From the NCBI GenBank assembly GCA_039630085.1, contig JBCNVM010000004.1, positions 32,001 through 96,000 on the forward strand: 64,000 bases of DNA, written 5' to 3'. The position numbers and the translations under genes were made by a program. This document shows positions 1 to 64,000 of this stretch, one piece after another. The notes under the pieces are model-generated. The model did not search any database, had not been told where the DNA came from, and saw only the letters and a list, made by a program, of their open reading frames with translations. Source of the DNA: Candidatus Caldarchaeales archaeon. Lineage in GTDB: Archaea; Thermoproteota; Nitrososphaeria_A; Caldarchaeales; Calditenuaceae. Numbering within the stretch: position 1 is the first letter of the stretch; every line of letters starts with the position of its first letter.

Positions 1-542
1 TGGCCTCCGGCCCTGTGCTTCCCTGGAACGCCAGACGTGTAGACCTTGAGCTCCACGACCTTTCGCCCCTTCAGGACCGCGACGGCCGCCTCCTCGTTGT
101 CTATCACCAGAACTCCGTAGACGTCCCTCTCTTTCAGGAGGTCCCTGAGGGGCTCGAGGTAGAACTTGCTGTCGCACCTGTAGAGGAAGAGGTTGAGCGG
201 CTCGGGCGGGACGACGTCGTAGACCTCGACCTTCTCCTCGCCGGGCCCTCCGTAGGAGATCGCGCCGCTGAAGATGATGAGGCCGTTGGGCCCGACCTCC
301 CTGTAGAGCTTTAGCCTCTGGATTGCGCTCTCGATCGCGGACATTACGTTCTTCCTCGTGCTCTTCGACTTGATGTTCGCGGCGGTCGAGTACTCCTGTC
401 TGAGGTAGCCTATGACCTCGTCGACCCTCTTGCCCGGAGGTATGTAGAGCGAGACGAGCTCGGTACCCCTCCCCTCCTTCCGCTCCAGCTCCTCGATGAA
501 CCGCTTGAACTTGTAGACCGATACGGAGTCCCTTCCGGACAC
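1..542 (-). CDS. prf1: Peptide chain release factor aRF1 (5' part, runs off window edge)
   Basis: Manual translation from GTG at 542: MSGRDSVSVYKFKRFIEELERKEGRGTELVSLYIPP...AANIKSK...YRCDSKF...GKHRAGG(Q). Contains the NIKS, YxCxxxF and GGQ motifs. Not in ORF track. Confidence 0.95.
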   Translation of the reverse strand, partial: MSGRDSVSVYKFKRFIEELERKEGRGTELVSLYIPPGKRVDEVIGYLRQEYSTAANIKSKSTRKNVMSAIESAIQRLKLYREVGPNGLIIFSGAISYGGPGEEKVEVYDVVPPEPLNLFLYRCDSKFYLEPLRDLLKERDVYGVLVIDNEEAAVAVLKGRKVVELKVYTSGVPGKHRAGG

Positions 543-645
543 GAGCGATCACCCTGACGCACGCTAGGCGACTGTTCCGTCAGCCGGTGCCGACCCGAGA
601 GGGCCTGACGACTTCACGGCACCTCCTCTTGGCGCCGGCGGAGAC

Positions 646-652
646 TAATAAA
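646..652 (-). promoter_or_regulatory. Candidate TATA box (TTTATTA) upstream of aRF1 leader
   Basis: Only AT-rich element in the 543-706 intergenic region; about 105 nt upstream of the aRF1 start. Confidence 0.5.
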
Positions 653-706
653 GGTAGAAGGACGGCTCCCGTCGCTGCTAACGGGAAGACCGGAGGTAAA
701 GTGTCC

Positions 707-1522
707 TCACGGGCGCGACCTTGAGGACCTGAAGGGGGCCCTTTTGAACGTCGAGGCGTCCGGGCTCGAGGATACCCGGAGCACCCTGACAGGCGGGGAC
801 TCGAGCGCCGCCGCGGGTTCCGAGAGGAACGACCTCAGGTGCCTGACGGACGCGAAGTAGACGTCGCCTGCGGTCGGTGGGACGTAGGACGCGACAACCA
901 GCGGCACGAGCCGCACCTGCGTCCGGCCTTCCCCGAGGAGGTGGAGCAGGGCGCGCTCCAGAGCGTCGAGCTTCTTGAGGAGCTCCGCGGAGACCCTCCT
1001 CATCAGCGAAGGTGTGAGGGTCCTGCGCCACCTCTTGCACTCGACCGCGTAGACGGCTCCGCTCCCGACTGCCAGCAGGTCGAACTGATACCTCCTCGCC
1101 CCGAAGTTGAGCCTCACGTCCCACAGCACTTCTAGGCCCGACCTCCTCAGGAGCCTCCCGATCGCCCTCTCGAAGAGCGTCCACCTGAGGCCCTCGAGGA
1201 GCCGATCCGATCCTGCGGACCTCAGGAGAAGGCCCTCGACCAAGCCGAGGAGCTCGTCGTCGTTCAGGGCTCCGGCTTCCACGCCCCACCTCTTCAGAAC
1301 GGCCCTCGCCACCGCTGTCGCGACGCCGGCGCGCTCCGCTACGTTCTGCTCGTCCACCGTCAAGCCCTTCTCGATCGCGTCCATCACCCCTTTCAGGACT
1401 CTCGCCTCGACCTTGGGAGTGACCGGGGGCTCCTCATCGTAGCTGACGTCAGCTGATGGGACGTCCGGCATCTCTTCGCTGGAGGTCCTAAGAGAATTGG
1501 GGCGCGGGTCCGGAGGCGACAC
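707..1522 (-). CDS. PD-(D/E)XK (Mrr/NERD-like) nuclease-fold protein with N-terminal HTH-like segment
   Basis: WTLFERAIGRLL...QFDLLAV...AVECKRW matches the E..D..ExK catalytic pattern. Confidence 0.7.
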   Translation of the reverse strand: MSPPDPRPNSLRTSSEEMPDVPSADVSYDEEPPVTPKVEARVLKGVMDAIEKGLTVDEQNVAERAGVATAVARAVLKRWGVEAGALNDDELLGLVEGLLLRSAGSDRLLEGLRWTLFERAIGRLLRRSGLEVLWDVRLNFGARRYQFDLLAVGSGAVYAVECKRWRRTLTPSLMRRVSAELLKKLDALERALLHLLGEGRTQVRLVPLVVASYVPPTAGDVYFASVRHLRSFLSEPAAALESPPVRVLRVSSSPDASTFKRAPFRSSRSRP

Positions 1523-1529
1523 GAGCCGT

Positions 1530-2513
1530 TCACTCGATTCGGGCTAGCGCCGAGACGACCTCGATCCAAGCGTCGCCGACGTTCTGGGGGTCGTAACCAC
1601 CTCCGCCGAGTGCGAGGATCCTGCCGCCGCACTTCTCCTCCGAAAGCTCCACGAGAGACCTCGCCGCGAACCTGTGAGCCTCCTTCGAGTAACGGAGGTT
1701 AGTGAGCGGGTCCCCAGCGAGGCCGTCGGCGCCGCACTGAAGGACGACTAAGTCGAACTCGAAGCCCTTCAGGAACTCGATCCCCCTCTCGAAGCTCCTG
1801 AAGAACTCCCTGTCGCCGGCCCCGGGCGGGAGCGGGACGTTCATCTTCTTCCCGAGCGCCTCGCCCTTCCCCTTCTCGTACTCGAAGCCGGTCCCGGGGT
1901 AGAGCGTCCTGCCGTCCTGATGGATGTCGAAGAAGATCACGCGCGGGTCGTCCTCGAACTCGTAGTAGACGCCGTCGCCGTGGTGAGCGTCGATGTCCAC
2001 GTACGCGATCGACCTGTAACCGAGAAACCTAAACGCGTACTCCATCGCGACGCCGATGTCGTTGAAGATGCAGAACCCGCCGGCGGAGCTCCTCATCGCG
2101 TGGTGAAGGCCTCCTATCGGGCTGAAGGCCCTCCTGACTTTGCCCTGGGCGATCGACCTGAGGAGCTTGAGGGTCGTGCCGACGACAGTACTGGCGCTCT
2201 TGAAGCAGTTCGGGTACGCGGGGGTGTCACCGTAGTCGAGGTACCTGACGTTCGAGCCGGGTGAGCAGGCCGCCTTCACGAACTTGACGTACTCGGGCGC
2301 GTGGAAGAGCGTGAGATCCTCCTCCCTGCATTCCTCCGGCTCGACCAGCTCGAACAGGTCCCCGTGCCTCGAGAGGAGCTCCTTGAACTTCGCCTCGAAG
2401 ACGCTCGTCCTTATCCTGTTGAACGGGTGATAGGCGCCGAAGCCGTAGCTGAAGAGCTGCTCGCCGTACCCGATCTGAATTCTCTCCGGGGGCATTCCCT
2501 GGATCTCGTCCAC
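1530..2513 (-). CDS. Histone deacetylase / AcuC-family Zn-dependent deacetylase
   Basis: GGLHHA, GFCIFND, YVDIDAHHGDG, GADGLAGDPL and GGGGY motifs. Confidence 0.93.
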   Translation of the reverse strand: MDEIQGMPPERIQIGYGEQLFSYGFGAYHPFNRIRTSVFEAKFKELLSRHGDLFELVEPEECREEDLTLFHAPEYVKFVKAACSPGSNVRYLDYGDTPAYPNCFKSASTVVGTTLKLLRSIAQGKVRRAFSPIGGLHHAMRSSAGGFCIFNDIGVAMEYAFRFLGYRSIAYVDIDAHHGDGVYYEFEDDPRVIFFDIHQDGRTLYPGTGFEYEKGKGEALGKKMNVPLPPGAGDREFFRSFERGIEFLKGFEFDLVVLQCGADGLAGDPLTNLRYSKEAHRFAARSLVELSEEKCGGRILALGGGGYDPQNVGDAWIEVVSALARIE

Positions 2514-2542
2514 CTAAGGTACTGATATCCTTTGGCGAGGCC

Positions 2543-3022
2543 TCAGATCATCCTGCGCAGGAGCTCGTTGATGGCCGTTCCCCGGTACCCGGCCTCGCCC
2601 TTGTCGGCGTACATCCTCTTGGTGCTCCTCCTGTAACCTCCTTTGGGCGGGTGGAGCCTGAAGTAGGGCTTGAGGTGGCTGAAGAGCTCCCCTATCTGTA
2701 TCTCGCCCGACACGACCTTCCTCGCCAGCTCGAGCTCGTCCCTGCAGCCCAGCTTGGAGAGCGCCTCCGAGAGCGGCGCGCGGTCCCAAGTCTCGGCCCT
2801 CTTCCTGAACAGCCTCGCGAGCACCTCGGGGTCCGGCTCGCCCCAGGTGACGTAGGGCGCGACCTTGTTGAGCATTCCTAGGTGCGAGGGGTCGGCCCTC
2901 ACGAGCGAGGCCCACTGGCTCCTCCTCAGGTGCATCAGCCTGAGGGTGTACTCTACCTCCTCGCTGAGGCCCGAGGGCCCCCTAAGCCTGACCACGAGGT
3001 AGCACTTCGCGGAGCCCTCCAA
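2543..3022 (-). CDS. rpl30: 50S ribosomal protein uL30
   Basis: VVRLRG, TLRLMHL, YVTWGE, FRLHPPKGG, INELLRRM; TTG start at 3022 follows an SD-like GAGGTGGTG. Confidence 0.93.
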   Translation of the reverse strand: MEGSAKCYLVVRLRGPSGLSEEVEYTLRLMHLRRSQWASLVRADPSHLGMLNKVAPYVTWGEPDPEVLARLFRKRAETWDRAPLSEALSKLGCRDELELARKVVSGEIQIGELFSHLKPYFRLHPPKGGYRRSTKRMYADKGEAGYRGTAINELLRRMI

Positions 3023-3033
3023 GCGCCACCACC

Positions 3034-3657
3034 TCAGGCCTTCCAAGTGGCGGGGAGGACGAACTTCAGCGTGTTCTTCAGGGCGACGTACGTCGCGCCG
3101 GCCATGCTCAACGGCGTCCTCGTCTCGCCGAAGGTCCTCGTCCAGCAGTCCCCGACCCCGGCCAGCCTCAGGATCGTCTTCGCGATGTCGCCCGCCACCA
3201 GCCCCAGCCCCCTCGGCCCCGGAAGGACCTCGATCTCGACGCTACCGTACTTCCCCTTGACCCGCGTGATGAGGCTGTGGGGCTCGCCGCACGCGCACTC
3301 CCAGCTCCCGCACCCCCTGACGACGTGGGAGAGGTTCATCTTCGCCCTCATCGTCGCCTTCTCGATCGCCATCACTACATGTGTCGACTTCCCGACGCCG
3401 AGGCCCACGTAGCCGTCCCTGTTCCCCACCGCGACGATCGCCCTATAGCTCGACCTCTCCCCGGCGTCGGTCTGCCTCTGGACCATCTGGATGTCGATCA
3501 CCTCCTGCTCGATGTTGGGGATCAGGTAGTCGACGATCTCGGGCTCTGTGATCCTGTAGTGGTTCGCTATCAGCTCCTCGATCGAGCTTATCCTGCCCGA
3601 CTTGACGAGTTGGCCCACCTTCGTCCTCGGCGTCCACGTCTCCAGCAATTCTTTCAC
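3034..3657 (-). CDS. rps5: 30S ribosomal protein uS5
   Basis: WTPRTKVG, QTDAGE, VGNRDGYVGLG, RGCGSWEC, PRGLGLVAG. Confidence 0.97.
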   Translation of the reverse strand: MKELLETWTPRTKVGQLVKSGRISSIEELIANHYRITEPEIVDYLIPNIEQEVIDIQMVQRQTDAGERSSYRAIVAVGNRDGYVGLGVGKSTHVVMAIEKATMRAKMNLSHVVRGCGSWECACGEPHSLITRVKGKYGSVEIEVLPGPRGLGLVAGDIAKTILRLAGVGDCWTRTFGETRTPLSMAGATYVALKNTLKFVLPATWKA

Positions 3658-3705
3658 TATTCGACCTGCGGGTCTTTTTAAGCCTAAACCAACGCGGTCC
3701 GGAGG

Positions 3706-5952
3706 TCAGCCCGAGCTCAGCCTGTAGGGCAGGTAGACGCTGGCGTGGTAAACGACGCAGGACCTGACCAGCTTCCCGATCTCCTCGGTCTCCGCCTGTA
3801 CCTGTATCCCCGGGAGGACCCAACCCTCGGAGAAGTCGACTACGTAGAGCGCGTAGGCGAACCTTCTCGGGTCGTGAAGTCTGAGCAGGCCCTTGACCGA
3901 GTCGGCGACCCTCGCGAGCTGTCCGTCCTCGAGGTAATTGGACTTCAGCCTCCTCATCCACGGCGAGGTCCTGAGGACGACGATGTCCGAGAACGCGGCC
4001 GCGTCGGCGACCCACTCCGCTTGCTCCGTCAGCGGGTCGATCCCGTCGAAGACCAGCATCGCCCTTCCGGCCCTCCTCCTCAGCTCGGCAAGCAGCTCGA
4101 TCGCGGTCGGGTTGAACCTCCAAGCGCCGTCCCTATGTTCATACTCCGTGATCACGTAGAGTCCGTCGAACCCCACGTCCCTCATCAGGGAGACGGCCCT
4201 TTCAGCGATCAGCGCCGCGAGCGTGATGTTTTGCTGATCCAGCTTGGCCGTGAAGTCGATGAGGTCTCCTCTGACCGATTGAGGATAGGTCGACTCGAGG
4301 AGCTGGGTCGTGAAGCCCTGAACTCCGTAACTCACCAGAGGCCTCCCCCGGTGCGCGTAGATCCCCAGGAGGACCTTCAGCCCGAGCCCCTTGAGCGACC
4401 TGACGGACGATGCCAGCTTCGAGAGGTCCCAGTCGTCCCTTCCTATCCTGAACTTCACGTGCGGGTCCAGCTCGATCTCCTTTCGGCCGTCGTACAGGAG
4501 GAAGAGGTCCAGCCCGAAGGGTATCGCGACCGAGGTCGGCCTTCCGGCCCTCTCGATCAGCTTGAGGTCCGGCGACCCGTCGGGGAGGAAGAACGAGTCC
4601 GGCCCCTCCACGACCGCGATCCTCTCGCCGTCGCAGCTCAAGTTCACGCCCCTTGGCGCGGGGACCACTAGGGCAGCGGCGATCAGCACCGTCAGCATCG
4701 ACGCCACCCCGAACCTCCTGACGAGCTCCGCGTCGAACTTGGCGCCGATGACCTCGAACAGCCCCAACCTGACGAACTGCCATCCCGCCAGTACCGCGGC
4801 TAGAACCAGGAGTGTCCCGGCGATCCCCACGTCGATCGGCGCAGTAGGCGAGACCCTGCCGAGGGAGTCGACCGAGAACCCGGTGAGGTTCGCGACGTAC
4901 ACGAGGAACAGTACCGCCGCCCCGTTCAGGATCGCGATCGATCCCCACATCCTTCTCCCCGTCCCCTCTGGGTCCATTGAGGCTGCGACGAAGGCGACAG
5001 GCATCAGCCACAGCAGGTACTGGACGTTCACCTTCGTCGAGCAGGCCAGGAACACCGCGATCATCGCCGTCGAGCGCTTCACGACCCCTGCCGCGTCCGG
5101 GATTCCCTCCCTCGCGTACCTCGAGAGCAGCCTCGCGTACAGCGCCGCCAGCAGTGCCAGAGACGCCGCGGACGAGAGCTCCTTCCCGAGGAAAGGGTAG
5201 ATCAGGGCCCAGTAGGTGAACTGGCCGACGTTCGACGCGTGGTAAAGCAGCTTCCCCAGGAAGCTCAGCGGCGCGTCCGCGAAGAACGGCATCGAGAGCG
5301 CGACCGGGACGCCGATCGCAGCCACGAGGTGGCCGATCACCGCGCTGCCGAACCGCTCGCGTCTGACCGTCTGAATGTGGATCGCCGTGACCGGCAGGAG
5401 CAGAACCGGGAAGAGCTTCGTCGCGACGCCTAGGCCCAGCATCGCCCCGGAGGCCATGAACCTCCCCTTGATCAAGAGCTCGAGCGCCACCAGCGCGAAC
5501 AGCACCGCGATCGAATCGAACATGCCCCAGACGCCGGAGATGAAGACCCCGATCGGGTTGAGGGCGTACGCGATAGCGAGGAGCTGGGACCTCCGCTCTC
5601 CGACCCCTACCGCCCTGGAGAGCCTGTAGACCCAGACGGCCACCAAGACGTCGGCGATTATGATCGGCGCCTTGATCGCGCCGACGGCCGCCCAGACCGG
5701 GGCCGAGTGGGCCCCTGAGGCCGCGTAGGCCGCCGCGACGACCAGGAGCCAGATCGGAGGGTAGCTATAGAACCCCCAAGGGAACTGGGGTATCTCGGAG
5801 ACCGTGTAGACGTTCCAGTGACCGCTCACGAAGAGCTCCGCGGTGCGGAGCCAGACGTACACGTCCCAGGGATGGCCGGTCACCGGTGCGAAGGCCGACC
5901 TTACGGCCAGCCCCGCGATGAGCGAGCCGACCAGCGCGGCTCGGCCCCGCAT
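3706..5952 (-). CDS. GT87/PIG-M-like polytopic membrane glycosyltransferase fused to a C-terminal TIM-barrel-like domain
   Basis: GHPWD, YSYPP, KAPIIIAD, LNP..SGVWGMFDS, ATKLFP and NVQYLLW motifs plus many TM helices, followed by about 300 soluble residues with KVLLGI and GFDGLYV. Start placed at ATG 5952. Confidence 0.75.
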   Translation of the reverse strand: MRGRAALVGSLIAGLAVRSAFAPVTGHPWDVYVWLRTAELFVSGHWNVYTVSEIPQFPWGFYSYPPIWLLVVAAAYAASGAHSAPVWAAVGAIKAPIIIADVLVAVWVYRLSRAVGVGERRSQLLAIAYALNPIGVFISGVWGMFDSIAVLFALVALELLIKGRFMASGAMLGLGVATKLFPVLLLPVTAIHIQTVRRERFGSAVIGHLVAAIGVPVALSMPFFADAPLSFLGKLLYHASNVGQFTYWALIYPFLGKELSSAASLALLAALYARLLSRYAREGIPDAAGVVKRSTAMIAVFLACSTKVNVQYLLWLMPVAFVAASMDPEGTGRRMWGSIAILNGAAVLFLVYVANLTGFSVDSLGRVSPTAPIDVGIAGTLLVLAAVLAGWQFVRLGLFEVIGAKFDAELVRRFGVASMLTVLIAAALVVPAPRGVNLSCDGERIAVVEGPDSFFLPDGSPDLKLIERAGRPTSVAIPFGLDLFLLYDGRKEIELDPHVKFRIGRDDWDLSKLASSVRSLKGLGLKVLLGIYAHRGRPLVSYGVQGFTTQLLESTYPQSVRGDLIDFTAKLDQQNITLAALIAERAVSLMRDVGFDGLYVITEYEHRDGAWRFNPTAIELLAELRRRAGRAMLVFDGIDPLTEQAEWVADAAAFSDIVVLRTSPWMRRLKSNYLEDGQLARVADSVKGLLRLHDPRRFAYALYVVDFSEGWVLPGIQVQAETEEIGKLVRSCVVYHASVYLPYRLSSG

Positions 5953-6043
5953 CGTCACGTTCAGCGACGGGCTCAATATAAGTGGAATTCGCTCGTCCCC
6001 CAGGCGGTAAAGCTTAATCACTCTCGAGCGGTAGGAGGTTTGG

Positions 6044-8617
6044 ATGCAGCTGAAGCTCACCGACGTTCTCGCGCCCACGCAGCCAGGTGCCGTCAGGCAC
6101 GAGTCCCCCCGCTCAGAGAGAGCGTGGCCGGAGAACCTCAGGTTCCTGCTCTCGGCGGCGTACGACGGCTCCAGGGGTAAGGCCTATCTGAAGCTCTACA
6201 ACCCACACACTAGGAAGGTCGAGCTCCTCGAGGACAACACGGGCCACCTGCCCTACTGTCACACCGACCTCGGTGAGCCGGAGCTGCGGGCGGCCCTGAA
6301 GGAGACCGCCGAGAGGGTTGTCGGGTTCGAGAGGGTCAGGCTCTTCGACGCGCTCAGGCAGCAGGAGAGGACCATGACGAAGGTGATCGCGAAGGACCCG
6401 CTGACGATCGGCGGTAGGGCTTATTCGGTGAGGGAGAGGGTGACGGCCTGGGAGGCGGACATCCCGTATCACCTGAACTACTTGATGGACAGGGGCCTGA
6501 TCGTCGGAGCTCCCTACCTCCTCGGGAACGACGGCCAGCTCACGATGTACACCATGGAGATGGCGGAAGCGGTCTCGATCGCCAGAAGGCTGAAAGGCGT
6601 CGAGGAGAGGGACGTCGAGCTCGTCGCGGACTGGATACGGCTCCTCGAGGCAGAACAGCCCGACTTACCGGTCTGCGGGATCGACATCGAGGTCGCGAAC
6701 CCGATAGCCACGAGGGTCCCCGATCCCTCCAAGGCCGAGGACAAGGTCGTCGCGGTCGCGATTCGGGGCTCCGACGGAAGGAAGGACGTCCACATCTTGG
6801 TCGAGGCTGCCGAGCGGTCGGTGATCGAGGGCGACGGCTACAGGACGATAGCCCACGGATCGGAGCGCGAGATGCTCGAGGAGGTCTTCGAGGTGCTGGA
6901 CAGCGAGTACGCGGTGATCGCGACCTTCAACGGAGACGACTTCGACCTCCCGTACCTCCGGAACAGGGCCGAGAGGCTCGGAATACCCAGGGAGAGGGTC
7001 CCGATAGTCCTCGGCCGCGAGGGCGCGACCTTCGTGAGGGCGGTCCACGTCGACCTTTACGCGTTCTTCCTCAACAAGTCGATCCAGATCTACGCCTTCG
7101 ACAACAAGTACAGGGAGTTCACGCTAGAGGGGATCTCTCAGGCCCTGCTCGGGAAGGGGAAGGTGAAGATCGAGGAGCCGATCTCGTCACTCTCGGCCGT
7201 AAAGCTCGCGGAGTACTGCATGAACGACGCCGAGCTCGTCTACAACCTCCTCACCTTCGAGGACAGGCTCGTCCTGAGGCTGATGATGGTCCTCTGCAGG
7301 ATCAGCAGGCTTCCCGTCGAGGACCTCTGCAGGCACGGCGTCTCGGGTTGGATCAAGAACCTGCTCTACTTCGAGCACAGGAGGAAGGGCTGGCTGATCC
7401 CCAGGAAGGAGGAGATCCTCGAGGTCAAGGGAGGGACTGTCACGAAGGCCGTCATCGAGGGGAAGAAGTACAGGGGGGCGATCGTCGTCGACCCCGCGCC
7501 CGGGATCCACTTCGACGTGAAGGTCGTCGACTTCGCGTCGCTGTACCCGTCCGTCCTCGCCCGTTGGAACCTGAGCTACGAGACCATCAGGTGCCCCCAC
7601 GAAGAGTGCACGAGGAACTTGGTCCCGGAGACGCCCCACTGGGTCTGCACCAAGAACAGGGGCCTCCAGAGCTCGATCATAGGTGCCCTGAAGGAGGTGA
7701 GGGTCGGCCTCTACAAGCCCCGTAGCTCCGACAGGAGCCTCCCCGAGGGCCAGAGGAGGTGGTACGACGTGGTCCAGAAGGCGACGAAGGTCTTCCTTAA
7801 CGCCTCGTACGGCGTCTTCGGGTTCGAGGAGTTCCCGCTCTACTGCCCGCCCCTCGCCGAGAGCACCGCCGCGATCGGCAGGTACGTCTTCAAGTCCGCG
7901 ATAGAGAAGGTCAGGGAGCTGGGCGCGACCGTGGTTTACGGCGACACCGACTCGCTCTTCCTCAAGGGCGCGGACGGCGCGATCCTCGAGAGGCTGATCA
8001 GGTGGGCGGCGACGGACCTCGGACTCGACCTCGAGCCCGACAAGGAGTACGTTTACATCGTCTTCTCGTTAAGGAAGAAGAACTACCTGGGCCTGACGTC
8101 AAAGGGGGTAGTCGATGTCAAGGGTCTGACCGGGAAGAAGAGGCACATCCCGGACTTCATCAGGGAGGCCTTCAACTCGATGCTCCAGGAGCTCGCCAAC
8201 GTCAGGACCCCGGAGGACCTTGAGACCGTGAAGAGGCACATCGCGGACCTCATCAAGACGTGGCACAGGAAGCTGAGGAAGAGGGAGTTCGAGCTGGGCG
8301 AGCTCGCGTTCAGCGTGATGCTCTCCAAGCAGCCCGAGAGCTACACCGAGACGACGCCTCCACACGTGAAGGCCGCGAAGATCCTGCAGCAGCACGGCGT
8401 CCAGGTCACCTCTGGGGACATAATCAGGTACGTGAAGACCAAGGACAAGGTCGGCGTCGCGCCCCTTCACCCGAGCGTCAGGGTATCCAAGGACCAGATC
8501 GACGTCGAGAAGTACATCGAGTACATGAGGTCGACGTTCGAGCAGGTCCTCGACAGCCTCGACATGGACTTCGACGTGATCGTCGGGGTCGGGAGCCTAG
8601 AGCAGTTCTTCGCCTGA
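6044..8617 (+). CDS. polB: Family B DNA polymerase (PolB1-type)
   Basis: Exonuclease motifs DIEV, FNGDDFD, YCMND; polymerase motifs DFASLYPS, KVFLNASYG, YGDTDS, KKNY; no intein. Confidence 0.97.
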   Translation: MQLKLTDVLAPTQPGAVRHESPRSERAWPENLRFLLSAAYDGSRGKAYLKLYNPHTRKVELLEDNTGHLPYCHTDLGEPELRAALKETAERVVGFERVRLFDALRQQERTMTKVIAKDPLTIGGRAYSVRERVTAWEADIPYHLNYLMDRGLIVGAPYLLGNDGQLTMYTMEMAEAVSIARRLKGVEERDVELVADWIRLLEAEQPDLPVCGIDIEVANPIATRVPDPSKAEDKVVAVAIRGSDGRKDVHILVEAAERSVIEGDGYRTIAHGSEREMLEEVFEVLDSEYAVIATFNGDDFDLPYLRNRAERLGIPRERVPIVLGREGATFVRAVHVDLYAFFLNKSIQIYAFDNKYREFTLEGISQALLGKGKVKIEEPISSLSAVKLAEYCMNDAELVYNLLTFEDRLVLRLMMVLCRISRLPVEDLCRHGVSGWIKNLLYFEHRRKGWLIPRKEEILEVKGGTVTKAVIEGKKYRGAIVVDPAPGIHFDVKVVDFASLYPSVLARWNLSYETIRCPHEECTRNLVPETPHWVCTKNRGLQSSIIGALKEVRVGLYKPRSSDRSLPEGQRRWYDVVQKATKVFLNASYGVFGFEEFPLYCPPLAESTAAIGRYVFKSAIEKVRELGATVVYGDTDSLFLKGADGAILERLIRWAATDLGLDLEPDKEYVYIVFSLRKKNYLGLTSKGVVDVKGLTGKKRHIPDFIREAFNSMLQELANVRTPEDLETVKRHIADLIKTWHRKLRKREFELGELAFSVMLSKQPESYTETTPPHVKAAKILQQHGVQVTSGDIIRYVKTKDKVGVAPLHPSVRVSKDQIDVEKYIEYMRSTFEQVLDSLDMDFDVIVGVGSLEQFFA

Positions 8618-8671
8618 GGGTGCCGGTCTCCGGTATATCTTCAGGCGCTCCGAAAAAGACCAGGTGATCAC

Positions 8672-10048
8672 ATGCGGGCGAAAGGCGCTGCTTACCCCCT
8701 GATACCGCTGACGTTCGGGGTCCTGGCGCTCGTCGCGGGCCTCTCGACGAGTCAGGCGGTAGCGACGGCCATCTTCACCGCCATAATCGGTGGAACGCTC
8801 CTCTTCTGGAAGTTCAGGCTCGCCTTCGCGCTGGTCGGCGTCTTCGTCCTGATGGCGACCAGGCTCCTCGACGTCCCCACGTTCATCGAGTTCGCGAGTC
8901 TCGACGTGATAGTTTTCCTCCTCTGCATGATGACGGTGATAGGGTTCCTTGAGGAGAGGAGGTTCTTCGAGGTCGTGGTCGACAGGGTCCTGGAGGTCGG
9001 GGGGAGCAGCGCTGACCGGTTGGTACTGATATTGATGCTGATGTCGGCTCTCTCGGCCGCTCTGGTGGACGAGGTTACGTCGATCCTCTTCATGATGTCC
9101 TCGGCCGTAACGCTCGCGAGCAGGTTCCAGGTCTCTCTGATCCCGCTGATGCTGATGACGGTCTTCGCGACAAACATAGGGAGCAGCGCGACGGTCGTCG
9201 GCAACCCGATAGGAGTCCTGATCGCGCTGAACTCAGGCTACGGGTTCTTGGACTTCCTAAGGTGGGCGACGCCTCCAGCGATAATCGCCACGCTCGTCAC
9301 CTACCTCGCGTGCCGGTCCTACTTCAGTGGCTTCATGGAGGAGCTCGACGCCAAGCTGAGGGGGGCGAGGGCCGTCGATGCGAGGCAGGTCGCGGCGGCG
9401 CACGCGAACGGCGTTCAGGGCGTCGACAGGACCGCGCTAATCGTCTTCCTAGGCGTCATCGGCGGACTCGTGCTCCACACGCCCATCGAGGAACTCCTCG
9501 GGCTGAAGAAGAACACGATGCTGATCGGGGTCGCGATGGTCGGCGCCGGCGCGGTCCTCCTGATAGAGAGGGAGAGGGCGAGGGAGCTGATAGAGAGGAG
9601 AGTCGACTGGTGGACGCTGACCTTCTTCATGCTCTTCTTCGCGTCTGTGGGCACGCTGAGGTATACAGGCGTGACCGAGTTCATCGCTGGAGGCCTCATG
9701 CCCTTCTTCGCGCTCCCCGAGCACGTCTGGATACCCGCGTTCTACCTCGTCGTCGGGATCATGAGCGCGTTCATGGACAACGTGCTCGCGGTCGCCTTCT
9801 GGATCCCGATAGTCCAAGATCTCCTGACCACGGGGACCGTCGGGCCGGTCGTTTGGTGGCTGATGCTCTTCGCCGGGACCTACATCGGCAACCTCACCAT
9901 GATAGGGAGTACGGCGAACATCGTCGCGATCGGGATGATCGAGAGGCAGAGGATCGGACACGTAACGTTCAGGGAGTGGCTGAAGCCGGGACTCATAGGG
10001 TCGATGCCAGCCTCGGTCGTCGCGGTCGTCTGGTCGCTCCTGAACTGA
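8672..10048 (+). CDS. ArsB/NhaD-family (IT superfamily) ion transporter
   Basis: SALVDEVT, TNIGSSATVVGNP, SAFMDNV, GNLTMIGSTAN repeats; about 12 TM segments. Confidence 0.85.
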   Translation: MRAKGAAYPLIPLTFGVLALVAGLSTSQAVATAIFTAIIGGTLLFWKFRLAFALVGVFVLMATRLLDVPTFIEFASLDVIVFLLCMMTVIGFLEERRFFEVVVDRVLEVGGSSADRLVLILMLMSALSAALVDEVTSILFMMSSAVTLASRFQVSLIPLMLMTVFATNIGSSATVVGNPIGVLIALNSGYGFLDFLRWATPPAIIATLVTYLACRSYFSGFMEELDAKLRGARAVDARQVAAAHANGVQGVDRTALIVFLGVIGGLVLHTPIEELLGLKKNTMLIGVAMVGAGAVLLIERERARELIERRVDWWTLTFFMLFFASVGTLRYTGVTEFIAGGLMPFFALPEHVWIPAFYLVVGIMSAFMDNVLAVAFWIPIVQDLLTTGTVGPVVWWLMLFAGTYIGNLTMIGSTANIVAIGMIERQRIGHVTFREWLKPGLIGSMPASVVAVVWSLLN

Positions 10049-10082
10049 GCCACCGTTTATCAGTCGGCTGGCGATATTTCTA

Positions 10083-10148
10083 GGTGCGATGAGGGGTCTG
10101 GCCAGGTCGATCCTCCGGAGATGAGAGCGATCTTGAGCGCCGAGCGCC
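10083..10148 (+). ncRNA. Candidate box C/D guide sRNA
   Basis: Terminal stem GGTGC/GCGCC; C GCGATGA, 14-nt guide, D' TCGA, C' GAGATGA, 15-nt guide, D CCGA; TTTAT about 25 nt upstream; intergenic. Confidence 0.6.
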
Positions 10149-10257
10149 CCCACTCAAGCTAGTCTTCGATCGGCGCTAGCGCGTAAGAGATCATAGTTGA
10201 ATTCTTGAGCTCTCGCGCAGAACCTGCGAAAGGGTTGCGCTTCGTTATCTATGGGCG

Positions 10258-11736
10258 TCAGCTGTCGAAGTAGAGGTAGAACTCGTACGGGTGCGGCAGA
10301 GCGCTGACTGCCCTGAACTGCGACATCTCCCACTCGACCAGAGCGTCGACGACGTCGTCGGTGAAGACCGGCCTGAGGAACTCCCTGTCGGAGAGGAGGG
10401 CCTCCACGGCCTCCTTCAGGCTCCCCGGAAGCTCCCTTATCCCCAGCTCCCTCCTCCTCTGGGGCGACAGGTGGTAGATGTTCTCGTCGACCGGAGGGCC
10501 GGGGTCGATCTTCCTCTTTATGCCATCGAGCCCAGCCATCAGCATCGCGGAGAAGCAGAGGTATGGATTCGCTGACGGGTCTGGCGTCCTGAACTCGACC
10601 CTCTTCGACTTCGCGGCCTTGCTCGTCCTCTTGACGTATACCGGGATCCTGACGTTCGCGGACCTGTTGGACCTGCTCCAAGCGATGAAGATCGGCGCCT
10701 CGTAGCCCGGGACCAGCCTCCTGTAGGAGTTTGTCGTCGGGGCCACGATCGCGGCGAGGGCCCTGCTGTGCTCGAGGAGTCCCCCGATGAAGTACCTCGC
10801 GAGCTGGCTGAGCTCAGCGTACTCGTCGTTCGGGTCGTAAAATAGGTTCACGCCGTCCCTCCAAAGGCTGACGTGGACGTGCATCCCCGAGCCGTTGTCG
10901 CCGTATATCGGCTTGGGCATGAAGGTCGCTATCAGACCCATCTGGTTCGCGACGTTCTTGGCGACGTACCTGTAGGTCTGGGCCTTGTCGGCCATCCTGA
11001 CGAGCGTGTCGTACCTCATGTCGATCTCGCACTGGCCCGCGGTCGCCACCTCGTGGTGGTGAGCGTCTATCTGTATGCCGAAGTAGTCGAGGAGGACCCT
11101 GCTCATCTCGTTCCTGAACTCCATCAGCGTGTCCTGCGGCGGGGCCGGGAAGTAACCCTCCTTGTACCTGATCGGATAGCCCGAGCCGTCTGCGGAGGAG
11201 TTCCACGCGCCCTCCCTCGACTCGATCCTGAAGGCCATGCCCCGCTGAGGCGTCGAGACGTCCCAGTGGACCCTGTCGAAGACGAAGAACTCGATCTCCG
11301 GGCCCCAGTAGGAGACGTCGAAGCCCTGCTCCCTCAGGTACTGCTCGGCCCTCTGTGCGACGTACCTCGGGTCCCTGGAGAACCTGCCCTCCCCGAATCC
11401 CTTGTAGACGTCGGCGATCATCCTGGCCGTCTTGGTGCCGTCAGGGCCCCACGGCAGCAGCGCGAACGTCGCCGGGTCGGGCCTCAGGACCATGTCGGAC
11501 TCGTAGATCTCCGCGAAGCCCCTGATCGAGGAGCCGTCGAGCTTCGGGACGCCCTCCTCGAAGTGCTCGATGTCGAAGTACTCCGCGGTGACGGTCACGT
11601 GCTGGAGCTTCCCGGGCAGGTCCGTGAACTGGAGGTCGAGGAACCTCACGCTCTCCTGCTTCATCAGCTCCATCACCTGCTCCGCGGTCGTCTCCCAAGG
11701 TATCGCCTTCGCCCTCTCGTACGCTGCCAGCACCAT
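10258..11736 (-). CDS. glnA: Glutamine synthetase type I
   Basis: DGSSIRGF, GPEIEFF, HHEVATAGQCE, FMPKP..DNGSGMH, NSYRRLVPGYEAP, NRSA, EFRTPDP; start placed at ATG 11736. Confidence 0.97.
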   Translation of the reverse strand: MVLAAYERAKAIPWETTAEQVMELMKQESVRFLDLQFTDLPGKLQHVTVTAEYFDIEHFEEGVPKLDGSSIRGFAEIYESDMVLRPDPATFALLPWGPDGTKTARMIADVYKGFGEGRFSRDPRYVAQRAEQYLREQGFDVSYWGPEIEFFVFDRVHWDVSTPQRGMAFRIESREGAWNSSADGSGYPIRYKEGYFPAPPQDTLMEFRNEMSRVLLDYFGIQIDAHHHEVATAGQCEIDMRYDTLVRMADKAQTYRYVAKNVANQMGLIATFMPKPIYGDNGSGMHVHVSLWRDGVNLFYDPNDEYAELSQLARYFIGGLLEHSRALAAIVAPTTNSYRRLVPGYEAPIFIAWSRSNRSANVRIPVYVKRTSKAAKSKRVEFRTPDPSANPYLCFSAMLMAGLDGIKRKIDPGPPVDENIYHLSPQRRRELGIRELPGSLKEAVEALLSDREFLRPVFTDDVVDALVEWEMSQFRAVSALPHPYEFYLYFDS

Positions 11737-11834
11737 TTCGCGGCCTTCGCTCAGACTCTGGCTATAAGCTTTCCGCACGCAGGATACGTTTGTCCAAGGT
11801 AAAGGTAAATTTGTTGTCTGATTGTACAGAGGGT
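11737..11834. promoter_or_regulatory. Divergent glnA / Lrp promoter region
   Basis: TTATA (minus, about 11763-11768) and GTAAAT (plus, about 11805-11810) each lie about 25 nt from the respective start; recurring TTGT elements. Confidence 0.55.
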
Positions 11835-12362
11835 ATGAGCGAGGATGTAGAGCTGGATGAGCTAGACGTAGCCATTTTGAGGGAATTGGTGGAGAACGGC
11901 AGAAGTTCGTTCAGGGAGATAGCGAAGAGGCTGAACACTTCGGTCGGCACGGTCACGAGCAGGGTGAAGAGGATGGAGACGGCGGGCGTGATAAAGGGCT
12001 ACACGGCGCTGGTCGAAGCGGAGAAACTGGGCTTCGAGCTCACGGCGATAACCGCAGTCACGGTCTCGAGGGGGAAGCTGCTGGAGGTCCAGAGGGAGAT
12101 CGCCTCGCTCCCGAACACGGTGGCGGTCTACGACGTGACCGGCGTCGTGGACAGCATCGTCGTCTCGAAGTTCAGGAACAGGCAGGAGCTGAGCGAGTTC
12201 ACGAAGAGGATACTCAGCATCCCGTACGTGGAGAGGACCAACACCCACATCGCCCTGACGGTCGTCAAGGAGGACTTCAGGGGCCTGCTCAGGACGCTGG
12301 GCGAGGCCCCCGCGGCGAAGAGGGGCCCGGCGAGGAGGCCGGAGGTCGAGGGGTACGGCTGA
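11835..12362 (+). CDS. Lrp/AsnC-family transcriptional regulator
   Basis: LDELDVAILRELVENGRSSFREIA HTH, GVIKGY, YDVTG RAM domain. Confidence 0.93.
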   Translation: MSEDVELDELDVAILRELVENGRSSFREIAKRLNTSVGTVTSRVKRMETAGVIKGYTALVEAEKLGFELTAITAVTVSRGKLLEVQREIASLPNTVAVYDVTGVVDSIVVSKFRNRQELSEFTKRILSIPYVERTNTHIALTVVKEDFRGLLRTLGEAPAAKRGPARRPEVEGYG

Positions 12363-12378
12363 GCCAAGGAGGTTCGGG

Positions 12379-13227
12379 ATGGAGAGGCTCAGGGTGGGGC
12401 TCGCGCAGGTCCAGAGCAGGATAGGCGACGTCGGGTGGAACCTGAGGAGGCACCTCGCGATGGTCGAGGAGGCCAAGTCGAGGGGCGTGGACCTCCTGAT
12501 CTTCCCGGAGCTCTCGCTCACGGGCTACGTCCTGAGGGACCTCGCCTACGAGGTCGTCGGGGCGTGCAGGGCCGCGGCCTCTAGGGTCAGGGAGGCCTCG
12601 AAGGGGTGCGCTGTGGTCTTCGGAGGCGTCGACGAGGTCAGGCCGGGGGTCCTGAGGAACACGGCCTTCGTCGTCAGCGATGGGAAGCTGATGGCTCGCG
12701 TCCCGAAGTTCTACCTGCCGACGTACGGTCTCTTCGAGGAGGCCAGGTACTTCGAGCAGGGAGACCCCCTGAAGGACCTGAGGACCATCGGACTGGGGAA
12801 GTGGGGCTTAGGGGTCGCGATCTGCGAGGACCTCTGGCACCCCGAGCCGGCGGAGGCCCTCACTAGGATGGGCGCGGAGCTGATCGCCTGCATCGCCGCT
12901 TCCCCCGCCAGGGGGATAGGCGGGGGGCACCGGGGGCGCGATGGCGTCTGGATCAGGGAGGCCTGGAGCGCGATCCTGAGGGCCACCGCGATCACCAACA
13001 CGGTCCACGTCGCCTTCGCGAACCTCGTCGGTCCTGAGGATGAGGAGTACTTCTGGGGAGGGTCTATGGTGGTGGGCCCCGACGGCTCCGTGCTCTGTGA
13101 GGCCAAGCTCTTCGAGGAGGACCTCGTGGTCTGCGAAGTCGACCTCGAGGAGAACGTCAGGGCGAGGAGGTTCAGCTCCTTCAGGGTCCACAGGAGGGAG
13201 TTCCACAGGCTGCTCTCAGAGCTCTAG
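12379..13227 (+). CDS. Carbon-nitrogen hydrolase (nitrilase family), resembling the glutaminase domain of Gln-dependent NAD synthetase
   Basis: E-K-C triad: FPELSLTGY, KFYLPTYGLFEEARYF, ICEDLW. Confidence 0.85.
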   Translation: MERLRVGLAQVQSRIGDVGWNLRRHLAMVEEAKSRGVDLLIFPELSLTGYVLRDLAYEVVGACRAAASRVREASKGCAVVFGGVDEVRPGVLRNTAFVVSDGKLMARVPKFYLPTYGLFEEARYFEQGDPLKDLRTIGLGKWGLGVAICEDLWHPEPAEALTRMGAELIACIAASPARGIGGGHRGRDGVWIREAWSAILRATAITNTVHVAFANLVGPEDEEYFWGGSMVVGPDGSVLCEAKLFEEDLVVCEVDLEENVRARRFSSFRVHRREFHRLLSEL

Positions 13228-13229
13228 CC

Positions 13230-14160
13230 TTGAACAGGGAAGACGTTCCGCACATCGTCGCCTCCTCCGCGACCTCGGCCCTCCTCGTCGAGCTGCTCGC
13301 GACCCCGAAGCCCGGGCTGGTCGACCGCTGGAGCGACCTCAGGGAGCTCAGCGCGATCAGGATGCAGGCGAGCGCGGTCTCGCTCTACAGGTGGTTCCAC
13401 GAGTCCGCGGAGAGGGGGAGCAGGGGTTTGAGGCCCGGCGAGCTCGGCGAGCTGGTCCTCCGGGCCGTCGAGTCGTCCCTCTCGGCCCAGAGGGGCGGGA
13501 ACGCCCACCTCGGAGCGGTTCTGCTGCTGGTCCCGCTCTGCGCCGCCGCCGGGGCCTCGATCGGGAAGGGCGGGAGTCCAGGTGAGACAGCGCTGAGAAG
13601 GGCGGCGAGGGATGTGCTGGCGGGTGCCGATTGGCGCGACACGCTGGGCGTCTTTAGGGCGATCAGGCTCTCGAGGCCCGGAGGGCTCGGCTCGGTGCCG
13701 TATCTGGACGTCAACGACGAGAGGACGCACGGAGAGGTGAGAAGGCGAAGAATCGGTCTGCTCGAGGCGCTGGGAGCGTACCCCGGCAGGGACCTCGTGG
13801 CCGACGAGCTGGTCGGCGGTTACCCCATCGCGTTCGGGAGGTGCCTGCGCGAGCTGAGGAGGGCCCTGAGGGCCGGGAGCGACCTGAGCGCGGCCGCGGT
13901 CAACGGCCTGCTGGCGGTGATGGCCGAGAGGCCCGACACGCACGTGGTGAGGAGGAACGGTCTCCACGCGGCGCTACTCGCCAGGGAGATGGCCGCCAGG
14001 GCCCTCAGAGCGGGGAGGCGCGACGACCGCTAGGGGAAGGAGGGTCCTCGAGGAGATGGACAGGCTCTTTCGGGAGAGGGACATCAGGCCAGGGTCCTCC
14101 GCCGACGTCCTCGACGCGGCCCTCATGGTCCTGCTGCTGGTCGACCGGGTCAGGCCCTGA
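13230..14160 (+). pseudogene. citG: CitG-family (triphosphoribosyl-dephospho-CoA synthase-like) gene with a single-base frameshift
   Basis: ELLATPKPGLVD, GNAHLG and PDTHVVRR motifs. The ORF stops at 14033, but the shifted frame continues GGATTARGRRVLEEMD...IRPGSSADVL...* to TGA 14160. Deleting one G of GGGG 14012-14015 restores the gene. Confidence 0.8.
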
Positions 14161-15007
14161 GCGGCTTCGAAGGCCTCCCGATCACCGCAGAGACCATCCT
14201 GATCGCGTCCAGCGAGGGCCCCACCTCGTGAGTCCTGACCACGTCGGCGCCGTTCATCACCGCCACCGCCTCGGAGGCGATCGAGCCGAATACCCTCTCG
14301 TCGGTGGCCTGCCTCCCGGTCAGCTTCCCTATGAAGCTCTTCATCGAGCACCCCACGAGGAGCGGCCTTCCGAGGTCCCTGAGCTCCCCCAGCCTCCTGA
14401 GGATCTCGATGTCCACTTGGTACCACTTCAGCGTCGCGTGCTCCCTGTGGAACCCCACGCCCGGGTCGAGGACTATCCTCTCCTCCTCGATGCCCGCGGA
14501 GAGCGCCCTCTCCATCGCGGACCTCAGCCTCGACCTTATGCCCTCGATCACGTCGCCCTCTCTGACCTCCCTCGCCATGAGGACCAGCGAGACTCCGGAG
14601 TCCGCGATCTCCCCCAGGATGCCCACGAGGTGCGCGAGGCCGTGGACGTCGTTGATCGCGTCGACGCCGAGCCTAAGTCCCTCCAGCGCCGGTCTGACCC
14701 TGTAGGTGTCCAAGGAGATGGGCACGTCGACCGCGTCCCTCACCGCTCTGATCGCCATCCTGACCCTCTCGGCCTCGACCTCCTCTGGGACCGTCGTCTC
14801 GAGATAGGGCGCCGAGGACATCCCTCCGACATCTATCACGTCGGCTCCCTCCTCTACCATCCTCGCCGCTGCCTCCGAGACCTCTTCGGGCGTCCTCCTC
14901 ACCGAGGACTTGTGGAAGGACTCGGGGCTGACGTTGATGATCCCCATCACCGCGACCGGCCTGCCCTCCCCGACCTCGACCCTCCCGATCCGGGCGAGCC
15001 TGGGCAC
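14150..15007 (-). CDS. folP: Dihydropteroate synthase
   Basis: MGIINVSPESF, GADVIDVGG, ISLDT, INDV, LDPGVGF, SMKSFIG, VRTHEV. Confidence 0.92.
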   Translation of the reverse strand: MPRLARIGRVEVGEGRPVAVMGIINVSPESFHKSSVRRTPEEVSEAAARMVEEGADVIDVGGMSSAPYLETTVPEEVEAERVRMAIRAVRDAVDVPISLDTYRVRPALEGLRLGVDAINDVHGLAHLVGILGEIADSGVSLVLMAREVREGDVIEGIRSRLRSAMERALSAGIEEERIVLDPGVGFHREHATLKWYQVDIEILRRLGELRDLGRPLLVGCSMKSFIGKLTGRQATDERVFGSIASEAVAVMNGADVVRTHEVGPSLDAIRMVSAVIGRPSKPLRA

Positions 15008-15089
15008 CGGGCAACGCGGGGCCTCTTTCCTTTTAGGGCTTAACCGGCTTTGCCAACCCTTAAAGTCCCGGAGAAGGACGTCGAAGAGA

Positions 15090-16421
15090 ATGCGGCTCCA
15101 GAGGGCCTACGACGACTTGGTTCAGAGGAAGGGCACGTCGATCACGTTGAGCCTAGATCCTCCGCCGGAGCGCTTCCGGGACCCGAAGTCGAGGCTCGAG
15201 TTCTGCAGGAAAGCGATCGAGGAGCTCTCGGCATATGCGGTCGCGGTCAAGCTGAACGAGAACTTCGTCAGGGGCATCCCAGCCGAGGACCTCAGGGCGC
15301 TGAACGAGCTCGCGAGGTCGAGGGAGTGCATCACGGTCCTCGACTGCAAGATGAACGACGTCGAGCACACGATCTCCGCAGGCGTGAGGACAGTCTCAGA
15401 GCTCGGGTTCGACGGGTTCACCTTCAACCCCGTTATCGGCAACTCGGAGCACGTGGTCAGGGAGGCGTCGTCGAGGGGGCTCTGGACCTTCGCGCTGGTC
15501 CTCCCCTCCTCGCCGCGCGCCGCCGCGACCTACCTCTCGACTCTCTCGACGGGAGAGAGGCTCTACGAGCGGCTACTCAATGAGGCGGTGAAGGCGGGCT
15601 CGGAGGGCTTCGTGGTCGGACTTGGGCCCCACGTCGACGGGCCGACTCTCAGGAGGGTGAGGAGGAGGGTCGGGGACGACGCGGTCCTGCTGATACCGGG
15701 CCTCGGCGCACAGGGCGGTGAGCTGAGGCTCGCGGCCCGGTACGGCGGCGAGAGGGTCCTCTTCAACTATGGTAGGTCCGTGCTCGAGGCGGCTCTGCCC
15801 GCGGAGAGGGCTCGGGAGCTGAGGGACGAGGCCGAGCGGTTGAGGGCGAGGTACTCCGTGATCGAGGCGCTCGCCTCCTGCGAGGGCGCGGTCGTGGAGT
15901 CGGAGCAGCCCATCAGGCTCTCCTCCGGGAAGCTCTCCCACTACTACATCGACACGAGGGCCCTCTACTCGTACCCGGCGGCGAGGGAGAAGGTCGTGAG
16001 GCTGATGGTCGCGTCGGTCAGCAGGGCAGTCGGCCGGAGGGGGTTCAAGGTCGCGACCACCGCGACCGCGGGGATCCCGATCGCGGCGCTGGTCGCGGAC
16101 AGGCTCGGCGCGGGGCTCGTGTACTACAGGTCAGGGTCGAAGGACCACGGCCTCGGGAAGAGGATCGAGGGCGTCGTCTCACCGGGAGAGGAGTTCGTCG
16201 GGGTCGACGACCTGACGACGACCGGCAGGACCGCGGCAGAGTGCGCGAGGGCGCTGAGGGAGTCAGGCGGCAGGATATCGCAATACTTCGTCGTGGTGGA
16301 CAGGCAGGAGGGCGCTGCGGAGGCGCTGGCCTCTGAGGGGATGATCCTCCACCCGCTCTGCACCGTCGACGAGGAGTTCTGGGAGGCGGTCAGGGAGCTC
16401 AGGTCGCAGGGGAATGGCTAG
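15090..16421 (+). CDS. pyrF-pyrE: Fused orotidine-5'-phosphate decarboxylase / orotate phosphoribosyltransferase
   Basis: N-terminal SLDP, LDCKMNDV (DxKxxD), LIPGLGAQGG; C-terminal LSSGKLSHYYID, KDHG, VDDLTTTG PRPP motif; start ATG 15090. Confidence 0.88.
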   Translation: MRLQRAYDDLVQRKGTSITLSLDPPPERFRDPKSRLEFCRKAIEELSAYAVAVKLNENFVRGIPAEDLRALNELARSRECITVLDCKMNDVEHTISAGVRTVSELGFDGFTFNPVIGNSEHVVREASSRGLWTFALVLPSSPRAAATYLSTLSTGERLYERLLNEAVKAGSEGFVVGLGPHVDGPTLRRVRRRVGDDAVLLIPGLGAQGGELRLAARYGGERVLFNYGRSVLEAALPAERARELRDEAERLRARYSVIEALASCEGAVVESEQPIRLSSGKLSHYYIDTRALYSYPAAREKVVRLMVASVSRAVGRRGFKVATTATAGIPIAALVADRLGAGLVYYRSGSKDHGLGKRIEGVVSPGEEFVGVDDLTTTGRTAAECARALRESGGRISQYFVVVDRQEGAAEALASEGMILHPLCTVDEEFWEAVRELRSQGNG

Positions 16422-17766
16422 GCCCGACCTGGTCGTCAGGAACGCGACCGTAGTCACTCCGGTCGAAGTCTTCAGGGCGACGATCGGCATCGAGGACGGA
16501 CGGATCAGCGCGATCGGCACGGACGCGACGGTCCCCCGGGGTGAGGTCGAGGTCGACGCTTCCGGGCTGGTCGTCCTGCCGGGCGTCATCGACGAGCACG
16601 TCCACTTCAGGGAGCCGGGCATGGAGCACAAGGAGGACTTCGGGACCGGTTCGACGGCCGCAGCCGCAGGTGGCGTCACGACAGTCCTCGATATGCCCAA
16701 CACGGTCCCTCCCACCGTCGACGGAGAGTCCTTCGACCTGAAGCTCGAGAGGGCGTCGGCCAAGTCGGTCGTCGACTTCGGGCTCTACGGGGGCTACAGG
16801 AGGGGCCGCTGGTCGCTCGAGGAGCTAACGTCGAGGGGCATCGTCGGCCTCAAGCTCTACCTCTCCGAGACGACCGGGATCTCCGAGTTCCCCGACGACC
16901 ACGAGGTCATCGAGCTGATGCGGCGATGCGCCCGGGCCGATGTCAGGGTCGGAGTCCACGCGGAGGACGGCAGGATGATAGCGGCGCTCAGGGAGGCCCT
17001 GAGGGCAGCAGGCAGGAGCGACCCGATGGCGCACCTCGAGGCGAGGCCGGTCGAGGCCGAGGTCGTCGCGGTCGCGAGGGTCCTGACCGCCGCCTGGCTC
17101 ACGGGCGCTAAGGTCCACGTCTTCCACGTCACCTCCTCCCAGTGCCTGCAGCTGGCGGAGAGGTTCAAGGCGATGGGCGTCGACGTCACCCTTGAGACCT
17201 GTCCCCACTACCTGATCCTCGACGGAGACGAGGCGCTGAGGAGGCTCGGGAACGTCGCGAAGGTCAACCCGCCGATAAGGGGTCGTGGCCACGCGGAGGC
17301 CCTGTGGGAAGGGATCAGGCGCGGGTTGATCGACGCGGTAGGCTCGGACCACGCTCCCCACCTCCCGGAGGAGAAGCGGTCCGAGGACGTCTGGACGGCT
17401 CCGTCGGGCTTCCCGGGCGTCGAGACGATGCTCCCCCTCATGCTCGACCGGGTCAACAGGGGAGACCTCGCGCTGGGGGAGTTGGTGCGTCTTGTCTCCG
17501 AGAACCCCGCCAGGATATGGGGGCTTTACCCGCGGAAGGGCGCGATCGCCGTCGGATCGGACGCCGACCTAACCGTCGTAGACCTCAGGGAGGAGCGGAG
17601 GATCTCGTCGGAGGCGCTCCACAGCAGGAGCAAGGTCACGCCGTTCGAGGGGATGAAGGCGAGGGGCTGGCCGGTCTACGCGGTCGTGCGGGGCGAAATC
17701 GTCGCCGAAAGGGGTGAGGTCGTAGGAGGGGCCGGACACGGTGTACTGGTCGTGCCGAAGAGATGA
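16414..17766 (+). CDS. pyrC: Dihydroorotase (cyclic amidohydrolase; allantoinase not excluded)
   Basis: DEHVHFREPG, GGVTTVLDMPN, HAED, ETCPHYL, KVNPPIR, SDHAPH; overlaps the end of pyrF-pyrE. Confidence 0.8.
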   Translation: MARPDLVVRNATVVTPVEVFRATIGIEDGRISAIGTDATVPRGEVEVDASGLVVLPGVIDEHVHFREPGMEHKEDFGTGSTAAAAGGVTTVLDMPNTVPPTVDGESFDLKLERASAKSVVDFGLYGGYRRGRWSLEELTSRGIVGLKLYLSETTGISEFPDDHEVIELMRRCARADVRVGVHAEDGRMIAALREALRAAGRSDPMAHLEARPVEAEVVAVARVLTAAWLTGAKVHVFHVTSSQCLQLAERFKAMGVDVTLETCPHYLILDGDEALRRLGNVAKVNPPIRGRGHAEALWEGIRRGLIDAVGSDHAPHLPEEKRSEDVWTAPSGFPGVETMLPLMLDRVNRGDLALGELVRLVSENPARIWGLYPRKGAIAVGSDADLTVVDLREERRISSEALHSRSKVTPFEGMKARGWPVYAVVRGEIVAERGEVVGGAGHGVLVVPKR

Positions 17767-18101
17767 GGGGGCGGTGGACCCGGGCGGATCGGCGGCCGCT
17801 GAGGGGACGGACGGAGGGCGGATCGGTCGCGCACGTCACCCCGGCAGCAGACGGGCCGCGCCTTAGTGCTGCTCCCTCCCGGGCCTGACACGGTTCGGCG
17901 CGCGCGGACCCCAGAGGCCCTCCCTACGGAGGGCGTGGTGCCCTACCCGCCTCCACCAGGACGCGCGTTCACCCCTCTCCCTGCCCGCGTCCGGCCCCTC
18001 GCGGTCGCCTCCCCGCACGGTTGCTGGCCCCCGCGTCCAGCCCGTTTCGGGTCCCCTCGGGGAGGGGGAGGGCTAGCCCCCCGGCCCTACCCACCGCCCC
18101 C
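17767..18101 (-). ncRNA. ffs: Archaeal SRP (7S) RNA
   Basis: Helix 8 GTCAGGCCC-GGGA-GGGAGCAGC; helix 6 GCCCTCC-GTAG-GGAGGGC; 5'/3' pairing GGGGGCGGTGG/CCACCGCCCCC; Alu loop-loop complement CTAGCCC/GGGCTGG; AT-rich promoter about 25 nt upstream. Confidence 0.92.
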
Positions 18102-18207
18102 GATCGATTCTCACCTTCATGGAATTTATGAGTTTCATGCATCGCAAGCGTTGCGCGAACCCGCACCGGAGCCGACGTTTATCGCGCGGGCAGGGTCACG
18201 AGGCGCG

Positions 18208-19347
18208 ATGCGAGCCGGCCTGAGGGCTGTCCTCTTCCTGGGACTCCTGAGCCTCTTCGGCGACTTCGTCTACGAGGGCGGGAGGGCCGCCGCGCCGGAT
18301 CTCTTCAGGCAGCTCGGGCTCACCGCGGCAGGCGTCGGGCTGGTTATGGGCGCGGCGGAGCTCGCGGGCTGGATCGCGAGGCCGATCGGTGGAGCGGTCG
18401 TGGACAGGTACGGGAGGTACGACGTCCTGGTCAGGGCGGGCTACGGGATGCTCTTCGTCGTCCCCCTGATGGCGCTCGCGCAGAGCTGGGCCGCGCTCGC
18501 GGCCATCGTCTTCGCGGAGCGGGTCGCCAAGGGCCTGAGGACGCCCGCGAGGGACGCGATGCTCGCGAGGCTGAGGGGAGAGATGGGCTTGGGTTCGGCC
18601 TTCGGCCTCCACGAGTTCCTCGACCAGTTCGGCGCGATAGCGGGTCCGCTGACGGTCGCGGCCGCGGCGGCGATCTACGGCGACCTCAGGACGGCCGTCC
18701 TATACACGCTCCTTCCCTACGCCGCGCTGCTGTTCCTACTTTGGAGGATTCCCGCTGTGAGCGCGGGGGCGGAACGGGATCCGCCTGAACGGGGCTTCCA
18801 GCGCCGGGTGATCGCGTACACCGCGGCCGCGTCGCTAAACGTCGCCGGGCTCCTCCCGGTCTCCGTCGTCCTCTACAAGGTCTCGGCGGTCGCGGAGGGT
18901 GCCGGGTGGATGGTCCCGCTGGCCTACTCGGTCGCGATGATCGCCGACGCGGTCGCCGCGGTCTCGCTGGGGAGGGCCTTGGACCGGTACGGGGTGAGGG
19001 TCGTCTCGCTCACGGTGCTGGCCAGCGCGGTCCCCGCCGCCCTTCTCTCGGACGACCTGAACCTCCTCCTATTCTGCGCGGGTCTGGTCGGGGTCGTGAT
19101 CGGCGCCCACGAGTCGATCTTCAGGGCGGTGGTAGCGGAGCTCGCGGGGCCTGGCCGCCTCGGTGCCGCGTACGGCGTCTTCGGTCTGGGCGTCGGTATC
19201 GGGTACTCGGTCGCGGGCTTTGCCTTCGGGCTGATGGTGGACGCGGGCATCGGTCCGGCCGGGCTCGTCGCCTACTCCCTCGCCGCCCAGCTCCTCTCGG
19301 TCGGGTTACTCCGGACCGCGGTCGCCCCCGCCCGAAAAGGGGGTTGA
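18208..19347 (+). CDS. MFS transporter
   Basis: SLFGDFVYEG, GGAVVDRYGR, ERVAKGLRTPARD, DQFGAIAGP; true start is ATG 18208 because the upstream part of the track ORF is SRP antisense. Confidence 0.88.
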   Translation: MRAGLRAVLFLGLLSLFGDFVYEGGRAAAPDLFRQLGLTAAGVGLVMGAAELAGWIARPIGGAVVDRYGRYDVLVRAGYGMLFVVPLMALAQSWAALAAIVFAERVAKGLRTPARDAMLARLRGEMGLGSAFGLHEFLDQFGAIAGPLTVAAAAAIYGDLRTAVLYTLLPYAALLFLLWRIPAVSAGAERDPPERGFQRRVIAYTAAASLNVAGLLPVSVVLYKVSAVAEGAGWMVPLAYSVAMIADAVAAVSLGRALDRYGVRVVSLTVLASAVPAALLSDDLNLLLFCAGLVGVVIGAHESIFRAVVAELAGPGRLGAAYGVFGLGVGIGYSVAGFAFGLMVDAGIGPAGLVAYSLAAQLLSVGLLRTAVAPARKGG

Positions 19348-19359
19348 CTGGCAAAACCT

Positions 19360-20490
19360 ATGAGCGCCCCCGACCCTTTAACTCCGGTGGCGAAAGTAAG
19401 GGCGGAGGAGGTCCCGGGAGCTCCGGCGAGGCTCTGGACCGAGGGCGTCCCCGGTCGGGTGAAGTGCACCGCCTGCGCGAGGTACTGCCAGATCGGCGAG
19501 GGACAGGTCGGCCTCTGCGGGATAAGGGGCGTGGTGGGAGGGAAGCTCTACCTCTTCGTCTACGGGAGGATCATCGCGAGCCACGTCGACCCGATCGAGA
19601 AGAAGCCCGTGACGCACTACATGCCCGGGACCAAGATCTTCAGCATCGCCACGACGGGGTGCAACTGGCTCTGCGCCTACTGCCAGAACTTCGACATCAG
19701 CCAGCGGAGGAAGGTCGAGGGTATCGAGGTCACGCCCGAGGAGGTCGTGGAGGAAGCGGTGAGGTACGGGTCCCACGGAATAGCCTACACCTACAACGAG
19801 CCGACGATCTTCATGGAGTTCGCCCGCGACGTCGGCGTGATCGCTAGGCGTAGGGGGCTGATCAACGTCTTCGTCACGAACGGGTACTGGACTCCCGAGT
19901 CGGTGAGCATGGCCGCCGAGTTCCTCGACGCCGCGACCGTCGACTTCAAGGGGAACGGCGAGGTGAGCTTCCTCAGGAAGTACGTGGGGATACCGAGCCC
20001 TGAGCCGATCTTCCAGACCCTCCTCGAGATCAAGGAGAGGACAAGGATACACGTCGAGATCACGGACCTCGTCGTGCCCGAGATCGGCGACGACCTGAAC
20101 GCGGCAAGGAGGCTGGTCAGGTGGGTCCACGACAACCTCGGCCCCGACACGCCGATCCACTTCCTGAGGTTCCACCCAGACTACAAGTTGATGCACCTGC
20201 CGTGGACGCCGGTCGAGACGCTCGAGAGGCACTACAGGGTCGCGAGGGAGGAGGGGATGAACTACGTTTACATCGGGAACGTCCCCGGCCACCCCTACGA
20301 GAGCACCTACTGCCCCGGGTGCGGCGAGATGGTGGTGGAGAGGTACGGCTTCGACATCGTCGACTGGAGGCTGACCAGGGACAACAGGTGCCCGAGCTGC
20401 GGTTACAACGTCGCGATCGTCGGCTCGCCTCCCAAGGACTACGGCAGGACTAAGAGGTTCGTTCCGGTCTTCTGGAGCAAGGGCGCCTGA
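19360..20490 (+). CDS. amrS: AmmeMemoRadiSam-system radical SAM enzyme (PflA-like)
   Basis: [27 protein letters not shown] (CxxxCxxC), TYNEP, FHPDYK, YIGNV, C-terminal CxxC pairs. Confidence 0.9.
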
Positions 20491-20491
20491 G

Positions 20492-22210
20492 TCAGTAGAC
20501 CCTCTCCGTGGGCTTGTACTTCGTGATCACGACGGGCTTGTACTCGATCTCGAACCCGTCAGCGGTCCACCTCAGGAGGATGTGCCTGAGCCAGGCCTCG
20601 TCGTCCCTCTTCGGGAAGTCCAGCCTGTAGTGGGCTCCCCTGCTCTCGGTCCTGTGGAGGGCCGAGACCGCGATCGCGTGACTAGCCTCGAGCATCGCGT
20701 CGACCTCCATCACGTGGACGAGGTTCGTGTTGTAGGCCCTGCTCTTGTCGACGACGCCCAGCTTGAACTCCGACCTTATCCTCCTCATCCCCCTGAGCCC
20801 CTCCTCCATCGAGGTTCCCTCCCTGAAGACGTGGAAGTGCTTCTCCATCGTCGTCTGGAGCTCGGACTTCAGGTCGTACGGGTCGACCCTCGGCGCTGGC
20901 CCCAAGAGCACGTCGAAGACCCTCCTCTCCTCGGCCTCGATCGCCTCTCTCGGCGCGTTTGGCTCCTTCCTTCTCAACGCGAAATTCGCCGCCTCCCTCC
21001 CGGTGATCTTCCCCCAGACGAGGCACTCGGTCGTCGAGTTGGACCCGAGCCTGTTGGCGCCGTTCATCGTCACGCACGCGGCCTCGCCCGCGGCCCACAG
21101 GCCCGGAAGCGAAGTGGCGCCGTTGATGTCGACGTCGATCCCTCCCATGTAGTAGTGAGCGACCGGCCTGACCGGGATGGGCTCGTGGAGCGGGTCTATC
21201 CCCCTTAGCTTCAGGCAGATCTCCCTGATGCTGGTGAGCCTCTTCAGGAGCTTCTCGGGCTCGATGACGGTCAGGTCCAAGTTGACGTACTCGTACCCGC
21301 TCTCCTCGTCCTTGAGGCCCCTGCCCTCCTTGATCTCGGTCATGATCGACCTCGAGACGATGTCCCTCGGGGCCAGGTCCTTCGCCTTCGGCGCGTACCT
21401 CTCCATGAACCTCTCGCCCTTCGAGTTCCTGAGGACTCCTCCCTCGCCCCTCGAGGCCTCGGTGATCAGGATCCCGCTGGGCACGAGCCCCGTCGGGTGG
21501 AACTGGACGAACTCCATGTCCTTCAGGGGCACGCCGGCCCTGTACGCCATCACTATCCCGTCAGGGGTCGAGCTGTGCCCGAAGCTCGCGAACGGGTAGA
21601 GCCTCCCAGCGCCGCCCGTCGCGATGATCCCGGCCTTCGCCCTGAAGTAGGCGACGTTGCCCCTCTTGATGTCAAGCGCCACGAACCCCGCGAAGGCGCC
21701 GTCGTCCTTGACGACCGCGAACGCGAACCACTCGTCGTAGAAGGCGACGTTGTCGTATTTCAGGCAGGTGCTGTAGAGCGTGCTCATCTCGAAGAACCCG
21801 ACCCTGTCCTCCGCGAAGCAGGCCCTGGGGTAGCTCTGACCGCCGAAGAACCTCTGGGCGATCCTGCCGTCCTCCCTCCTCGCCCACGGCATGCCCCAGT
21901 GCTCGAGCTGGACGATCTCCTTCGGCGCCTCCCTGACGAAGAGCTCGACCGCGTCTTGGTCCGCCAGGAAGTCGCTGCCCTTCACCGTGTCCCACTCGTG
22001 AGACTCGAGGGAGTCGCCCTCCTCCGGGTAGAGGACCGCGGCCGTCCCTCCCTCCGCGGAGACGCTGTGGGACCTCATCGGCTGCGTCTTCGTGACCACG
22101 GAGACCCTGAGCCGCTCGCCGCCCGTCCTCGCGGCCTCGATGGCCGCCCTGAGGCCGGCGAGTCCCGACCCGACTATGACGACGTCCGAGTCTATGACCT
22201 CCAGACCCAA
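20492..22210 (-). CDS. sdhA: Succinate dehydrogenase / fumarate reductase flavoprotein subunit
   Basis: GSGLAG, RSHSVSAEGG (covalent FAD His), EFVQFHPTG, TEASRGEGG, HYYMGG, GANRLGSNS, ESRGAHYR. Confidence 0.95.
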   Translation of the reverse strand: MGLEVIDSDVVIVGSGLAGLRAAIEAARTGGERLRVSVVTKTQPMRSHSVSAEGGTAAVLYPEEGDSLESHEWDTVKGSDFLADQDAVELFVREAPKEIVQLEHWGMPWARREDGRIAQRFFGGQSYPRACFAEDRVGFFEMSTLYSTCLKYDNVAFYDEWFAFAVVKDDGAFAGFVALDIKRGNVAYFRAKAGIIATGGAGRLYPFASFGHSSTPDGIVMAYRAGVPLKDMEFVQFHPTGLVPSGILITEASRGEGGVLRNSKGERFMERYAPKAKDLAPRDIVSRSIMTEIKEGRGLKDEESGYEYVNLDLTVIEPEKLLKRLTSIREICLKLRGIDPLHEPIPVRPVAHYYMGGIDVDINGATSLPGLWAAGEAACVTMNGANRLGSNSTTECLVWGKITGREAANFALRRKEPNAPREAIEAEERRVFDVLLGPAPRVDPYDLKSELQTTMEKHFHVFREGTSMEEGLRGMRRIRSEFKLGVVDKSRAYNTNLVHVMEVDAMLEASHAIAVSALHRTESRGAHYRLDFPKRDDEAWLRHILLRWTADGFEIEYKPVVITKYKPTERVY

Positions 22211-22352
22211 TTCGGTCTAAGAGAACCGGGGCAGCTCATAACGATGACCGCGATCGCCTGCCTCGGATTACCCGTCGCTCCCCGTTCAGTCAGCCCGGAA
22301 CGTCCCTGGGAGGGAGGGCAACGGTCATATAAGATGGGGGAGGTGATCCGCT

Positions 22353-22727
22353 GTGGCCGTTAAGGTGACGCTGGTCGGGGTTCTGCCGACGGTCTTCTCC
22401 ACCAGCTGCAAGGCTGTCTGCGACCCGACCGGGCTGGCGGGAGTCCGCACGACCGCCCATCAGCTCTCCGAGTACCCAGAGGAGGTGAGGAGGAACACCG
22501 AGGTCGTCCTGAGCGCGGCCCGTTCCCTCCTCCGTTACTGGCCCGACGTGGTCGTCGAGGTCGTCAACGCGATGAGCCTGAAGGGGCTCGCCCTTTCGGC
22601 CATTCACAGGGGAGCAAGGGGCGTCTTCGCGGTCCTGAAGGGGAAACGTTACTCCCTGCCGTCTGAGCTCCAGCAGCTCCTCGAGGACGTCGAGAGGGCC
22701 ATAAGTCACTTAACATATAATTCATAA
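22353..22727 (+). CDS. Hypothetical protein (CxxxC near N-terminus)
   Basis: SD GGAGGTGAT and CATATAA upstream; genome-typical codon usage. Confidence 0.6.
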   Translation: MAVKVTLVGVLPTVFSTSCKAVCDPTGLAGVRTTAHQLSEYPEEVRRNTEVVLSAARSLLRYWPDVVVEVVNAMSLKGLALSAIHRGARGVFAVLKGKRYSLPSELQQLLEDVERAISHLTYNS

Positions 22728-22752
22728 CATCCCGGCGCGTGGACCGTGGCCG

Positions 22753-23313
22753 ATGGAGAGGGCGACTAGGACGGTGGCGGTCTGGGTCGTGCTCTCGGCG
22801 ATGGGGATAGCGCTGGCGCCGGTGCTCTGGTTCCCGTTCCTGGGGACGAGGGCCTACCCGGGCCAGCACATGGTGAACGTCCTCGCGGGCGTGATGCTCG
22901 GGCCCCTCAGCTCCCTCGTCGTGCCGTTCGTCGTCGGGACAGTGAGGATAGCCCTCGGGTTGGGCACGATCTTCGCGTATCCCGGAGGGCTACCGGGCGC
23001 CCTGATGGTGGGCCTTCTCCACCGGTACGTCACCTCGAGGCTCGGAAGGCCAGAGCTCAGGTTCCTGTCGGCGCTGGCGGAGCCCGTCGGGACGGTGCTG
23101 ATCGGCGGGACAGTCTCGCTGCTCGTGATAGGGCCCCTGATAGGCTCAGAGCCGATGCTGAACCTCTTGAGGGGCCGCGGCCCGATCGGGGCTCTCCTCG
23201 TCTTCTGGTCCGGGTGGGCCGTCAGCTCGGTCCCCGGCGCCCTACTGGGGTACGTGCTATGCCTCGCGCTGAGCAGGGCACTTCCGGAGAGGTTCTTCGA
23301 GCCGAGGGCCTGA
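22753..23313 (+). CDS. thiW: ECF transporter S component, ThiW family
   Basis: AYPGQHMVNVLAGVMLGP, RIALGLGTIFAYPG, EPVGT; about 5-6 TM segments. Confidence 0.85.
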   Translation: MERATRTVAVWVVLSAMGIALAPVLWFPFLGTRAYPGQHMVNVLAGVMLGPLSSLVVPFVVGTVRIALGLGTIFAYPGGLPGALMVGLLHRYVTSRLGRPELRFLSALAEPVGTVLIGGTVSLLVIGPLIGSEPMLNLLRGRGPIGALLVFWSGWAVSSVPGALLGYVLCLALSRALPERFFEPRA

Positions 23314-23855
23314 GCCTGAGGTCGGTCCTCGGCAGGAGGGTGCTGATCGTGGGAGAGGCAGGGTCAGGGAAGTCCAGGCTGCTCGCGAGGCTGGTCGTCG
23401 AGGCCTTGGCTTCAGGCATGGGGACGCAGGTCACGGTGATCGACATGGCGCCGGAGAGGACGGGCGGCTTCGGCGGCAAGCTCAGGGAGATCGACCCGCA
23501 GGTCCTCAGAGCAAGGTACCTCACCCCGGAGGGGATTGTGGGCCCGAGGCTCACGGGGCGTGACGCGGAAGAGGTCCTCTCCTTTGCGAGGAGGAACGCG
23601 GAGCTGATAGAGCCCCTGCTCCTCGAGTATCTCTCCTCCCCCACGTCGCTCCTCTTCGTCAACGACGTCACCGTCTACCTTCACGCCGGAGATCCTGAAG
23701 TCCTGACGAGGGCAGTCGAGGCCTCCCGGACCTTCGTGGGCACGGCCTACGAGGGCGCGAGGCTCTCCGACGACAAGGGCTCCGGGTTGACCGCGGTGGA
23801 ACGGGAGAGGCTGAGGGCGCTGAAGGCTAGGGTCGATGAGGTTTTCCGGCTCTAA
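23310..23855 (+). CDS. Small P-loop NTPase (start uncertain)
   Basis: Walker A LIVGEAGSGKS, VIDMAP, Walker-B-like LFVND; abuts or overlaps the thiW stop. Confidence 0.7.
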   Translation: MSLRSVLGRRVLIVGEAGSGKSRLLARLVVEALASGMGTQVTVIDMAPERTGGFGGKLREIDPQVLRARYLTPEGIVGPRLTGRDAEEVLSFARRNAELIEPLLLEYLSSPTSLLFVNDVTVYLHAGDPEVLTRAVEASRTFVGTAYEGARLSDDKGSGLTAVERERLRALKARVDEVFRL

Positions 23856-23901
23856 CCCTCCGGTCGAGCACCTTTATCCCTAGGCTCCGCAGGTCATCGC
23901 C

Positions 23902-24327
23902 GTGGAGCTCCGCGGCCGCGCCGCCTACGAGATGCTGCTCGAGAGGGTGAGGGTCCAACTCAAGGCCAAGTCCTCGGCCTCCGGCGAGAGGGAGATCGCG
24001 CTTCGACCCTCGCTCTACCACGACGAGCGCCGGACCATCGTCCTCAACTTCAGGCAGCTCGCCGACTCGCTCAACAGGGAGCCGGAGCACGTCGCGAGAT
24101 TCGTCTTTAAGGAGAGCGGGAAGCCGGGGACACTCGAGGGCGACAGGCTCATCCTGAACGGCAAGATCGGCGACCCCGAGTTCGCGAAGCTGCTCCAGCT
24201 CTACTTCAGGGAGTTCGTGAAGTGTCAGGTCTGCGGCGGCATCGACACCCAGATCCAGAGGGAGAAGAAGTTCAGGTACCTCGTGTGCGAGGCCTGCGGC
24301 GCCAAGACCCCCGTCCGGAAGGTCTGA
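23902..24327 (+). CDS. eif2b: Translation initiation factor aIF-2 beta
   Basis: YEMLLER, TIVLNF, LNREPEH, Zn ribbon CQVCGGIDT...CEACGA. Confidence 0.92.
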   Translation: MELRGRAAYEMLLERVRVQLKAKSSASGEREIALRPSLYHDERRTIVLNFRQLADSLNREPEHVARFVFKESGKPGTLEGDRLILNGKIGDPEFAKLLQLYFREFVKCQVCGGIDTQIQREKKFRYLVCEACGAKTPVRKV

Positions 24328-24373
24328 GGTCCAGTCCGAAGGTTTATCAGCGGTCCCTTCCTCCGCGTCCTCG

Positions 24374-25846
24374 ATGGCGAAGACGGTCTTCTCGAGGATT
24401 TGGGACGACCACGTGCTCGCGGAGCGCGAGGACGGGACATCGCTCGTCTACATCGACAGGCACTTCACCCACGAGGTCACATCGCCGGTCGCATTCGAGA
24501 ACCTGAGGGGCGCCGGGAGGAGGGTCAGGAGGCCTGACCTGACCTTCGCGGTCATGGACCACAACGTGCCGACGTACGACAGGACGCTCCCCGTCACCGA
24601 CGAGATGTCTGCGGCCCAAATGGAGGCCCTGAAGAGGAACGCGAGGGATTTCGGGGTCACGCTCTTCGACTACTTCAGCCCGTTCCAGGGAATCGTCCAC
24701 GTGGTGATGCCGGAGCTCGGGCTGACGCTGCCAGGCCTCACGATCGCGTGCGGGGACTCCCACACCAGCACCCACGGCGCCTTCGGTGCCGTCGCCTTCG
24801 GGATCGGGACCAGCGAGGGCGAGCACGTCTTCGCGACTCAGACCCTCTGGATCAGGAGGCCGAAGGAGATGCTCGTGAAGGTGAGGGGCGAGCTGGAGGA
24901 GGGCGTCACCGCGAAGGACGTAATCCTCAAGCTGATTGGCGAGATCGGGACCGGCGGCGGGATAGGACACGTGATGGAGTTCGCCGGCGAGACGGTCGAG
25001 CGGATGAGCATCGACGACCGGATGACCCTCTGCAACATGTCGATCGAGGGTGGCGCGAGGACCGCGATAATCGCTCCCGACGATAAGGTCTTCAGGTTCG
25101 TGGAGGGGAGGCCCTTCGCCCCGAAGGGTGAGGACCTCGAGGAGGCCCTGAGGTTCTGGAGGACCCTCAAGTCGGACCCCACCGCCCGTTACGACAAGGC
25201 GGTCGAGCTGGACGTCGACGGGCTCGAGCCTCAGGTGACCTGGGGCACGAACCCGGCCCAGGTCGTGGAGGTCACAGGGGAGGTCCCGTCTCCGGAGGAG
25301 TTCGAGGACCCCGGCAAGCGGGCTGCTGCCGAGAGGGCGCTGAAGTACATGGGCCTAAAGCCGGGCCAGAGGATTGAGGAGATCCCTGTCGACGTCGTCT
25401 TCATCGGGTCCTGCACCAACGCGAGGCTCTCGGACCTCGTTCAGGTCGCGAGGTTGACCAAGGGGAGGAGGGTCGCCGGCGGCGTGAAGGCAGTCGTGGT
25501 CCCGGGGTCGATGCTGACCAAGCGCTGGGCGGAGAGGTTAGGGATCCACAGGGTCCTCATCGAGGCTGGATTCGAGTGGAGGAACTCGGGCTGCAGCTAC
25601 TGCATCGCGATGGCGCCCGGCGATTACGTCGAGCCCGGGAAGAGGTGCGCCTCGACCTCCAACAGGAACTTCGAGAACCGCCAGGGACCCGGATCGAGGA
25701 CGCACCTCGTCAGCCCGCTCGCAGCTGCAGCTGCCGCGATCGAGGGCAGGTTCGCGGACCCGAGGGACTACGATCTGGCTCCGGTCGAGGAGGTCGTCAG
25801 CGACTTAGAACTCTACGGATGGCTGAGGGAGAGGTATCAGTTCTGA
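24374..25846 (+). CDS. leuC: 3-isopropylmalate dehydratase large subunit
   Basis: HEVTSP, DHNVP, CGDSHTSTHGAFG, GSCTNAR, GCSYC, STSNRNF. Confidence 0.95.
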   Translation: MAKTVFSRIWDDHVLAEREDGTSLVYIDRHFTHEVTSPVAFENLRGAGRRVRRPDLTFAVMDHNVPTYDRTLPVTDEMSAAQMEALKRNARDFGVTLFDYFSPFQGIVHVVMPELGLTLPGLTIACGDSHTSTHGAFGAVAFGIGTSEGEHVFATQTLWIRRPKEMLVKVRGELEEGVTAKDVILKLIGEIGTGGGIGHVMEFAGETVERMSIDDRMTLCNMSIEGGARTAIIAPDDKVFRFVEGRPFAPKGEDLEEALRFWRTLKSDPTARYDKAVELDVDGLEPQVTWGTNPAQVVEVTGEVPSPEEFEDPGKRAAAERALKYMGLKPGQRIEEIPVDVVFIGSCTNARLSDLVQVARLTKGRRVAGGVKAVVVPGSMLTKRWAERLGIHRVLIEAGFEWRNSGCSYCIAMAPGDYVEPGKRCASTSNRNFENRQGPGSRTHLVSPLAAAAAAIEGRFADPRDYDLAPVEEVVSDLELYGWLRERYQF

Positions 25847-25861
25847 TCGCGGCAGGGGTCC

Positions 25862-25910
25862 CTCAGCGGGCCTCAGCGGGCAGCACCTTCAGCGGTTCGT
25901 CATCGCCCAG
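25862..25910 (-). ncRNA. Weak candidate box C/D-like sRNA or repeat element
   Basis: GCGATGA followed by three CCGCTGA units in the intergenic region; box spacing is atypical. Confidence 0.25.
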
Positions 25911-25926
25911 CCGACCTCGGGGGCCG

Positions 25927-26712
25927 TCAGACCTTCACCCTCCTCACCTCGAAGACGCATGCGACGCCACCGGCGTTGACGCACTCGACCTCTTCAACCT
26001 CGCACTCCTCACCCTCTGCACCCCTGAAGAGCGCCTCGAGAACCCCCGCGAAGAAGTGGCCGGTCCTCACACCGGGCCTGAGGTCCGAGACGCTGACGCA
26101 GTCGGCCAGCTCCCTCGCGACCACCCTCATCGCGCCGCCCTCCGTGGAGACGACCATGATCTCCCTCGCGAGCCCGAGGACGCTCGAGACCTCGTTCATC
26201 ACGCGGACCAAGTCGACCGGTTCCCCGACCAAGGCCCCGAGCGCCCTCGCGAACCCGCCGACCCTTCTGCCCGCGTGGCGCAGGATCGCGAAGGCCGATC
26301 CGCCCAGCGCCTCGTAGAGAGTGTGATAGAGCCCTCTGAAGAGCGCCTGGGGCATGACGAAGAGCCTCTCTCCGAGGAAGGTCGGGAACCCTCCCTTGAC
26401 GCAGGTCGCGAGGCCCCTGACCTCGGACTCGTAGACCGTCATCGCGGCCACCTCCCCGACCCTTCCCATCTCCGCGACGAGTTCGCTCAGGTCACCCTTC
26501 ACGTCTGTCACGTCAGCGACCAAGTTGAGGCCTATCGACCTCTCGGGGTAGGGGGTGACCCAACTCATCAACCCGAGCACCTTGACGTTCCTGACCGCGA
26601 GGAGCCCCAGGACTCCCGCTAGCCCGCTGGATCCGCCCTCGACGACCGCTGAGATCGTCACGAGCCTCCTCTCGGGGTGATAGAAGATCAGCGGGACCTC
26701 GAAGGACATCAC
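25927..26712 (-). CDS. ACT + V4R domain ligand-sensing protein
   Basis: N-terminal ACT-like GLAGVLGLLAVRNVKV; C-terminal V4R HFFAGVLEALF...VEEVECVNAGGVACVFEV. Confidence 0.8.
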   Translation of the reverse strand: MMSFEVPLIFYHPERRLVTISAVVEGGSSGLAGVLGLLAVRNVKVLGLMSWVTPYPERSIGLNLVADVTDVKGDLSELVAEMGRVGEVAAMTVYESEVRGLATCVKGGFPTFLGERLFVMPQALFRGLYHTLYEALGGSAFAILRHAGRRVGGFARALGALVGEPVDLVRVMNEVSSVLGLAREIMVVSTEGGAMRVVARELADCVSVSDLRPGVRTGHFFAGVLEALFRGAEGEECEVEEVECVNAGGVACVFEVRRVKV

Positions 26713-26869
26713 CGAACGACGTAGAGGAGAGGGAAAAAGGGTTCGCGCTCCTCGCCCTGTAACTCGAGAATCCGTGCGTATTACTCGGGTATGACCGGCG
26801 GATAGCTGGAGCCTGGGGCGGGTTGTCGCGCATTTTACCGGGTCGCATCGCGGAGCGGGGGGCTGACGG

Positions 26870-27706
26870 TTGGAAGCGTTCGTTCCCTACTCGAGGTGTG
26901 GGAAGCTACTGCAGGCGGTCGAGGAGGCAGGGCTCGATGTCGAGGAGGCCGCAGAGGTTCTCCTCGAGTACGGCAGGCTGAAGGCCGAGCTAGGGGGAGA
27001 ATCACGGTGCTCGCTGAGCGCGCTGGTGGAAGAAAAGGTGGTACGGGCCTTAGGAAGGGAGCGCGAGGATGCCGAGAGGCTCAGGGAGGTCGGGGAGCAG
27101 TTCAACGCGCTCGTCCTCCTCTTCTCCAACTCCGGGAAGGTCAGCCCCGAGTCGCTCAGGAAGTTGGGATCGCTGCTGGCGAAGCTGGGCTCGTCGATGG
27201 AGTCGGGAGCCGTTCTTGTCGACGACCGCACCCTCGAGAGGGTGAGGACGCTGCTCGCGGAGCTGATCGCTCAATCCGTGAGGGAGAAGTTCGTTCCGAT
27301 CTGGATGTTCTCGATGCTCGAGAGGAGCCTCAGGGAGGCGAGGGAGCTGCTCAGGGAGGTTGAGCTCGAGAACGAGAGGCTCAGGAGGGCGGTGAGGGAG
27401 GGCGGGCTGAGCGTCCCGGTCGCAAGGCTCTACTCGGTGAGCGGACTACTGATCGAGGAGACCCCTGTCAAACCCTCGGGCGTGACGGCGTTGATGAGGT
27501 GCGAGCTCTGCAAGGAGGCGGTGCACGTCAACCTGCCCTCGAGGGGGGAGTGCGAGGAGGCCGCGAAGACCGGCTCGGTCTTCAGGTTCCACTGCCCCTG
27601 GTGCGGCGCCCTGAAGGACCTCTCGCCGGAGGCGGTAGCCTTCATGGTCGACGGCGCGCGCCCCTCCGAATGCAGTGAGGCGATGGACCTCCACCCCTCG
27701 AGCTGA
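26870..27706 (+). CDS. Hypothetical coiled-coil protein with C-terminal Zn finger
   Basis: Helical E/R-rich body; CELC...CPWC. Confidence 0.7.
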   Translation: MEAFVPYSRCGKLLQAVEEAGLDVEEAAEVLLEYGRLKAELGGESRCSLSALVEEKVVRALGREREDAERLREVGEQFNALVLLFSNSGKVSPESLRKLGSLLAKLGSSMESGAVLVDDRTLERVRTLLAELIAQSVREKFVPIWMFSMLERSLREARELLREVELENERLRRAVREGGLSVPVARLYSVSGLLIEETPVKPSGVTALMRCELCKEAVHVNLPSRGECEEAAKTGSVFRFHCPWCGALKDLSPEAVAFMVDGARPSECSEAMDLHPSS

Positions 27707-27765
27707 CGCGGAGTCAGTCAACGGAGTAGGCGAAGTCGTTCGCCGCAAGGGCTCATATAGGGACG

Positions 27766-29079
27766 TTGAGGAGTCGCGACGGATTGAGGATACCCCTCGA
27801 GCCTCCGAAGGGGATGGACGACTTCGGCCCGGAGGAGTTCGCGCTCCACGAGCGGCTGACAAGCGTCGCGAGGTCGGTGATGAGGTTGTACGGCTACAGC
27901 CCGGTCGAGACGCCTCCCGTCGAGTACTTCGAGGTCTTCGCGGCGAAGAGCGGCGAGGAGATCCTGAGCCACATGTACTCCTTCGAGGACCCGCACGGTA
28001 GGAGGTTGGTGCTCAGGCCCGAGATGACCGCCGCCGTCGCGAGGCTCTTCGCGTCGAGGCTGAGCAGGAGGCCCCTCCCGCAGAGGCTCGCCTACATCGC
28101 GGACTGCTACAGGCTCGACGATCCACAGTGGGGCAGGAGGAGGAGGTTCTACCACGCCGGGTTCGAGCTGATCGGGGTCAGGGACCCATACGCCGACGTC
28201 GAGCAGGTCCTCATCTGCAGGGACTTCATGGAGGCGGTGGGCATCCCGGACTTCTCGGTCAAGCTCGGTCACGTCGGGGTCCACAGGGCCGTCCTGAGGG
28301 CCTGCGGGCTCGAGGCCGAAGGCGCCGACGCGGTCCTCTCGCTGATCGACAGGGGAAGGGCCGACGAGGCGATCGCGCTGGTGAGGTCGAGGTCGAACTC
28401 GGCGAACGCGGCCGAAGTCTACGAGGAGCTGATCAGGAGCGAGGTCGAGCACCCAAGTGAGCTGACCGAGGTCCTCGGCGAAGTCGAGGGCGCGAGGCCC
28501 CAGCTCGAGGAGCTGATCGAGGTTTACGGTGCCCTCGGGGAGCTCCTCGGCGAGGGTAGGGTCCGTTTCGTCCCGGGCTTCGCGAGGGGGCTCAGCTATT
28601 ACACCGGGACGATCTTCGAGGTCTACGGGCCCTTAGCGAACGTCGCGCTGGCCGGAGGCGGTAGGTATGACGGTCTCATCGGGCTTTTCGGCGGGAGGGA
28701 CTTCCCTGCGGTGGGGGTCGCGATCGGGATCACTAGGGTCATGCAGTACCTGACCGACAGGGCGGGGATCAGGGCCGCGCCTTCAGGACCCGCGGCGGTG
28801 GTGAGGCCGGTAACGCCGCAGGAGAGGCTCTACGCGGCCAAGGTGGCGGGCCTGCTGAGGAGAGTAGGGATCGAGGCCGAGCTGGCGTTCCCCGGCAGGC
28901 CGGTCGGAGAGGAGCTGGGGCTCGCTTCGGAGCGGGGCGTGAGGTTCGTCGCGCTGGTCGGCCCCCGGGAGAGGGAGAGGGGGACGGTCTCCGTGAAGGA
29001 CCTGAGGACCGGCGAGCAGCTGGAGCTGGAGCTCGAGTCGCTGACGTCGGAGCTGGTGAGCGGTGTTGGCGCTCGTTGA
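27766..29079 (+). CDS. hisS: Histidine--tRNA ligase
   Basis: PKGMDD, LRPEMTA, motif 2 YRLDDPQWGRRRRFYH, ARGLSYYTG, GGGRYD, anticodon-binding domain. Confidence 0.95.
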   Translation: MRSRDGLRIPLEPPKGMDDFGPEEFALHERLTSVARSVMRLYGYSPVETPPVEYFEVFAAKSGEEILSHMYSFEDPHGRRLVLRPEMTAAVARLFASRLSRRPLPQRLAYIADCYRLDDPQWGRRRRFYHAGFELIGVRDPYADVEQVLICRDFMEAVGIPDFSVKLGHVGVHRAVLRACGLEAEGADAVLSLIDRGRADEAIALVRSRSNSANAAEVYEELIRSEVEHPSELTEVLGEVEGARPQLEELIEVYGALGELLGEGRVRFVPGFARGLSYYTGTIFEVYGPLANVALAGGGRYDGLIGLFGGRDFPAVGVAIGITRVMQYLTDRAGIRAAPSGPAAVVRPVTPQERLYAAKVAGLLRRVGIEAELAFPGRPVGEELGLASERGVRFVALVGPRERERGTVSVKDLRTGEQLELELESLTSELVSGVGAR

Positions 29080-29881
29080 CCCGTACCTCATCCTCGAGGC
29101 CGCCGCCGTCCTCGCTTTCCTCGGGGTCCTGATCTGGAGGACGAGGGTCCTCGACCTGAAGGGCACCGTTGCAGCGCTGGCGGTGGGCGCCGCCGTCTAC
29201 CTGACGATGGGCAGGGGAGGGATCGCGGTGCTGCTCACGTTCCTCGCGGTCTCCGCGGTCTTCACGAGGGTCGGTTACGATAGGAAGAGGGCGCTGGGCG
29301 CGGCGGAGCTGAAGGGCGGCGTGAGGGGCTGGAGGAACGTCCTCGGGAACGGGTCCGTCGCTGCCGGAGCTGCAATCCTCTACCACGTCGACCCGGCGAG
29401 GTTTCACGTCTACTCGGTGGCGATGGTCTGCTCGATAGCCGCGGTCTTCGCCGACACGATGGCCACGGAGATCGGCCTCCTCAGCAGGGGCAGGGTCCTC
29501 TCGATAATAGGGTTCAGGGAGGTCAAGCCTGGAGAGCCGGGGGGCGTGACGCTCTACGGATACGGCGGCGCCGCTCTCGCGGGGCTCCTGACTTGGGCCG
29601 TATCCGCGGTCGGCTTCCCCAACCCCCTCGATCCGGCTAAGCTGCTCGGTGCCACGATGCTCTCCGCGATATCGGGGACGACCGTCGACAGCGTCGCGGG
29701 CCAGCTCCTGCAGGGCAGGTACAGGTGCGGCGAGTGCAACGCGATAGTTGAGCATCCCGAGCACTGCGGCCAGTCAACCGTCCACCTCTCCGGGCTGAAG
29801 TTCGTCGACAACCACGTCGTGAACGCGATCTGCGCGCTCACGGGCGCGGCGGTTGGCGTCGCCTACTTCTCGGTCGCTTGA
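29063..29881 (+). CDS. DUF92 (TMEM19/VTE6-like) membrane protein
   Basis: RGWRNVLGNG, ADTMATEIG, PGEPGGVT, DSVAG, DNHVVN; C-terminal CGEC..HC. Confidence 0.88.
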   Translation: MLALVDPYLILEAAAVLAFLGVLIWRTRVLDLKGTVAALAVGAAVYLTMGRGGIAVLLTFLAVSAVFTRVGYDRKRALGAAELKGGVRGWRNVLGNGSVAAGAAILYHVDPARFHVYSVAMVCSIAAVFADTMATEIGLLSRGRVLSIIGFREVKPGEPGGVTLYGYGGAALAGLLTWAVSAVGFPNPLDPAKLLGATMLSAISGTTVDSVAGQLLQGRYRCGECNAIVEHPEHCGQSTVHLSGLKFVDNHVVNAICALTGAAVGVAYFSVA

Positions 29882-29885
29882 GGCC

Positions 29886-30542
29886 TCACCAGTCCGACAG
29901 GCCGCTCCGGATCACGCCCTCTCTGTACTCAACCGGGTCGAACTCATGGACGCTGACGCTGTCGACCTCGATAATCATCACCGAGTGAAGCCTCGCGTTC
30001 CTGAGCTCCTCCATCGAGACCGGCGGCCTCGAGTAGTAGAGGTCGCAGAGGGCCCTCATCTCCTCCAGCTCGTCCTGCGCCCTCTTCGAGGGCGGCTTGA
30101 CGATGGCCCTGTGGATCTCGAGGACGTTGTACCGGGGGGTCGCGAGAGCGAACCGGTCCGCGTAGGCGCTGTACCTCGCCACCTTGCTCACGATCCTCGC
30201 CCTCAGGTACGTGAGCGGATCGAGGGCGTGCTCGGGGGGAGTGAAGCCCGTTTCAATCTCGACGATGAGGGTCCCGTCGCCCTTCCTGCCGTAGACGTCA
30301 CAGACGAGCGGCTCCTCGAGCGGGTGCTCAACGTCGACCTCGTAACCCTTTGATGCCAGATAGGCCGCACAGACCATCTCCATCACCGAGTGGTTGATCT
30401 TGACCACGCCCTTCGAGTTGAGGTCGATCAGCTTCTCCACAGCCCCCGACAGCCGCCCCTTCACGCCGACGCCGTACCTCGACCCTATCGCGTCGAGTAG
30501 TGTCCTGACGTCCTCGGCGAACCTGTTCTCCGCCCCCCTCAT
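29886..30542 (-). CDS. Conserved PD-(D/E)XK-like hypothetical protein
   Basis: NHSVME, VEHPL, CDVYG, VEIETGF pattern. Confidence 0.7.
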   Translation of the reverse strand: MRGAENRFAEDVRTLLDAIGSRYGVGVKGRLSGAVEKLIDLNSKGVVKINHSVMEMVCAAYLASKGYEVDVEHPLEEPLVCDVYGRKGDGTLIVEIETGFTPPEHALDPLTYLRARIVSKVARYSAYADRFALATPRYNVLEIHRAIVKPPSKRAQDELEEMRALCDLYYSRPPVSMEELRNARLHSVMIIEVDSVSVHEFDPVEYREGVIRSGLSDW

Positions 30543-30659
30543 CGGGTCCTTCCGCGGGCCGCTGTCAGCCCGTCAATTAGTAGTTGCGAGCGGACGCTTC
30601 CCCTCCACGCGACGTCGAGGAGACCCGATTTTTATCTGGGCTCGGAGACGACGGCCGGG

Positions 30660-32228
30660 TTGGCCGCGCCTAGGGCCCTAACGGACGTAAGGGTCTTCGC
30701 GTCGGGGGCAGCCGTGATGATCGTCGAGATCGCGGGAGGGAGGGTAGTGAACGCGGTCTACGGGAGCTCCGCGGTCATCTGGGGAGGGGTGATAGGGGTG
30801 GTGCTCTCGGCGCTCGCGGCTGGCTATTACGTCGGCGGGAGACTCGCGGACCGGTTCGACCCGGGGAAAGTCATGGCCGCGATGATGGCCTCTGCGGGGG
30901 CGTACGTCGCGGCGCTGCCCATCGTGATCGCGGTCGTGGGCTCCTCCCCCGGACTGATCCGACTCGACGAGCGGCTGGGATCGGTCGTGATGGGGTCGGC
31001 TGTGGTGGGCGTGCCCAGCTTCTTCCTAGGCGGGGTCGTCCCCTCCGCCGTGAGGCTTCTCTCCGAGGGCAGGTCCGGGATCGGGTCGGTCTCGGGGAAC
31101 GTCTACGCCCTCTCGACCGCGGGCAGCATCGTCGGCTCCTTCGCCACCACCTTCTTCCTCCTCCAGCACGCGGAGATCAACGCGATCTTCATAGCCACAG
31201 GCTTGACGACGGTCGTCTTGGCGCTGATTGGGGGCGGCGGAGGGAGGGCCGTGAACGCGCTGACCGCAGCCGCGGTCCTTGCTGTCCTCGTGACGTCCCC
31301 GACGCTGCTAACATGCACCGCCGCGTACGCCGGAGAGGTGAGGCTCGTCACCGACTCCGAGTACTCGAGGATAGTCGTGGTCGACAGCGCGGGAATCAGG
31401 CACCTCTTCATCAACGGTCTGCTGCACAGCGGAATGGAGCTCGGCGACCCGACTTCCCTGCCCTTCGAGTACACGAGGCTCTTCGTGCTGGGCCCGCTCC
31501 TCAACCCGAGCTCGAGGACCGCGCTCTTCGTCGGGGGAGGAGGCTTCTCGGGCCCCAAGTTCTTCGCGGAGAGGTACGAAGGGCTCTCCGTCACCGTCGT
31601 CGAAATAGACGGGAAGGTCGTGGAGATCGCGAGGAGTTACTTCCACCTCGACGAGTACGAGCGGGAGATCGAGGTCGTCGTGATGGACGGGAGGAGGTAC
31701 CTCGCCCTGACCGAGGAGCGGTTCGACGTGGTCGTCCTCGACGCCTACTCAAAGAACTACATCCCGTTCCACATGGTCACTAGGGAGTTCTTCGAGGTCC
31801 TGAGCTCGAAGCTGAACGAGGGAGGCGTCGTGGTCTCGAACGTCATCGCCTCGCTCTCGGGTCCCGCGTCGGCGATACTCTGGGCCTACGTGAGGACCGC
31901 GATGGACGTCTTCAGGGGGGAGGTGCTGGTGGTCCCCGTCTCGTCTGGCAACCCGCTCGACGTCCAGAACGTGATCGTGGTCTTCGGGAAGAGGCCGCTA
32001 CCTGAGCCCGGGGAGCTGGTCGAGGCCGTGAGGTCCGACCCGGTGGCGTCGTCGCTGGGCATCGAGGGCGCCGTCTCGAGGGCCTTCGTCGTGAGGGAAC
32101 CACCTCCGGACGCGGTCCTGATCACCGACGGCTTCGCGCCTGTCGAGAACCTCATGAACCCCGTCACGATGAGCAGGTTCGGCGAGGGATACGTCGCAGG
32201 GGTCTGGGGCCCTTCCCTCTGCGGGTGA
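30660..32228 (+). CDS. Membrane-domain + spermidine-synthase-like SAM-fold fusion protein
   Basis: N-terminal TM block (SGAAVMIVEI, YALSTAGSIVG); C-terminal FVGGGG, VEID, DGRRYL, DVVVLDAY, TREFF. Confidence 0.87.
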   Translation: MAAPRALTDVRVFASGAAVMIVEIAGGRVVNAVYGSSAVIWGGVIGVVLSALAAGYYVGGRLADRFDPGKVMAAMMASAGAYVAALPIVIAVVGSSPGLIRLDERLGSVVMGSAVVGVPSFFLGGVVPSAVRLLSEGRSGIGSVSGNVYALSTAGSIVGSFATTFFLLQHAEINAIFIATGLTTVVLALIGGGGGRAVNALTAAAVLAVLVTSPTLLTCTAAYAGEVRLVTDSEYSRIVVVDSAGIRHLFINGLLHSGMELGDPTSLPFEYTRLFVLGPLLNPSSRTALFVGGGGFSGPKFFAERYEGLSVTVVEIDGKVVEIARSYFHLDEYEREIEVVVMDGRRYLALTEERFDVVVLDAYSKNYIPFHMVTREFFEVLSSKLNEGGVVVSNVIASLSGPASAILWAYVRTAMDVFRGEVLVVPVSSGNPLDVQNVIVVFGKRPLPEPGELVEAVRSDPVASSLGIEGAVSRAFVVREPPPDAVLITDGFAPVENLMNPVTMSRFGEGYVAGVWGPSLCG

Positions 32229-32267
32229 CCACCTCCACTTTTTAACCGGAGACACAGGAGAGGCCCG

Positions 32268-32948
32268 ATGCTCGGGCTCCGGGAGCTGATAGGACTGATC
32301 CTCAGGTCGGAGGGTGTGACGTACGAGCTGAGGACGGTCGAGGGCGCGGGCGTGATCGAGACCGCGAACTCCTCGATCAGGGTCGAGGACTCTGGGAGGT
32401 TCGAGGTGTTGACGAGGCGGGGCGAGCGCTTCTCGGGACATGCCATCCTCTCATCCGAGGGCTTCGTGAGCCTCAGACTGAAGGACCCCTCCCTGAACTT
32501 CGACTACTCGCACTTCCTGCCGCACATCGAGAAGTGCTCGACGCTGCACGGCCACACCGCGACCGTCTCGCTGGAGGTCCTGGGGCTGATGGGGAGCGGC
32601 GGGTACTTGATCGACTTCGGCGAGCTGAAGAGGGCGCTGAAGTCCGTGTTGAACGAGCTCGACCACAAGCTGATAGCCTCCGTCAGATACGTCGTGGACT
32701 CTGCAGACGGTCGGGTGACGCTGAGGTTCCTCGGGAAGGGCGGGGAGTACGCACTCACTTTGCCCTCAGACCGGGTCGTGCTCCTTAAGGGTGAGTCGAC
32801 TGCCGAGAACATCTCGATGCACATCGCGAGGAGGGTCGCGGAGCTCCTCGGAGCGGCGCCGCTGCTCGTCAGGGTGGAGCTCAGCGAGGGGCTGGGAAAG
32901 TCGGCGGTCTCCGAGGTCCTCGTCTCGGGGAGGGCTTCCGGTCCTTGA
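32268..32948 (+). CDS. queD: 6-carboxy-tetrahydropterin synthase (PTPS/QueD) with N-terminal extension
   Basis: FDYSH, CSTLHGH, IDFGELK, LDHKL, STAEN. Confidence 0.88.
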   Translation: MLGLRELIGLILRSEGVTYELRTVEGAGVIETANSSIRVEDSGRFEVLTRRGERFSGHAILSSEGFVSLRLKDPSLNFDYSHFLPHIEKCSTLHGHTATVSLEVLGLMGSGGYLIDFGELKRALKSVLNELDHKLIASVRYVVDSADGRVTLRFLGKGGEYALTLPSDRVVLLKGESTAENISMHIARRVAELLGAAPLLVRVELSEGLGKSAVSEVLVSGRASGP

Positions 32949-33598
32949 CCGGTTCCCTCGTCCTGCTCTCGGGGGGCATAGACTCCGCGACTGCCCTCTT
33001 CATGGAGACGAGGTCCTCGGACCGGGTCGTCACGCTCTCGGTGAACTACCACAAGAGGAACCAGAGGGAGGCGGAGGCCGCGAGGAATATCGCGCGGGCC
33101 GCGGGCGTCAGCGAGCACCTCGAGGTCGACCTGCGGTTCATGCGGGAGGCGATGGACCTCGACGAGGAGATCAGGCGGGAGGTTACCGAGCTCGGCGTCC
33201 CTCTCACATTCATCCCGTTCAGGAACCTCGTCTTCTACTCCGTTGGTCTTTACTACGCGTACGTCCTCAGGCTCGAGAGGGCGGTCGTCGGGCACGTCTT
33301 CGAGGACGCCTCGCTCTTCCCCGACGTGGGGGAGCTGAACATCGCGGCCCTGAACGGGATCGTCGAGAGGATGGTGCCGTGGAGGAGGCTGAGGGTCGTC
33401 GCGCCCCTGCTCGGGATGACGAAGGAGGAGGTCGTGAGGACCGCGATCGAACTCGGCGTCCCCTTGGAGCTGACATGGAGCTGCTGGCTCGAGGGCGAGA
33501 GGCAGTGCGGGAGGTGTCCCGGGTGCAGGAAGAGGAGGGAGACGTTCGCGAGGACGGGCTTTCCGGACCCGACCGAGTACGAGACCCCTAACCCCTGA
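32945..33598 (+). CDS. queC: 7-cyano-7-deazaguanine synthase
   Basis: LLSGGIDS, PFRN, FPD, TWSC..CGRCPGC Zn motif. Confidence 0.92.
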   Translation: MTGSLVLLSGGIDSATALFMETRSSDRVVTLSVNYHKRNQREAEAARNIARAAGVSEHLEVDLRFMREAMDLDEEIRREVTELGVPLTFIPFRNLVFYSVGLYYAYVLRLERAVVGHVFEDASLFPDVGELNIAALNGIVERMVPWRRLRVVAPLLGMTKEEVVRTAIELGVPLELTWSCWLEGERQCGRCPGCRKRRETFARTGFPDPTEYETPNP

Positions 33599-35030
33599 GG
33601 AGCCTCACGGACCTGAGCCTTATGTGGGGCCCTCCGAACCAGACCGGGATCGCCTGCATCGGGTCTCCCTTCCCGCAGTAGCCCGCGGTCATCTGGAGGT
33701 CCTTCCCGACCGCGTCTACCGACGAGTAGAGCGTCCTCGTGGTGACCTCGAGGATAGGTCTGAAGACCGGCTCCGCGAGCTCGCCGTCCCGGATCGCGTA
33801 GGCCTCGACTCCGACGTAGCGCTGGTTCCACCGCTTGTCGTCGATGTTCCACTCGGAGTAGGTCTTGATGTAGACGCCGGCCCTCACGTCCTCGATCAGC
33901 TCGTCGAAGCCGAAGTCGCCGGGCTTCATGTAGGTATTAGCCATTCTCACGATCGGCTCCCTGTCGTAGCTCGAGGCCCTGGAGGAGCCGTTGCTGCTCG
34001 TCCCTAGGTCGGCGGCGGTCTGTCTGTTCTGTAGGAGCTCCTTGATCACACCCCTCTCTATCAGCAGCCTCTCCCTCGCCCTCACGCCCTCGTCGTCGTA
34101 GAGGTAGAACCCGTAGGACCCGGGCAGCGTCGGGTCGTCCGCGACCGTGACGTGCTCAGAACCGATCCTCGTGCCTATCAGCTCCCGCTTGATGTAGGTC
34201 TCGCCGGCCTGCGCCGCCTCCCTGCCCAGCATCCTGTCGGCCTCACCGGGATGGCCAGCGGACTCGTGGCAGATCAGCCCGACGACCTCCGGCCCGATGA
34301 CGACATCGACCGCCCCCTCCGGCGGAGCCACTCCACCGACCACCGCCCTCGCGACGCCCTCCGCGTCCTCAAGGAGCTCCTCGTCGAGCCTCCACCGCTC
34401 GACCCCCTCCCAGCCCCTCGTCTCGCCGAAGTCCCTGTGCCGCATTTGGGACCTCCCTTGATGATGGACGTGATAGACGAAGCTCAGGGCGACCCTGGGG
34501 ATGCTGGTGAAGACGTCGGCGCCGTCCGAGTTGATCACGTGCTTGACCGTGTATCCGCACGAAAGGCTGAAGAATCTGGAGGGCGCTTCGGCTCCGAGCC
34601 TCTTCGCGCCCTGAACGACCGCGGCGTCCGCCGATCTGAGGAGCTCGGTCTTGTCGGAGACGTCGACGTCCTCGTGCCTGACCCTTGGCTTCACGACGAC
34701 CCTCTCCCTTCCCATCTCCTCGTGAGACATCTCGATCGGCTTCCTCCTCGTCCTCGCCGATGCCCTCGCCAGACTGACCGCCTCCTCGACGGCCTGTTTC
34801 AGCGCGGTGGGCCTGAGGACGTTCGTCGAGGAGAAGCCGAGGGCTCCCTCGACCAGGACCCTGACCCCGACCCCGCGAGAGACGGTCGTGCCGCCTGCCA
34901 CCGGGAAACCGTTCCTGAGGGCTATCGACTCCCTGACCTCGCTTTGATACCTGACCTCGGCGTACTTGGCGCCCCGCTGGAGGGCGTGCTCGAGGGCCCT
35001 CCTCAGTAGGTCCTCTTGAGTCCCTTCCAA
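33588..35030 (-). CDS. tldD: TldD/PmbA-family metalloprotease (TldD-type)
   Basis: HESAGHPGEAD (HExxxH), DDEG, RMANT, CGKG; start placed at TTG 35030. Confidence 0.9.
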   Translation of the reverse strand: MEGTQEDLLRRALEHALQRGAKYAEVRYQSEVRESIALRNGFPVAGGTTVSRGVGVRVLVEGALGFSSTNVLRPTALKQAVEEAVSLARASARTRRKPIEMSHEEMGRERVVVKPRVRHEDVDVSDKTELLRSADAAVVQGAKRLGAEAPSRFFSLSCGYTVKHVINSDGADVFTSIPRVALSFVYHVHHQGRSQMRHRDFGETRGWEGVERWRLDEELLEDAEGVARAVVGGVAPPEGAVDVVIGPEVVGLICHESAGHPGEADRMLGREAAQAGETYIKRELIGTRIGSEHVTVADDPTLPGSYGFYLYDDEGVRARERLLIERGVIKELLQNRQTAADLGTSSNGSSRASSYDREPIVRMANTYMKPGDFGFDELIEDVRAGVYIKTYSEWNIDDKRWNQRYVGVEAYAIRDGELAEPVFRPILEVTTRTLYSSVDAVGKDLQMTAGYCGKGDPMQAIPVWFGGPHIRLRSVRLLRG

Positions 35031-35317
35031 GCCGCGCTCCTCCCCGCGTCGCCCCATTCCTCGCCGCTCTCCTCAATCCTCCTCTTTACCCTCTCGAGGA
35101 GCGCCCTGATCTTCCCCAAGAGGTCCTGGAGCTCGACCCTGAGGTCCTGCGGCAGCGAGGGGTCGTTCAGCGCTGACCAGAGCGTCGCCTCGGCCTCCGT
35201 GAGCTGGGAGAAGACGTAGTCCAGCCGCGAGCCGGACTCGCTCAGCGCGGACCACAGCTTCATCCCTTCCCTGACCTCAGCGATCAGTTCCCTAACGGTC
35301 TTCTGGTCGACGACCAT
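35003..35317 (-). CDS. Small alpha-helical hypothetical protein
   Basis: ATG start, genome-typical codon usage, overlaps the tldD start. Confidence 0.6.
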   Translation of the reverse strand: MVVDQKTVRELIAEVREGMKLWSALSESGSRLDYVFSQLTEAEATLWSALNDPSLPQDLRVELQDLLGKIRALLERVKRRIEESGEEWGDAGRSAAWKGLKRTY

Positions 35318-35403
35318 CTAGCGCCGGCTCTACTTCGTCACCGAGGGATATATTGGTGTTTCCGAAGAACTGCCGAAAACGTGCATACGGCCTGAGATAA
35401 GAC

Positions 35404-35419
35404 GTATAACCCGCTATAC
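35404..35419. promoter_or_regulatory. Inverted repeat GTATA-N6-TATAC overlapping the promoter of the RHH gene
   Basis: Perfect 5-bp inverted repeat 15-30 nt upstream of GTG 35434, flanked by ACGT on both sides. Confidence 0.45.
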
Positions 35420-35433
35420 ACGTTCATAATGAC

Positions 35434-36039
35434 GTGGAGAGCGCCCCCAACCGGCGGACGACGATCGCCGTGCGGAGGGACATCCTGAAACAGCTCTCCT
35501 CGCTCGCGAAGGAGCGCAAGATGAGCGTCTACGCCCTCAGCAACAGCATCCTCGAGCAGGCGATCGAGGTGATCAAGGAGAGCGGGAGCGACAGGGTGAT
35601 CGCCAACCTCTGGAGGGTCCAGAGGATCCTGAGGGACTTCGACGCGGTTGTCGTTCCCTCCTACTTCATGGACATGCTGATCTCGGAGTTCTACAGGCTC
35701 GACAGGGAGAGGCTCCTCTCGCTCTTCGCACAGCTGGGGAAGGACGTCGGGACGCTCGCCCGGGACTACGCGAGGACCTTTGACGAGCTGATCTCGCTCA
35801 CCACACTTTTCGTCTACTTCTTCCCCCTCAAGAGAATTGAGCTGAAGGACTCCGGAGATAACGCGAAGGAGATCACGATCGTGGGCGCTGGAGGGACCAT
35901 CGAGTCGACGGAGGCGGTCTTCGAGGCGGTGAAGGAGATCCTCAACAGCTACGGAGTCAAGGTGGTGAACCACACGCTCTCCCGAGGCCTGATCAAGATG
36001 GCGGTATCGCCGGCACCAAGCGAGGCTCAGGGGCCGTAG
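35434..36039 (+). CDS. Ribbon-helix-helix protein with C-terminal V4R-like domain
   Basis: RTTIAVRRDILKQLSSLAKERKMSVYAL fits an RHH pattern; the C-terminal fold is inferred. Confidence 0.7.
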   Translation: MESAPNRRTTIAVRRDILKQLSSLAKERKMSVYALSNSILEQAIEVIKESGSDRVIANLWRVQRILRDFDAVVVPSYFMDMLISEFYRLDRERLLSLFAQLGKDVGTLARDYARTFDELISLTTLFVYFFPLKRIELKDSGDNAKEITIVGAGGTIESTEAVFEAVKEILNSYGVKVVNHTLSRGLIKMAVSPAPSEAQGP

Positions 36040-37427
36040 AAGGCGGAGTGGACGGCCCTCACCGCCTCCTCAGCGTCCGACTCCTTGACCACGAACGAGA
36101 TGTTCAGCTCCGAAGACCCCTGCGCTATCATCCTGACGTTTATCCCCCTCGACGCGACCGAGCTGAAGACCTTGCCGGCCACGCCCGGGGTCCCCTTCAT
36201 CCCCTCGCCGATCACCGCGATGGCCGCTACGTCGTCCTCCACCTCGACTTCGCCGCCGCCGAGCTGGGAGATCACGACCCTTCTGATCTCCTCCGCGACC
36301 CTCCTCGAGAGGTTCCTCGGGACCACGACGGATATCGAGGAGCTGGAGACGCTCTGGGAGATCATCAGCGCCTCTATCCTCATCGAGTCTATGACCGAGA
36401 GCACCTTCGCCGCTAGGCCCCCGCCCGAGAGGACCTCGCCCTTCACCGTCACCGAGGAGACCCTCGTCGTCATCAGGACGGCCTTCGTCACCGACCCGCT
36501 GGGGTCCGAGGAGCCGGAGATCAGGGTTCCCTCCGACTCGGGCCTGAAGGTGTTCTTCACCCTGATCGGTATTCCCTTCTCCCTCGCAGGCAGGATCGTC
36601 TTGATCTGGAGCCCCTTCGCGCCGAAGTACGCCATCTCGACGGCCTCGTCGTAGGAGATCCTGCGGAGGACCCTCGCGGTGGGAACGACCCTCGGGTCCG
36701 CGGACATCATGCCGTCGACGTCCGTCCAGAGCCAGACCTCCTTCGCGTCCAAGCAGTAGGCCAGGACGGTCGCGGTGAGGTCGGATCCTCCCCTCCCGAG
36801 GGTGGTGACGATCCCGTCCGGCGTGGATGCGATGTAGCCGGTCACGACCGGGACCTCTCCGGCCCGGATGAGCCCGCCGAGCCGCTCCCTCACCCGCTCG
36901 TAGGTGACGTCCATCAGGGGGGAGGCGTTGCCGAAGTTCGAGTCCGTGACTATTCCGGCCTCTTGGCCCTCGAGGTAGACCGACCTTATCCCGGCGCTCC
37001 TCAGTGAGCCCCACACGATCTTAGTAGAGAGCCTCTCTCCGTAAGAGGCTATCAGGTCCCTCGTCCTAGGCGTGCTCTCCCTCAGCAGCGCGACGCTCCC
37101 GACCAGCTTCCCGAGCTCGGCCACCCTCTCCCTGACGAAGGCCTCGACCTCGGACCTGATCGCGGGCTCCTCGACCGCCCTCCGTGCCGCCGCGAGGTGC
37201 GACCTCTCGAGCCCCCCGAGCAGCTCCTCGGCCCCCTCGACATCGCCTGCCTCCGCCCTCTCGAGGGAGCTGAGAAGTACGTCGGTCGTGTCGCCCATCG
37301 CGGAGCAGACCACCAGGAGCCTGTTCCGCCGAAGCCCGTCGGCGATCAGCGACCTGACCCGGAGGACCCTGTCGCCGTCGCCCAGCGAAGTACCCCCGAA
37401 CTTCCAGACCAGCAGGTCGCCCGACAT
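36027..37427 (-). CDS. lysC: Aspartate kinase with two ACT domains
   Basis: WKFGGTS, SAMGDTTD, SYGERLS, TTLGRGGSD, WTDVDG..ADPR, QGSSE; start ATG 37427. Confidence 0.95.
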   Translation of the reverse strand: MSGDLLVWKFGGTSLGDGDRVLRVRSLIADGLRRNRLLVVCSAMGDTTDVLLSSLERAEAGDVEGAEELLGGLERSHLAAARRAVEEPAIRSEVEAFVRERVAELGKLVGSVALLRESTPRTRDLIASYGERLSTKIVWGSLRSAGIRSVYLEGQEAGIVTDSNFGNASPLMDVTYERVRERLGGLIRAGEVPVVTGYIASTPDGIVTTLGRGGSDLTATVLAYCLDAKEVWLWTDVDGMMSADPRVVPTARVLRRISYDEAVEMAYFGAKGLQIKTILPAREKGIPIRVKNTFRPESEGTLISGSSDPSGSVTKAVLMTTRVSSVTVKGEVLSGGGLAAKVLSVIDSMRIEALMISQSVSSSSISVVVPRNLSRRVAEEIRRVVISQLGGGEVEVEDDVAAIAVIGEGMKGTPGVAGKVFSSVASRGINVRMIAQGSSELNISFVVKESDAEEAVRAVHSAFYGP

Positions 37428-37518
37428 CCACGTCGGCGCAGATCCGTGTCCTTTTAACCTGAGCGCGATCCGATGGGGTGTCAAAGCTTTAATGGTCCGG
37501 ACGGAGCCGGGATCTGGG

Positions 37519-37866
37519 ATGGCTTCACCGGAGGACGCCGAGCTCGAGGAGATCAGGAGGAGGAAGATGGCGGAGCTCCAGCAGAGGATGGCCGCGGAGG
37601 AGGCGAAGAGGAGGGAGGAGGCCGAGAGGGCCGCGATCATGAGGGCGATACTCACACCCGAGGCGAGGCAGAGGCTCGCGAACGTGAAGGTGGCGAGGCC
37701 GGACCTCGCGGAGGCGGTCGAGAGGTACCTGATTCAGCTCGCCCAGAGCGGGAGGCTGAAGGGCCAGGTGACCGATGACGTCCTGAGGGAGCTCCTCGAG
37801 AGGCTGACGCCGAAGAAGAGGGAGACGAGGATCGTGAGGCTCAGCAAGGACGACCTCCTCGAGTGA
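37519..37866 (+). CDS. PDCD5-family DNA-binding protein
   Basis: ELEEIRRRKMAEL, ILTPEARQRLANV, VERYLIQLAQSG. Confidence 0.92.
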   Translation: MASPEDAELEEIRRRKMAELQQRMAAEEAKRREEAERAAIMRAILTPEARQRLANVKVARPDLAEAVERYLIQLAQSGRLKGQVTDDVLRELLERLTPKKRETRIVRLSKDDLLE

Positions 37867-37876
37867 GGGTCGGGGC

Positions 37877-38080
37877 ATGGAGGCGAGGGCCCTCGTTCCC
37901 GGCGGACGCAGGTTCAGGGGAGGAAAGGGGTTCTCGAGGGGCGAGCTGAAGGCGGCGGGGCTGACCGTCTCCGAGGCCCGGGGGGCAAGGATCCCGGTCG
38001 ACGCGCGGAGGAGGTCGGTCCATCCGAAGAACGTCGAGCTCCTGAAGAGGTTCGTCTCCGAGAGGAATAGGCCGGCTTGA
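37877..38080 (+). CDS. rpl13e: 50S ribosomal protein eL13
   Basis: GKGFSRGELKAAGL, IPVDARRRS, NVELL. Confidence 0.9.
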   Translation: MEARALVPGGRRFRGGKGFSRGELKAAGLTVSEARGARIPVDARRRSVHPKNVELLKRFVSERNRPA

Positions 38081-38244
38081 CGAGGACCAAGCGGTGCGAG
38101 GTCTGCGGCGAGACCTTCGAGTGCGGCTTCGAGGACGGCGACTGCTGGTGCGGGTCCGTCTTCGTCCCCCCGGAGAGGCTGAAGCTCCTCTCGAGGCTCG
38201 CAAGAGACTGCGTCTGCAGGAGGTGCCTTACGGGCGGGGGCTGA
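38077..38244 (+). CDS. Cysteine-rich CWC-family small protein (55 aa)
   Basis: Manual translation MTRTKRCEVCGETFECGFEDGDCWCGSVFVPPERLKLLSRLARDCVCRRCLTGGG; TTG overlaps the eL13 stop (TTGA). Not in ORF track. Confidence 0.8.
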   Translation: MTRTKRCEVCGETFECGFEDGDCWCGSVFVPPERLKLLSRLARDCVCRRCLTGGG

Positions 38245-38250
38245 CCCCCT

Positions 38251-38949
38251 TCACTTGGCCAGCGCCGTGGAGATCAGCATCAGCTCCGGACCCCTCGTCC
38301 TGTTCCCCACGACGGCGGCCTTCCCGTTCGCGAGCATCCCGCTCCTGATGAACTTGCTCCCGTCGTTGACCGTCACCCTCGTGAACTCGACCTTGAGCGC
38401 CTCCTCGAGGGCCTCCAAGTCCGACTCCGTGGCGTCGACCGTCACGAACCCGACCCGGTTCGTCACGACGGTGAGCGACCCGACCGTCTTCATCCCCGCG
38501 ACGGTCCCCCTCACGACCTCGACGGAGAGGATGTCCTCGATCGCCCCGACCTCTTTCTGGGTGAAGTCCGGCGAGACTACCGCGCCCCTGTCGTTGGCCG
38601 CGATCAGGTTCCCGAGGGCCGTGAGCCTGCTCTTCAGGACCTCGACCCTGACGTCGGGCATCGCCCGCCTGATCTCCTCGACCTCCTCCTCGAGCGCGGT
38701 TGACGGGAGCAGCAGGCCGTTCGAGTTCCCGGCCACCATCACGCCGATCAGGAAGCTCGAGGCGACCGACCCCCTGACCGCCTTGACGTCCAAGGCCTCC
38801 CCGAGGATGCCCGCGTCCTTCTCGGTCATGATGGAGGGGACGACGACGAACCTCTCGGAGCAGGAGGCGAAGAGTCCGACGTAAGGCGTCCCGAAGACGT
38901 CCAGGACCCTGACCCTAGGGGCCTCGCTGGCCCGCTCCAGGGAGTTCAT
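38251..38949 (-). CDS. eif6: Translation initiation factor 6
   Basis: PYVGLF, IGVMVAGNSNGLL, TALGNLIAAND, TVNDG, GPEL; start ATG 38949. Confidence 0.93.
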   Translation of the reverse strand: MNSLERASEAPRVRVLDVFGTPYVGLFASCSERFVVVPSIMTEKDAGILGEALDVKAVRGSVASSFLIGVMVAGNSNGLLLPSTALEEEVEEIRRAMPDVRVEVLKSRLTALGNLIAANDRGAVVSPDFTQKEVGAIEDILSVEVVRGTVAGMKTVGSLTVVTNRVGFVTVDATESDLEALEEALKVEFTRVTVNDGSKFIRSGMLANGKAAVVGNRTRGPELMLISTALAK

Positions 38950-39209
38950 CCCTCCGACTCCGGGAGCTTGACCTCTGCCGTTTCCTCGTCGACCTTCTCG
39001 ATCACGACCCTGAGCTTCCTCGGAGGCCTGGAGACGGATCTGCTCCAGAAGACGGCGTTGAGGGACTGGTCTATCACGACCCTCTTCGCCTTCGAGATCC
39101 TCATGGCCCTCTCCCTTAGGAGGTTGATCGCCCTCTTCGCCCTCCTCAGCCGCTTCGACTCGTAGGCGTCCCTCAGGTTCAGCGTGACCTCCCACCTCTT
39201 CTCGGTCAC
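38946..39209 (-). CDS. rpl31e: 50S ribosomal protein eL31
   Basis: TLNLR, RRAKRAI, LNAVFWSRS..PPRKLRV. Confidence 0.93.
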   Translation of the reverse strand: MTEKRWEVTLNLRDAYESKRLRRAKRAINLLRERAMRISKAKRVVIDQSLNAVFWSRSVSRPPRKLRVVIEKVDEETAEVKLPESEG

Positions 39210-39220
39210 CGGCCCTCACC

Positions 39221-39376
39221 TCACGGCTTGAGGCTCGCGGAGCGCCTCCAGTTCCTCTGCCTCCTGCTGATCGACACCTCGTTTCCGGTCCTGAGCCTCA
39301 CCCACGCCGGGACAGGCCTCGCCCTCTTCGTCGCCGCGGCGAGCCTCCTCTTCTTGGGCAGGGTCTTCTTCGACAT
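39221..39376 (-). CDS. rpl39e: 50S ribosomal protein eL39
   Basis: Manual translation MSKKTLPKKRRLAAATKRARPVPAWVRLRTGNEVSISRRQRNWRRSASLKP. Not in ORF track. Confidence 0.92.
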   Translation of the reverse strand: MSKKTLPKKRRLAAATKRARPVPAWVRLRTGNEVSISRRQRNWRRSASLKP

Positions 39377-39419
39377 GCCTAAGCCTCCACGGATCAGCTG
39401 AATTTAAGCCAAATTCCGG

Positions 39420-40271
39420 TCACGCCGACCTCCTCGTGACGTCGCTGTACCTGAGCCTGAACCAGGCCGCGATGACAGGCGCGATCGAGTAGGCGAGGAT
39501 GCTGAGGTGGGCCCTGCCGACATCAACGAGCGAGAGCCCGGAGGCGGCCCCGAATAAGCCCGCCGCGAAGGCCCGCAGGTTGAGGAGGTCCGCGACCACG
39601 GTGACCGTGTAGCCCACCGCGGCCCAGCTCTGGAGGTAGGAGGAGATCTCGAGGAGCGACCTGTCGTCGTTGAGGACGGCGACGACGTTCGCGTAGCTCT
39701 GGAAGAGCACCGACCCGAAGAAGAGTATCCCGCCGAGGAGGATCGCGATCATGCTCCTTCTCGTCAGCTCCCCGAGCGCGACGCCCAGCGCGAACGAGGG
39801 CGCGGCCGAGGCGAGCGAGGCCGCGATTCCTACGGCGAGGACATCGAGCCTCGACTGCGGACCGAACGCGTACCAAGACAATGCCAGGGCCAGACAGGAG
39901 TAGAGGGCGACGATAGACCCTAGTAGGAGCAGCCCGCCGAGCAGCTTGCCGGCGAAGTACTCGATCCTCGAGATCGGCCTAGTGAACCAGAAGTCCGCCG
40001 TGCCGGTCTCGTACTCCTCCGAGGAGGTGGAGGCTCCGATCGTGATGGCGAGGACGTGGACGAGGGCCGTGGAGGGGGCGACGAGCCCGACCGACCACGC
40101 GTACTGCCTTATCGGGTTGACGATGAAGGGAGGAAGCCTGGTGAGGACGTAGTAGATCGCGACCTCGAGGAGCAGGGTTGCCGCGAGGAGGAGGAGAACG
40201 CGGCGCCTCGCGAGGCTGCGCAGCAGCTCGTACTCCACGAGCACGGCCAGGGCCCTAAGAGTGGACGCCAT
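39420..40271 (-). CDS. ABC-2-type transporter permease
   Basis: SEEYETGT..FTRPISR..GKL motif; 6 TM segments. Confidence 0.85.
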   Translation of the reverse strand: MASTLRALAVLVEYELLRSLARRRVLLLLAATLLLEVAIYYVLTRLPPFIVNPIRQYAWSVGLVAPSTALVHVLAITIGASTSSEEYETGTADFWFTRPISRIEYFAGKLLGGLLLLGSIVALYSCLALALSWYAFGPQSRLDVLAVGIAASLASAAPSFALGVALGELTRRSMIAILLGGILFFGSVLFQSYANVVAVLNDDRSLLEISSYLQSWAAVGYTVTVVADLLNLRAFAAGLFGAASGLSLVDVGRAHLSILAYSIAPVIAAWFRLRYSDVTRRSA

Positions 40272-41193
40272 CCCTTACCACCCTGACGAAGACGTCCTCG
40301 AGGGTCGGAGGGGCAGTCCTCATCTCCAGCAGCCCGCACCCCGACCTGACCAGCAGGTCCGCTATCTCCTCCCTCGGGTCCCTCGACCCGTCGAATACGA
40401 CCCTCAGGGCCTGTCCGTTGACCTCCAGCGACCTCACGCCCCCGGTCCCGAGGATAGCGCTCCTTACGTCGTCGGCCGGCGGCCTCCTCACTCTGACCTC
40501 GAGGACGACGCCCTCGCTCGACCTCAGGAGGTCCGCGACCGACCCCTCGAGCACGGTCTTCCCCATGTAGACCATGCCCACCCTATCGGAGACCCTCTCG
40601 ACCTCGTAGAGCTCGTGGGAGGAGAAGACGATCGTCTTTCCCTGCCTCCTCTGATCCTGCATGACGTCCCTGATGTGGACCCTGCCGACCGGGTCGACGC
40701 CGAGCATCGGCTCGTCGAGGATCAGGAGCTCCGGGTCGCCGACGAGAGCCTGACCGATCGAGAGCCTCTGTATCATGCCCTTCGAGAAGCCCGCGACCCT
40801 CCTGTCGGCGTGCCTGACCAGCCCCGTGAGGTCCAGGACCCTCTCGACCTCCCTCTTCGTCTCCTGGAGGCCCATGCCCTTCAGCCTGCAGGTCACCTCG
40901 AGGAGCTTCCTAGCGGTGAAGAAGGCCGGGAAGGTCGGGAGCTCCGGCGAATATCCGACTTGGGCGTTGACCCGCTTCGGGTCCTCGAAGGGATCTGCGC
41001 CGAGGACCTCAACTCGGCCGGAAGTAGGCCTGAGGAGGCCCAGGACCGCCCTCAGCGTGGTCGTCTTACCGGAGCCGTTAGGGCCCACGAGCCCGTAGAC
41101 CTCCGAACGGCCCACGCTGAGCGTTATCGGTCCGACCCTCCCCCCGTCCCTGTACTCCTTGACCAGCGACTCGACCCTAATGACCGCTCCCAA
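40255..41193 (-). CDS. ABC transporter ATP-binding protein
   Basis: GPNGSGKTT, FSKGM, LILDEP, SSH. Confidence 0.93.
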   Translation of the reverse strand: MGAVIRVESLVKEYRDGGRVGPITLSVGRSEVYGLVGPNGSGKTTTLRAVLGLLRPTSGRVEVLGADPFEDPKRVNAQVGYSPELPTFPAFFTARKLLEVTCRLKGMGLQETKREVERVLDLTGLVRHADRRVAGFSKGMIQRLSIGQALVGDPELLILDEPMLGVDPVGRVHIRDVMQDQRRQGKTIVFSSHELYEVERVSDRVGMVYMGKTVLEGSVADLLRSSEGVVLEVRVRRPPADDVRSAILGTGGVRSLEVNGQALRVVFDGSRDPREEIADLLVRSGCGLLEMRTAPPTLEDVFVRVVRDGVHS

Positions 41194-41204
41194 GCCTCAG
41201 GGCC

Positions 41205-42077
41205 TCAGACGTAGTGGGGTTTCCTCGCGGCCGCCTCGGTCGAACCTGTCCTCCTGGAGGCCCTCAGCGAGAGGGCAGCGACGGCAGCGACCGCGGCGAG
41301 GCCGGCGGCGCCAACAGCTGCTACCTTCAGCCCTTGGTCTTGGGAAGTCTGCTCAGCGGAGGTTCCGGGGACAGTCGGCTTCACCGCGTCAGACCTAGAC
41401 GCAGCGAGTCCCGAACCAGCCTCGACGATGCCGAACGAGTAGGGAACGCTCAGCAGCCGCTCCACCGCGAACGAAGACGCGACTGGCCTGATCGAGGCGA
41501 GGTCGATGTTCGAGTCGGTGAGCCTGAGCTCGAGGGCCTTCAGCCCCCTGCCCTCGGAGGCGAGCGATGCCGAAAGCGCGTAGATCACCCGCGAAGGCTC
41601 GATCGTTTCGACCGTGGCTGTGAACTCGGTCCGCGGGTCGCCGCCAACGGCCGAGATTGCCCTGATCGAGTAGGTCACCGTCTGGTAGGTCTTCCCTCCG
41701 ACCTGCCTCTGGGCCCTGCCGACCTCCTCGACGGTCACGGAGAAAGAGTAGTTCCCCCTAGAGTAACTGAAGGAGCCTGGCGAGAATTCGGCGGGGAGCG
41801 TCGGGACCATGAAGGCCGAAGCGGGGAGGTTCTTCTCGAGCGTCGAGACGCCGTCATTGAAGGTGAGCTCGACCCTCAGCCTGACCGATCCCTCTTTGAG
41901 TTCGGTCGCGGTGACCTTAAGGGTCCCGGAGACGGAGGCGCCGTCTGCGCGCTCCAGCCGGTACGCGTAGGCGAAGTAGGACTGCTCCCCCAGACCCACC
42001 GCCAGGACAGAGGACAGGGCGAGCGCCGCTGCGAGGACCGCCGCCCAAGTCCATCCGGACTTCAGGGACGAACTCAT
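41205..42077 (-). CDS. Secreted beta-rich protein with C-terminal membrane anchor
   Basis: N-terminal signal peptide, alternating beta-strand pattern, C-terminal hydrophobic helix plus basic tail. Confidence 0.7.
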   Translation of the reverse strand: MSSSLKSGWTWAAVLAAALALSSVLAVGLGEQSYFAYAYRLERADGASVSGTLKVTATELKEGSVRLRVELTFNDGVSTLEKNLPASAFMVPTLPAEFSPGSFSYSRGNYSFSVTVEEVGRAQRQVGGKTYQTVTYSIRAISAVGGDPRTEFTATVETIEPSRVIYALSASLASEGRGLKALELRLTDSNIDLASIRPVASSFAVERLLSVPYSFGIVEAGSGLAASRSDAVKPTVPGTSAEQTSQDQGLKVAAVGAAGLAAVAAVAALSLRASRRTGSTEAAARKPHYV

Positions 42078-42148
42078 GTCTGAGCCTCGATAGCGCTCGG
42101 GAGATTTAACGGTATGCGAACGTAAACATGTCGCGAGGTGGCGAACCC

Positions 42149-43555
42149 TCAGAGCATCACGCCGGGGTTGAGGATCAGGTTCGGGTCAAAGAGCTCCTTG
42201 ATCCGCCTCATCAGCTCGAGGGCCTCGCCGTGCTGCTCCCTCATGAACTCCTTCTTCTCGATGCCTATGCCGTGCTCCGCGGAGGCCGCGCCCCCCGCCG
42301 AGATCGCGTAGCTCACCAGCTCCGCGTTCGCCCTCCACGCCCTCCTCCAGGACTCGGTGTCGCGGCCGTCGGTGAGCCAGTTCGCATGGATGTTCCCGTC
42401 TCCGAGGTGCCCCGCAACCCCCACCCTAACGCCGTGACTCTCGCCGAGCTCGTACGCCTTCCTCACCGCGTCCATCACCCTCGAGAGCGGGACGATGATG
42501 TCCCCGGTTATCGGCGCCCTGCAGGCCCTCGTGACGGATGGGTAGAGGGCCTTCCTCGCCTCCCAGATCCTCTGCTCCTCCTCCTGGTCCCTCGGGAGGT
42601 CGATCCGGACCGCGCCGCTCTCTTCGAATATGCTCGCGGCCGCCCTCACCTCCTCCCCCACGCCGCTGGCGGAGTACCCGTGGAACTCCAAGATCAGCAT
42701 GCACTCGTGTGCAGGGAGGAGGACGCTTGAGTGCGCCGAGATCAGCTCGAGGTGGACTCTGTCGAGGAACTCGATCGCCGCGGGCTCGAGGCCCTCCTGC
42801 CTGATCGAGTTGATCGCCGAGATGCCCCCCTCTATCGAGTCGAAGTATGCCGCGACGGTCGACCTGTGCCTCGGGAGCTTCCTCAGCCTCAGGGTGGCGC
42901 CGGTTATCACGCCGAGCGTCCCCTCCGAGCCGACGACCAGCCTGACCAAGTCGTACCCGATCGAGGACTTGAAGACGTTGGCGCCGACCCGCATCGGCTT
43001 GCCCGTGGGCAGCACCAAGTCCACCGAGAGGACGTAGTCCCTCGTGACGCCGTACTTCACAGCCCTCAGCCCAGAAGCGTTGTTCGCGATCATCCCGCCG
43101 ATCGTGCAGGACCTGCTGCTCCCCGGGTCCGGAGGGAAGAAGAGTCCGTAGGGCGCGAGGTGGGCGTTGAGCTGGTCGTAGATCACGCCGGGCTGGACGT
43201 CGACTTGGAAGTCGTGCGGCCTGACATCGAGGACTCTGTTCATCTTCATCGTGTTCATCACGATACCCCCGTATACCGGGACGCAGGCGCCTGCGAGTCC
43301 CGTGCCGGCTCCCCTGACGTAGACCGGGATGCGCCTCTCGTTCGCGAGCCTCAGCACCTCGGAGACCTCATCGGGCGTCTCGGGCCAGACGACCGCGTCC
43401 GGGAGGTGGAGCTCTCCGGGGAAGGCGTCCAGCGCGTTCGTGACGAGGTCGTACCTGTCGGTCGAGACGTCCTCAGGCCCCAGGACCCTCCTCAGCCTCT
43501 CGAGGTCTGAGCGCGATGGGGAATTGTAGCCCTCCAAATCGGTCCTCGCAGTCAT
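42149..43555 (-). CDS. FAD-linked oxidase, GlcD / D-lactate dehydrogenase family
   Basis: RGAGTGL, PDPGS, TIGGMIANNASG, KYGVTRD, GSEGTLG, GHLGDGNIH, EHGIG, DPNLILNPG. Confidence 0.92.
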   Translation of the reverse strand: MTARTDLEGYNSPSRSDLERLRRVLGPEDVSTDRYDLVTNALDAFPGELHLPDAVVWPETPDEVSEVLRLANERRIPVYVRGAGTGLAGACVPVYGGIVMNTMKMNRVLDVRPHDFQVDVQPGVIYDQLNAHLAPYGLFFPPDPGSSRSCTIGGMIANNASGLRAVKYGVTRDYVLSVDLVLPTGKPMRVGANVFKSSIGYDLVRLVVGSEGTLGVITGATLRLRKLPRHRSTVAAYFDSIEGGISAINSIRQEGLEPAAIEFLDRVHLELISAHSSVLLPAHECMLILEFHGYSASGVGEEVRAAASIFEESGAVRIDLPRDQEEEQRIWEARKALYPSVTRACRAPITGDIIVPLSRVMDAVRKAYELGESHGVRVGVAGHLGDGNIHANWLTDGRDTESWRRAWRANAELVSYAISAGGAASAEHGIGIEKKEFMREQHGEALELMRRIKELFDPNLILNPGVML

Positions 43556-43588
43556 GAGCGCGATTAAGCGTTTTCGGGAGGTCGGCAG

Positions 43589-43969
43589 CTAGCGCTCCAA
43601 GAGGTACCTGCTGAGGTCCTTGACCTCTCCGTCCTTGAGGACCTTCACCGATGTCGATGGCTTGACCGGGACGCCCAGCGACCTGAAGAGCTTCAGGAGG
43701 GCGCCGGCATCGATGGGGGACTCGAGCCTCCCGCTCCTCACGGCGTTGAGCAGCGCCTCCGCAACCCTCTCGGCGACCGCCGGGTCGAGCTCGCGGGCCT
43801 CGTCCAGCACCTCGATCCCCTTCTCGTCCAAGTGAGCCCTCAGCTCCTCCACCGGCGACCGCCTCTCCTCGACGGCCTTCGCGCCCTGGTCAGACCTCGA
43901 TGCCAGAAGCCTGCTCAGCCTTCTCAGCCTGATAAGCTTCAGCTCGATGTCCTCGTCCTCCGACATCAC
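43589..43969 (-). CDS. PDCD5-like (dsDNA-binding) paralog
   Basis: EDIELKLIRLRRL N-terminal helix; P.VAERVAEAL...SGRL...I. Confidence 0.65.
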   Translation of the reverse strand: MMSEDEDIELKLIRLRRLSRLLASRSDQGAKAVEERRSPVEELRAHLDEKGIEVLDEARELDPAVAERVAEALLNAVRSGRLESPIDAGALLKLFRSLGVPVKPSTSVKVLKDGEVKDLSRYLLER

Positions 43970-44000
43970 CCTTCGGCCGACCTACGCCCGTATAAATGAT

Positions 44001-44065
44001 GGCAGGCTCGCCCTGTCCCGTAGGACCTCACCGGTCGGACCCGGTCAAACCCGTCATCGCCCGCC
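44001..44065 (-). ncRNA. Candidate box C/D guide sRNA
   Basis: Terminal stem GGCGGGC/GCCTGCC; C GCGATGA, 15-nt guide, D' CCGA, degenerate C' GTGAGG, 14-nt guide, D GCGA; TTAACT about 25 nt upstream. Confidence 0.45.
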
Positions 44066-44097
44066 GGCCTGCTCCTGGGGGCCGCCAGCTAGTTAAC

Positions 44098-44493
44098 CTA
44101 AACCGAGACGTAGACGTAATCCCCCTTAGAGCCCATCCTCCGGAGCCTGCCTCTCTTGTACAGGTAGCCGAGGGCCTGGCTCACCTTCCTGCTCTGGAGC
44201 TTGTACCCCGTCAACCGCTCGATCTCCTCCCTGACCTCGGAGGTCCTCCTCGGCCTCGCGAAGAAGCCCGTCGGGACCAGGAGCGACTCGATCGCCTCGA
44301 GCGCGAGGGCCGCCTCCGACGAGCCCCTCCTCTTCCTCCGCGACGCCCGTGCCTCCGGCGCGGCGCTTTGACCCTCGAGCTCCTCGAGGAGGGCCCTAAA
44401 CTCGACTGCCAGCGACCTCAGCTCCTTGACGCTGTCCGCGTGAACCGTTACATCCGCGCTCCTGCCCCTAAGCGTGAGGGAGAACCTCGCCAT
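44098..44493 (-). CDS. Winged-helix DNA-binding protein (hypothetical)
   Basis: FFARPRRTSEVREEI...VSQALGYLYKRGRLRR...YVY wHTH pattern. Confidence 0.7.
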   Translation of the reverse strand: MARFSLTLRGRSADVTVHADSVKELRSLAVEFRALLEELEGQSAAPEARASRRKRRGSSEAALALEAIESLLVPTGFFARPRRTSEVREEIERLTGYKLQSRKVSQALGYLYKRGRLRRMGSKGDYVYVSV

Positions 44494-44544
44494 CGGCCCC
44501 CACCGGGTCCGGCCGCCCATTTGACTTTTAGTCGCGGGCTTCAC

Positions 44545-44943
44545 GTGGAGACCCCCGTGAGGGTGAGGATCGTCGCGGAGGTCAAGCCGACCGAGGACCA
44601 GAGGAAGGTCTTGGCCGCAGTCTCGCGGCTCTTCCCCGAGGTGAGGTTCGAGGTTAGGGAGAGGGGAGGCTCGGTGGAGGTCTGCGGCGAGTCCGACCAG
44701 CTCTCCTCGCTGAAGTACCTCAAGGAGAACCTGAGGAGGAGGAAGGTGAGGGCAGCTGCTGAGCGGATCATCAGGTCCTACTCCGGCACCGGCTACGTGA
44801 GGATGGTCCTGAGCAAGCAGGCCGCCTACGTCGGGACGGTCTCCTTCCTCGAGGAGGACGAGATCCCCGAGATCGGGTGGATCGACGTCTACGTCGAGAC
44901 AGAGGACCCTGAGGGGCTGATCGGCTGGCTCACCGAGAGGTGA
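44545..44943 (+). CDS. UPF0201/DUF54 putative RNA-binding protein
   Basis: AEVKPTED.KV..AV..LFP and LSKQAAYVG motifs; start GTG 44545. Confidence 0.85.
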   Translation: METPVRVRIVAEVKPTEDQRKVLAAVSRLFPEVRFEVRERGGSVEVCGESDQLSSLKYLKENLRRRKVRAAAERIIRSYSGTGYVRMVLSKQAAYVGTVSFLEEDEIPEIGWIDVYVETEDPEGLIGWLTER

Positions 44944-45361
44944 CGTCCGAGGTGCGCGTGAGCGGTGTCAGGTGTTCATGGACGATCCTCCACCTCTCTC
45001 CCTCTCTCACGAGGACCGCGGTCCCGATCGCCTCGACCTCGAGGAATGCTCCCTCGAACCTGTACTGGTAGACGAGGATCCCCTTGTAACTCAGCCTGTA
45101 GACGACCAGCGCCGCTCCGTCGCCGATCAGCCTCGTTTGGACCTCCTCCAGCGAGAACTCGAGGTCCGCGATCTGAGCCGGCATGGACCTCCTCGTCACG
45201 ATCGCCCTCTCAGGCTCGAGGAGCTCTCCGGGGTTGAGCTCGCTGACCAGCGTGTATCCGTCGGCGTAGGCCTCGAGGAGCGACTCGACGTCGCCCCGCT
45301 TGATCGACTCGTAGACCGAGACCACCGCCGCGAACGGGTCCTGAGGCCCTCGATCTGTCAA
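44930..45361 (-). CDS. SnoaL/NTF2-like (DUF4440-type) protein
   Basis: GDVESLLEAYADG; C-terminal GERWRIVHEH. Confidence 0.8.
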   Translation of the reverse strand: MTDRGPQDPFAAVVSVYESIKRGDVESLLEAYADGYTLVSELNPGELLEPERAIVTRRSMPAQIADLEFSLEEVQTRLIGDGAALVVYRLSYKGILVYQYRFEGAFLEVEAIGTAVLVREGERWRIVHEHLTPLTRTSDVTSR

Positions 45362-45654
45362 AGTGGCTGACCCCTGACCCTCTTCTCTCCCTCGAGGACC
45401 AGGTCTCCTTCGACTATGCGCCGCGTGAGCTCGCCGAGGAGCTCGTCCACGGCCTCTCCGGAGATCCCCCTCGCCGCGAGGCTCGACTTAGAGTCCTCGT
45501 CCAGCTCGATGCCGACCGTCGGCCCACCTACCGTGTAGACCGCTATCCCGCTGAAGCCCACCTCGACCCCCGAGACCCTCGCCCTTCCCCTGAAGAGGCT
45601 GACCTTGCCCTCGGTCTCGACCGATTCGATCCTCACGTCCTCGACGGAGCCCAT
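45358..45654 (-). CDS. Hypothetical protein
   Basis: ATG start, overlaps the start of the downstream gene, genome-typical codon usage. Confidence 0.6.
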   Translation of the reverse strand: MGSVEDVRIESVETEGKVSLFRGRARVSGVEVGFSGIAVYTVGGPTVGIELDEDSKSSLAARGISGEAVDELLGELTRRIVEGDLVLEGEKRVRGQPL

Positions 45655-45758
45655 GCCGCGCCCCTCGAGCCCCGGGTAGATAACCCTGAACCGCGAGGGT
45701 CCTCAGCGCTCCCGCTACCCGTTTAAGTTGAGGTCGACCGGTGGCTCACCTCAGGGGA

Positions 45759-47483
45759 ATGAGGGCGCTGCAGCTGCACGTCGACTCGATCGAGTACGAG
45801 CCGATCGCGGTAGAGGGGCCGGTCCACGAGGAGGCGGAGAGGCGCGTCAGGAGGCACGAGGACCTCCTTGTGCTCTTCACGACCGTCGAGCGGGACGACG
45901 GCGAAGAGGTCGCGGACGAGATGGTGAGGCAGGTGAAGGAGGCGATGGACAGGCTCGGGGTAAGGAGGCTCCTGATCTACCCGTACGCTCACCTCAGCCC
46001 CGACCTCGCTCCGCCCTCGAGGGCCCTGGAGCTGATCAGGTTCATGGCCGAGCGCGCCGCGGGCCTCGGTATCGAGGTCCACAGGGCGCCCTTCGGGTGG
46101 AACAAGAGGTTCTCGGTCGAGGTGAAGGGCCACCCGCTCGCGGAGCAGTTGAGGGTCGTGACACGGGAGAGCGCCAGGAGGAGGGCGGAGCAGGCGCAGG
46201 TTCAACGGACCGAACAGAGAGTTGGGGCAGCTGCCGCGGTCGAGGTGAGGCAGGCGGAGCCCGTTCACATATCGCTGGGGAGGGAGCTGGACGTCTTCAG
46301 CGTCAACGAGAACGTCGGGCCGGGGCTGATCCTCTTCCATCCGAGGGGCTTCGTCATCAGGGACGAGCTGATCAGGCTGATCAGGGAGGTGAACAAGAGA
46401 CTGGGGTTCCAAGAGGTCTGGACGCCTCACCTCTTCAAGTCGACGCTCTGGTACAGGACTGGTCACTACGAGACCTTTAGGGACAGGATGTTCCACTTCA
46501 TGCTCGGCGACGAGGAGTACGTCCTGAAGCCGATGAACTGCCCGGGTCACGCGATGATCTACGCCAGCAGGCCGAGGAGCTACAGGGACCTCCCGGTGAA
46601 GCTCTCGGAGTTCGGGACCGTCTACAGGAACGAGCAGGCCGGCGAGCTTACCGGCCTCCTCAGGGTCAGGAGCATCACCCAGGACGACGGACACGTCTTC
46701 GCGAGGCCCGACCAAGTCGAGCGGGTGGTGACGGAAATACTCGGGGCGGCGTTCGACGTGCTGGAGATGACCCTCGGCGCGCGGCTCCACGTCAACCTCT
46801 CCACGAGACCGGAGAGGTTCATCGGCACGCCGGAGCTCTGGGACGTCGCCGAGTCAGACCTCAAGGCCGCACTCGACGCGGTCGGGGTGAGCTACCAGAT
46901 CAAGCACGGCGAGGGGGCCTTCTACGGCCCGAAGATAGACGTCGACGTCGAGGACTCGATAGGGAGGAGGTGGCAGTGCACGACCGTCCAGTTGGACTTC
47001 TTCATGCCCGAGAGGCTGGGGCTCGAGTACGTCGACCAGGACAACGTCAGGCGAAGGCCGGTGATGATACACAGGGCGATCCTCGGGAGTCTCGAGAGGT
47101 TCATCGGGATCCTCCTCGAGCACTACAACGGAAGGCTTCCGGTCTGGCTGACCCCGGTCCAAGTCGCGGTGCTCCCCGTCACCGAGGGTGATTCGGATTA
47201 CGCGCGGAGGGTCGCCGGGCTCCTCGAGGAGCGCGAAGTCAGGGCCGAGGTCTGGACAGAGGGTACGCTGGAGAGGAGGATAAGGGAGGCCCACAGGCAG
47301 AGGGTCTCCCTCGTCGCGATCGTGGGGAAGGCGGAGGCGAGCGAGGGGACGGTCTCGGTCAGGGACCACAGGGGCAAGGTCGCTAAGGGCGTCCGGGCCG
47401 AGGAGTTCGCGGAGTGGGTGGGATCGTTGGTCGCGGGGAGGGTCAGGAACGTCGGCGAGCTCGGGCCTCCGCTGCTGGGTTAA
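45759..47483 (+). CDS. thrS: Threonine--tRNA ligase with archaeal-type N-terminal editing domain
   Basis: Editing domain IYPYAHLS, RAPFGW, GHPLAE; catalytic KPMNCPGH, YRNE, QDDGH, AFYGPKID, HRAILGSLERF. Confidence 0.96.
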   Translation: MRALQLHVDSIEYEPIAVEGPVHEEAERRVRRHEDLLVLFTTVERDDGEEVADEMVRQVKEAMDRLGVRRLLIYPYAHLSPDLAPPSRALELIRFMAERAAGLGIEVHRAPFGWNKRFSVEVKGHPLAEQLRVVTRESARRRAEQAQVQRTEQRVGAAAAVEVRQAEPVHISLGRELDVFSVNENVGPGLILFHPRGFVIRDELIRLIREVNKRLGFQEVWTPHLFKSTLWYRTGHYETFRDRMFHFMLGDEEYVLKPMNCPGHAMIYASRPRSYRDLPVKLSEFGTVYRNEQAGELTGLLRVRSITQDDGHVFARPDQVERVVTEILGAAFDVLEMTLGARLHVNLSTRPERFIGTPELWDVAESDLKAALDAVGVSYQIKHGEGAFYGPKIDVDVEDSIGRRWQCTTVQLDFFMPERLGLEYVDQDNVRRRPVMIHRAILGSLERFIGILLEHYNGRLPVWLTPVQVAVLPVTEGDSDYARRVAGLLEEREVRAEVWTEGTLERRIREAHRQRVSLVAIVGKAEASEGTVSVRDHRGKVAKGVRAEEFAEWVGSLVAGRVRNVGELGPPLLG

Positions 47484-47504
47484 CCGTTTTTAGAGGGTCG
47501 GGAC

Positions 47505-48545
47505 GTGGTAGGTCGGTTGGAACCCGAGAGTTCCGAGGTCCTCCCTGAGGTCTGGAGGCTCAGGATACGGTCGAGCGCCGAGTACGTCGAGCACGTCAAC
47601 GCCTACCTCCTGAAGACCGGCGGCGGCTGGACGCTGATCGACACGGGCTTCCCGGACAGCTCCGCGCAGCTGATCAGGGAGGTCAGGAGTGTCACGGGAG
47701 GCTCGAGGCCGGACGAGGTCGTCCTGACGCACATCCACTACGACCACTCCGGAGGCTCGAGGGCCGTCGCGGAGGCCTTCGGGTGCGACGTCAGAATGCA
47801 TCCGGGCGACATCGGCGTGCTGGAGATGGTGAAGAGCGCGGTCCGCAGCGGTCATGGGTTCTTCGACCTGCTCGGAGTCGAGGGGAGGGTGAGGGAGCTG
47901 ATAAGGTCCTTCTTCGAGCGGAACGTCAGGCTCCTGCCGGAGTCGCTGAGGCCGGTGAACGAGGGCGAGAGGTTGGGCGGGAAGGGCAGCCCCTGGGTTG
48001 TCGTACACACGCCTGGGCACACGCCCGGCCACATTTGCGTCCTGAACTCGGAGACGAAGGCCCTGATCTCGGGCGACCACCTGCTCCCCAGGGAGACCTC
48101 GAACGTCCCCTTCTACCCCATGCCGGGGTACAGCTCGCTCCGCTCTTATCTCAGGTCCCTCGTGAAGGCCGAGTCGCTCGGGCCCTCCGTCGTCCTTCCG
48201 GCCCACGGCGAGCCGTTCTCGGACGTGACCGCGAGGGTCGACTTCCTCTTCGAGCATCACAGAAGGAGGCTCGGGGAGGCGCTCGAGGCGATGGACGGCT
48301 GGGTGGACGCGATCGGCCTCGCCGGGAGCCTCACGTGGTCCAGAGGCAGATTCGAGGAGCTTGGCCCGGTCGACACCTGGCTAGCAGTCCTCGAGGCGCT
48401 CTCCCACGCCGAGTTCCTGGTCGAGATCGGGGCCGCGCTGCCCTCCGCGAGGGGCAGGCTATCCTACAGGGCGGTCTCCAAGGACTTCGGGGCGATTGAG
48501 GGGGAGCTGACCAAGCTGAGGCTCTCACGGGCTGCCGGGACCTGA
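47505..48545 (+). CDS. MBL-fold metallo-hydrolase
   Basis: THIHYDHSGG, TPGHTPGH, SGDH, PAHG. Confidence 0.9.
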   Translation: MVGRLEPESSEVLPEVWRLRIRSSAEYVEHVNAYLLKTGGGWTLIDTGFPDSSAQLIREVRSVTGGSRPDEVVLTHIHYDHSGGSRAVAEAFGCDVRMHPGDIGVLEMVKSAVRSGHGFFDLLGVEGRVRELIRSFFERNVRLLPESLRPVNEGERLGGKGSPWVVVHTPGHTPGHICVLNSETKALISGDHLLPRETSNVPFYPMPGYSSLRSYLRSLVKAESLGPSVVLPAHGEPFSDVTARVDFLFEHHRRRLGEALEAMDGWVDAIGLAGSLTWSRGRFEELGPVDTWLAVLEALSHAEFLVEIGAALPSARGRLSYRAVSKDFGAIEGELTKLRLSRAAGT

Positions 48546-49736
48546 GAGGGCCCTCGCAAGCCTCGCGAACTTCCTCACGCCCTCGACGAGCACGTCCAGC
48601 GGTTTGGTGATGCTCAGCCTGACGTGTCCCTCCCCTCCGGGACCGAACGTGCTCCCCGGGACCGCGACGACCTTCTCGCGCTCCAGCAGCCTCAGGCAGA
48701 ATTCGTTGTCGTCGAGCGGGCCCGGCAGCCTCGGGAAGAGGTAGAGCGCGCCGGACGGCGGTGCGACCTCGATCCCGGACTCGGTCAGGGCCCTGACGGC
48801 CGCGTCCCTCCTCCTCCGGTACTCCTCCCTGTTCCTCCGCACGAACTCCTTCACCTCATCACTCCCGAGGACCTCGAGGATCGCGTGCTGCGCGAAGACC
48901 GGTGGACAGGTGTGCCCGTAGAGGAGGACCTTGCCGATCCTCTCCGTTAGCTCAGACGGTGCGATCAGGTATCCGAGCCTCCATCCGGTGACCGCCAGCG
49001 TCTTCGAGAAGCTGTTGGCTATCAGGACCCTCCCGTGGACGTCGAGGAACTCGGCGGCGCTGACGAACTCGCCGTCGTACACGAACTCCTCGTAGACCTC
49101 GTCGGAGAGGACGTAGGCGCCGACCTCCCTCGCGGCCTCGATCACCTCCGCCATCTCCCTCCTCCCGTATACCGCGCCCGTCGGGTTCGAGGGCGAGTTG
49201 ACCACGACGACCTTCGTCGACCCGGTGATGGCAGACCTCACGGCCCCAAGCTCAGGGACGTACCTCCTCGAGGGAGAGGTCCTCACGAACCTGACCCTCG
49301 CCCCGAGCATCGTCGCGACCGCGGCGTACGTCGGGAAAGCCGGGGAGAAGACCACGACCTCGTCGCCGCGCTCGAGGACCGAGGCCATGGCTGCGAAGAT
49401 CGCGTTCTGCGCGCCCAGCGTGACGAATACGTTATCGGGGGCGACATCTATTCCCCTCTCCCCGTAGCTCCCGGCGATCCTCTCCCTCAGCTCGCGGATC
49501 CCTGCGACCGGGCCGTACTTGTTCCTCCCGGCCCTGATCTGCCTGCACGCGGCCTCGACGAGGGACCTCGGGGCGTCGCAGTCGGGCTCGCCCACGCTGA
49601 GGTTGATCGCGCCCTCGATCCTCGTCGCCAGCTCGAAGAGGTCCTCTATCCTCGAGGTCCCCACGGAGTCGAGGCCGTCGGCGAGGGTCACGGGGCGGAG
49701 GGCTGTCTTCGGCGTAAAAACGGTATCGCGGGTCAA
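48525..49736 (-). CDS. PLP-dependent aminotransferase class I/II (start uncertain)
   Basis: VGEPD, NSPSNPTG, SDEVY, SFSKTLAVTGWRLG. Confidence 0.93.
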   Translation of the reverse strand: MTRDTVFTPKTALRPVTLADGLDSVGTSRIEDLFELATRIEGAINLSVGEPDCDAPRSLVEAACRQIRAGRNKYGPVAGIRELRERIAGSYGERGIDVAPDNVFVTLGAQNAIFAAMASVLERGDEVVVFSPAFPTYAAVATMLGARVRFVRTSPSRRYVPELGAVRSAITGSTKVVVVNSPSNPTGAVYGRREMAEVIEAAREVGAYVLSDEVYEEFVYDGEFVSAAEFLDVHGRVLIANSFSKTLAVTGWRLGYLIAPSELTERIGKVLLYGHTCPPVFAQHAILEVLGSDEVKEFVRRNREEYRRRRDAAVRALTESGIEVAPPSGALYLFPRLPGPLDDNEFCLRLLEREKVVAVPGSTFGPGGEGHVRLSITKPLDVLVEGVRKFARLARALSGPGSP

Positions 49737-49768
49737 CCGATATCAGAGGCCGAGGAGTCCGGATCTCG

Positions 49769-50092
49769 ATGGTCAGGTACAGGGTCCTCCTCTTTGTTCA
49801 AGGGAAGGGCTGGGTCTCGGGCAGCGAGCACGCAAGCATGCCCGAGTGCTTCGGGGAAAGGGAGGCGGCGGTCAACCACGCGGCCTGGCTGATCGTCTCT
49901 GCCGTGAAGGCCTCCGAATGGCCCTACGGCTCCAGGGCTGGCGACTTCGTAGCGTTCAGGGTCGTCGAGGAGGAGGGCGAGTGCGGCGAGGCGGCCGATA
50001 GTGCCCCGAGGACCTTCTCGGAGCTGAGGCACCACTTCTTCAGGCGCGGCGATGTCTACTCCCTGTACAAGTCCTGGAGCTGGCCGGATTAG
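49769..50092 (+). CDS. Hypothetical protein
   Basis: ATG start; stop directly abuts the ROK start; Trp-rich C-terminus YKSWSWPD. Confidence 0.65.
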   Translation: MVRYRVLLFVQGKGWVSGSEHASMPECFGEREAAVNHAAWLIVSAVKASEWPYGSRAGDFVAFRVVEEEGECGEAADSAPRTFSELRHHFFRRGDVYSLYKSWSWPD

Positions 50093-51085
50093 GTGGAAGG
50101 GTTGGAGGCCGTCCTCTCGGTCGACGTGGGCGCGACGTGGCTGAGGGCCGCGCTCGTTGACCCGGAGACTCTGAGTGTCCTGAAGCTGGTGAGGAAGCCC
50201 ACTCCGCAGTCTGGCAGGAGGGAATCGATCTCGGGTGCGCTGAGGGACGCGGTGAGGGAGGCGGTCGCGGGGAATAGGGTGAGGAGGTCGGCAGGCGTCG
50301 CGACGATCGGTCCGCTCGACGCCAAGAGGGGCGTGATACTGAGGGCGCCGAACGTCGCGGGGAGGCCTGAGATGGTCGACGTGGTCGGGCCGGTGATCGA
50401 GGCCGGAGGAGTCGAGGAGGTGTTCGTCCTGAACGACTGCAACGCCGCGGCGATCGCGGAGTGGATGGCGAGGAGGCCTAGGGGGATCGAGGACCTGCTC
50501 TACGTCACCGTGAGCACCGGCATCGGAGCGGGCTGCGTCCTCTCCTCTAAGCCGCTCTTGGGGAGGAGGGGGAACGCGATGGAGCTGGGCCACGTCGTCG
50601 TCGACCCCTCGGGTTACATGGGCTGCGGCTGCGGCGGGAGGGGGCACTGGGAGGCCTACGCGTCCGGCGGGAACATGCTCTCCTTCGCGAGGAGGCTCCT
50701 CGAGGACGGGCTGATACCTAGGTCGTCGGCCCTCGCCGAGTATCTGGCGTCCGGTGGCCGGGACCCGTCGGAGGCCTTCAGGCTCCACCGCTCCGGCGAC
50801 AGGGGGGCCGCCGAGCTCTTCGCGAGGCTCGCGGAATTCCACGCTGCCGGCGTGGCCTCAGCGGTCAACGCCCTCGACCCAGAGGTCCTCGTCCTGGGCG
50901 GCTCGGTCTACCTCTCGAACAAGGATTTCTTCGTGGGCTCGGTGATCCCCAGGCTGGACTCCTACCTCATCCTCGAGGCCCCCGCCGTTGAGGACCCTGC
51001 CTTCGGGGAGCACTCGCCGGTCGTGGGCGCAGCTGTCGCGGCGCTGCTCGGGATCGAGGAGGCGAGGGCGGGGCAGAGGCGATAA
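50093..51085 (+). CDS. ROK-family sugar kinase (glucokinase-like)
   Basis: DVGAT, NDCNAAA..E, STGIG, ELGH, CGCG..GHWE. Confidence 0.9.
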   Translation: MEGLEAVLSVDVGATWLRAALVDPETLSVLKLVRKPTPQSGRRESISGALRDAVREAVAGNRVRRSAGVATIGPLDAKRGVILRAPNVAGRPEMVDVVGPVIEAGGVEEVFVLNDCNAAAIAEWMARRPRGIEDLLYVTVSTGIGAGCVLSSKPLLGRRGNAMELGHVVVDPSGYMGCGCGGRGHWEAYASGGNMLSFARRLLEDGLIPRSSALAEYLASGGRDPSEAFRLHRSGDRGAAELFARLAEFHAAGVASAVNALDPEVLVLGGSVYLSNKDFFVGSVIPRLDSYLILEAPAVEDPAFGEHSPVVGAAVAALLGIEEARAGQRR

Positions 51086-51141
51086 CCGCTGGAGGTCTCT
51101 CTTATTACCACGCTCGAGGACCGAGGCCTAGGAGGCGGGAG

Positions 51142-52953
51142 ATGGACGGGGAGCCGAGGAGGATCGTTCCGGACACCAGCGTCCTGATCAACAGGGTCCT
51201 CTCGAGGATGATCGAGTCCGGCGAGCTGAGGGACGCGGAGATCATCGTGCCCGTCCCGGCCCTCGACGAGCTCCAGGCCCAGGCCTCGAGGGGGAGGGGG
51301 GAGGGGTTCGTCGGGCTCGAGGAGATCAAGAGGATCAGGGAGCTGGGGCAGTCGGCATCGGTCACCGTGAGGTTCGCGGGCGAGAGGCCGACGCTCGAGG
51401 AGATCAGGCTCGCGAGGGGAGGCAGGATCGACGCGCTGATCAGGGACGTAGCGAAGCGTGAGGGCGCGGTCCTCTATACCTCGGACTACGTCCAGGCGCT
51501 GGTCGCGGAGGCAGAGGGCGTGAAGGCGGTCCACGTCCCTTGGAGGCCTGAGGTCGGCGAGCTCTCGGTGACGAGGCTTGTGACGCCCGACACGATCAGC
51601 CTTCACCTCAAGGTCGGGGCGCCACCGATGGCGAAGAGGGGCAGACCGGGCTCAGTCCAGCTGGTCAGGCTGAGGGAGGAGCCGCTCTCGCTGGAGGAGG
51701 TCCAGGCCTACGTCGACGAGCTGATGTGGGCCCTGAAGAACTCGAAGGAGGGTTACGTGGAGATCGTGCGGCAGGGCGCGATGGTAGCGCAGCTCGGGGA
51801 CCTCAGGATAGCGGTCGCCAAGCCGCCCTTCAGCGACGAGCTGGAGCTGACGGTCGTAAGGCCTCTGGTGAGGATGAAGCTCGAGGACTACAACCTGAGC
51901 GAGAGGCTGATCGCGAGGCTCTCGAAGAGGGCTGAGGGCATCCTGATCGCGGGCCCGCCGGGGTCCGGCAAGACCACCTTCGCCTCCTCCCTCGCCGAGT
52001 TCTACTCCGGACTGGGGAAGGTCGTCAAGACCCTCGAGTCCCCGAGGGACCTCCTCGTCGGACCGGAGATAACACAGTACGGGCCACTGGAGGGCGACTT
52101 CGAGAAGACCGCGGAGGTCCTGCTGCTGGTCAGGCCGGACTACACGATCTTCGACGAGATGCGGAGGCCGAGGGACTTCCAGGTCTTCATCGACATGAGG
52201 CTCGCGGGTGTCGGGATGGTCGGGGTGATCCACGCGAGCGACCCCATCGACGCGATCCAGCGCTTCCTCGAGCGGACCGAGCTCGGGACTCTGCCCCACA
52301 TCGTCGACACGGTGATCTTCCTAAAGGACGGCAGGGTCGAGAAGGTCCTTGAGCTGTCCCTGACCGTCAGGCTCCCGAAAGGGATGAGGAACGAGGACCT
52401 CGTCAGGCCGCTGGTGGAGGTTAGGGACTTCGAGTCCGGCGAGCTCGAGTACGAGATCTACACGTTCGGGGAGGAGCGGGTCGTAGTCTCGCTCAAGCCG
52501 CGGGGCGTGGAGGAGGCCGTCTCCAAGGTCGAGGAGCTGCTGAGGGGCGCGGGCTTGGAGGGCTTCAGGCTCGAGACCTCTCCGGAGGGGACGATCACGG
52601 TCATGGTCGACAGGGCCCACCTCAAGGCGGCGGGCAGGTCCCTCGGTAGGTCGCTGAAGGAGGTCGAGAGGGGTCACGGCGTCAGGGTCAAGGTCGTCCC
52701 GTTCCCCGACGCGGTCGGCGAGGAGGTCGAGTGCTTGGTCAGCGACGCCGGTCCCTCGATCGTCCTGACCGTGAAGGGCGTCGAGGCGGGCAAGCCCGTG
52801 AGCGTATACGTCGAGGGAGAGTACCTCCTCACCGCGACCGTCGGGAAGAGGGGGAAGGTCAAGGTCTCGAAGGGGACCGAGGCGGGGAAGGCGCTCCTCT
52901 CGGCCGTAGCCGAGGGCAAGAGGATCAGGACTTTCCTGCCCAAGCTAAGCTAA
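51142..52953 (+). CDS. PIN-domain ATPase (PINA, Holliday-junction branch-migration ATPase family)
   Basis: PDTSV PIN domain, GPPGSGKTT, ESPRDL, LLVRPDYTIFDE, DMRLAGVG, C-terminal KH-like region. Confidence 0.9.
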   Translation: MDGEPRRIVPDTSVLINRVLSRMIESGELRDAEIIVPVPALDELQAQASRGRGEGFVGLEEIKRIRELGQSASVTVRFAGERPTLEEIRLARGGRIDALIRDVAKREGAVLYTSDYVQALVAEAEGVKAVHVPWRPEVGELSVTRLVTPDTISLHLKVGAPPMAKRGRPGSVQLVRLREEPLSLEEVQAYVDELMWALKNSKEGYVEIVRQGAMVAQLGDLRIAVAKPPFSDELELTVVRPLVRMKLEDYNLSERLIARLSKRAEGILIAGPPGSGKTTFASSLAEFYSGLGKVVKTLESPRDLLVGPEITQYGPLEGDFEKTAEVLLLVRPDYTIFDEMRRPRDFQVFIDMRLAGVGMVGVIHASDPIDAIQRFLERTELGTLPHIVDTVIFLKDGRVEKVLELSLTVRLPKGMRNEDLVRPLVEVRDFESGELEYEIYTFGEERVVVSLKPRGVEEAVSKVEELLRGAGLEGFRLETSPEGTITVMVDRAHLKAAGRSLGRSLKEVERGHGVRVKVVPFPDAVGEEVECLVSDAGPSIVLTVKGVEAGKPVSVYVEGEYLLTATVGKRGKVKVSKGTEAGKALLSAVAEGKRIRTFLPKLS

Positions 52954-53393
52954 CGGCTCCTCAGCTCCAACAGCCGCTTCCTGGCGCCCGAGACCGCGAC
53001 CTCGTCATACACCGAAAGCGCCGATGAGGCGATGCCAGCGGCGAGGACGGCCAAGTTCGCGGAGATCAGGACCCCGAATAGGATTCCCAGGGTCAGGCCG
53101 ACCGCGGCCCCGATCAGGTGGCCTCCCAGCGACCTCGTGAGCACCGCGACCGACGCGATGACCGCCGACGCCACGGCAAGGCTCCAGTAGGGGACCGAGG
53201 AGGCTGCGGCCGCGAGGCCCGACGCGAGGAGGAGCGCTGCGGAGGCGTATGCGAAAGCCGGCGAAGGCTTCGGGAGCCTCTCCTCCACCGGGACCAAGGT
53301 GAACTGCCTGCCGCACCTCGGGCAGACGGCCTTCCAGGCCTGGAGCCTCACCTCGAGGTCGCAGTCCGTGCACCGGTAGAGCTTCGTCCTCAA
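52950..53393 (-). CDS. Zn-ribbon + membrane hypothetical protein
   Basis: CTDC...CPRC followed by about 4 TM segments; start placed at TTG 53393, about 25 nt after TTTAA. Confidence 0.65.
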   Translation of the reverse strand: MRTKLYRCTDCDLEVRLQAWKAVCPRCGRQFTLVPVEERLPKPSPAFAYASAALLLASGLAAAASSVPYWSLAVASAVIASVAVLTRSLGGHLIGAAVGLTLGILFGVLISANLAVLAAGIASSALSVYDEVAVSGARKRLLELRSR

Positions 53394-53503
53394 CGCCCCG
53401 CGATCTTCTACCGGGCTCTTAAACGTGGTCCCGCGCCTGATGCGCAAGGGAGAAACCCCGAGCCAGCTATCAGGTTATATCCACGAGGAGAGAAGGGTCC
53501 GCG

Positions 53504-54115
53504 ATGTCGGCGCCGGTGACGCTCGAGGGCCTGATCGAGGAGATCGTCTCGGAGGCCCTGATCGTCTACGAGTCCAAGATCGACGAGGCGGGGAAGAGGG
53601 TCCTGGAGAGGCTCGAGAGGGAGGGCGCGAGGCTCCTCGAGGAGCTCAGGTCGGAGCTCGAGCGGATCGGCAGGGAGGTTGAGTCCGAGAGGATGAGGAG
53701 GATCGGACAGCTGGAGCTCGAGGCGAGGAGAGCATACCTCGAGGAGATGGAGAGGATGGTCGACGCGGCCTTCAGGGACGCGGTTGAGCGGGTGAGGTCG
53801 ATGAGGGGCTCGAAGGAGTACAGGGAGTTCCTCAAGAGGAGCCTCTCCGATGCCGTCGAGTCGCTCGGGACGGGGGAGGTCGTCGTCGAGACCTGCGCGG
53901 AGGACATGGACGCTGTCAGGTCGATCTCAAAGGAGCTCTCGAAGGAGAAGGGCGTGAAAGTGAAAATCTCGGATAAACCGATACCCGCGATCGGGGGCAT
54001 AAGGGCCTCGAGGTCCGACGGCAGTATGGTGATAGACTCGACCCTGGATTACAGGCTGAAGAGGGCCGAGGAGCAGCTCAGGTCGATCGTCGTCAGGGCG
54101 CTGAGCGGACAGTAG
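53504..54115 (+). CDS. atpE: A/V-type ATP synthase subunit E
   Basis: Long N-terminal coiled coil; C-terminal IGGI...DGSMVIDSTL..RL. Confidence 0.85.
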   Translation: MSAPVTLEGLIEEIVSEALIVYESKIDEAGKRVLERLEREGARLLEELRSELERIGREVESERMRRIGQLELEARRAYLEEMERMVDAAFRDAVERVRSMRGSKEYREFLKRSLSDAVESLGTGEVVVETCAEDMDAVRSISKELSKEKGVKVKISDKPIPAIGGIRASRSDGSMVIDSTLDYRLKRAEEQLRSIVVRALSGQ

Positions 54116-54119
54116 CCGG

Positions 54120-54587
54120 TCAGATCTCCGGGCGCGAGTTGAACTTCACCCATTCCGAGACCCTGAACTCGTTCGCCCTGTAGTCGGACCTGTACGGCTT
54201 GATGTCGAGCACCGGCGTCCCGTCGAAGAGGTCGAGGCCCTCGACGTGGAGAAGCCTTCCCTCCCTCCTCACAAGCCTGACCAGGGTCAGCGCGATCGGG
54301 TTCGGCCTGACAGGCGAGTCGGTTGCGAAGACACCTAGCTCCGGTAGCTCCTCCTCCCTGAAGCCCTTCCTGAGGAGCCTCCTCGGCTTGACCCTGAGGA
54401 GCCTCTGCCGGACCCTGTCCAGATAGGCGATCAGGAAGAGATGCGTGTACCCCTCGATCCCGTCGAGTGCCTCCTCGAACTCCGGGAAGACCTCGACGAC
54501 CCCCCGCAGCTCCCCTGACCTCTCCCTGACCTCCTCCTCGGAAGCATCGACCCTCACAACGCCGACGGCCCTGAGGGTGAACTCCAC
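54120..54587 (-). CDS. trmO: tRNA m6t6A37 methyltransferase TrmO/TsaA family
   Basis: GVFATDSPVRPNPI, GLDLFDGTPVLDIKPY. Confidence 0.9.
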   Translation of the reverse strand: MEFTLRAVGVVRVDASEEEVRERSGELRGVVEVFPEFEEALDGIEGYTHLFLIAYLDRVRQRLLRVKPRRLLRKGFREEELPELGVFATDSPVRPNPIALTLVRLVRREGRLLHVEGLDLFDGTPVLDIKPYRSDYRANEFRVSEWVKFNSRPEI

Positions 54588-54631
54588 GCCTGACCTCCTG
54601 GGACCCCTCTTATCACCGTGAGCTCAACGGG

Positions 54632-55408
54632 TCACATCGGCCTCCTCAGCCTGCGGTGGAGCATCAGGAAGACGACGGAGCCGTGGACCAAGGGCGTCAG
54701 CCAGAGGAGGAGGGCCTCGGTCCAGGTGAGGCTGACGAGGCCCGCGGCCGCCTGCATCAGCCTCGCGGGAGAAGTGGTAGGGGAGACGAACGCCAAGTAC
54801 CTCAGCTCGGGCCACGGAATCCTCTCGAGCGGGTAGAAGACCGGAGGCAGGTAGGAGAAGACGCCGGTGAAGATCGGCGAGTACACCCAGAGGTCCCTGA
54901 TGTCCCGGGCGAACGTGCTGATGTAGTAGCCTATCATCGAGACGATCGCCCACGTCGCCGCCAACGCCCCGAAGAAAACAGCCCAGCTCCAGAGCTGGTT
55001 AACCCCCGCGAGGGCCCAGAGCAGGACTCCGAAGACCAGCATCCCCGGGAGCGCGTTGATCAGGTTCCCGAGCGCCAGCCCCACCGCGTAGGGTATCAGG
55101 CCTCCCTTGGTCAGGACGAACATCGACTCGATCTTCAGGATCAGCCTGTTGAAGGCCGCGTCCGACTCCATCGTGATCGAGTTGGCAACGACGATCGAGG
55201 TCATCCCGCCTATCAGGGCGTAGGGCACGATCTCCCGTATCCCGTAGACCGAGAGGAAGAGGAGGAAGGCCATCGGCGCCAGCATCGGCGAGAGCGACCA
55301 GAGGGGGTTCTGCTTGAACGGGATCACCCCGAATAGCATCGTCGATGCGTAGACGGACTTCAGGAAGGAGACCAGGCCCTCAGCGAGCCTCCTCCTCAAC
55401 GTGACCAC
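54632..55408 (-). CDS. ABC-2-type exporter permease
   Basis: 6 TM segments; PPVFYP...P motif. Confidence 0.8.
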   Translation of the reverse strand: MVTLRRRLAEGLVSFLKSVYASTMLFGVIPFKQNPLWSLSPMLAPMAFLLFLSVYGIREIVPYALIGGMTSIVVANSITMESDAAFNRLILKIESMFVLTKGGLIPYAVGLALGNLINALPGMLVFGVLLWALAGVNQLWSWAVFFGALAATWAIVSMIGYYISTFARDIRDLWVYSPIFTGVFSYLPPVFYPLERIPWPELRYLAFVSPTTSPARLMQAAAGLVSLTWTEALLLWLTPLVHGSVVFLMLHRRLRRPM

Positions 55409-56294
55409 CCGCCAGCAGGATGAAGGCGTCCTCGAGCGAGGTCCGGGAGACGTTCACCCTCCACCCCCTCCAGATCGCGACGTCAGCGAGGTCCCTCGCG
55501 CCAGACCCGGTCGTCAGGACCCTGAACCGGTCTCCGATCCTCCTGACCAGACCGTAGGCGTTGAGCTCATCGGGGTCCGCGTCGCCCTCGACGTCGACCC
55601 TGTACTCGTACTCGACGGCCCTCATCACCTCCTCGACGCTCCCAGTGACGATGATCCTTCCGTAGTTTATGATCGAGATCCTGTCGGAGATCGTCTCGGC
55701 CTCCTCCATGTTGTGCGTGGTGACTATGACCGTCCTCCCCTCCTCGGAGGCCCTCCTGATCTGGGACCACATCGTCGTCCTAGAGATGGGGTCGAGTCCG
55801 ATAGTAGGCTCGTCGAGGAAGAGGACATCGGCCTCGGTCGCCATCGCCATAGCGACGTAGACCCTCTGCCTCATCCCTCCCGAGAGGTTGCCGCAGATCA
55901 CGTCCTTGACCTCCCAGAGCTCCATCGCCTCGAGGTACTCCCTCGCCCTCCTCGCGGCCTCGTGACCCGGCATGCCCCTCGCGATCAGGTAGTAGTAGAC
56001 GTGGGCCCACGGCGTCGAGAGGTTCGACGGCCTCCCCTCCTGCGGCACCACCGCGATCCTCCTCCTGATCCATCCGGCGTCCGCGACCACGTCGCGTCCA
56101 AGGACCCTGACCGTGCCCTTGCTGGGCTTGAGGAGCGTGCAGGCTATCCTGATGAAGGTCGTCTTCCCGGCTCCGTTCCTCCCGAGGAGCGCGAAGACCT
56201 CGCCCTCGTTGACCGCGAGCGTCGCGCCCTTCAGGACCCAGTTCTGGCCGTCGTAGGTCTTCCAGAGGTCCTCCGACTCGACCGCCGCGCCCAT
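55380..56294 (-). CDS. ABC exporter ATP-binding protein (DrrA-like)
   Basis: GRNGAGKTT, LSGGM, FLDEPTIGLD, TTHNMEEA. Confidence 0.93.
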   Translation of the reverse strand: MGAAVESEDLWKTYDGQNWVLKGATLAVNEGEVFALLGRNGAGKTTFIRIACTLLKPSKGTVRVLGRDVVADAGWIRRRIAVVPQEGRPSNLSTPWAHVYYYLIARGMPGHEAARRAREYLEAMELWEVKDVICGNLSGGMRQRVYVAMAMATEADVLFLDEPTIGLDPISRTTMWSQIRRASEEGRTVIVTTHNMEEAETISDRISIINYGRIIVTGSVEEVMRAVEYEYRVDVEGDADPDELNAYGLVRRIGDRFRVLTTGSGARDLADVAIWRGWRVNVSRTSLEDAFILLAGGHVEEEAR

Positions 56295-56332
56295 CCGAGA
56301 ATTCGAAGTCCTCGGTCCCTAATGAAAGGGAC

Positions 56333-57022
56333 TCACCCACGCCTCCTGATCAGCGCGTGCGCGAGCCTGCCCTCCAGCACGAACTCGAGGAGCTCGTTGC
56401 CGGTGATCCTCGACCAAGCCCTGACCTCCCGCTCGGCGTTCTCGTCGGCCTCCGCTACCAAGTGGATGACCTGTCCGGGAGGGACCTGCCTGATCGCGTC
56501 GGCCAGAACCAGCAGCGCTTGGCTGCACTCGACTCCCAAGGCCGCCATCACGACGTCCGGGACCTCCTTGAAGCACACGATCCCCCTGCTTCTTATCTCC
56601 TCGCTGAGGGCCTCGGCCACCTCACCGAACGTCCTGAGCCTCTCCCTGTATCCGGCCTCGAGCGGCCTCAACTTCGCGATCCAGCCCCGGTTGTATGGGT
56701 CCGACTGGCAGAGGTGCGGGACCTCAAGTAGCTCCCGGTTCGCGTCGACGACCTCGGCCCTGAACCTCGCGTTAACGTGCCCCACGAACTTCTTGGCCTC
56801 GACGAACGCGATCGACCTGCCCTCCTCGACGACGGTCCCGGGAGGCTTCGGCCTAACGGATGTCACCTTGCCCCACTTCGTCTGAGTAGTCGGGAGCACT
56901 CCCACGGTCATGATGTCGCCCTCCTCCATGTACCAGCTCTCGTTCTCGAGGTCGTAGAGGGCCCTCCTCGGTAACGCGCAGCCGTTCACGACCAGCACCT
57001 CCTGTCCCTCCGAGACGCCCAT
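56333..57022 (-). CDS. GcvH/LbpA-like lipoyl-domain protein fused to a TusA/SirA-like domain
   Basis: VNGC..P...Y....W, VEAKKFVG (lipoyl-Lys position), N..L...P.L...DPY..GW; then GVECSQ...PGQVIHLVA...EVRAW...GNELL...IRR; start ATG 57022. Confidence 0.8.
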   Translation of the reverse strand: MGVSEGQEVLVVNGCALPRRALYDLENESWYMEEGDIMTVGVLPTTQTKWGKVTSVRPKPPGTVVEEGRSIAFVEAKKFVGHVNARFRAEVVDANRELLEVPHLCQSDPYNRGWIAKLRPLEAGYRERLRTFGEVAEALSEEIRSRGIVCFKEVPDVVMAALGVECSQALLVLADAIRQVPPGQVIHLVAEADENAEREVRAWSRITGNELLEFVLEGRLAHALIRRRG

Positions 57023-57137
57023 TCGCTCCGCGCCCCACATTCGGTGGCCGGCTTTAAGCCGTGCAGGTCCACTCCGACCGAGGGACACCGTCGACCGCTG
57101 AAGGCTGAAATTCGGGCCGGCGGACTCGGGTTCGGGA

Positions 57138-58427
57138 GTGAGGGTCTACATCGGTATCGACGACACCGACTCCAAGAGGTCGATGTGCACGACCTACGTC
57201 GGAGCGGTAGCGCTGAGGAGGGCCGAGTCGGTCGGAGCCAGAAGGCTGGACTACCCGTGGCTGGTGAGGCTCAACCCGAACTGCCCCTACAAGACGAGGG
57301 GGAACGCGGCCGTCTGCCTGCCCGTCGAGGTCGACCCCTCGGCCTTCGAGGACGTCTGGGAGGTCGTGGTGGAGACCGTCGAGGAGCTCGCGGACCTGGA
57401 GAACGGGGCCGATCCTGGGGTCGTGGCGCTCGGGGAGGAGTCGAGGCCGGCGCTTCGCGGGCTCTACTTCGGGGCGGTCAGGGAAATCGTCGAGCTCGAT
57501 GAGGTCGTGGAGCTCGTCCGGTCGTCCGCGATCAGGCACTGGGGCTACGGCGAGATGAGGGGGCTGATCGGCGCTACGGCGGCCGCGGCAGCAGCTGAGG
57601 AGACCCTCTCGACGTTCGAGCTGCTGGCGTACAGGTCCGAGGAGATGTGGGGGAAGGAGAGGCTTGTCGACCCGGAGTCCGTGAGGGAGATGGACAACAT
57701 CTACCGAGGCGTCACCTTCGACAACTACGACTACGAGAAGGACGAGGTCAGGGTCACGCCTCACACGCCCTGTCCGGTCCTCCTCGGGATCAGGTCGGTC
57801 CGCGCGGACGTCCTCCCGGGAGCGCTGTCTGTCTTAAGGGTCGGCGAGCCGATCGAGTTCTTCGAGGTCTTCAGGACGAACCAGGCCACCGACATCCACT
57901 ACGTCGAGCGGCAAGTAAGATCGGTCAGGCCCCTAGAGTCCGTCGTCGTGAGGGGCCTCGTCGCGGGCAAGCCAAGGGTCATACCCGGAGGCCACGTCCT
58001 ACTGGAGGTCTCGGACGGAACGGGTGAGATCACGGTCGCCGCCTACGAGCCGACTGGCGAGCTGAGGAGGGTCGTGGAGAAGCTCGAGGTCGGTGACGAG
58101 GTCGCGGTCTACGGCGCCGTCAAGCCGAAGCCGGAGGGCCTCACGCTGAACCTCGAGAAGCTCGAGGTAGTCAGGCTGAGGACGGTCTACGCGGAGCGCG
58201 CCCCTAGGTGCCCGGACTGCGAGAGGACTATGAAGTCCGCGGGCTTCGGGAAGGGATACAGGTGCAAGGGATGCGGCAGGGTCGAACCGAACGCGATGAA
58301 GGTCAGGGTGAGGGTCGAGAGGGGCATTAGTGAAGGGGTTTACGAGGTCGCGGTCTCGGCGAGGCGGCACCTGGTCAAGCCGCTCTCGTTGCTGAACCTT
58401 AGCCGATCCGACGCCTGTGCAGCCTAA
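57138..58427 (+). CDS. tiaS: tRNA(Ile2) agmatinylcytidine synthase
   Basis: IGIDDTDS..CTTY, VRLNPN.PYKTRGN, TNQATD.H, GGHV, AYEPTG, Zn ribbon, RRHLVKP. Confidence 0.94.
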   Translation: MRVYIGIDDTDSKRSMCTTYVGAVALRRAESVGARRLDYPWLVRLNPNCPYKTRGNAAVCLPVEVDPSAFEDVWEVVVETVEELADLENGADPGVVALGEESRPALRGLYFGAVREIVELDEVVELVRSSAIRHWGYGEMRGLIGATAAAAAAEETLSTFELLAYRSEEMWGKERLVDPESVREMDNIYRGVTFDNYDYEKDEVRVTPHTPCPVLLGIRSVRADVLPGALSVLRVGEPIEFFEVFRTNQATDIHYVERQVRSVRPLESVVVRGLVAGKPRVIPGGHVLLEVSDGTGEITVAAYEPTGELRRVVEKLEVGDEVAVYGAVKPKPEGLTLNLEKLEVVRLRTVYAERAPRCPDCERTMKSAGFGKGYRCKGCGRVEPNAMKVRVRVERGISEGVYEVAVSARRHLVKPLSLLNLSRSDACAA

Positions 58428-58612
58428 TCCTCATCCCTCGGCCTCGAGAGGAGCGCGACCAGCAGCATCAGTGCTGCGGCGATCAACATTAGGGGCAGGA
58501 GGAACCTAAGGGCCACCCTCAGCCCAGCGACCACGCCGTAGAGGAACGTTCCGAGCAGCGAGAGAACCGTGACGATCGCCGCCGCCAGCAGCACCAAGGC
58601 CCTTGGGCTCAA
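58424..58612 (-). CDS. Small two-TM membrane protein
   Basis: 62 aa hydrophobic ORF filling the gap between tiaS and ychF. Confidence 0.55.
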   Translation of the reverse strand: MSPRALVLLAAAIVTVLSLLGTFLYGVVAGLRVALRFLLPLMLIAAALMLLVALLSRPRDED

Positions 58613-58681
58613 CGAGCTCCATCGCCCCGACCCACTGATAAAGGGGATCCCCTAATAGCAGCGAGGACGTCGTCGGTCGGG

Positions 58682-59884
58682 TTGGAGCTGGCCGGCATCG
58701 TGGGGAAGGCCAACGTCGGCAAGAGCACGCTCTTCACCGCCCTCACGATGGTCGAGGTGCCGGCCGCGAACTTCCCCTTCACCACCACAAAGCCGAACAG
58801 GGGCATCACGCACCTGAGGGTGAGCTGCGTCTGCAGGGAGCTGGGCGTGAAGGACGACCCGAACAACTCGCTCTGCGTCGACGGGACGAGGTTCGTTCCG
58901 ATCGCAGTTATCGACTGCCCGGGGATCGTCAGGGGCGCCCACGCGGGGAGGGGCATGGGCCTCCAGTTCCTCGACGAGATCAGGCAGGCCGACGCGCTGG
59001 TAGTGGTCGCAGACGCGTCAGGTGGGACCGACGACGACGGCAACCCGGTCCAGCCGGGGACGCACGACCCGGTCGAGGACGTGAAGATGGTGGAGGATGA
59101 GATGGACCTGTGGATGGCAGAGCTCCTCACGAGGGAATGGAACAGGGTCGTCAGGGTCGTAGAGGCAAAGCAGTCGACGATGGCGGAGGAGGTCGCGAGG
59201 AAGATGTCGGGGCTGAGGGTGAACGAGCAGGCCGCCGAGCAGGCTCTCGAGTCCGCGGGCCTCGACGGCTCCAGGCCCTCGAGGTGGACCAAGGACGACG
59301 TCCTTCGCTACGTGAGGGCCCTCAGGAGGTCGACCAAACCGATGATAGTCGCGGCCAACAAGGCTGACGTCCACACCGCGAGGGAGGGGATCAGGAGGCT
59401 GGTCGAGGCGGGGTACGATGTCGTCCCCTGCAGCGCCGAGGCCGAGAAGCTCCTGAGGCTCGCGGCCAAGAGGGGAATCGTGAAGTACCTGCCCGGAGAC
59501 GCGAGCTTCGAGGTCACCGAGTCCTCGAGGCTCACGCCGGAGCAGCGGAGGGCGCTCGAGAGGGTTGCGGAGTTCATGGAGAGGAACGGAGGGACGGGCG
59601 TCCAGAGGCTGATCGACAAGGTCTACCTCGATGTCCTCAGGTACATCCCGGTCTTCCCGGTAGAGGACCCGAGCACGTTCGCGGACTCAAAGGGGCGCGT
59701 CCTCCCCGACGTCTACTTGGTGAAGGAGGGCTCGACGCCGAGGGACCTGGCCTACAAGGTCCACACGGAGCTTGGCGAGAACTTCCTCTACGCGATCGAC
59801 GCGAGGACCAAGATGAGGCTCCCCTCGGACTACAGGCTGAGGCCGAGGGACGTGGTCTCTATCGTCAGCGTCGCCCGGAGGTGA
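58682..59884 (+). CDS. ychF: YchF/Obg-family translation-associated GTPase/ATPase
   Basis: GKANVGKST, NFPFTT, DCPG, ANKAD, C-terminal TGS domain. Confidence 0.92.
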   Translation: MELAGIVGKANVGKSTLFTALTMVEVPAANFPFTTTKPNRGITHLRVSCVCRELGVKDDPNNSLCVDGTRFVPIAVIDCPGIVRGAHAGRGMGLQFLDEIRQADALVVVADASGGTDDDGNPVQPGTHDPVEDVKMVEDEMDLWMAELLTREWNRVVRVVEAKQSTMAEEVARKMSGLRVNEQAAEQALESAGLDGSRPSRWTKDDVLRYVRALRRSTKPMIVAANKADVHTAREGIRRLVEAGYDVVPCSAEAEKLLRLAAKRGIVKYLPGDASFEVTESSRLTPEQRRALERVAEFMERNGGTGVQRLIDKVYLDVLRYIPVFPVEDPSTFADSKGRVLPDVYLVKEGSTPRDLAYKVHTELGENFLYAIDARTKMRLPSDYRLRPRDVVSIVSVARR

Positions 59885-59891
59885 GCGGGTC

Positions 59892-60959
59892 GTGGAGCCC
59901 CTGATCATAGACGGCTCGGTCGGGGAGGGCGGCGGTCAGATCCTGAGGATGGCGGTCTCGGCAGCGGCGCTGCTCTCCAAACCGATCAGGGTCGTGAACG
60001 TCAGGGCGAAGAGGAACCCTCCGGGACTCAGGCCCCAGCACCTCGTGGCGGTGAGAGGCGTCGCGGAGCTGAGCGGAGGCAGGGTCGAGGGCCTCAGGGT
60101 CGGGTCGATGGAGGTCGCGTTCTACCCTTCGGCGCCGAGATCGGGGAGGTTCGTCGTCGACGCGGGCACCGCGGGAAGCACCACGCTGATGCTCCAGTCG
60201 CTCCTCCCAGTCGCCGCGTTCGCGTCTGGGCCCGTCGAGCTCGAGCTCCGGGGAGGCACGAACAACCCGATGGCGCCGCCCGTCGAGTACCTGAACTGGG
60301 TCCTGATGCCGGCGCTGAGGAGGTTGGGCGTAAAGGCCGAGATCGAGCTGGTCAGGAGGGGCTTCTACCCGAGGGGAGGCGGGATCGTGAGGGCGAAGGT
60401 CGAGCCCGTGAGGAGGCTCAGGCCGATTGACGCAGAGACGGGGAGGGTCGTCGGGGCGAGGGTCTTCGCCTACAGCTGCAACCTGCCCGAGCACATCGTC
60501 GAGAGGATGGCGAGGAGGGCGTCAGAGGGCCTGAGGAGGCTGAACGTCACCGAGGTCGCCGTCGAGACCGAGGTGCTTCAGAGCCCTGACCCGAAGTGCT
60601 CCCCAGACCCCGGCGCGGGCGTAATCATCGTCCTCGAGCTCGACAACGGTCTCGCGATGGGGTTCGACTCGCTGGGGGAGAGGGGAGTTCCGGCGGAGAA
60701 GGTCACCGACAGGGCGGTCGAGGAGTGCGCCAGGCAGCTGAGGACCGGTGCGCCGATCGACAGCCACCTCGGAGACCAGCTCGTGATCTGGGTCGCGCTC
60801 GCGGACGGCCGGTCGACCTATAGGGTGACTGAGTTGACGAGCCACACGGAGACCGCGGTCTTCATCGCTGAAAGGGTCATAGGCGCGAGGTTCGACGTCG
60901 AGTCCTTAGGCGATCGGGGAGCGAGGATAACCTGCGACGGCATAGGATTCGGGAGATAG
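59892..60959 (+). CDS. rtcA: RNA 3'-terminal phosphate cyclase
   Basis: DGSVGEGGGQILR, PGLRPQH, RGFYPRGGG, DSHLGDQL, TSHTET. Confidence 0.95.
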   Translation: MEPLIIDGSVGEGGGQILRMAVSAAALLSKPIRVVNVRAKRNPPGLRPQHLVAVRGVAELSGGRVEGLRVGSMEVAFYPSAPRSGRFVVDAGTAGSTTLMLQSLLPVAAFASGPVELELRGGTNNPMAPPVEYLNWVLMPALRRLGVKAEIELVRRGFYPRGGGIVRAKVEPVRRLRPIDAETGRVVGARVFAYSCNLPEHIVERMARRASEGLRRLNVTEVAVETEVLQSPDPKCSPDPGAGVIIVLELDNGLAMGFDSLGERGVPAEKVTDRAVEECARQLRTGAPIDSHLGDQLVIWVALADGRSTYRVTELTSHTETAVFIAERVIGARFDVESLGDRGARITCDGIGFGR

Positions 60960-60960
60960 T

Positions 60961-60990
60961 CTTAAAAAACGGAGATTAAGAAAAAGGCCG
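60961..60990 (-). terminator. Oligo-T tracts downstream of atoE (candidate archaeal terminator)
   Basis: Two T-runs on the minus strand between convergent rtcA and atoE. Confidence 0.35.
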
Positions 60991-60993
60991 ATC

Positions 60994-62376
60994 TTACAGG
61001 TTCAGCGGTATCAGGAGAACTCCAATAGACACGAGAACTATGTAGAACAGGAACATCACGAACGCGTAGCCGGCTATCTCCCTGAACTCCACAGCTGCGA
61101 TCGTCATCAACGGAATCGCCCAGAAGGGCTGAATGATGTCGGTCATCATGTCACCCCATGCGTAAGCTATGGTGATAGTGGCATAACTGACGCCAAGACG
61201 GTTGGCTGCCTCGAGAAGGTAAGGAGCAACGATTATCCACTCCGAACCTCCAGAGGGCACGAAGTAATTGATTACCCCTGCGTACCAATACGCGAAAAGC
61301 GGATAAGTCTGTGGCGTCGAGACGGCCACGAACCAGTCGGCGAAGACCTTCGAGAGGGCCGAGAACTGGAATATCCCCAGTATTCCACCGTAAAACGGGA
61401 ACTGTAATATGATTCCCCACGTAGCCTTGATCGCGTCTCTAGTGGCCTCGAGGAACCTCCTGGGATACCAGTGTAGCAGAGCGCCGGTGGCCATGAACGC
61501 GAAGTTCACCACCTCGAGGGTTAGGGTCCGCTGGGTGACCAACCACCAGCCGACCCATGTGTAAGCGAAGGCAGCCGCCATAACTGTCCAGATCGGAGTC
61601 CAGTCCATCTTGATGGCGAAGGGTTGCGGCTGACTGGGTTTTGGAGGTGGAATCCACCTCTTGAGAGCCTCCAATCTCTCCGGCGACACGGCCTTCACCT
61701 TATCGGGACGCGGGTGGAGCGCTACGGCTATGAGCGACATAACGACGATCGTCACGATCAGCATGGTGATGTTCCAAGAGGAGAACAACGTCCTGTCGGT
61801 GGTGATGACCCCCATCGGCTTCGCTGCGGGGACCTTCTCGAAGAGGTGACCGGGGGTAGCGACAAGCAGCGGTGCCGACGCTGAGAACCCGCCGTGCCAC
61901 ACGAAGCCGAGGCCCGAGTAGGCCGTGATCACCATCAACGGATAGTGCACCTTGGGCTGATTCCTCGCGAGATAAACGACGAGCATCGCGCTCCCGATCA
62001 GGCTGAACCCCCAATGTAGCCAACCTGTGATCATCGAGAAGAGCGCGATCAACAGGATGGTCTGCCAAGGCTTATCGACGTTAGGCAGTCGTCCCAATCT
62101 CTCGAGGAGCCTCGTGACTGGCGGCGAGACTGCGATCACGTACCCCGTCCACATGATCCAGACCATGTGCATCGCGAAGCTCAGAATGCCCGCGGAGAAG
62201 AAGCCCCTCCCGAAGTTGAGGGCCGAAGTGAACGGATCGACGTTCCCCCAGATCAGGCTCATGACATAGGAGATCAGTACCAAGATGAGTGCGATGATCC
62301 ACGCATCGGGTATGTTCCTTTCGGTCCATGAGCTGATGCGATAACCTGTTTCCTTGAGTGGATCCAGCGCGCCCAC
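60994..62376 (-). CDS. atoE: Short-chain fatty acid transporter, AtoE family
   Basis: IPDAWI, VHYPL..AYSG, WHGGFSASAPL, QFPFYGGI, FVPSGG.EW, QPFWAIP. Confidence 0.9.
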   Translation of the reverse strand: MGALDPLKETGYRISSWTERNIPDAWIIALILVLISYVMSLIWGNVDPFTSALNFGRGFFSAGILSFAMHMVWIMWTGYVIAVSPPVTRLLERLGRLPNVDKPWQTILLIALFSMITGWLHWGFSLIGSAMLVVYLARNQPKVHYPLMVITAYSGLGFVWHGGFSASAPLLVATPGHLFEKVPAAKPMGVITTDRTLFSSWNITMLIVTIVVMSLIAVALHPRPDKVKAVSPERLEALKRWIPPPKPSQPQPFAIKMDWTPIWTVMAAAFAYTWVGWWLVTQRTLTLEVVNFAFMATGALLHWYPRRFLEATRDAIKATWGIILQFPFYGGILGIFQFSALSKVFADWFVAVSTPQTYPLFAYWYAGVINYFVPSGGSEWIIVAPYLLEAANRLGVSYATITIAYAWGDMMTDIIQPFWAIPLMTIAAVEFREIAGYAFVMFLFYIVLVSIGVLLIPLNL

Positions 62377-62396
62377 GTATACCGTATTACGCGGTT

Positions 62397-62408
62397 CGTT
62401 TATAAACG
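62397..62408. promoter_or_regulatory. Palindromic TATA element CGTTTATAAACG upstream of atoE
   Basis: Perfect 12-bp palindrome 21-32 nt upstream of the atoE start. Confidence 0.5.
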
Positions 62409-62522
62409 TTGTAGTACATTCGCCTTCAACTATCGGCTTACGAAATCAGGATGTCGGGCAGAGAGGGCAGGCCTCGCGTCTTTCGTTCTCAATTTAATAA
62501 TTACTTCATCCACTGTTACACC

Positions 62523-62861
62523 GTGAGCGCCCCGCTCGACTCCCTTCGCGAACTCGTGTCGAGGGTCTCCGCCAACCCGAGCCTACTGGCTAGCCTCGCG
62601 AAGGCTGAGAAGGTCTTCCAGTTCAAGCCGACGGACGGTGGCCCGTTCTACCTCCACATCAAGCCGGGATCGCTCGAGGCCGCAGCGGGAGAGGGCCCGA
62701 ACCCCGTCGCGACCATCATAGCCTCTTCGCAGGACCTCGCCGATGTCTTCGCCGGGAAGGCGGACCCGTTCAAGCTCTTCTTCGCGGGCAAGCTCAGAGT
62801 CCAGGGGAACGTCCTCGAGGCTCAGGAGCTCGCGAGGCTGCTGGGCAGCGCCCGCGGATAG
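62523..62861 (+). CDS. SCP2 sterol/lipid-binding domain protein
   Basis: FAGKADPFKLFFAGKLRVQGN; start GTG 62523, about 25 nt after TTTAATA. Confidence 0.88.
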   Translation: MSAPLDSLRELVSRVSANPSLLASLAKAEKVFQFKPTDGGPFYLHIKPGSLEAAAGEGPNPVATIIASSQDLADVFAGKADPFKLFFAGKLRVQGNVLEAQELARLLGSARG

Positions 62862-62926
62862 CGGTTCACGGCGTTAACCGGTAATCGTCGCTCGAATTTT
62901 TCCTAAACAGTTATTAGATAAAGAAA

Positions 62927-63526
62927 TTGAAGCGTGTCGTGCCAGCTCTATCCGAGGCCAAGACGCTCGGTGGCGTCGGCGCGATACTTGTTCTCTTGGG
63001 CCTCGTTCCCTCGGTCGGGTTCGTGCTGGCGATCGCTGGGTGGGTCTTGATACTGGTCGCGGTCGACAAGATCTCCAAGGCAGTGAATGACAGGACCATT
63101 TTCAACAACGTCTTGACAGCTGTGTTGCTGGCAATCGTCGGGTCGATCGTGGCGGGCGTGGCGCTCGGCCTCGGGGCGTTCTTCGCGATCTTCGGGGCCG
63201 GACCCGGGCCAGGCGCGCCCACGGATCCTTTCGCGTTCTTCTCACAGCTGCTCTGGCTGTTCGTCGTGGGACTCGTCGTGTTCTGGATCGTCATGATCTT
63301 CTCGGCGAGGTACCTGAGGCGCGGCTACGATGCGATCAACTCCAAGCTCAACGTCCCGATGTTCAGCACCGTGGGAAAGCTGTACTTCTATGGCGCGCTC
63401 CTCAGCATAATTCTAGTGGGATTCATTCTGATACTAATTGCTGAGATCCTGCAGATAATCGCTTATTTCTCGATACCCGAGTCGCCTCCGCAGCCCCCTC
63501 AGCCGACAGCGACGACGCCCCTCTGA
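62927..63526 (+). CDS. DUF996-family membrane protein
   Basis: AKTLGGVGAIL, F.TVGKLYFYGALL.IILVG, AYFSIP. Confidence 0.85.
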   Translation: MKRVVPALSEAKTLGGVGAILVLLGLVPSVGFVLAIAGWVLILVAVDKISKAVNDRTIFNNVLTAVLLAIVGSIVAGVALGLGAFFAIFGAGPGPGAPTDPFAFFSQLLWLFVVGLVVFWIVMIFSARYLRRGYDAINSKLNVPMFSTVGKLYFYGALLSIILVGFILILIAEILQIIAYFSIPESPPQPPQPTATTPL

Positions 63527-63571
63527 AGCGCGAGATACCCCTTATTTCTGAGGCTGCGTCTCTCGTGACCG

Positions 63572-64000
63572 ATGATGAAGCGCGCCCTCAGAGACTTACT
63601 GGTCGCAGGTGTCTCCGCGACGGTCGCCGCCCTCCTAATCCTAGCCTCGGGACCCCTCGCGATCTTACACCCGATCAAGGGGGTCTGGACCGAGGCCGAG
63701 AGGGTGAGGGTCGCGGACGCGAGCATGAGGCTCCCCGGCCTGAAGACGAGGGTGACGGTCGTTTACGACGGAAGGCTCGTCCCGCACATCTACGCCGCCG
63801 ACGAGCTCGACGCCTTCAGGGCCCTCGGGTACGTCCACGCTAGGGACAGGCTCTGGCAGATGGACGTGCAGAGGCGGTTGGCCTCGGGTAGGCTCTCCGA
63901 GGTGGTCGGGGAGGCTGCATTGAGGACCGACACGCTGATGAGGCTCATCGGTCTCCACAGGTCCGCGAGGGCGACCGCGGAGTGGCTGAGGACGAACCAT
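63572..64000 (+). CDS. Penicillin acylase / Ntn-hydrolase family protein (5' part, runs off window edge)
   Basis: Manual translation: N-terminal signal/anchor, then VPHIYA, LGYVHARDRLWQMD..RR.ASGRLSEVVG. Not in ORF track. Confidence 0.9.
   Translation, partial: MMKRALRDLLVAGVSATVAALLILASGPLAILHPIKGVWTEAERVRVADASMRLPGLKTRVTVVYDGRLVPHIYAADELDAFRALGYVHARDRLWQMDVQRRLASGRLSEVVGEAALRTDTLMRLIGLHRSARATAEWLRTNH

Follow-up and report, generated by a model that had tools for sequence, protein, structure and literature searches.

A conserved fusion of an LbpA-type GcvH domain and a TusA-type domain in Caldarchaeales is linked to a tandem rhodanese

Gene locus and neighbourhood

The window analysed is a stretch of 64,000 nucleotides from a Candidatus Caldarchaeales archaeon (assembly GCA_039630085.1, contig JBCNVM010000004.1), and the feature under study is a reverse-strand gene encoding an LbpA-like domain fused to a TusA-like domain (Table 1). 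The ORF was translated into 229 residues without internal stops. The ATG at 57022 is the start position of the homologues P0002-P0004, and an alternative GTG start at 57088, which would yield a longer protein, is possible. Judged from its full-length relatives, which share 25-86% identity and were found in 34 of the 401 sampled genomes of the phylum, the ORF is a real conserved gene rather than a chance ORF. The source organism is a hot-spring archaeon.

Table 1. Features at the fusion locus (positions within the window)
Feature	Position	Strand	Basis or remark
LbpA-like/TusA-like fusion gene	56333..57022	(-)	229 aa, stop codon included; ORF and translation
N-domain, residues 1-146, GcvH fold of LbpA type	56585..57022	(-)	Pfam GCV_H, 1onl_A, LbpA-type stand-alone matches
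Linker and TusA-fold C-domain, residues 147-229	56336..56584	(-)	Pfam TusA, 3lvj_C, phmmer
Cys15 codon, N-terminal LbpA-type cysteine	56978..56980	(-)	gca on + strand = TGC on -
Lys78 codon, H-protein lipoyl-lysine position	56789..56791	(-)	Aligned with VESVK Lys of 1onl, 1dxm
Cys150 codon, C-terminal LbpA-type cysteine	56573..56575	(-)	In conserved C-F-x-x-x-P-D linker
Cys166 codon, TusA active-site cysteine position	56525..56527	(-)	Motif CSQA
ABC ATPase gene, DrrA-like	55380..56294	(-)	38 bp downstream of fusion stop; Pfam ABC_tran
ABC-2-type permease candidate, 258 aa	54632..55408	(-)	ORF; overlaps ATPase gene end
tiaS	57138..58427	(+)	Divergent from fusion, 115-bp spacer; Pfam TiaS_FLD, TiaS_TCKD, Zn_ribbon_TiaS, all above cut-offs
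TrmO gene	54120..54587		TIGR00104, 111.5 bits (cut-off 93.25)

The TiaS protein scored 419 bits with NF040849, below the cut-off of 600, and the ABC ATPase scored 232.8 bits with TIGR01188, below the cut-off of 312; the permease candidate was without a match in Pfam or NCBIfam and is conserved alongside the ATPase in the same loci. The ATPase gene lies beside the fusion gene in L003-L006, L013, L024-L026 and L035/L058 and is absent beside it elsewhere, so that it may be an operon partner only in the window's genus (g1) and in genus g3, and the ABC exporter was ruled out as a partner across the family. A SIS-domain protein of about 385 residues was likewise treated as synteny: its gene comes after the fusion in just two genera of the window's family, g2 and g3, and in the window's own genome it lies on contig C45. 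It is only among the closest relatives (L003, L004, L013, L024) that tiaS adjoins the fusion, the neighbour elsewhere being a rhodanese gene. Association with tiaS and trmO is local synteny only, and the link to tRNA modification suggested by the first-pass annotation was not upheld.

Domain architecture

Cytoplasmic sulfur trafficking is known to employ LbpA and TusA as two distinct proteins working together, and it is the fused form that differs from these two established sulfur-handling modules. The HMM scan proposed in the first-pass annotation, together with an AlphaFold2 model and Foldseek searches, bore out an architecture of GCV_H followed by TusA. Pfam GCV_H matched residues 23-141 (E 1.6e-22, 80.1 bits, cut-off 22.2) and Pfam TusA matched residues 162-226 with E 5.4e-6 and 26.6 bits, slightly below a cut-off of 28.6 that some fusion relatives pass (34.7 and 30.3 bits). 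The model had a pLDDT of 92.0 and a pTM of 0.85. Foldseek matched its N-domain to the T. thermophilus H-protein 1onl_A (E 6.1e-13, TM by target 0.89) and its C-domain to E. coli TusA 3lvj_C (E 2.0e-5, TM by target 0.81), confirming the TusA fold that had been proposed for the C-domain, and to 1dcj (E 1.1e-3); a phmmer search against the PDB returned a TusA match covering residues 154-228 (E 0.0018). The NCBIfam cut-offs for GcvH were missed, with 75.5 against 117 bits for NF002270 and 43.9 against 115.85 bits for TIGR00527. The N-domain is of the LbpA-type GcvH fold and the C-domain is of the TusA fold.

Conservation of the cysteines and of the lysine position

All sequence motifs described previously were present, namely VVNGC (C15), VEAKKFVG (K77, K78), GIVCF (C150) and GVECSQA (C166), and residue conservation was counted over 39 full-length fusion relatives. 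C166, which begins helix 166-172 of the AlphaFold2 model, is kept in all 39, whereas the motif that it opens is non-canonical: CPxP is the canonical TusA motif, the protein of the window has CSQA, and among the 39 relatives CPGP occurs twice, CPET three times and C[SANED]xx in the others, giving Cys-Pro in 5/39. The earlier description of a cysteine at the persulfide position within an unusual motif holds. C15 is present in 38 of the 39 relatives, as is C150, and both share alignment columns with the cysteines of context-defined LbpA proteins (L067, L085); the flanking cysteines pointed out in the first-pass annotation are the LbpA signature pair. Consistent with this assignment, the best stand-alone matches of the fusion-family profile carry the N-terminal cysteine, ESGKWVGP and the C-terminal cysteine. 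The sole relative without C150, P0020, is also without C15 and retains both the lysine at the lipoyl position and a canonical CPGP motif, which, as a single case, would fit an either/or use of lipoyl arm and cysteine pair.

Position 78 aligns with the lysine that H-proteins of solved structure carry in their VESVK hairpin, the lipoylation site. The E-x-x-K hairpin and G81 are retained; position 78 itself is Lys in 12 of the 39 relatives, Arg in 24 and Val, Thr or Ser in three, and Arg is found already in P0004/L004, which is 66% identical and has the same gene neighbours as the fusion of the window. Stand-alone two-cysteine proteins of the LbpA type keep the lysine in 26 of the 28 that were fetched and examined, so its loss is specific to the fusion. 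With Lys in only 12/39, the fused lipoate-to-persulfide relay that had been envisaged for this protein is not a family property. A natural fusion that retains three cysteines while the lipoyl-lysine drifts to arginine amounts to evolution's own experiment, and this conservation pattern suggests that function resides in the cysteines. Two histidines are also well conserved (H187 in 29/39 and H222 in 32/39), which gives a metal site some probability.

Distribution and phylogeny

Protein searches gave 10 close clusters, and about 40 full-length representatives among 1.84 billion proteins; the fusion-bearing relatives carry the labels Calditenuaceae/Caldarchaeales, and some public records name them 'glycine cleavage system H protein'. 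In a quick maximum-likelihood tree, from which a gap filter had dropped the classical GcvH rows and the GcvH-like protein of the window's own genome, a branch with an SH-aLRT support of 96 set all 39 fusion N-domains, together with six short rows, apart from the rest. Matches in G058 and G231 containing an in-frame TGA were considered as split fusions and ruled out, since each runs past the stop codon of a distinct, stand-alone LbpA gene. A search of the main-text literature for a GcvH/LbpA-TusA fusion found no publication describing one.

Linkage to a tandem rhodanese

What is new here is that a rhodanese is the one family-wide partner of the fusion. It is a two-domain (tandem) rhodanese of the thiosulfate-sulfurtransferase type whose active loop reads C-R-I-G-E-R, and its ortholog lies at most 334 bp from the fusion gene in 25 of the 29 other genomes with fetched loci; adjacency by coordinates was also found in G393, G066, G010 and G026. 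The arrangement spans five taxonomic families, with the two genes on the same strand or convergent. The rhodanese is present in 34/34 fusion-bearing genomes versus 72 of the 367 others among the 401 sampled. Its presence in these 72 implies that the rhodanese does not need the fusion. As the counted genomes are related to one another, fewer independent events lie behind the adjacencies than the counts suggest. In the window's order, the groups without the fusion (g4, f3 except G387, f4, and G231) are likewise without the rhodanese.

In the window's genus the rhodanese is not beside the fusion (L003-L006, L013, L024-L026), which precedes the ABC exporter instead; the two genes became separated in this genus. 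The ortholog of the window's own genome lies on another contig (G000:C2:28390-29226), which is why the first-pass annotation missed it. It shares 77-82% identity with fusion-adjacent orthologs of the same family (f1: L007, L011, L058, L062) and 60-65% with full-length fusion-adjacent orthologs from other families, and the CRIGERS loop is invariant in 9/9 aligned rhodaneses. A complex of rhodanese and fusion protein was predicted with a score of 0.55 (0.55, 0.50 and 0.61 in individual runs) against 0.13 for the best of three controls, with a contact agreement of at least 86% and a partner pLDDT of at least 88. Of 157 solved complexes, 116 reach the mark applied to this score, as do 2 of 215 mismatched pairs; however, 0.55 falls within the weak band from the mark up to 0.60, which holds 18 of the 157 solved complexes and both mismatched pairs.

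A small cysteine-bearing ORF of 77-91 residues adjoins the rhodanese in five of eight genomes that carry the rhodanese without the fusion. Three of these five ORFs show a weak sequence similarity to TusA (E 6e-5 to 9e-4 when 11 sequences were searched), and Pfam TusA also matches two of the three (E 9e-6 and 0.0018); the remaining two, with E values of 0.079 and 0.36, were judged by eye only.

Interpretation and alternative explanations

With three cysteines kept, the lysine usually not kept and a rhodanese nearly always as partner, Cys-to-Cys transfer without lipoate is the most likely chemistry, and on balance we favour the reading that the fusion is a putative lipoate-independent three-cysteine sulfane-sulfur carrier working with the conserved rhodanese. 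An alternative, the relay of the first-pass annotation, is that the protein of the window is a true lipoylated carrier: K78 would be octanoylated and lipoylated by LipB and LipA, and its lipoamide arm would carry sulfur towards or away from the cysteine of the fused TusA domain. The alignment of K78 with the lipoyl-lysine of solved H-proteins, within a conserved hairpin and followed by G81, is in its favour, and so is the presence of LipA (292 residues) and LipB (229 residues, 123 bits with LplA-B_cat) at G000:C23. This pair ruled out the notion that the genome has no lipoylation machinery: PF03099 had missed the ligase as a false negative, PF21948 recovered LipB, and LipA adjoins it in the ORF list. 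Furthermore, the genome encodes just one more GcvH-like protein, with Gly at the lipoyl position, so that no candidate acceptors were found besides the fusion and one E2-type lipoyl domain. The fusion protein of the window may therefore be lipoylated. As an account of the carrier, however, it is distinctly unlikely, because Arg outnumbers Lys among the relatives and has already replaced it in P0004 with the same tiaS and ABC neighbours, because the lysine loss is confined to the fusion, and because no homologues of sLpl(AB) or LipS1/S2 were found in the genome by tblastn with ligase and radical-SAM queries taken from the LbpA cluster of G313. It is barely credible that the fusion is simply the H-protein of a glycine cleavage system located elsewhere. 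GCV_H is its top domain match and some public records bear that name, but in the window's genome (G000, 89.9% complete) neither GCV_T nor GDC-P had a match, and GCV_T turned up in none of 7 genomes of genus g1 (the window's included) and in none of 8 of g2, the fusion being present in all where sampled; in addition, the NCBIfam GcvH scores lie far beneath their cut-offs and the lysine is not conserved. The first-pass annotation had itself raised the glycine cleavage role as a possible refutation of its proposal, and the searches spoke against it.

A thiol-disulfide redox or metal-binding protein (for example a sensor, a chaperone, or a zinc or iron site formed from C15, C150, C166 and a histidine) that handles no sulfane sulfur is unlikely. 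Three near-invariant cysteines together with H187 and H222 would suit such a protein, as would the scarcity of Cys-Pro and the sub-cut-off Pfam TusA score, yet C166, with which helix 1 begins, occupies exactly the place of the persulfide cysteine in TusA, the partner retained with the fusion is a sulfurtransferase and neither a redox enzyme nor a metal transporter, and both parent families, LbpA and TusA, consist of sulfur-trafficking proteins. Finally, the fusion might serve its neighbours, either in tRNA modification (tiaS, trmO) or with the downstream ABC exporter, given its head-to-head position with tiaS, the ABC pair and then trmO following closely downstream, and the recurrence of the ABC pair after the fusion in g1 and g3. 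This is very improbable, as tiaS is adjacent in four loci only, the ABC pair is confined to two genera, and the other 24 loci with a neighbouring rhodanese have neither tiaS nor the ABC pair adjacent. The chemistry of TiaS and TrmO is not known to require a sulfur donor.

The sulfur-oxidation (sHdr) link that had also been suggested did not stand. No sHdr-like cluster was found in the window's genome, the CCG matches being large HdrD-like or LUD-domain fusions, and a sister-family genome has the fusion plus a classical LbpA/ligase/TusA/DsrE/Hdr-like cluster, apart from it and with its own Lys-bearing LbpA. The absence of gcvT, dsrE, CCG/Hdr and lipoate-ligase genes from the window, as annotated previously, agrees with the whole-genome searches, in which DsrE, LplA-B_cat and CCG matches occurred only on other contigs. 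The fusion was also considered as a substitute for an absent cysteine desulfurase, and this was ruled out by SufS-like Aminotran_5 matches of about 500 bits in 61/61 genomes of the order. Fusion and rhodanese form a conserved module, found in the order of the window and in a few further lineages of Thermoproteota, that depends neither on sHdr-type sulfur oxidation nor on glycine cleavage.

Proposed mechanism

In the favoured reading of a lipoate-independent carrier, the fusion would have arisen by the joining of an LbpA-type module (C15/C150) to a TusA-type module (C166). The rhodanese would load its cysteine with a persulfide, drawing on the outer sulfur of thiosulfate or on another sulfane donor, and hand the sulfur to Cys166 of the TusA domain. 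The C15/C150 dithiol would then replace the dihydrolipoamide arm, in the role presumed for the arm on a true LbpA, and could either accept the sulfur for onward transfer or resolve the persulfide into sulfide and a C15-C150 disulfide that is re-reduced by a cellular reductant. The direction of transfer, the chemistry of C15/C150 and the physiological end, which may be assimilation or detoxification of thiosulfate or sulfane sulfur, are inferred from the conservation and linkage described above. A bolder version, which we regard as doubtful, is that C15/C150 are a protein-built replacement of the lipoamide arm and form, with the TusA cysteine and the rhodanese, a minimal cofactor-free machine splitting thiosulfate or other sulfane sulfur into sulfite and sulfide, or else into a persulfide to be handed on. 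If the cysteine pair does replace the lipoamide arm, the LbpA cysteine pair would itself be a sulfur-handling site and lipoate would be dispensable in sulfur-transfer chemistry. Fusion and rhodanese offer a small, soluble, thermostable two-protein system in which the role of the cysteines can be tested directly.

Comparison with known systems

The LbpA signature is described in section 6 of PMC6067878 as a conserved cysteine near each end together with a 'strictly conserved' lipoyl-lysine. The fusion resembles LbpA in its GcvH-like fold, in the cysteines near the N- and C-terminus of the domain (C15 and C150) and in the LbpA-type character of its best stand-alone profile matches. TusA as a partner is a further likeness, PMC11094781 reporting that TusA and LbpA co-purify in Aquifex. 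In contrast to LbpA, the fusion family has Arg at the lipoyl-lysine position in 24/39, its LbpA-type domain is covalently joined to a TusA domain and forms a separate branch, and it is not encoded with sHdr, sLpl(AB) or LipS1/S2. Of relevance to the proposed dithiol, a preprint (10.64898/2026.10.01.755906) places the two cysteines of LbpA2 AlphaFold models within disulfide distance, and dihydrolipoate is an in-vitro acceptor of rhodanese sulfur, as cited in PMC6067878.

Like TusA (E. coli TusA/YhhP and the IscS-TusA complex 3lvj), the C-domain has a two-layer alpha/beta fold, an invariant cysteine opening helix 1 and, in most fusion relatives, a D-D-P-type segment following strand 2. It differs in its C-S-Q-A motif, in the rarity of Cys-Pro, in its slightly sub-cut-off Pfam score and in not being free-standing. 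With GcvH the fusion shares the fold and the hairpin bearing position 78, but no T or P protein was found in its genome, the NCBIfam cut-offs are missed, the lysine is not conserved in the family, and additional cysteines and an additional domain are present. The rhodanese-DsrE-TusA cascades of Tanabe et al. 2024 (PMC11094781) likewise have a rhodanese, its loop of the CRxGx[R/T] type, encoded next to a TusA-type acceptor. Compared with these cascades, and with thiosulfate sulfurtransferases that use dithiol acceptors, the acceptor proposed here would be a single polypeptide in which a cysteine pair replaces lipoamide, and the fusion module is without DsrE and without a linked terminal oxidising complex. 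Two canonical TusA genes lie elsewhere in the window's genome, one adjoining DsrE2 and a type III SQR-like gene and the other adjoining a gene for a YedE/TsuA-like membrane protein.

Domain composition and family of the fusion

The first-pass annotation had described a GcvH-like domain joined to a TusA-like domain in a single chain, which was confirmed by the open frame, the sequence motifs, Pfam, and AlphaFold2 with Foldseek. An alternative GTG start is present at 57088 in the fusion frame, 22 codons upstream of the ATG at 57022, and the closest homologues begin at the position of the ATG rather than at the GTG. The motifs named previously were all found: VVNGC (C15), VEAKKFVG (K77 and K78), GIVCF (C150) and GVECSQA (C166). 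Pfam GCV_H matched residues 23-141 (E 1.6e-22, 80.1 bits, cut-off 22.2) and Pfam TusA residues 162-226 (E 5.4e-6, 26.6 bits, slightly below the cut-off of 28.6), while every score against the NCBIfam GcvH and TusA models fell far under its cut-off. An AlphaFold2 model computed from ten family members was confident overall (pLDDT 92.0, pTM 0.85), and in a Foldseek search its N-half resembled H-proteins (1onl_A, E 6.1e-13, TM by target 0.89) and its C-half resembled TusA of E. coli (3lvj_C, E 2.0e-5, TM by target 0.81). In a phmmer comparison with solved H-proteins, K78 was aligned to the Lys of the VESVK hairpin, the residue that carries lipoate.

A word-indexed search with the fusion returned only 10 clusters, each of 223-229 aa. 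Their sources are MAGs of archaea from hot springs under the names Thaumarchaeota, Nitrososphaerota or Calditenuaceae. A profile search across 1.84 billion representatives yielded 2490 proteins at E <= 1e-3, the best 150 of which included about 40 full-length two-domain proteins of 215-250 aa; the named relatives come from Aigarchaeota, Bathyarchaeia and Ca. Pelearchaeum. Eight GCV_H + TusA clusters were found in the ESM Atlas, the three shown having 76-135 members, mostly Archaea. Full-length matches were obtained in 34 of the 401 sampled genomes of the phylum, these being relatives whose counts do not equal independent events, and were distributed over the window's family f1 (genera g1-g3, without g4), its sister family f2, and five genomes of four further families (f46, f51, f56 and f58). 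Genes in the fetched loci were called using a simple longest-ORF script.

Coordinates of the fusion gene and of other features in the window and in fetched loci (L-numbers; G000 is the window's own genome, C its contigs)
Feature	Location	Strand	Remarks
Fusion gene	window 56333..57022	-	open frame, 229 codons
G000 rhodanese ortholog	G000:C2:28390-29226 (L063:6391-7227)		77-82% identity to fusion-adjacent f1 copies
MBL-fold hydrolase, 296 aa	L063:7292-8179 (G000:C2)	same as rhodanese	after rhodanese
DsrE2-like, TusA, type III SQR-like flavoprotein	L065:7823-9824 (G000:C45)		in a row
YedE/TsuA-like membrane protein, second TusA	L066:4924-6500 (G000:C12)		side by side
Second GcvH-like gene	L001:1471-1890 (G000:C34:99512-99871)	-	139 aa, GCV_H 127.9 bits
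LbpA cluster of G058	L085:373-5812 (G058:C6)		family f2
Rhodanese locus of G387	L084:688-3918 (G387:C14)		without fusion
Radical-SAM protein, 579-609 aa	L055:7713-9449; L083:5101-6930		two different families, f51 and f16
Conserved ORF, about 100 aa	L077:3685-3993; L082:934-1236		families f5 and f58
Hydrophobic 62-aa ORF	window 58424..58612	-	between tiaS and Obg-like GTPase gene

The N-domain and its conserved residues

Cao et al. 2018 (PMC6067878, section 6) characterise LbpA as GcvH-like: its lysine is strictly conserved and, unlike GcvH, it has two conserved cysteines, one close to the N-terminus and the other close to the C-terminus. The best stand-alone matches of the fusion profile show precisely this pattern, with x-G-C-x-x-P-E-D-L followed by ESGKWVGP and a C-terminal Cys. 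The cysteine columns were confirmed using two LbpA genes defined from context, namely that of genome G313 (L067), which adjoins two LplA-B_cat ligase genes, two radical-SAM genes and tusA, and that of genome G058 (L085), which adjoins a ligase gene, tusA, two dsrE genes and Fer4/CCG genes. A 2026 preprint (10.64898/2026.10.01.755906) places the two cysteines at disulfide distance in AlphaFold models of LbpA2 and reports that the ligase recognises the protein without them. In the contrast that the preprint sets up, the pI of the fusion N-domain (5.8 in the window protein, family median 5.9, 0/39 below 4.5) belongs with LbpA. A quick maximum-likelihood tree of N-domains (101 rows, 140 columns, SH-aLRT support only), from which classical GcvH rows had been removed by the gap filter, contained a branch of support 96 that set all 39 fusion N-domains, and with them six short rows resembling truncated fusions, apart from the rest; a single origin would fit this result.

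In the alignment of the 39 full-length members, C166 is Cys in all and C15 and C150 each in 38, P0020 being the sole exception for both of the latter. Residue 78, the lipoyl position, is Arg in 24, Lys in 12, and Val, Thr or Ser in one each, a distribution that does not support the previously proposed lipoate-to-persulfide relay as a property of the family. Arg is found even in P0004, a homologue from the window protein's own clade with 66% identity and likewise tiaS/ABC neighbours. The lysine thus appears dispensable in the fusion family, and its loss goes with the fusion, because the stand-alone GcvH-like proteins with both cysteines that were examined from the profile search keep Lys in 26/28.

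The rhodanese partner

Outside genus g1, the gene adjoining the fusion encodes a two-domain rhodanese of about 280 aa. With the G000 ortholog as query, 25 of the 29 other genomes with loci had it no more than 334 bp from the fusion, the four remaining being the three of genus g1 and G353, where it lies 4.4 kb away; by coordinates, it is also adjacent in G393, G066, G010 and G026. The two genes share a strand in f1, f2 and f46 and are convergent in f51 and f58. G297 of genus g3 has a bridging gene order, in which the rhodanese and the fusion are followed by the ABC ATPase, the permease and the SIS protein. The rhodanese was detected in 106/401 genomes, comprising 34/34 with the fusion and 72/367 without it, and fusion-less groups inside the order (g4, f3 except G387, f4 and G231) likewise lack it. 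It is the more strongly conserved of the pair, with identities to the G000 copy of 56-82% in shared loci, compared with 25-49% for the fusion. Its active loop reads C-R-I-G-E-R-S/A in 9/9 aligned sequences and fits the CRxGx[R/T] type assigned to classical rhodaneses in the relevant section of PMC11094781; the best NCBIfam match was 3-mercaptopyruvate sulfurtransferase (134.8 against a cut-off of 250).

Complex prediction for the G000 pair gave a score of 0.55 (runs 0.55, 0.50 and 0.61; best of three controls 0.13), with at least 86% contact agreement between runs and partner pLDDT of at least 88. The mark used is reached by 116/157 solved complexes and 2/215 mismatched pairs, only 18 of the 157 and both mismatches scoring at the mark but no higher than 0.60, and a physical rhodanese-fusion complex is accordingly predicted only tentatively.

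A small Cys-bearing ORF (77-91 aa) adjoins the rhodanese in 5/8 genomes that encode it without the fusion. Three of these ORFs weakly matched the fusion C-domain profile in an 11-sequence search (E 6e-5 to 9e-4), two of them also matching Pfam TusA (E 9e-6 and 0.0018); the resemblance of the other two is by eye only (E 0.079 and 0.36). In G387, the rhodanese and a small TusA-like ORF are followed by SufC-like and SufB/D genes, an order suggestive of a role in providing sulfur for the assembly of Fe-S clusters. Upstream of the G000 rhodanese are a peroxiredoxin and an Rdx-family gene. Elsewhere, the rhodanese neighbours a radical-SAM protein with an HMPTM-type zinc ribbon (L055, L083), or is followed by a conserved ORF without a Pfam match, ending in ...TCPDD and unrelated in sequence to TusA (L077, L082).

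Alternative readings

Service as a glycine-cleavage H-protein was rejected, GCV_T and GDC-P not being found in G000 (66 contigs, 89.9% complete); GCV_T was found in 0/7 genomes of g1, G000 among them, and in 0/8 of g2. Dependence on sHdr, raised earlier as a sulfur-oxidation role, was likewise rejected: the CCG-domain matches of G000 belong to large HdrD-like or LUD-domain fusion proteins, with no sHdr-type cluster among them, tblastn queries taken from the G313 LbpA cluster (its ligases and radical-SAM proteins) had no match, and G058 carries a classical Lys-bearing LbpA cluster and the fusion at separate sites. The tRNA-modification role suggested by nearby tiaS and trmO did not survive comparison, as tiaS adjoins the fusion only in L003, L004, L013 and L024 and genus g1 alone (L003, L004, L006, L013) has trmO after the ABC genes.

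Lipoylation of K78 in the window's own protein may nevertheless occur in this organism, because G000 encodes LipB (matched by PF21948, missed by PF03099) with a canonical LipA gene adjoining in the ORF list (contig C23), a gene content compatible with it. One E2-type lipoyl domain is encoded on contig C14.

Proposed mechanism and relation to known proteins

The fusion unites two sulfur-trafficking folds. Its three conserved cysteines occupy positions known from LbpA and TusA, and a rhodanese is its conserved partner. We propose that the rhodanese would load sulfane sulfur onto Cys166, thiosulfate being the simplest source, and that the C15/C150 dithiol would then play the part proposed for dihydrolipoamide on LbpA, either accepting the sulfur or resolving the persulfide to sulfide with formation of a disulfide. 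Judging from its YedE/TsuA-like protein with TusA and its DsrE2-TusA-type III SQR-like cluster, G000 should be able to import thiosulfate or sulfane sulfur. Assimilation or detoxification is favoured, with low confidence, over energy metabolism because no terminal oxidising complex was found in G000.

Among known proteins, LbpA and TusA come nearest to the fusion. It departs from the former in the strictly conserved Lys and from the latter in having no CPxP motif and a score under the Pfam cut-off, and its gene context is that of neither GcvH nor LbpA. It is best regarded as derived from the LbpA-TusA pair by fusion and as independent of lipoate; no description of it was found in the literature searched (a 2019 TusA review lay outside its scope).

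Other observations

The only other GcvH-like gene of G000 lies about 3.5 kb past the window's end. In its product, Gly takes the place of the lipoyl lysine (ESVGGSHEV versus ESVKA of solved H-proteins); with no T or P proteins detectable in G000, it looks like a lysine-less H-protein retained without a glycine cleavage system. The G058 cluster comprises genes for TauE, DsrE, TusA (CPMP), an LplA-B_cat ligase, a Lys-bearing two-Cys LbpA and DsrE, completed by divergent Fer4 and CCG proteins; the fusion of this genome, encoded away from the cluster, is of the Arg type. L003 conserves the hydrophobic ORF that lies beside tiaS in the window (89% identity), and L013 does so in part.
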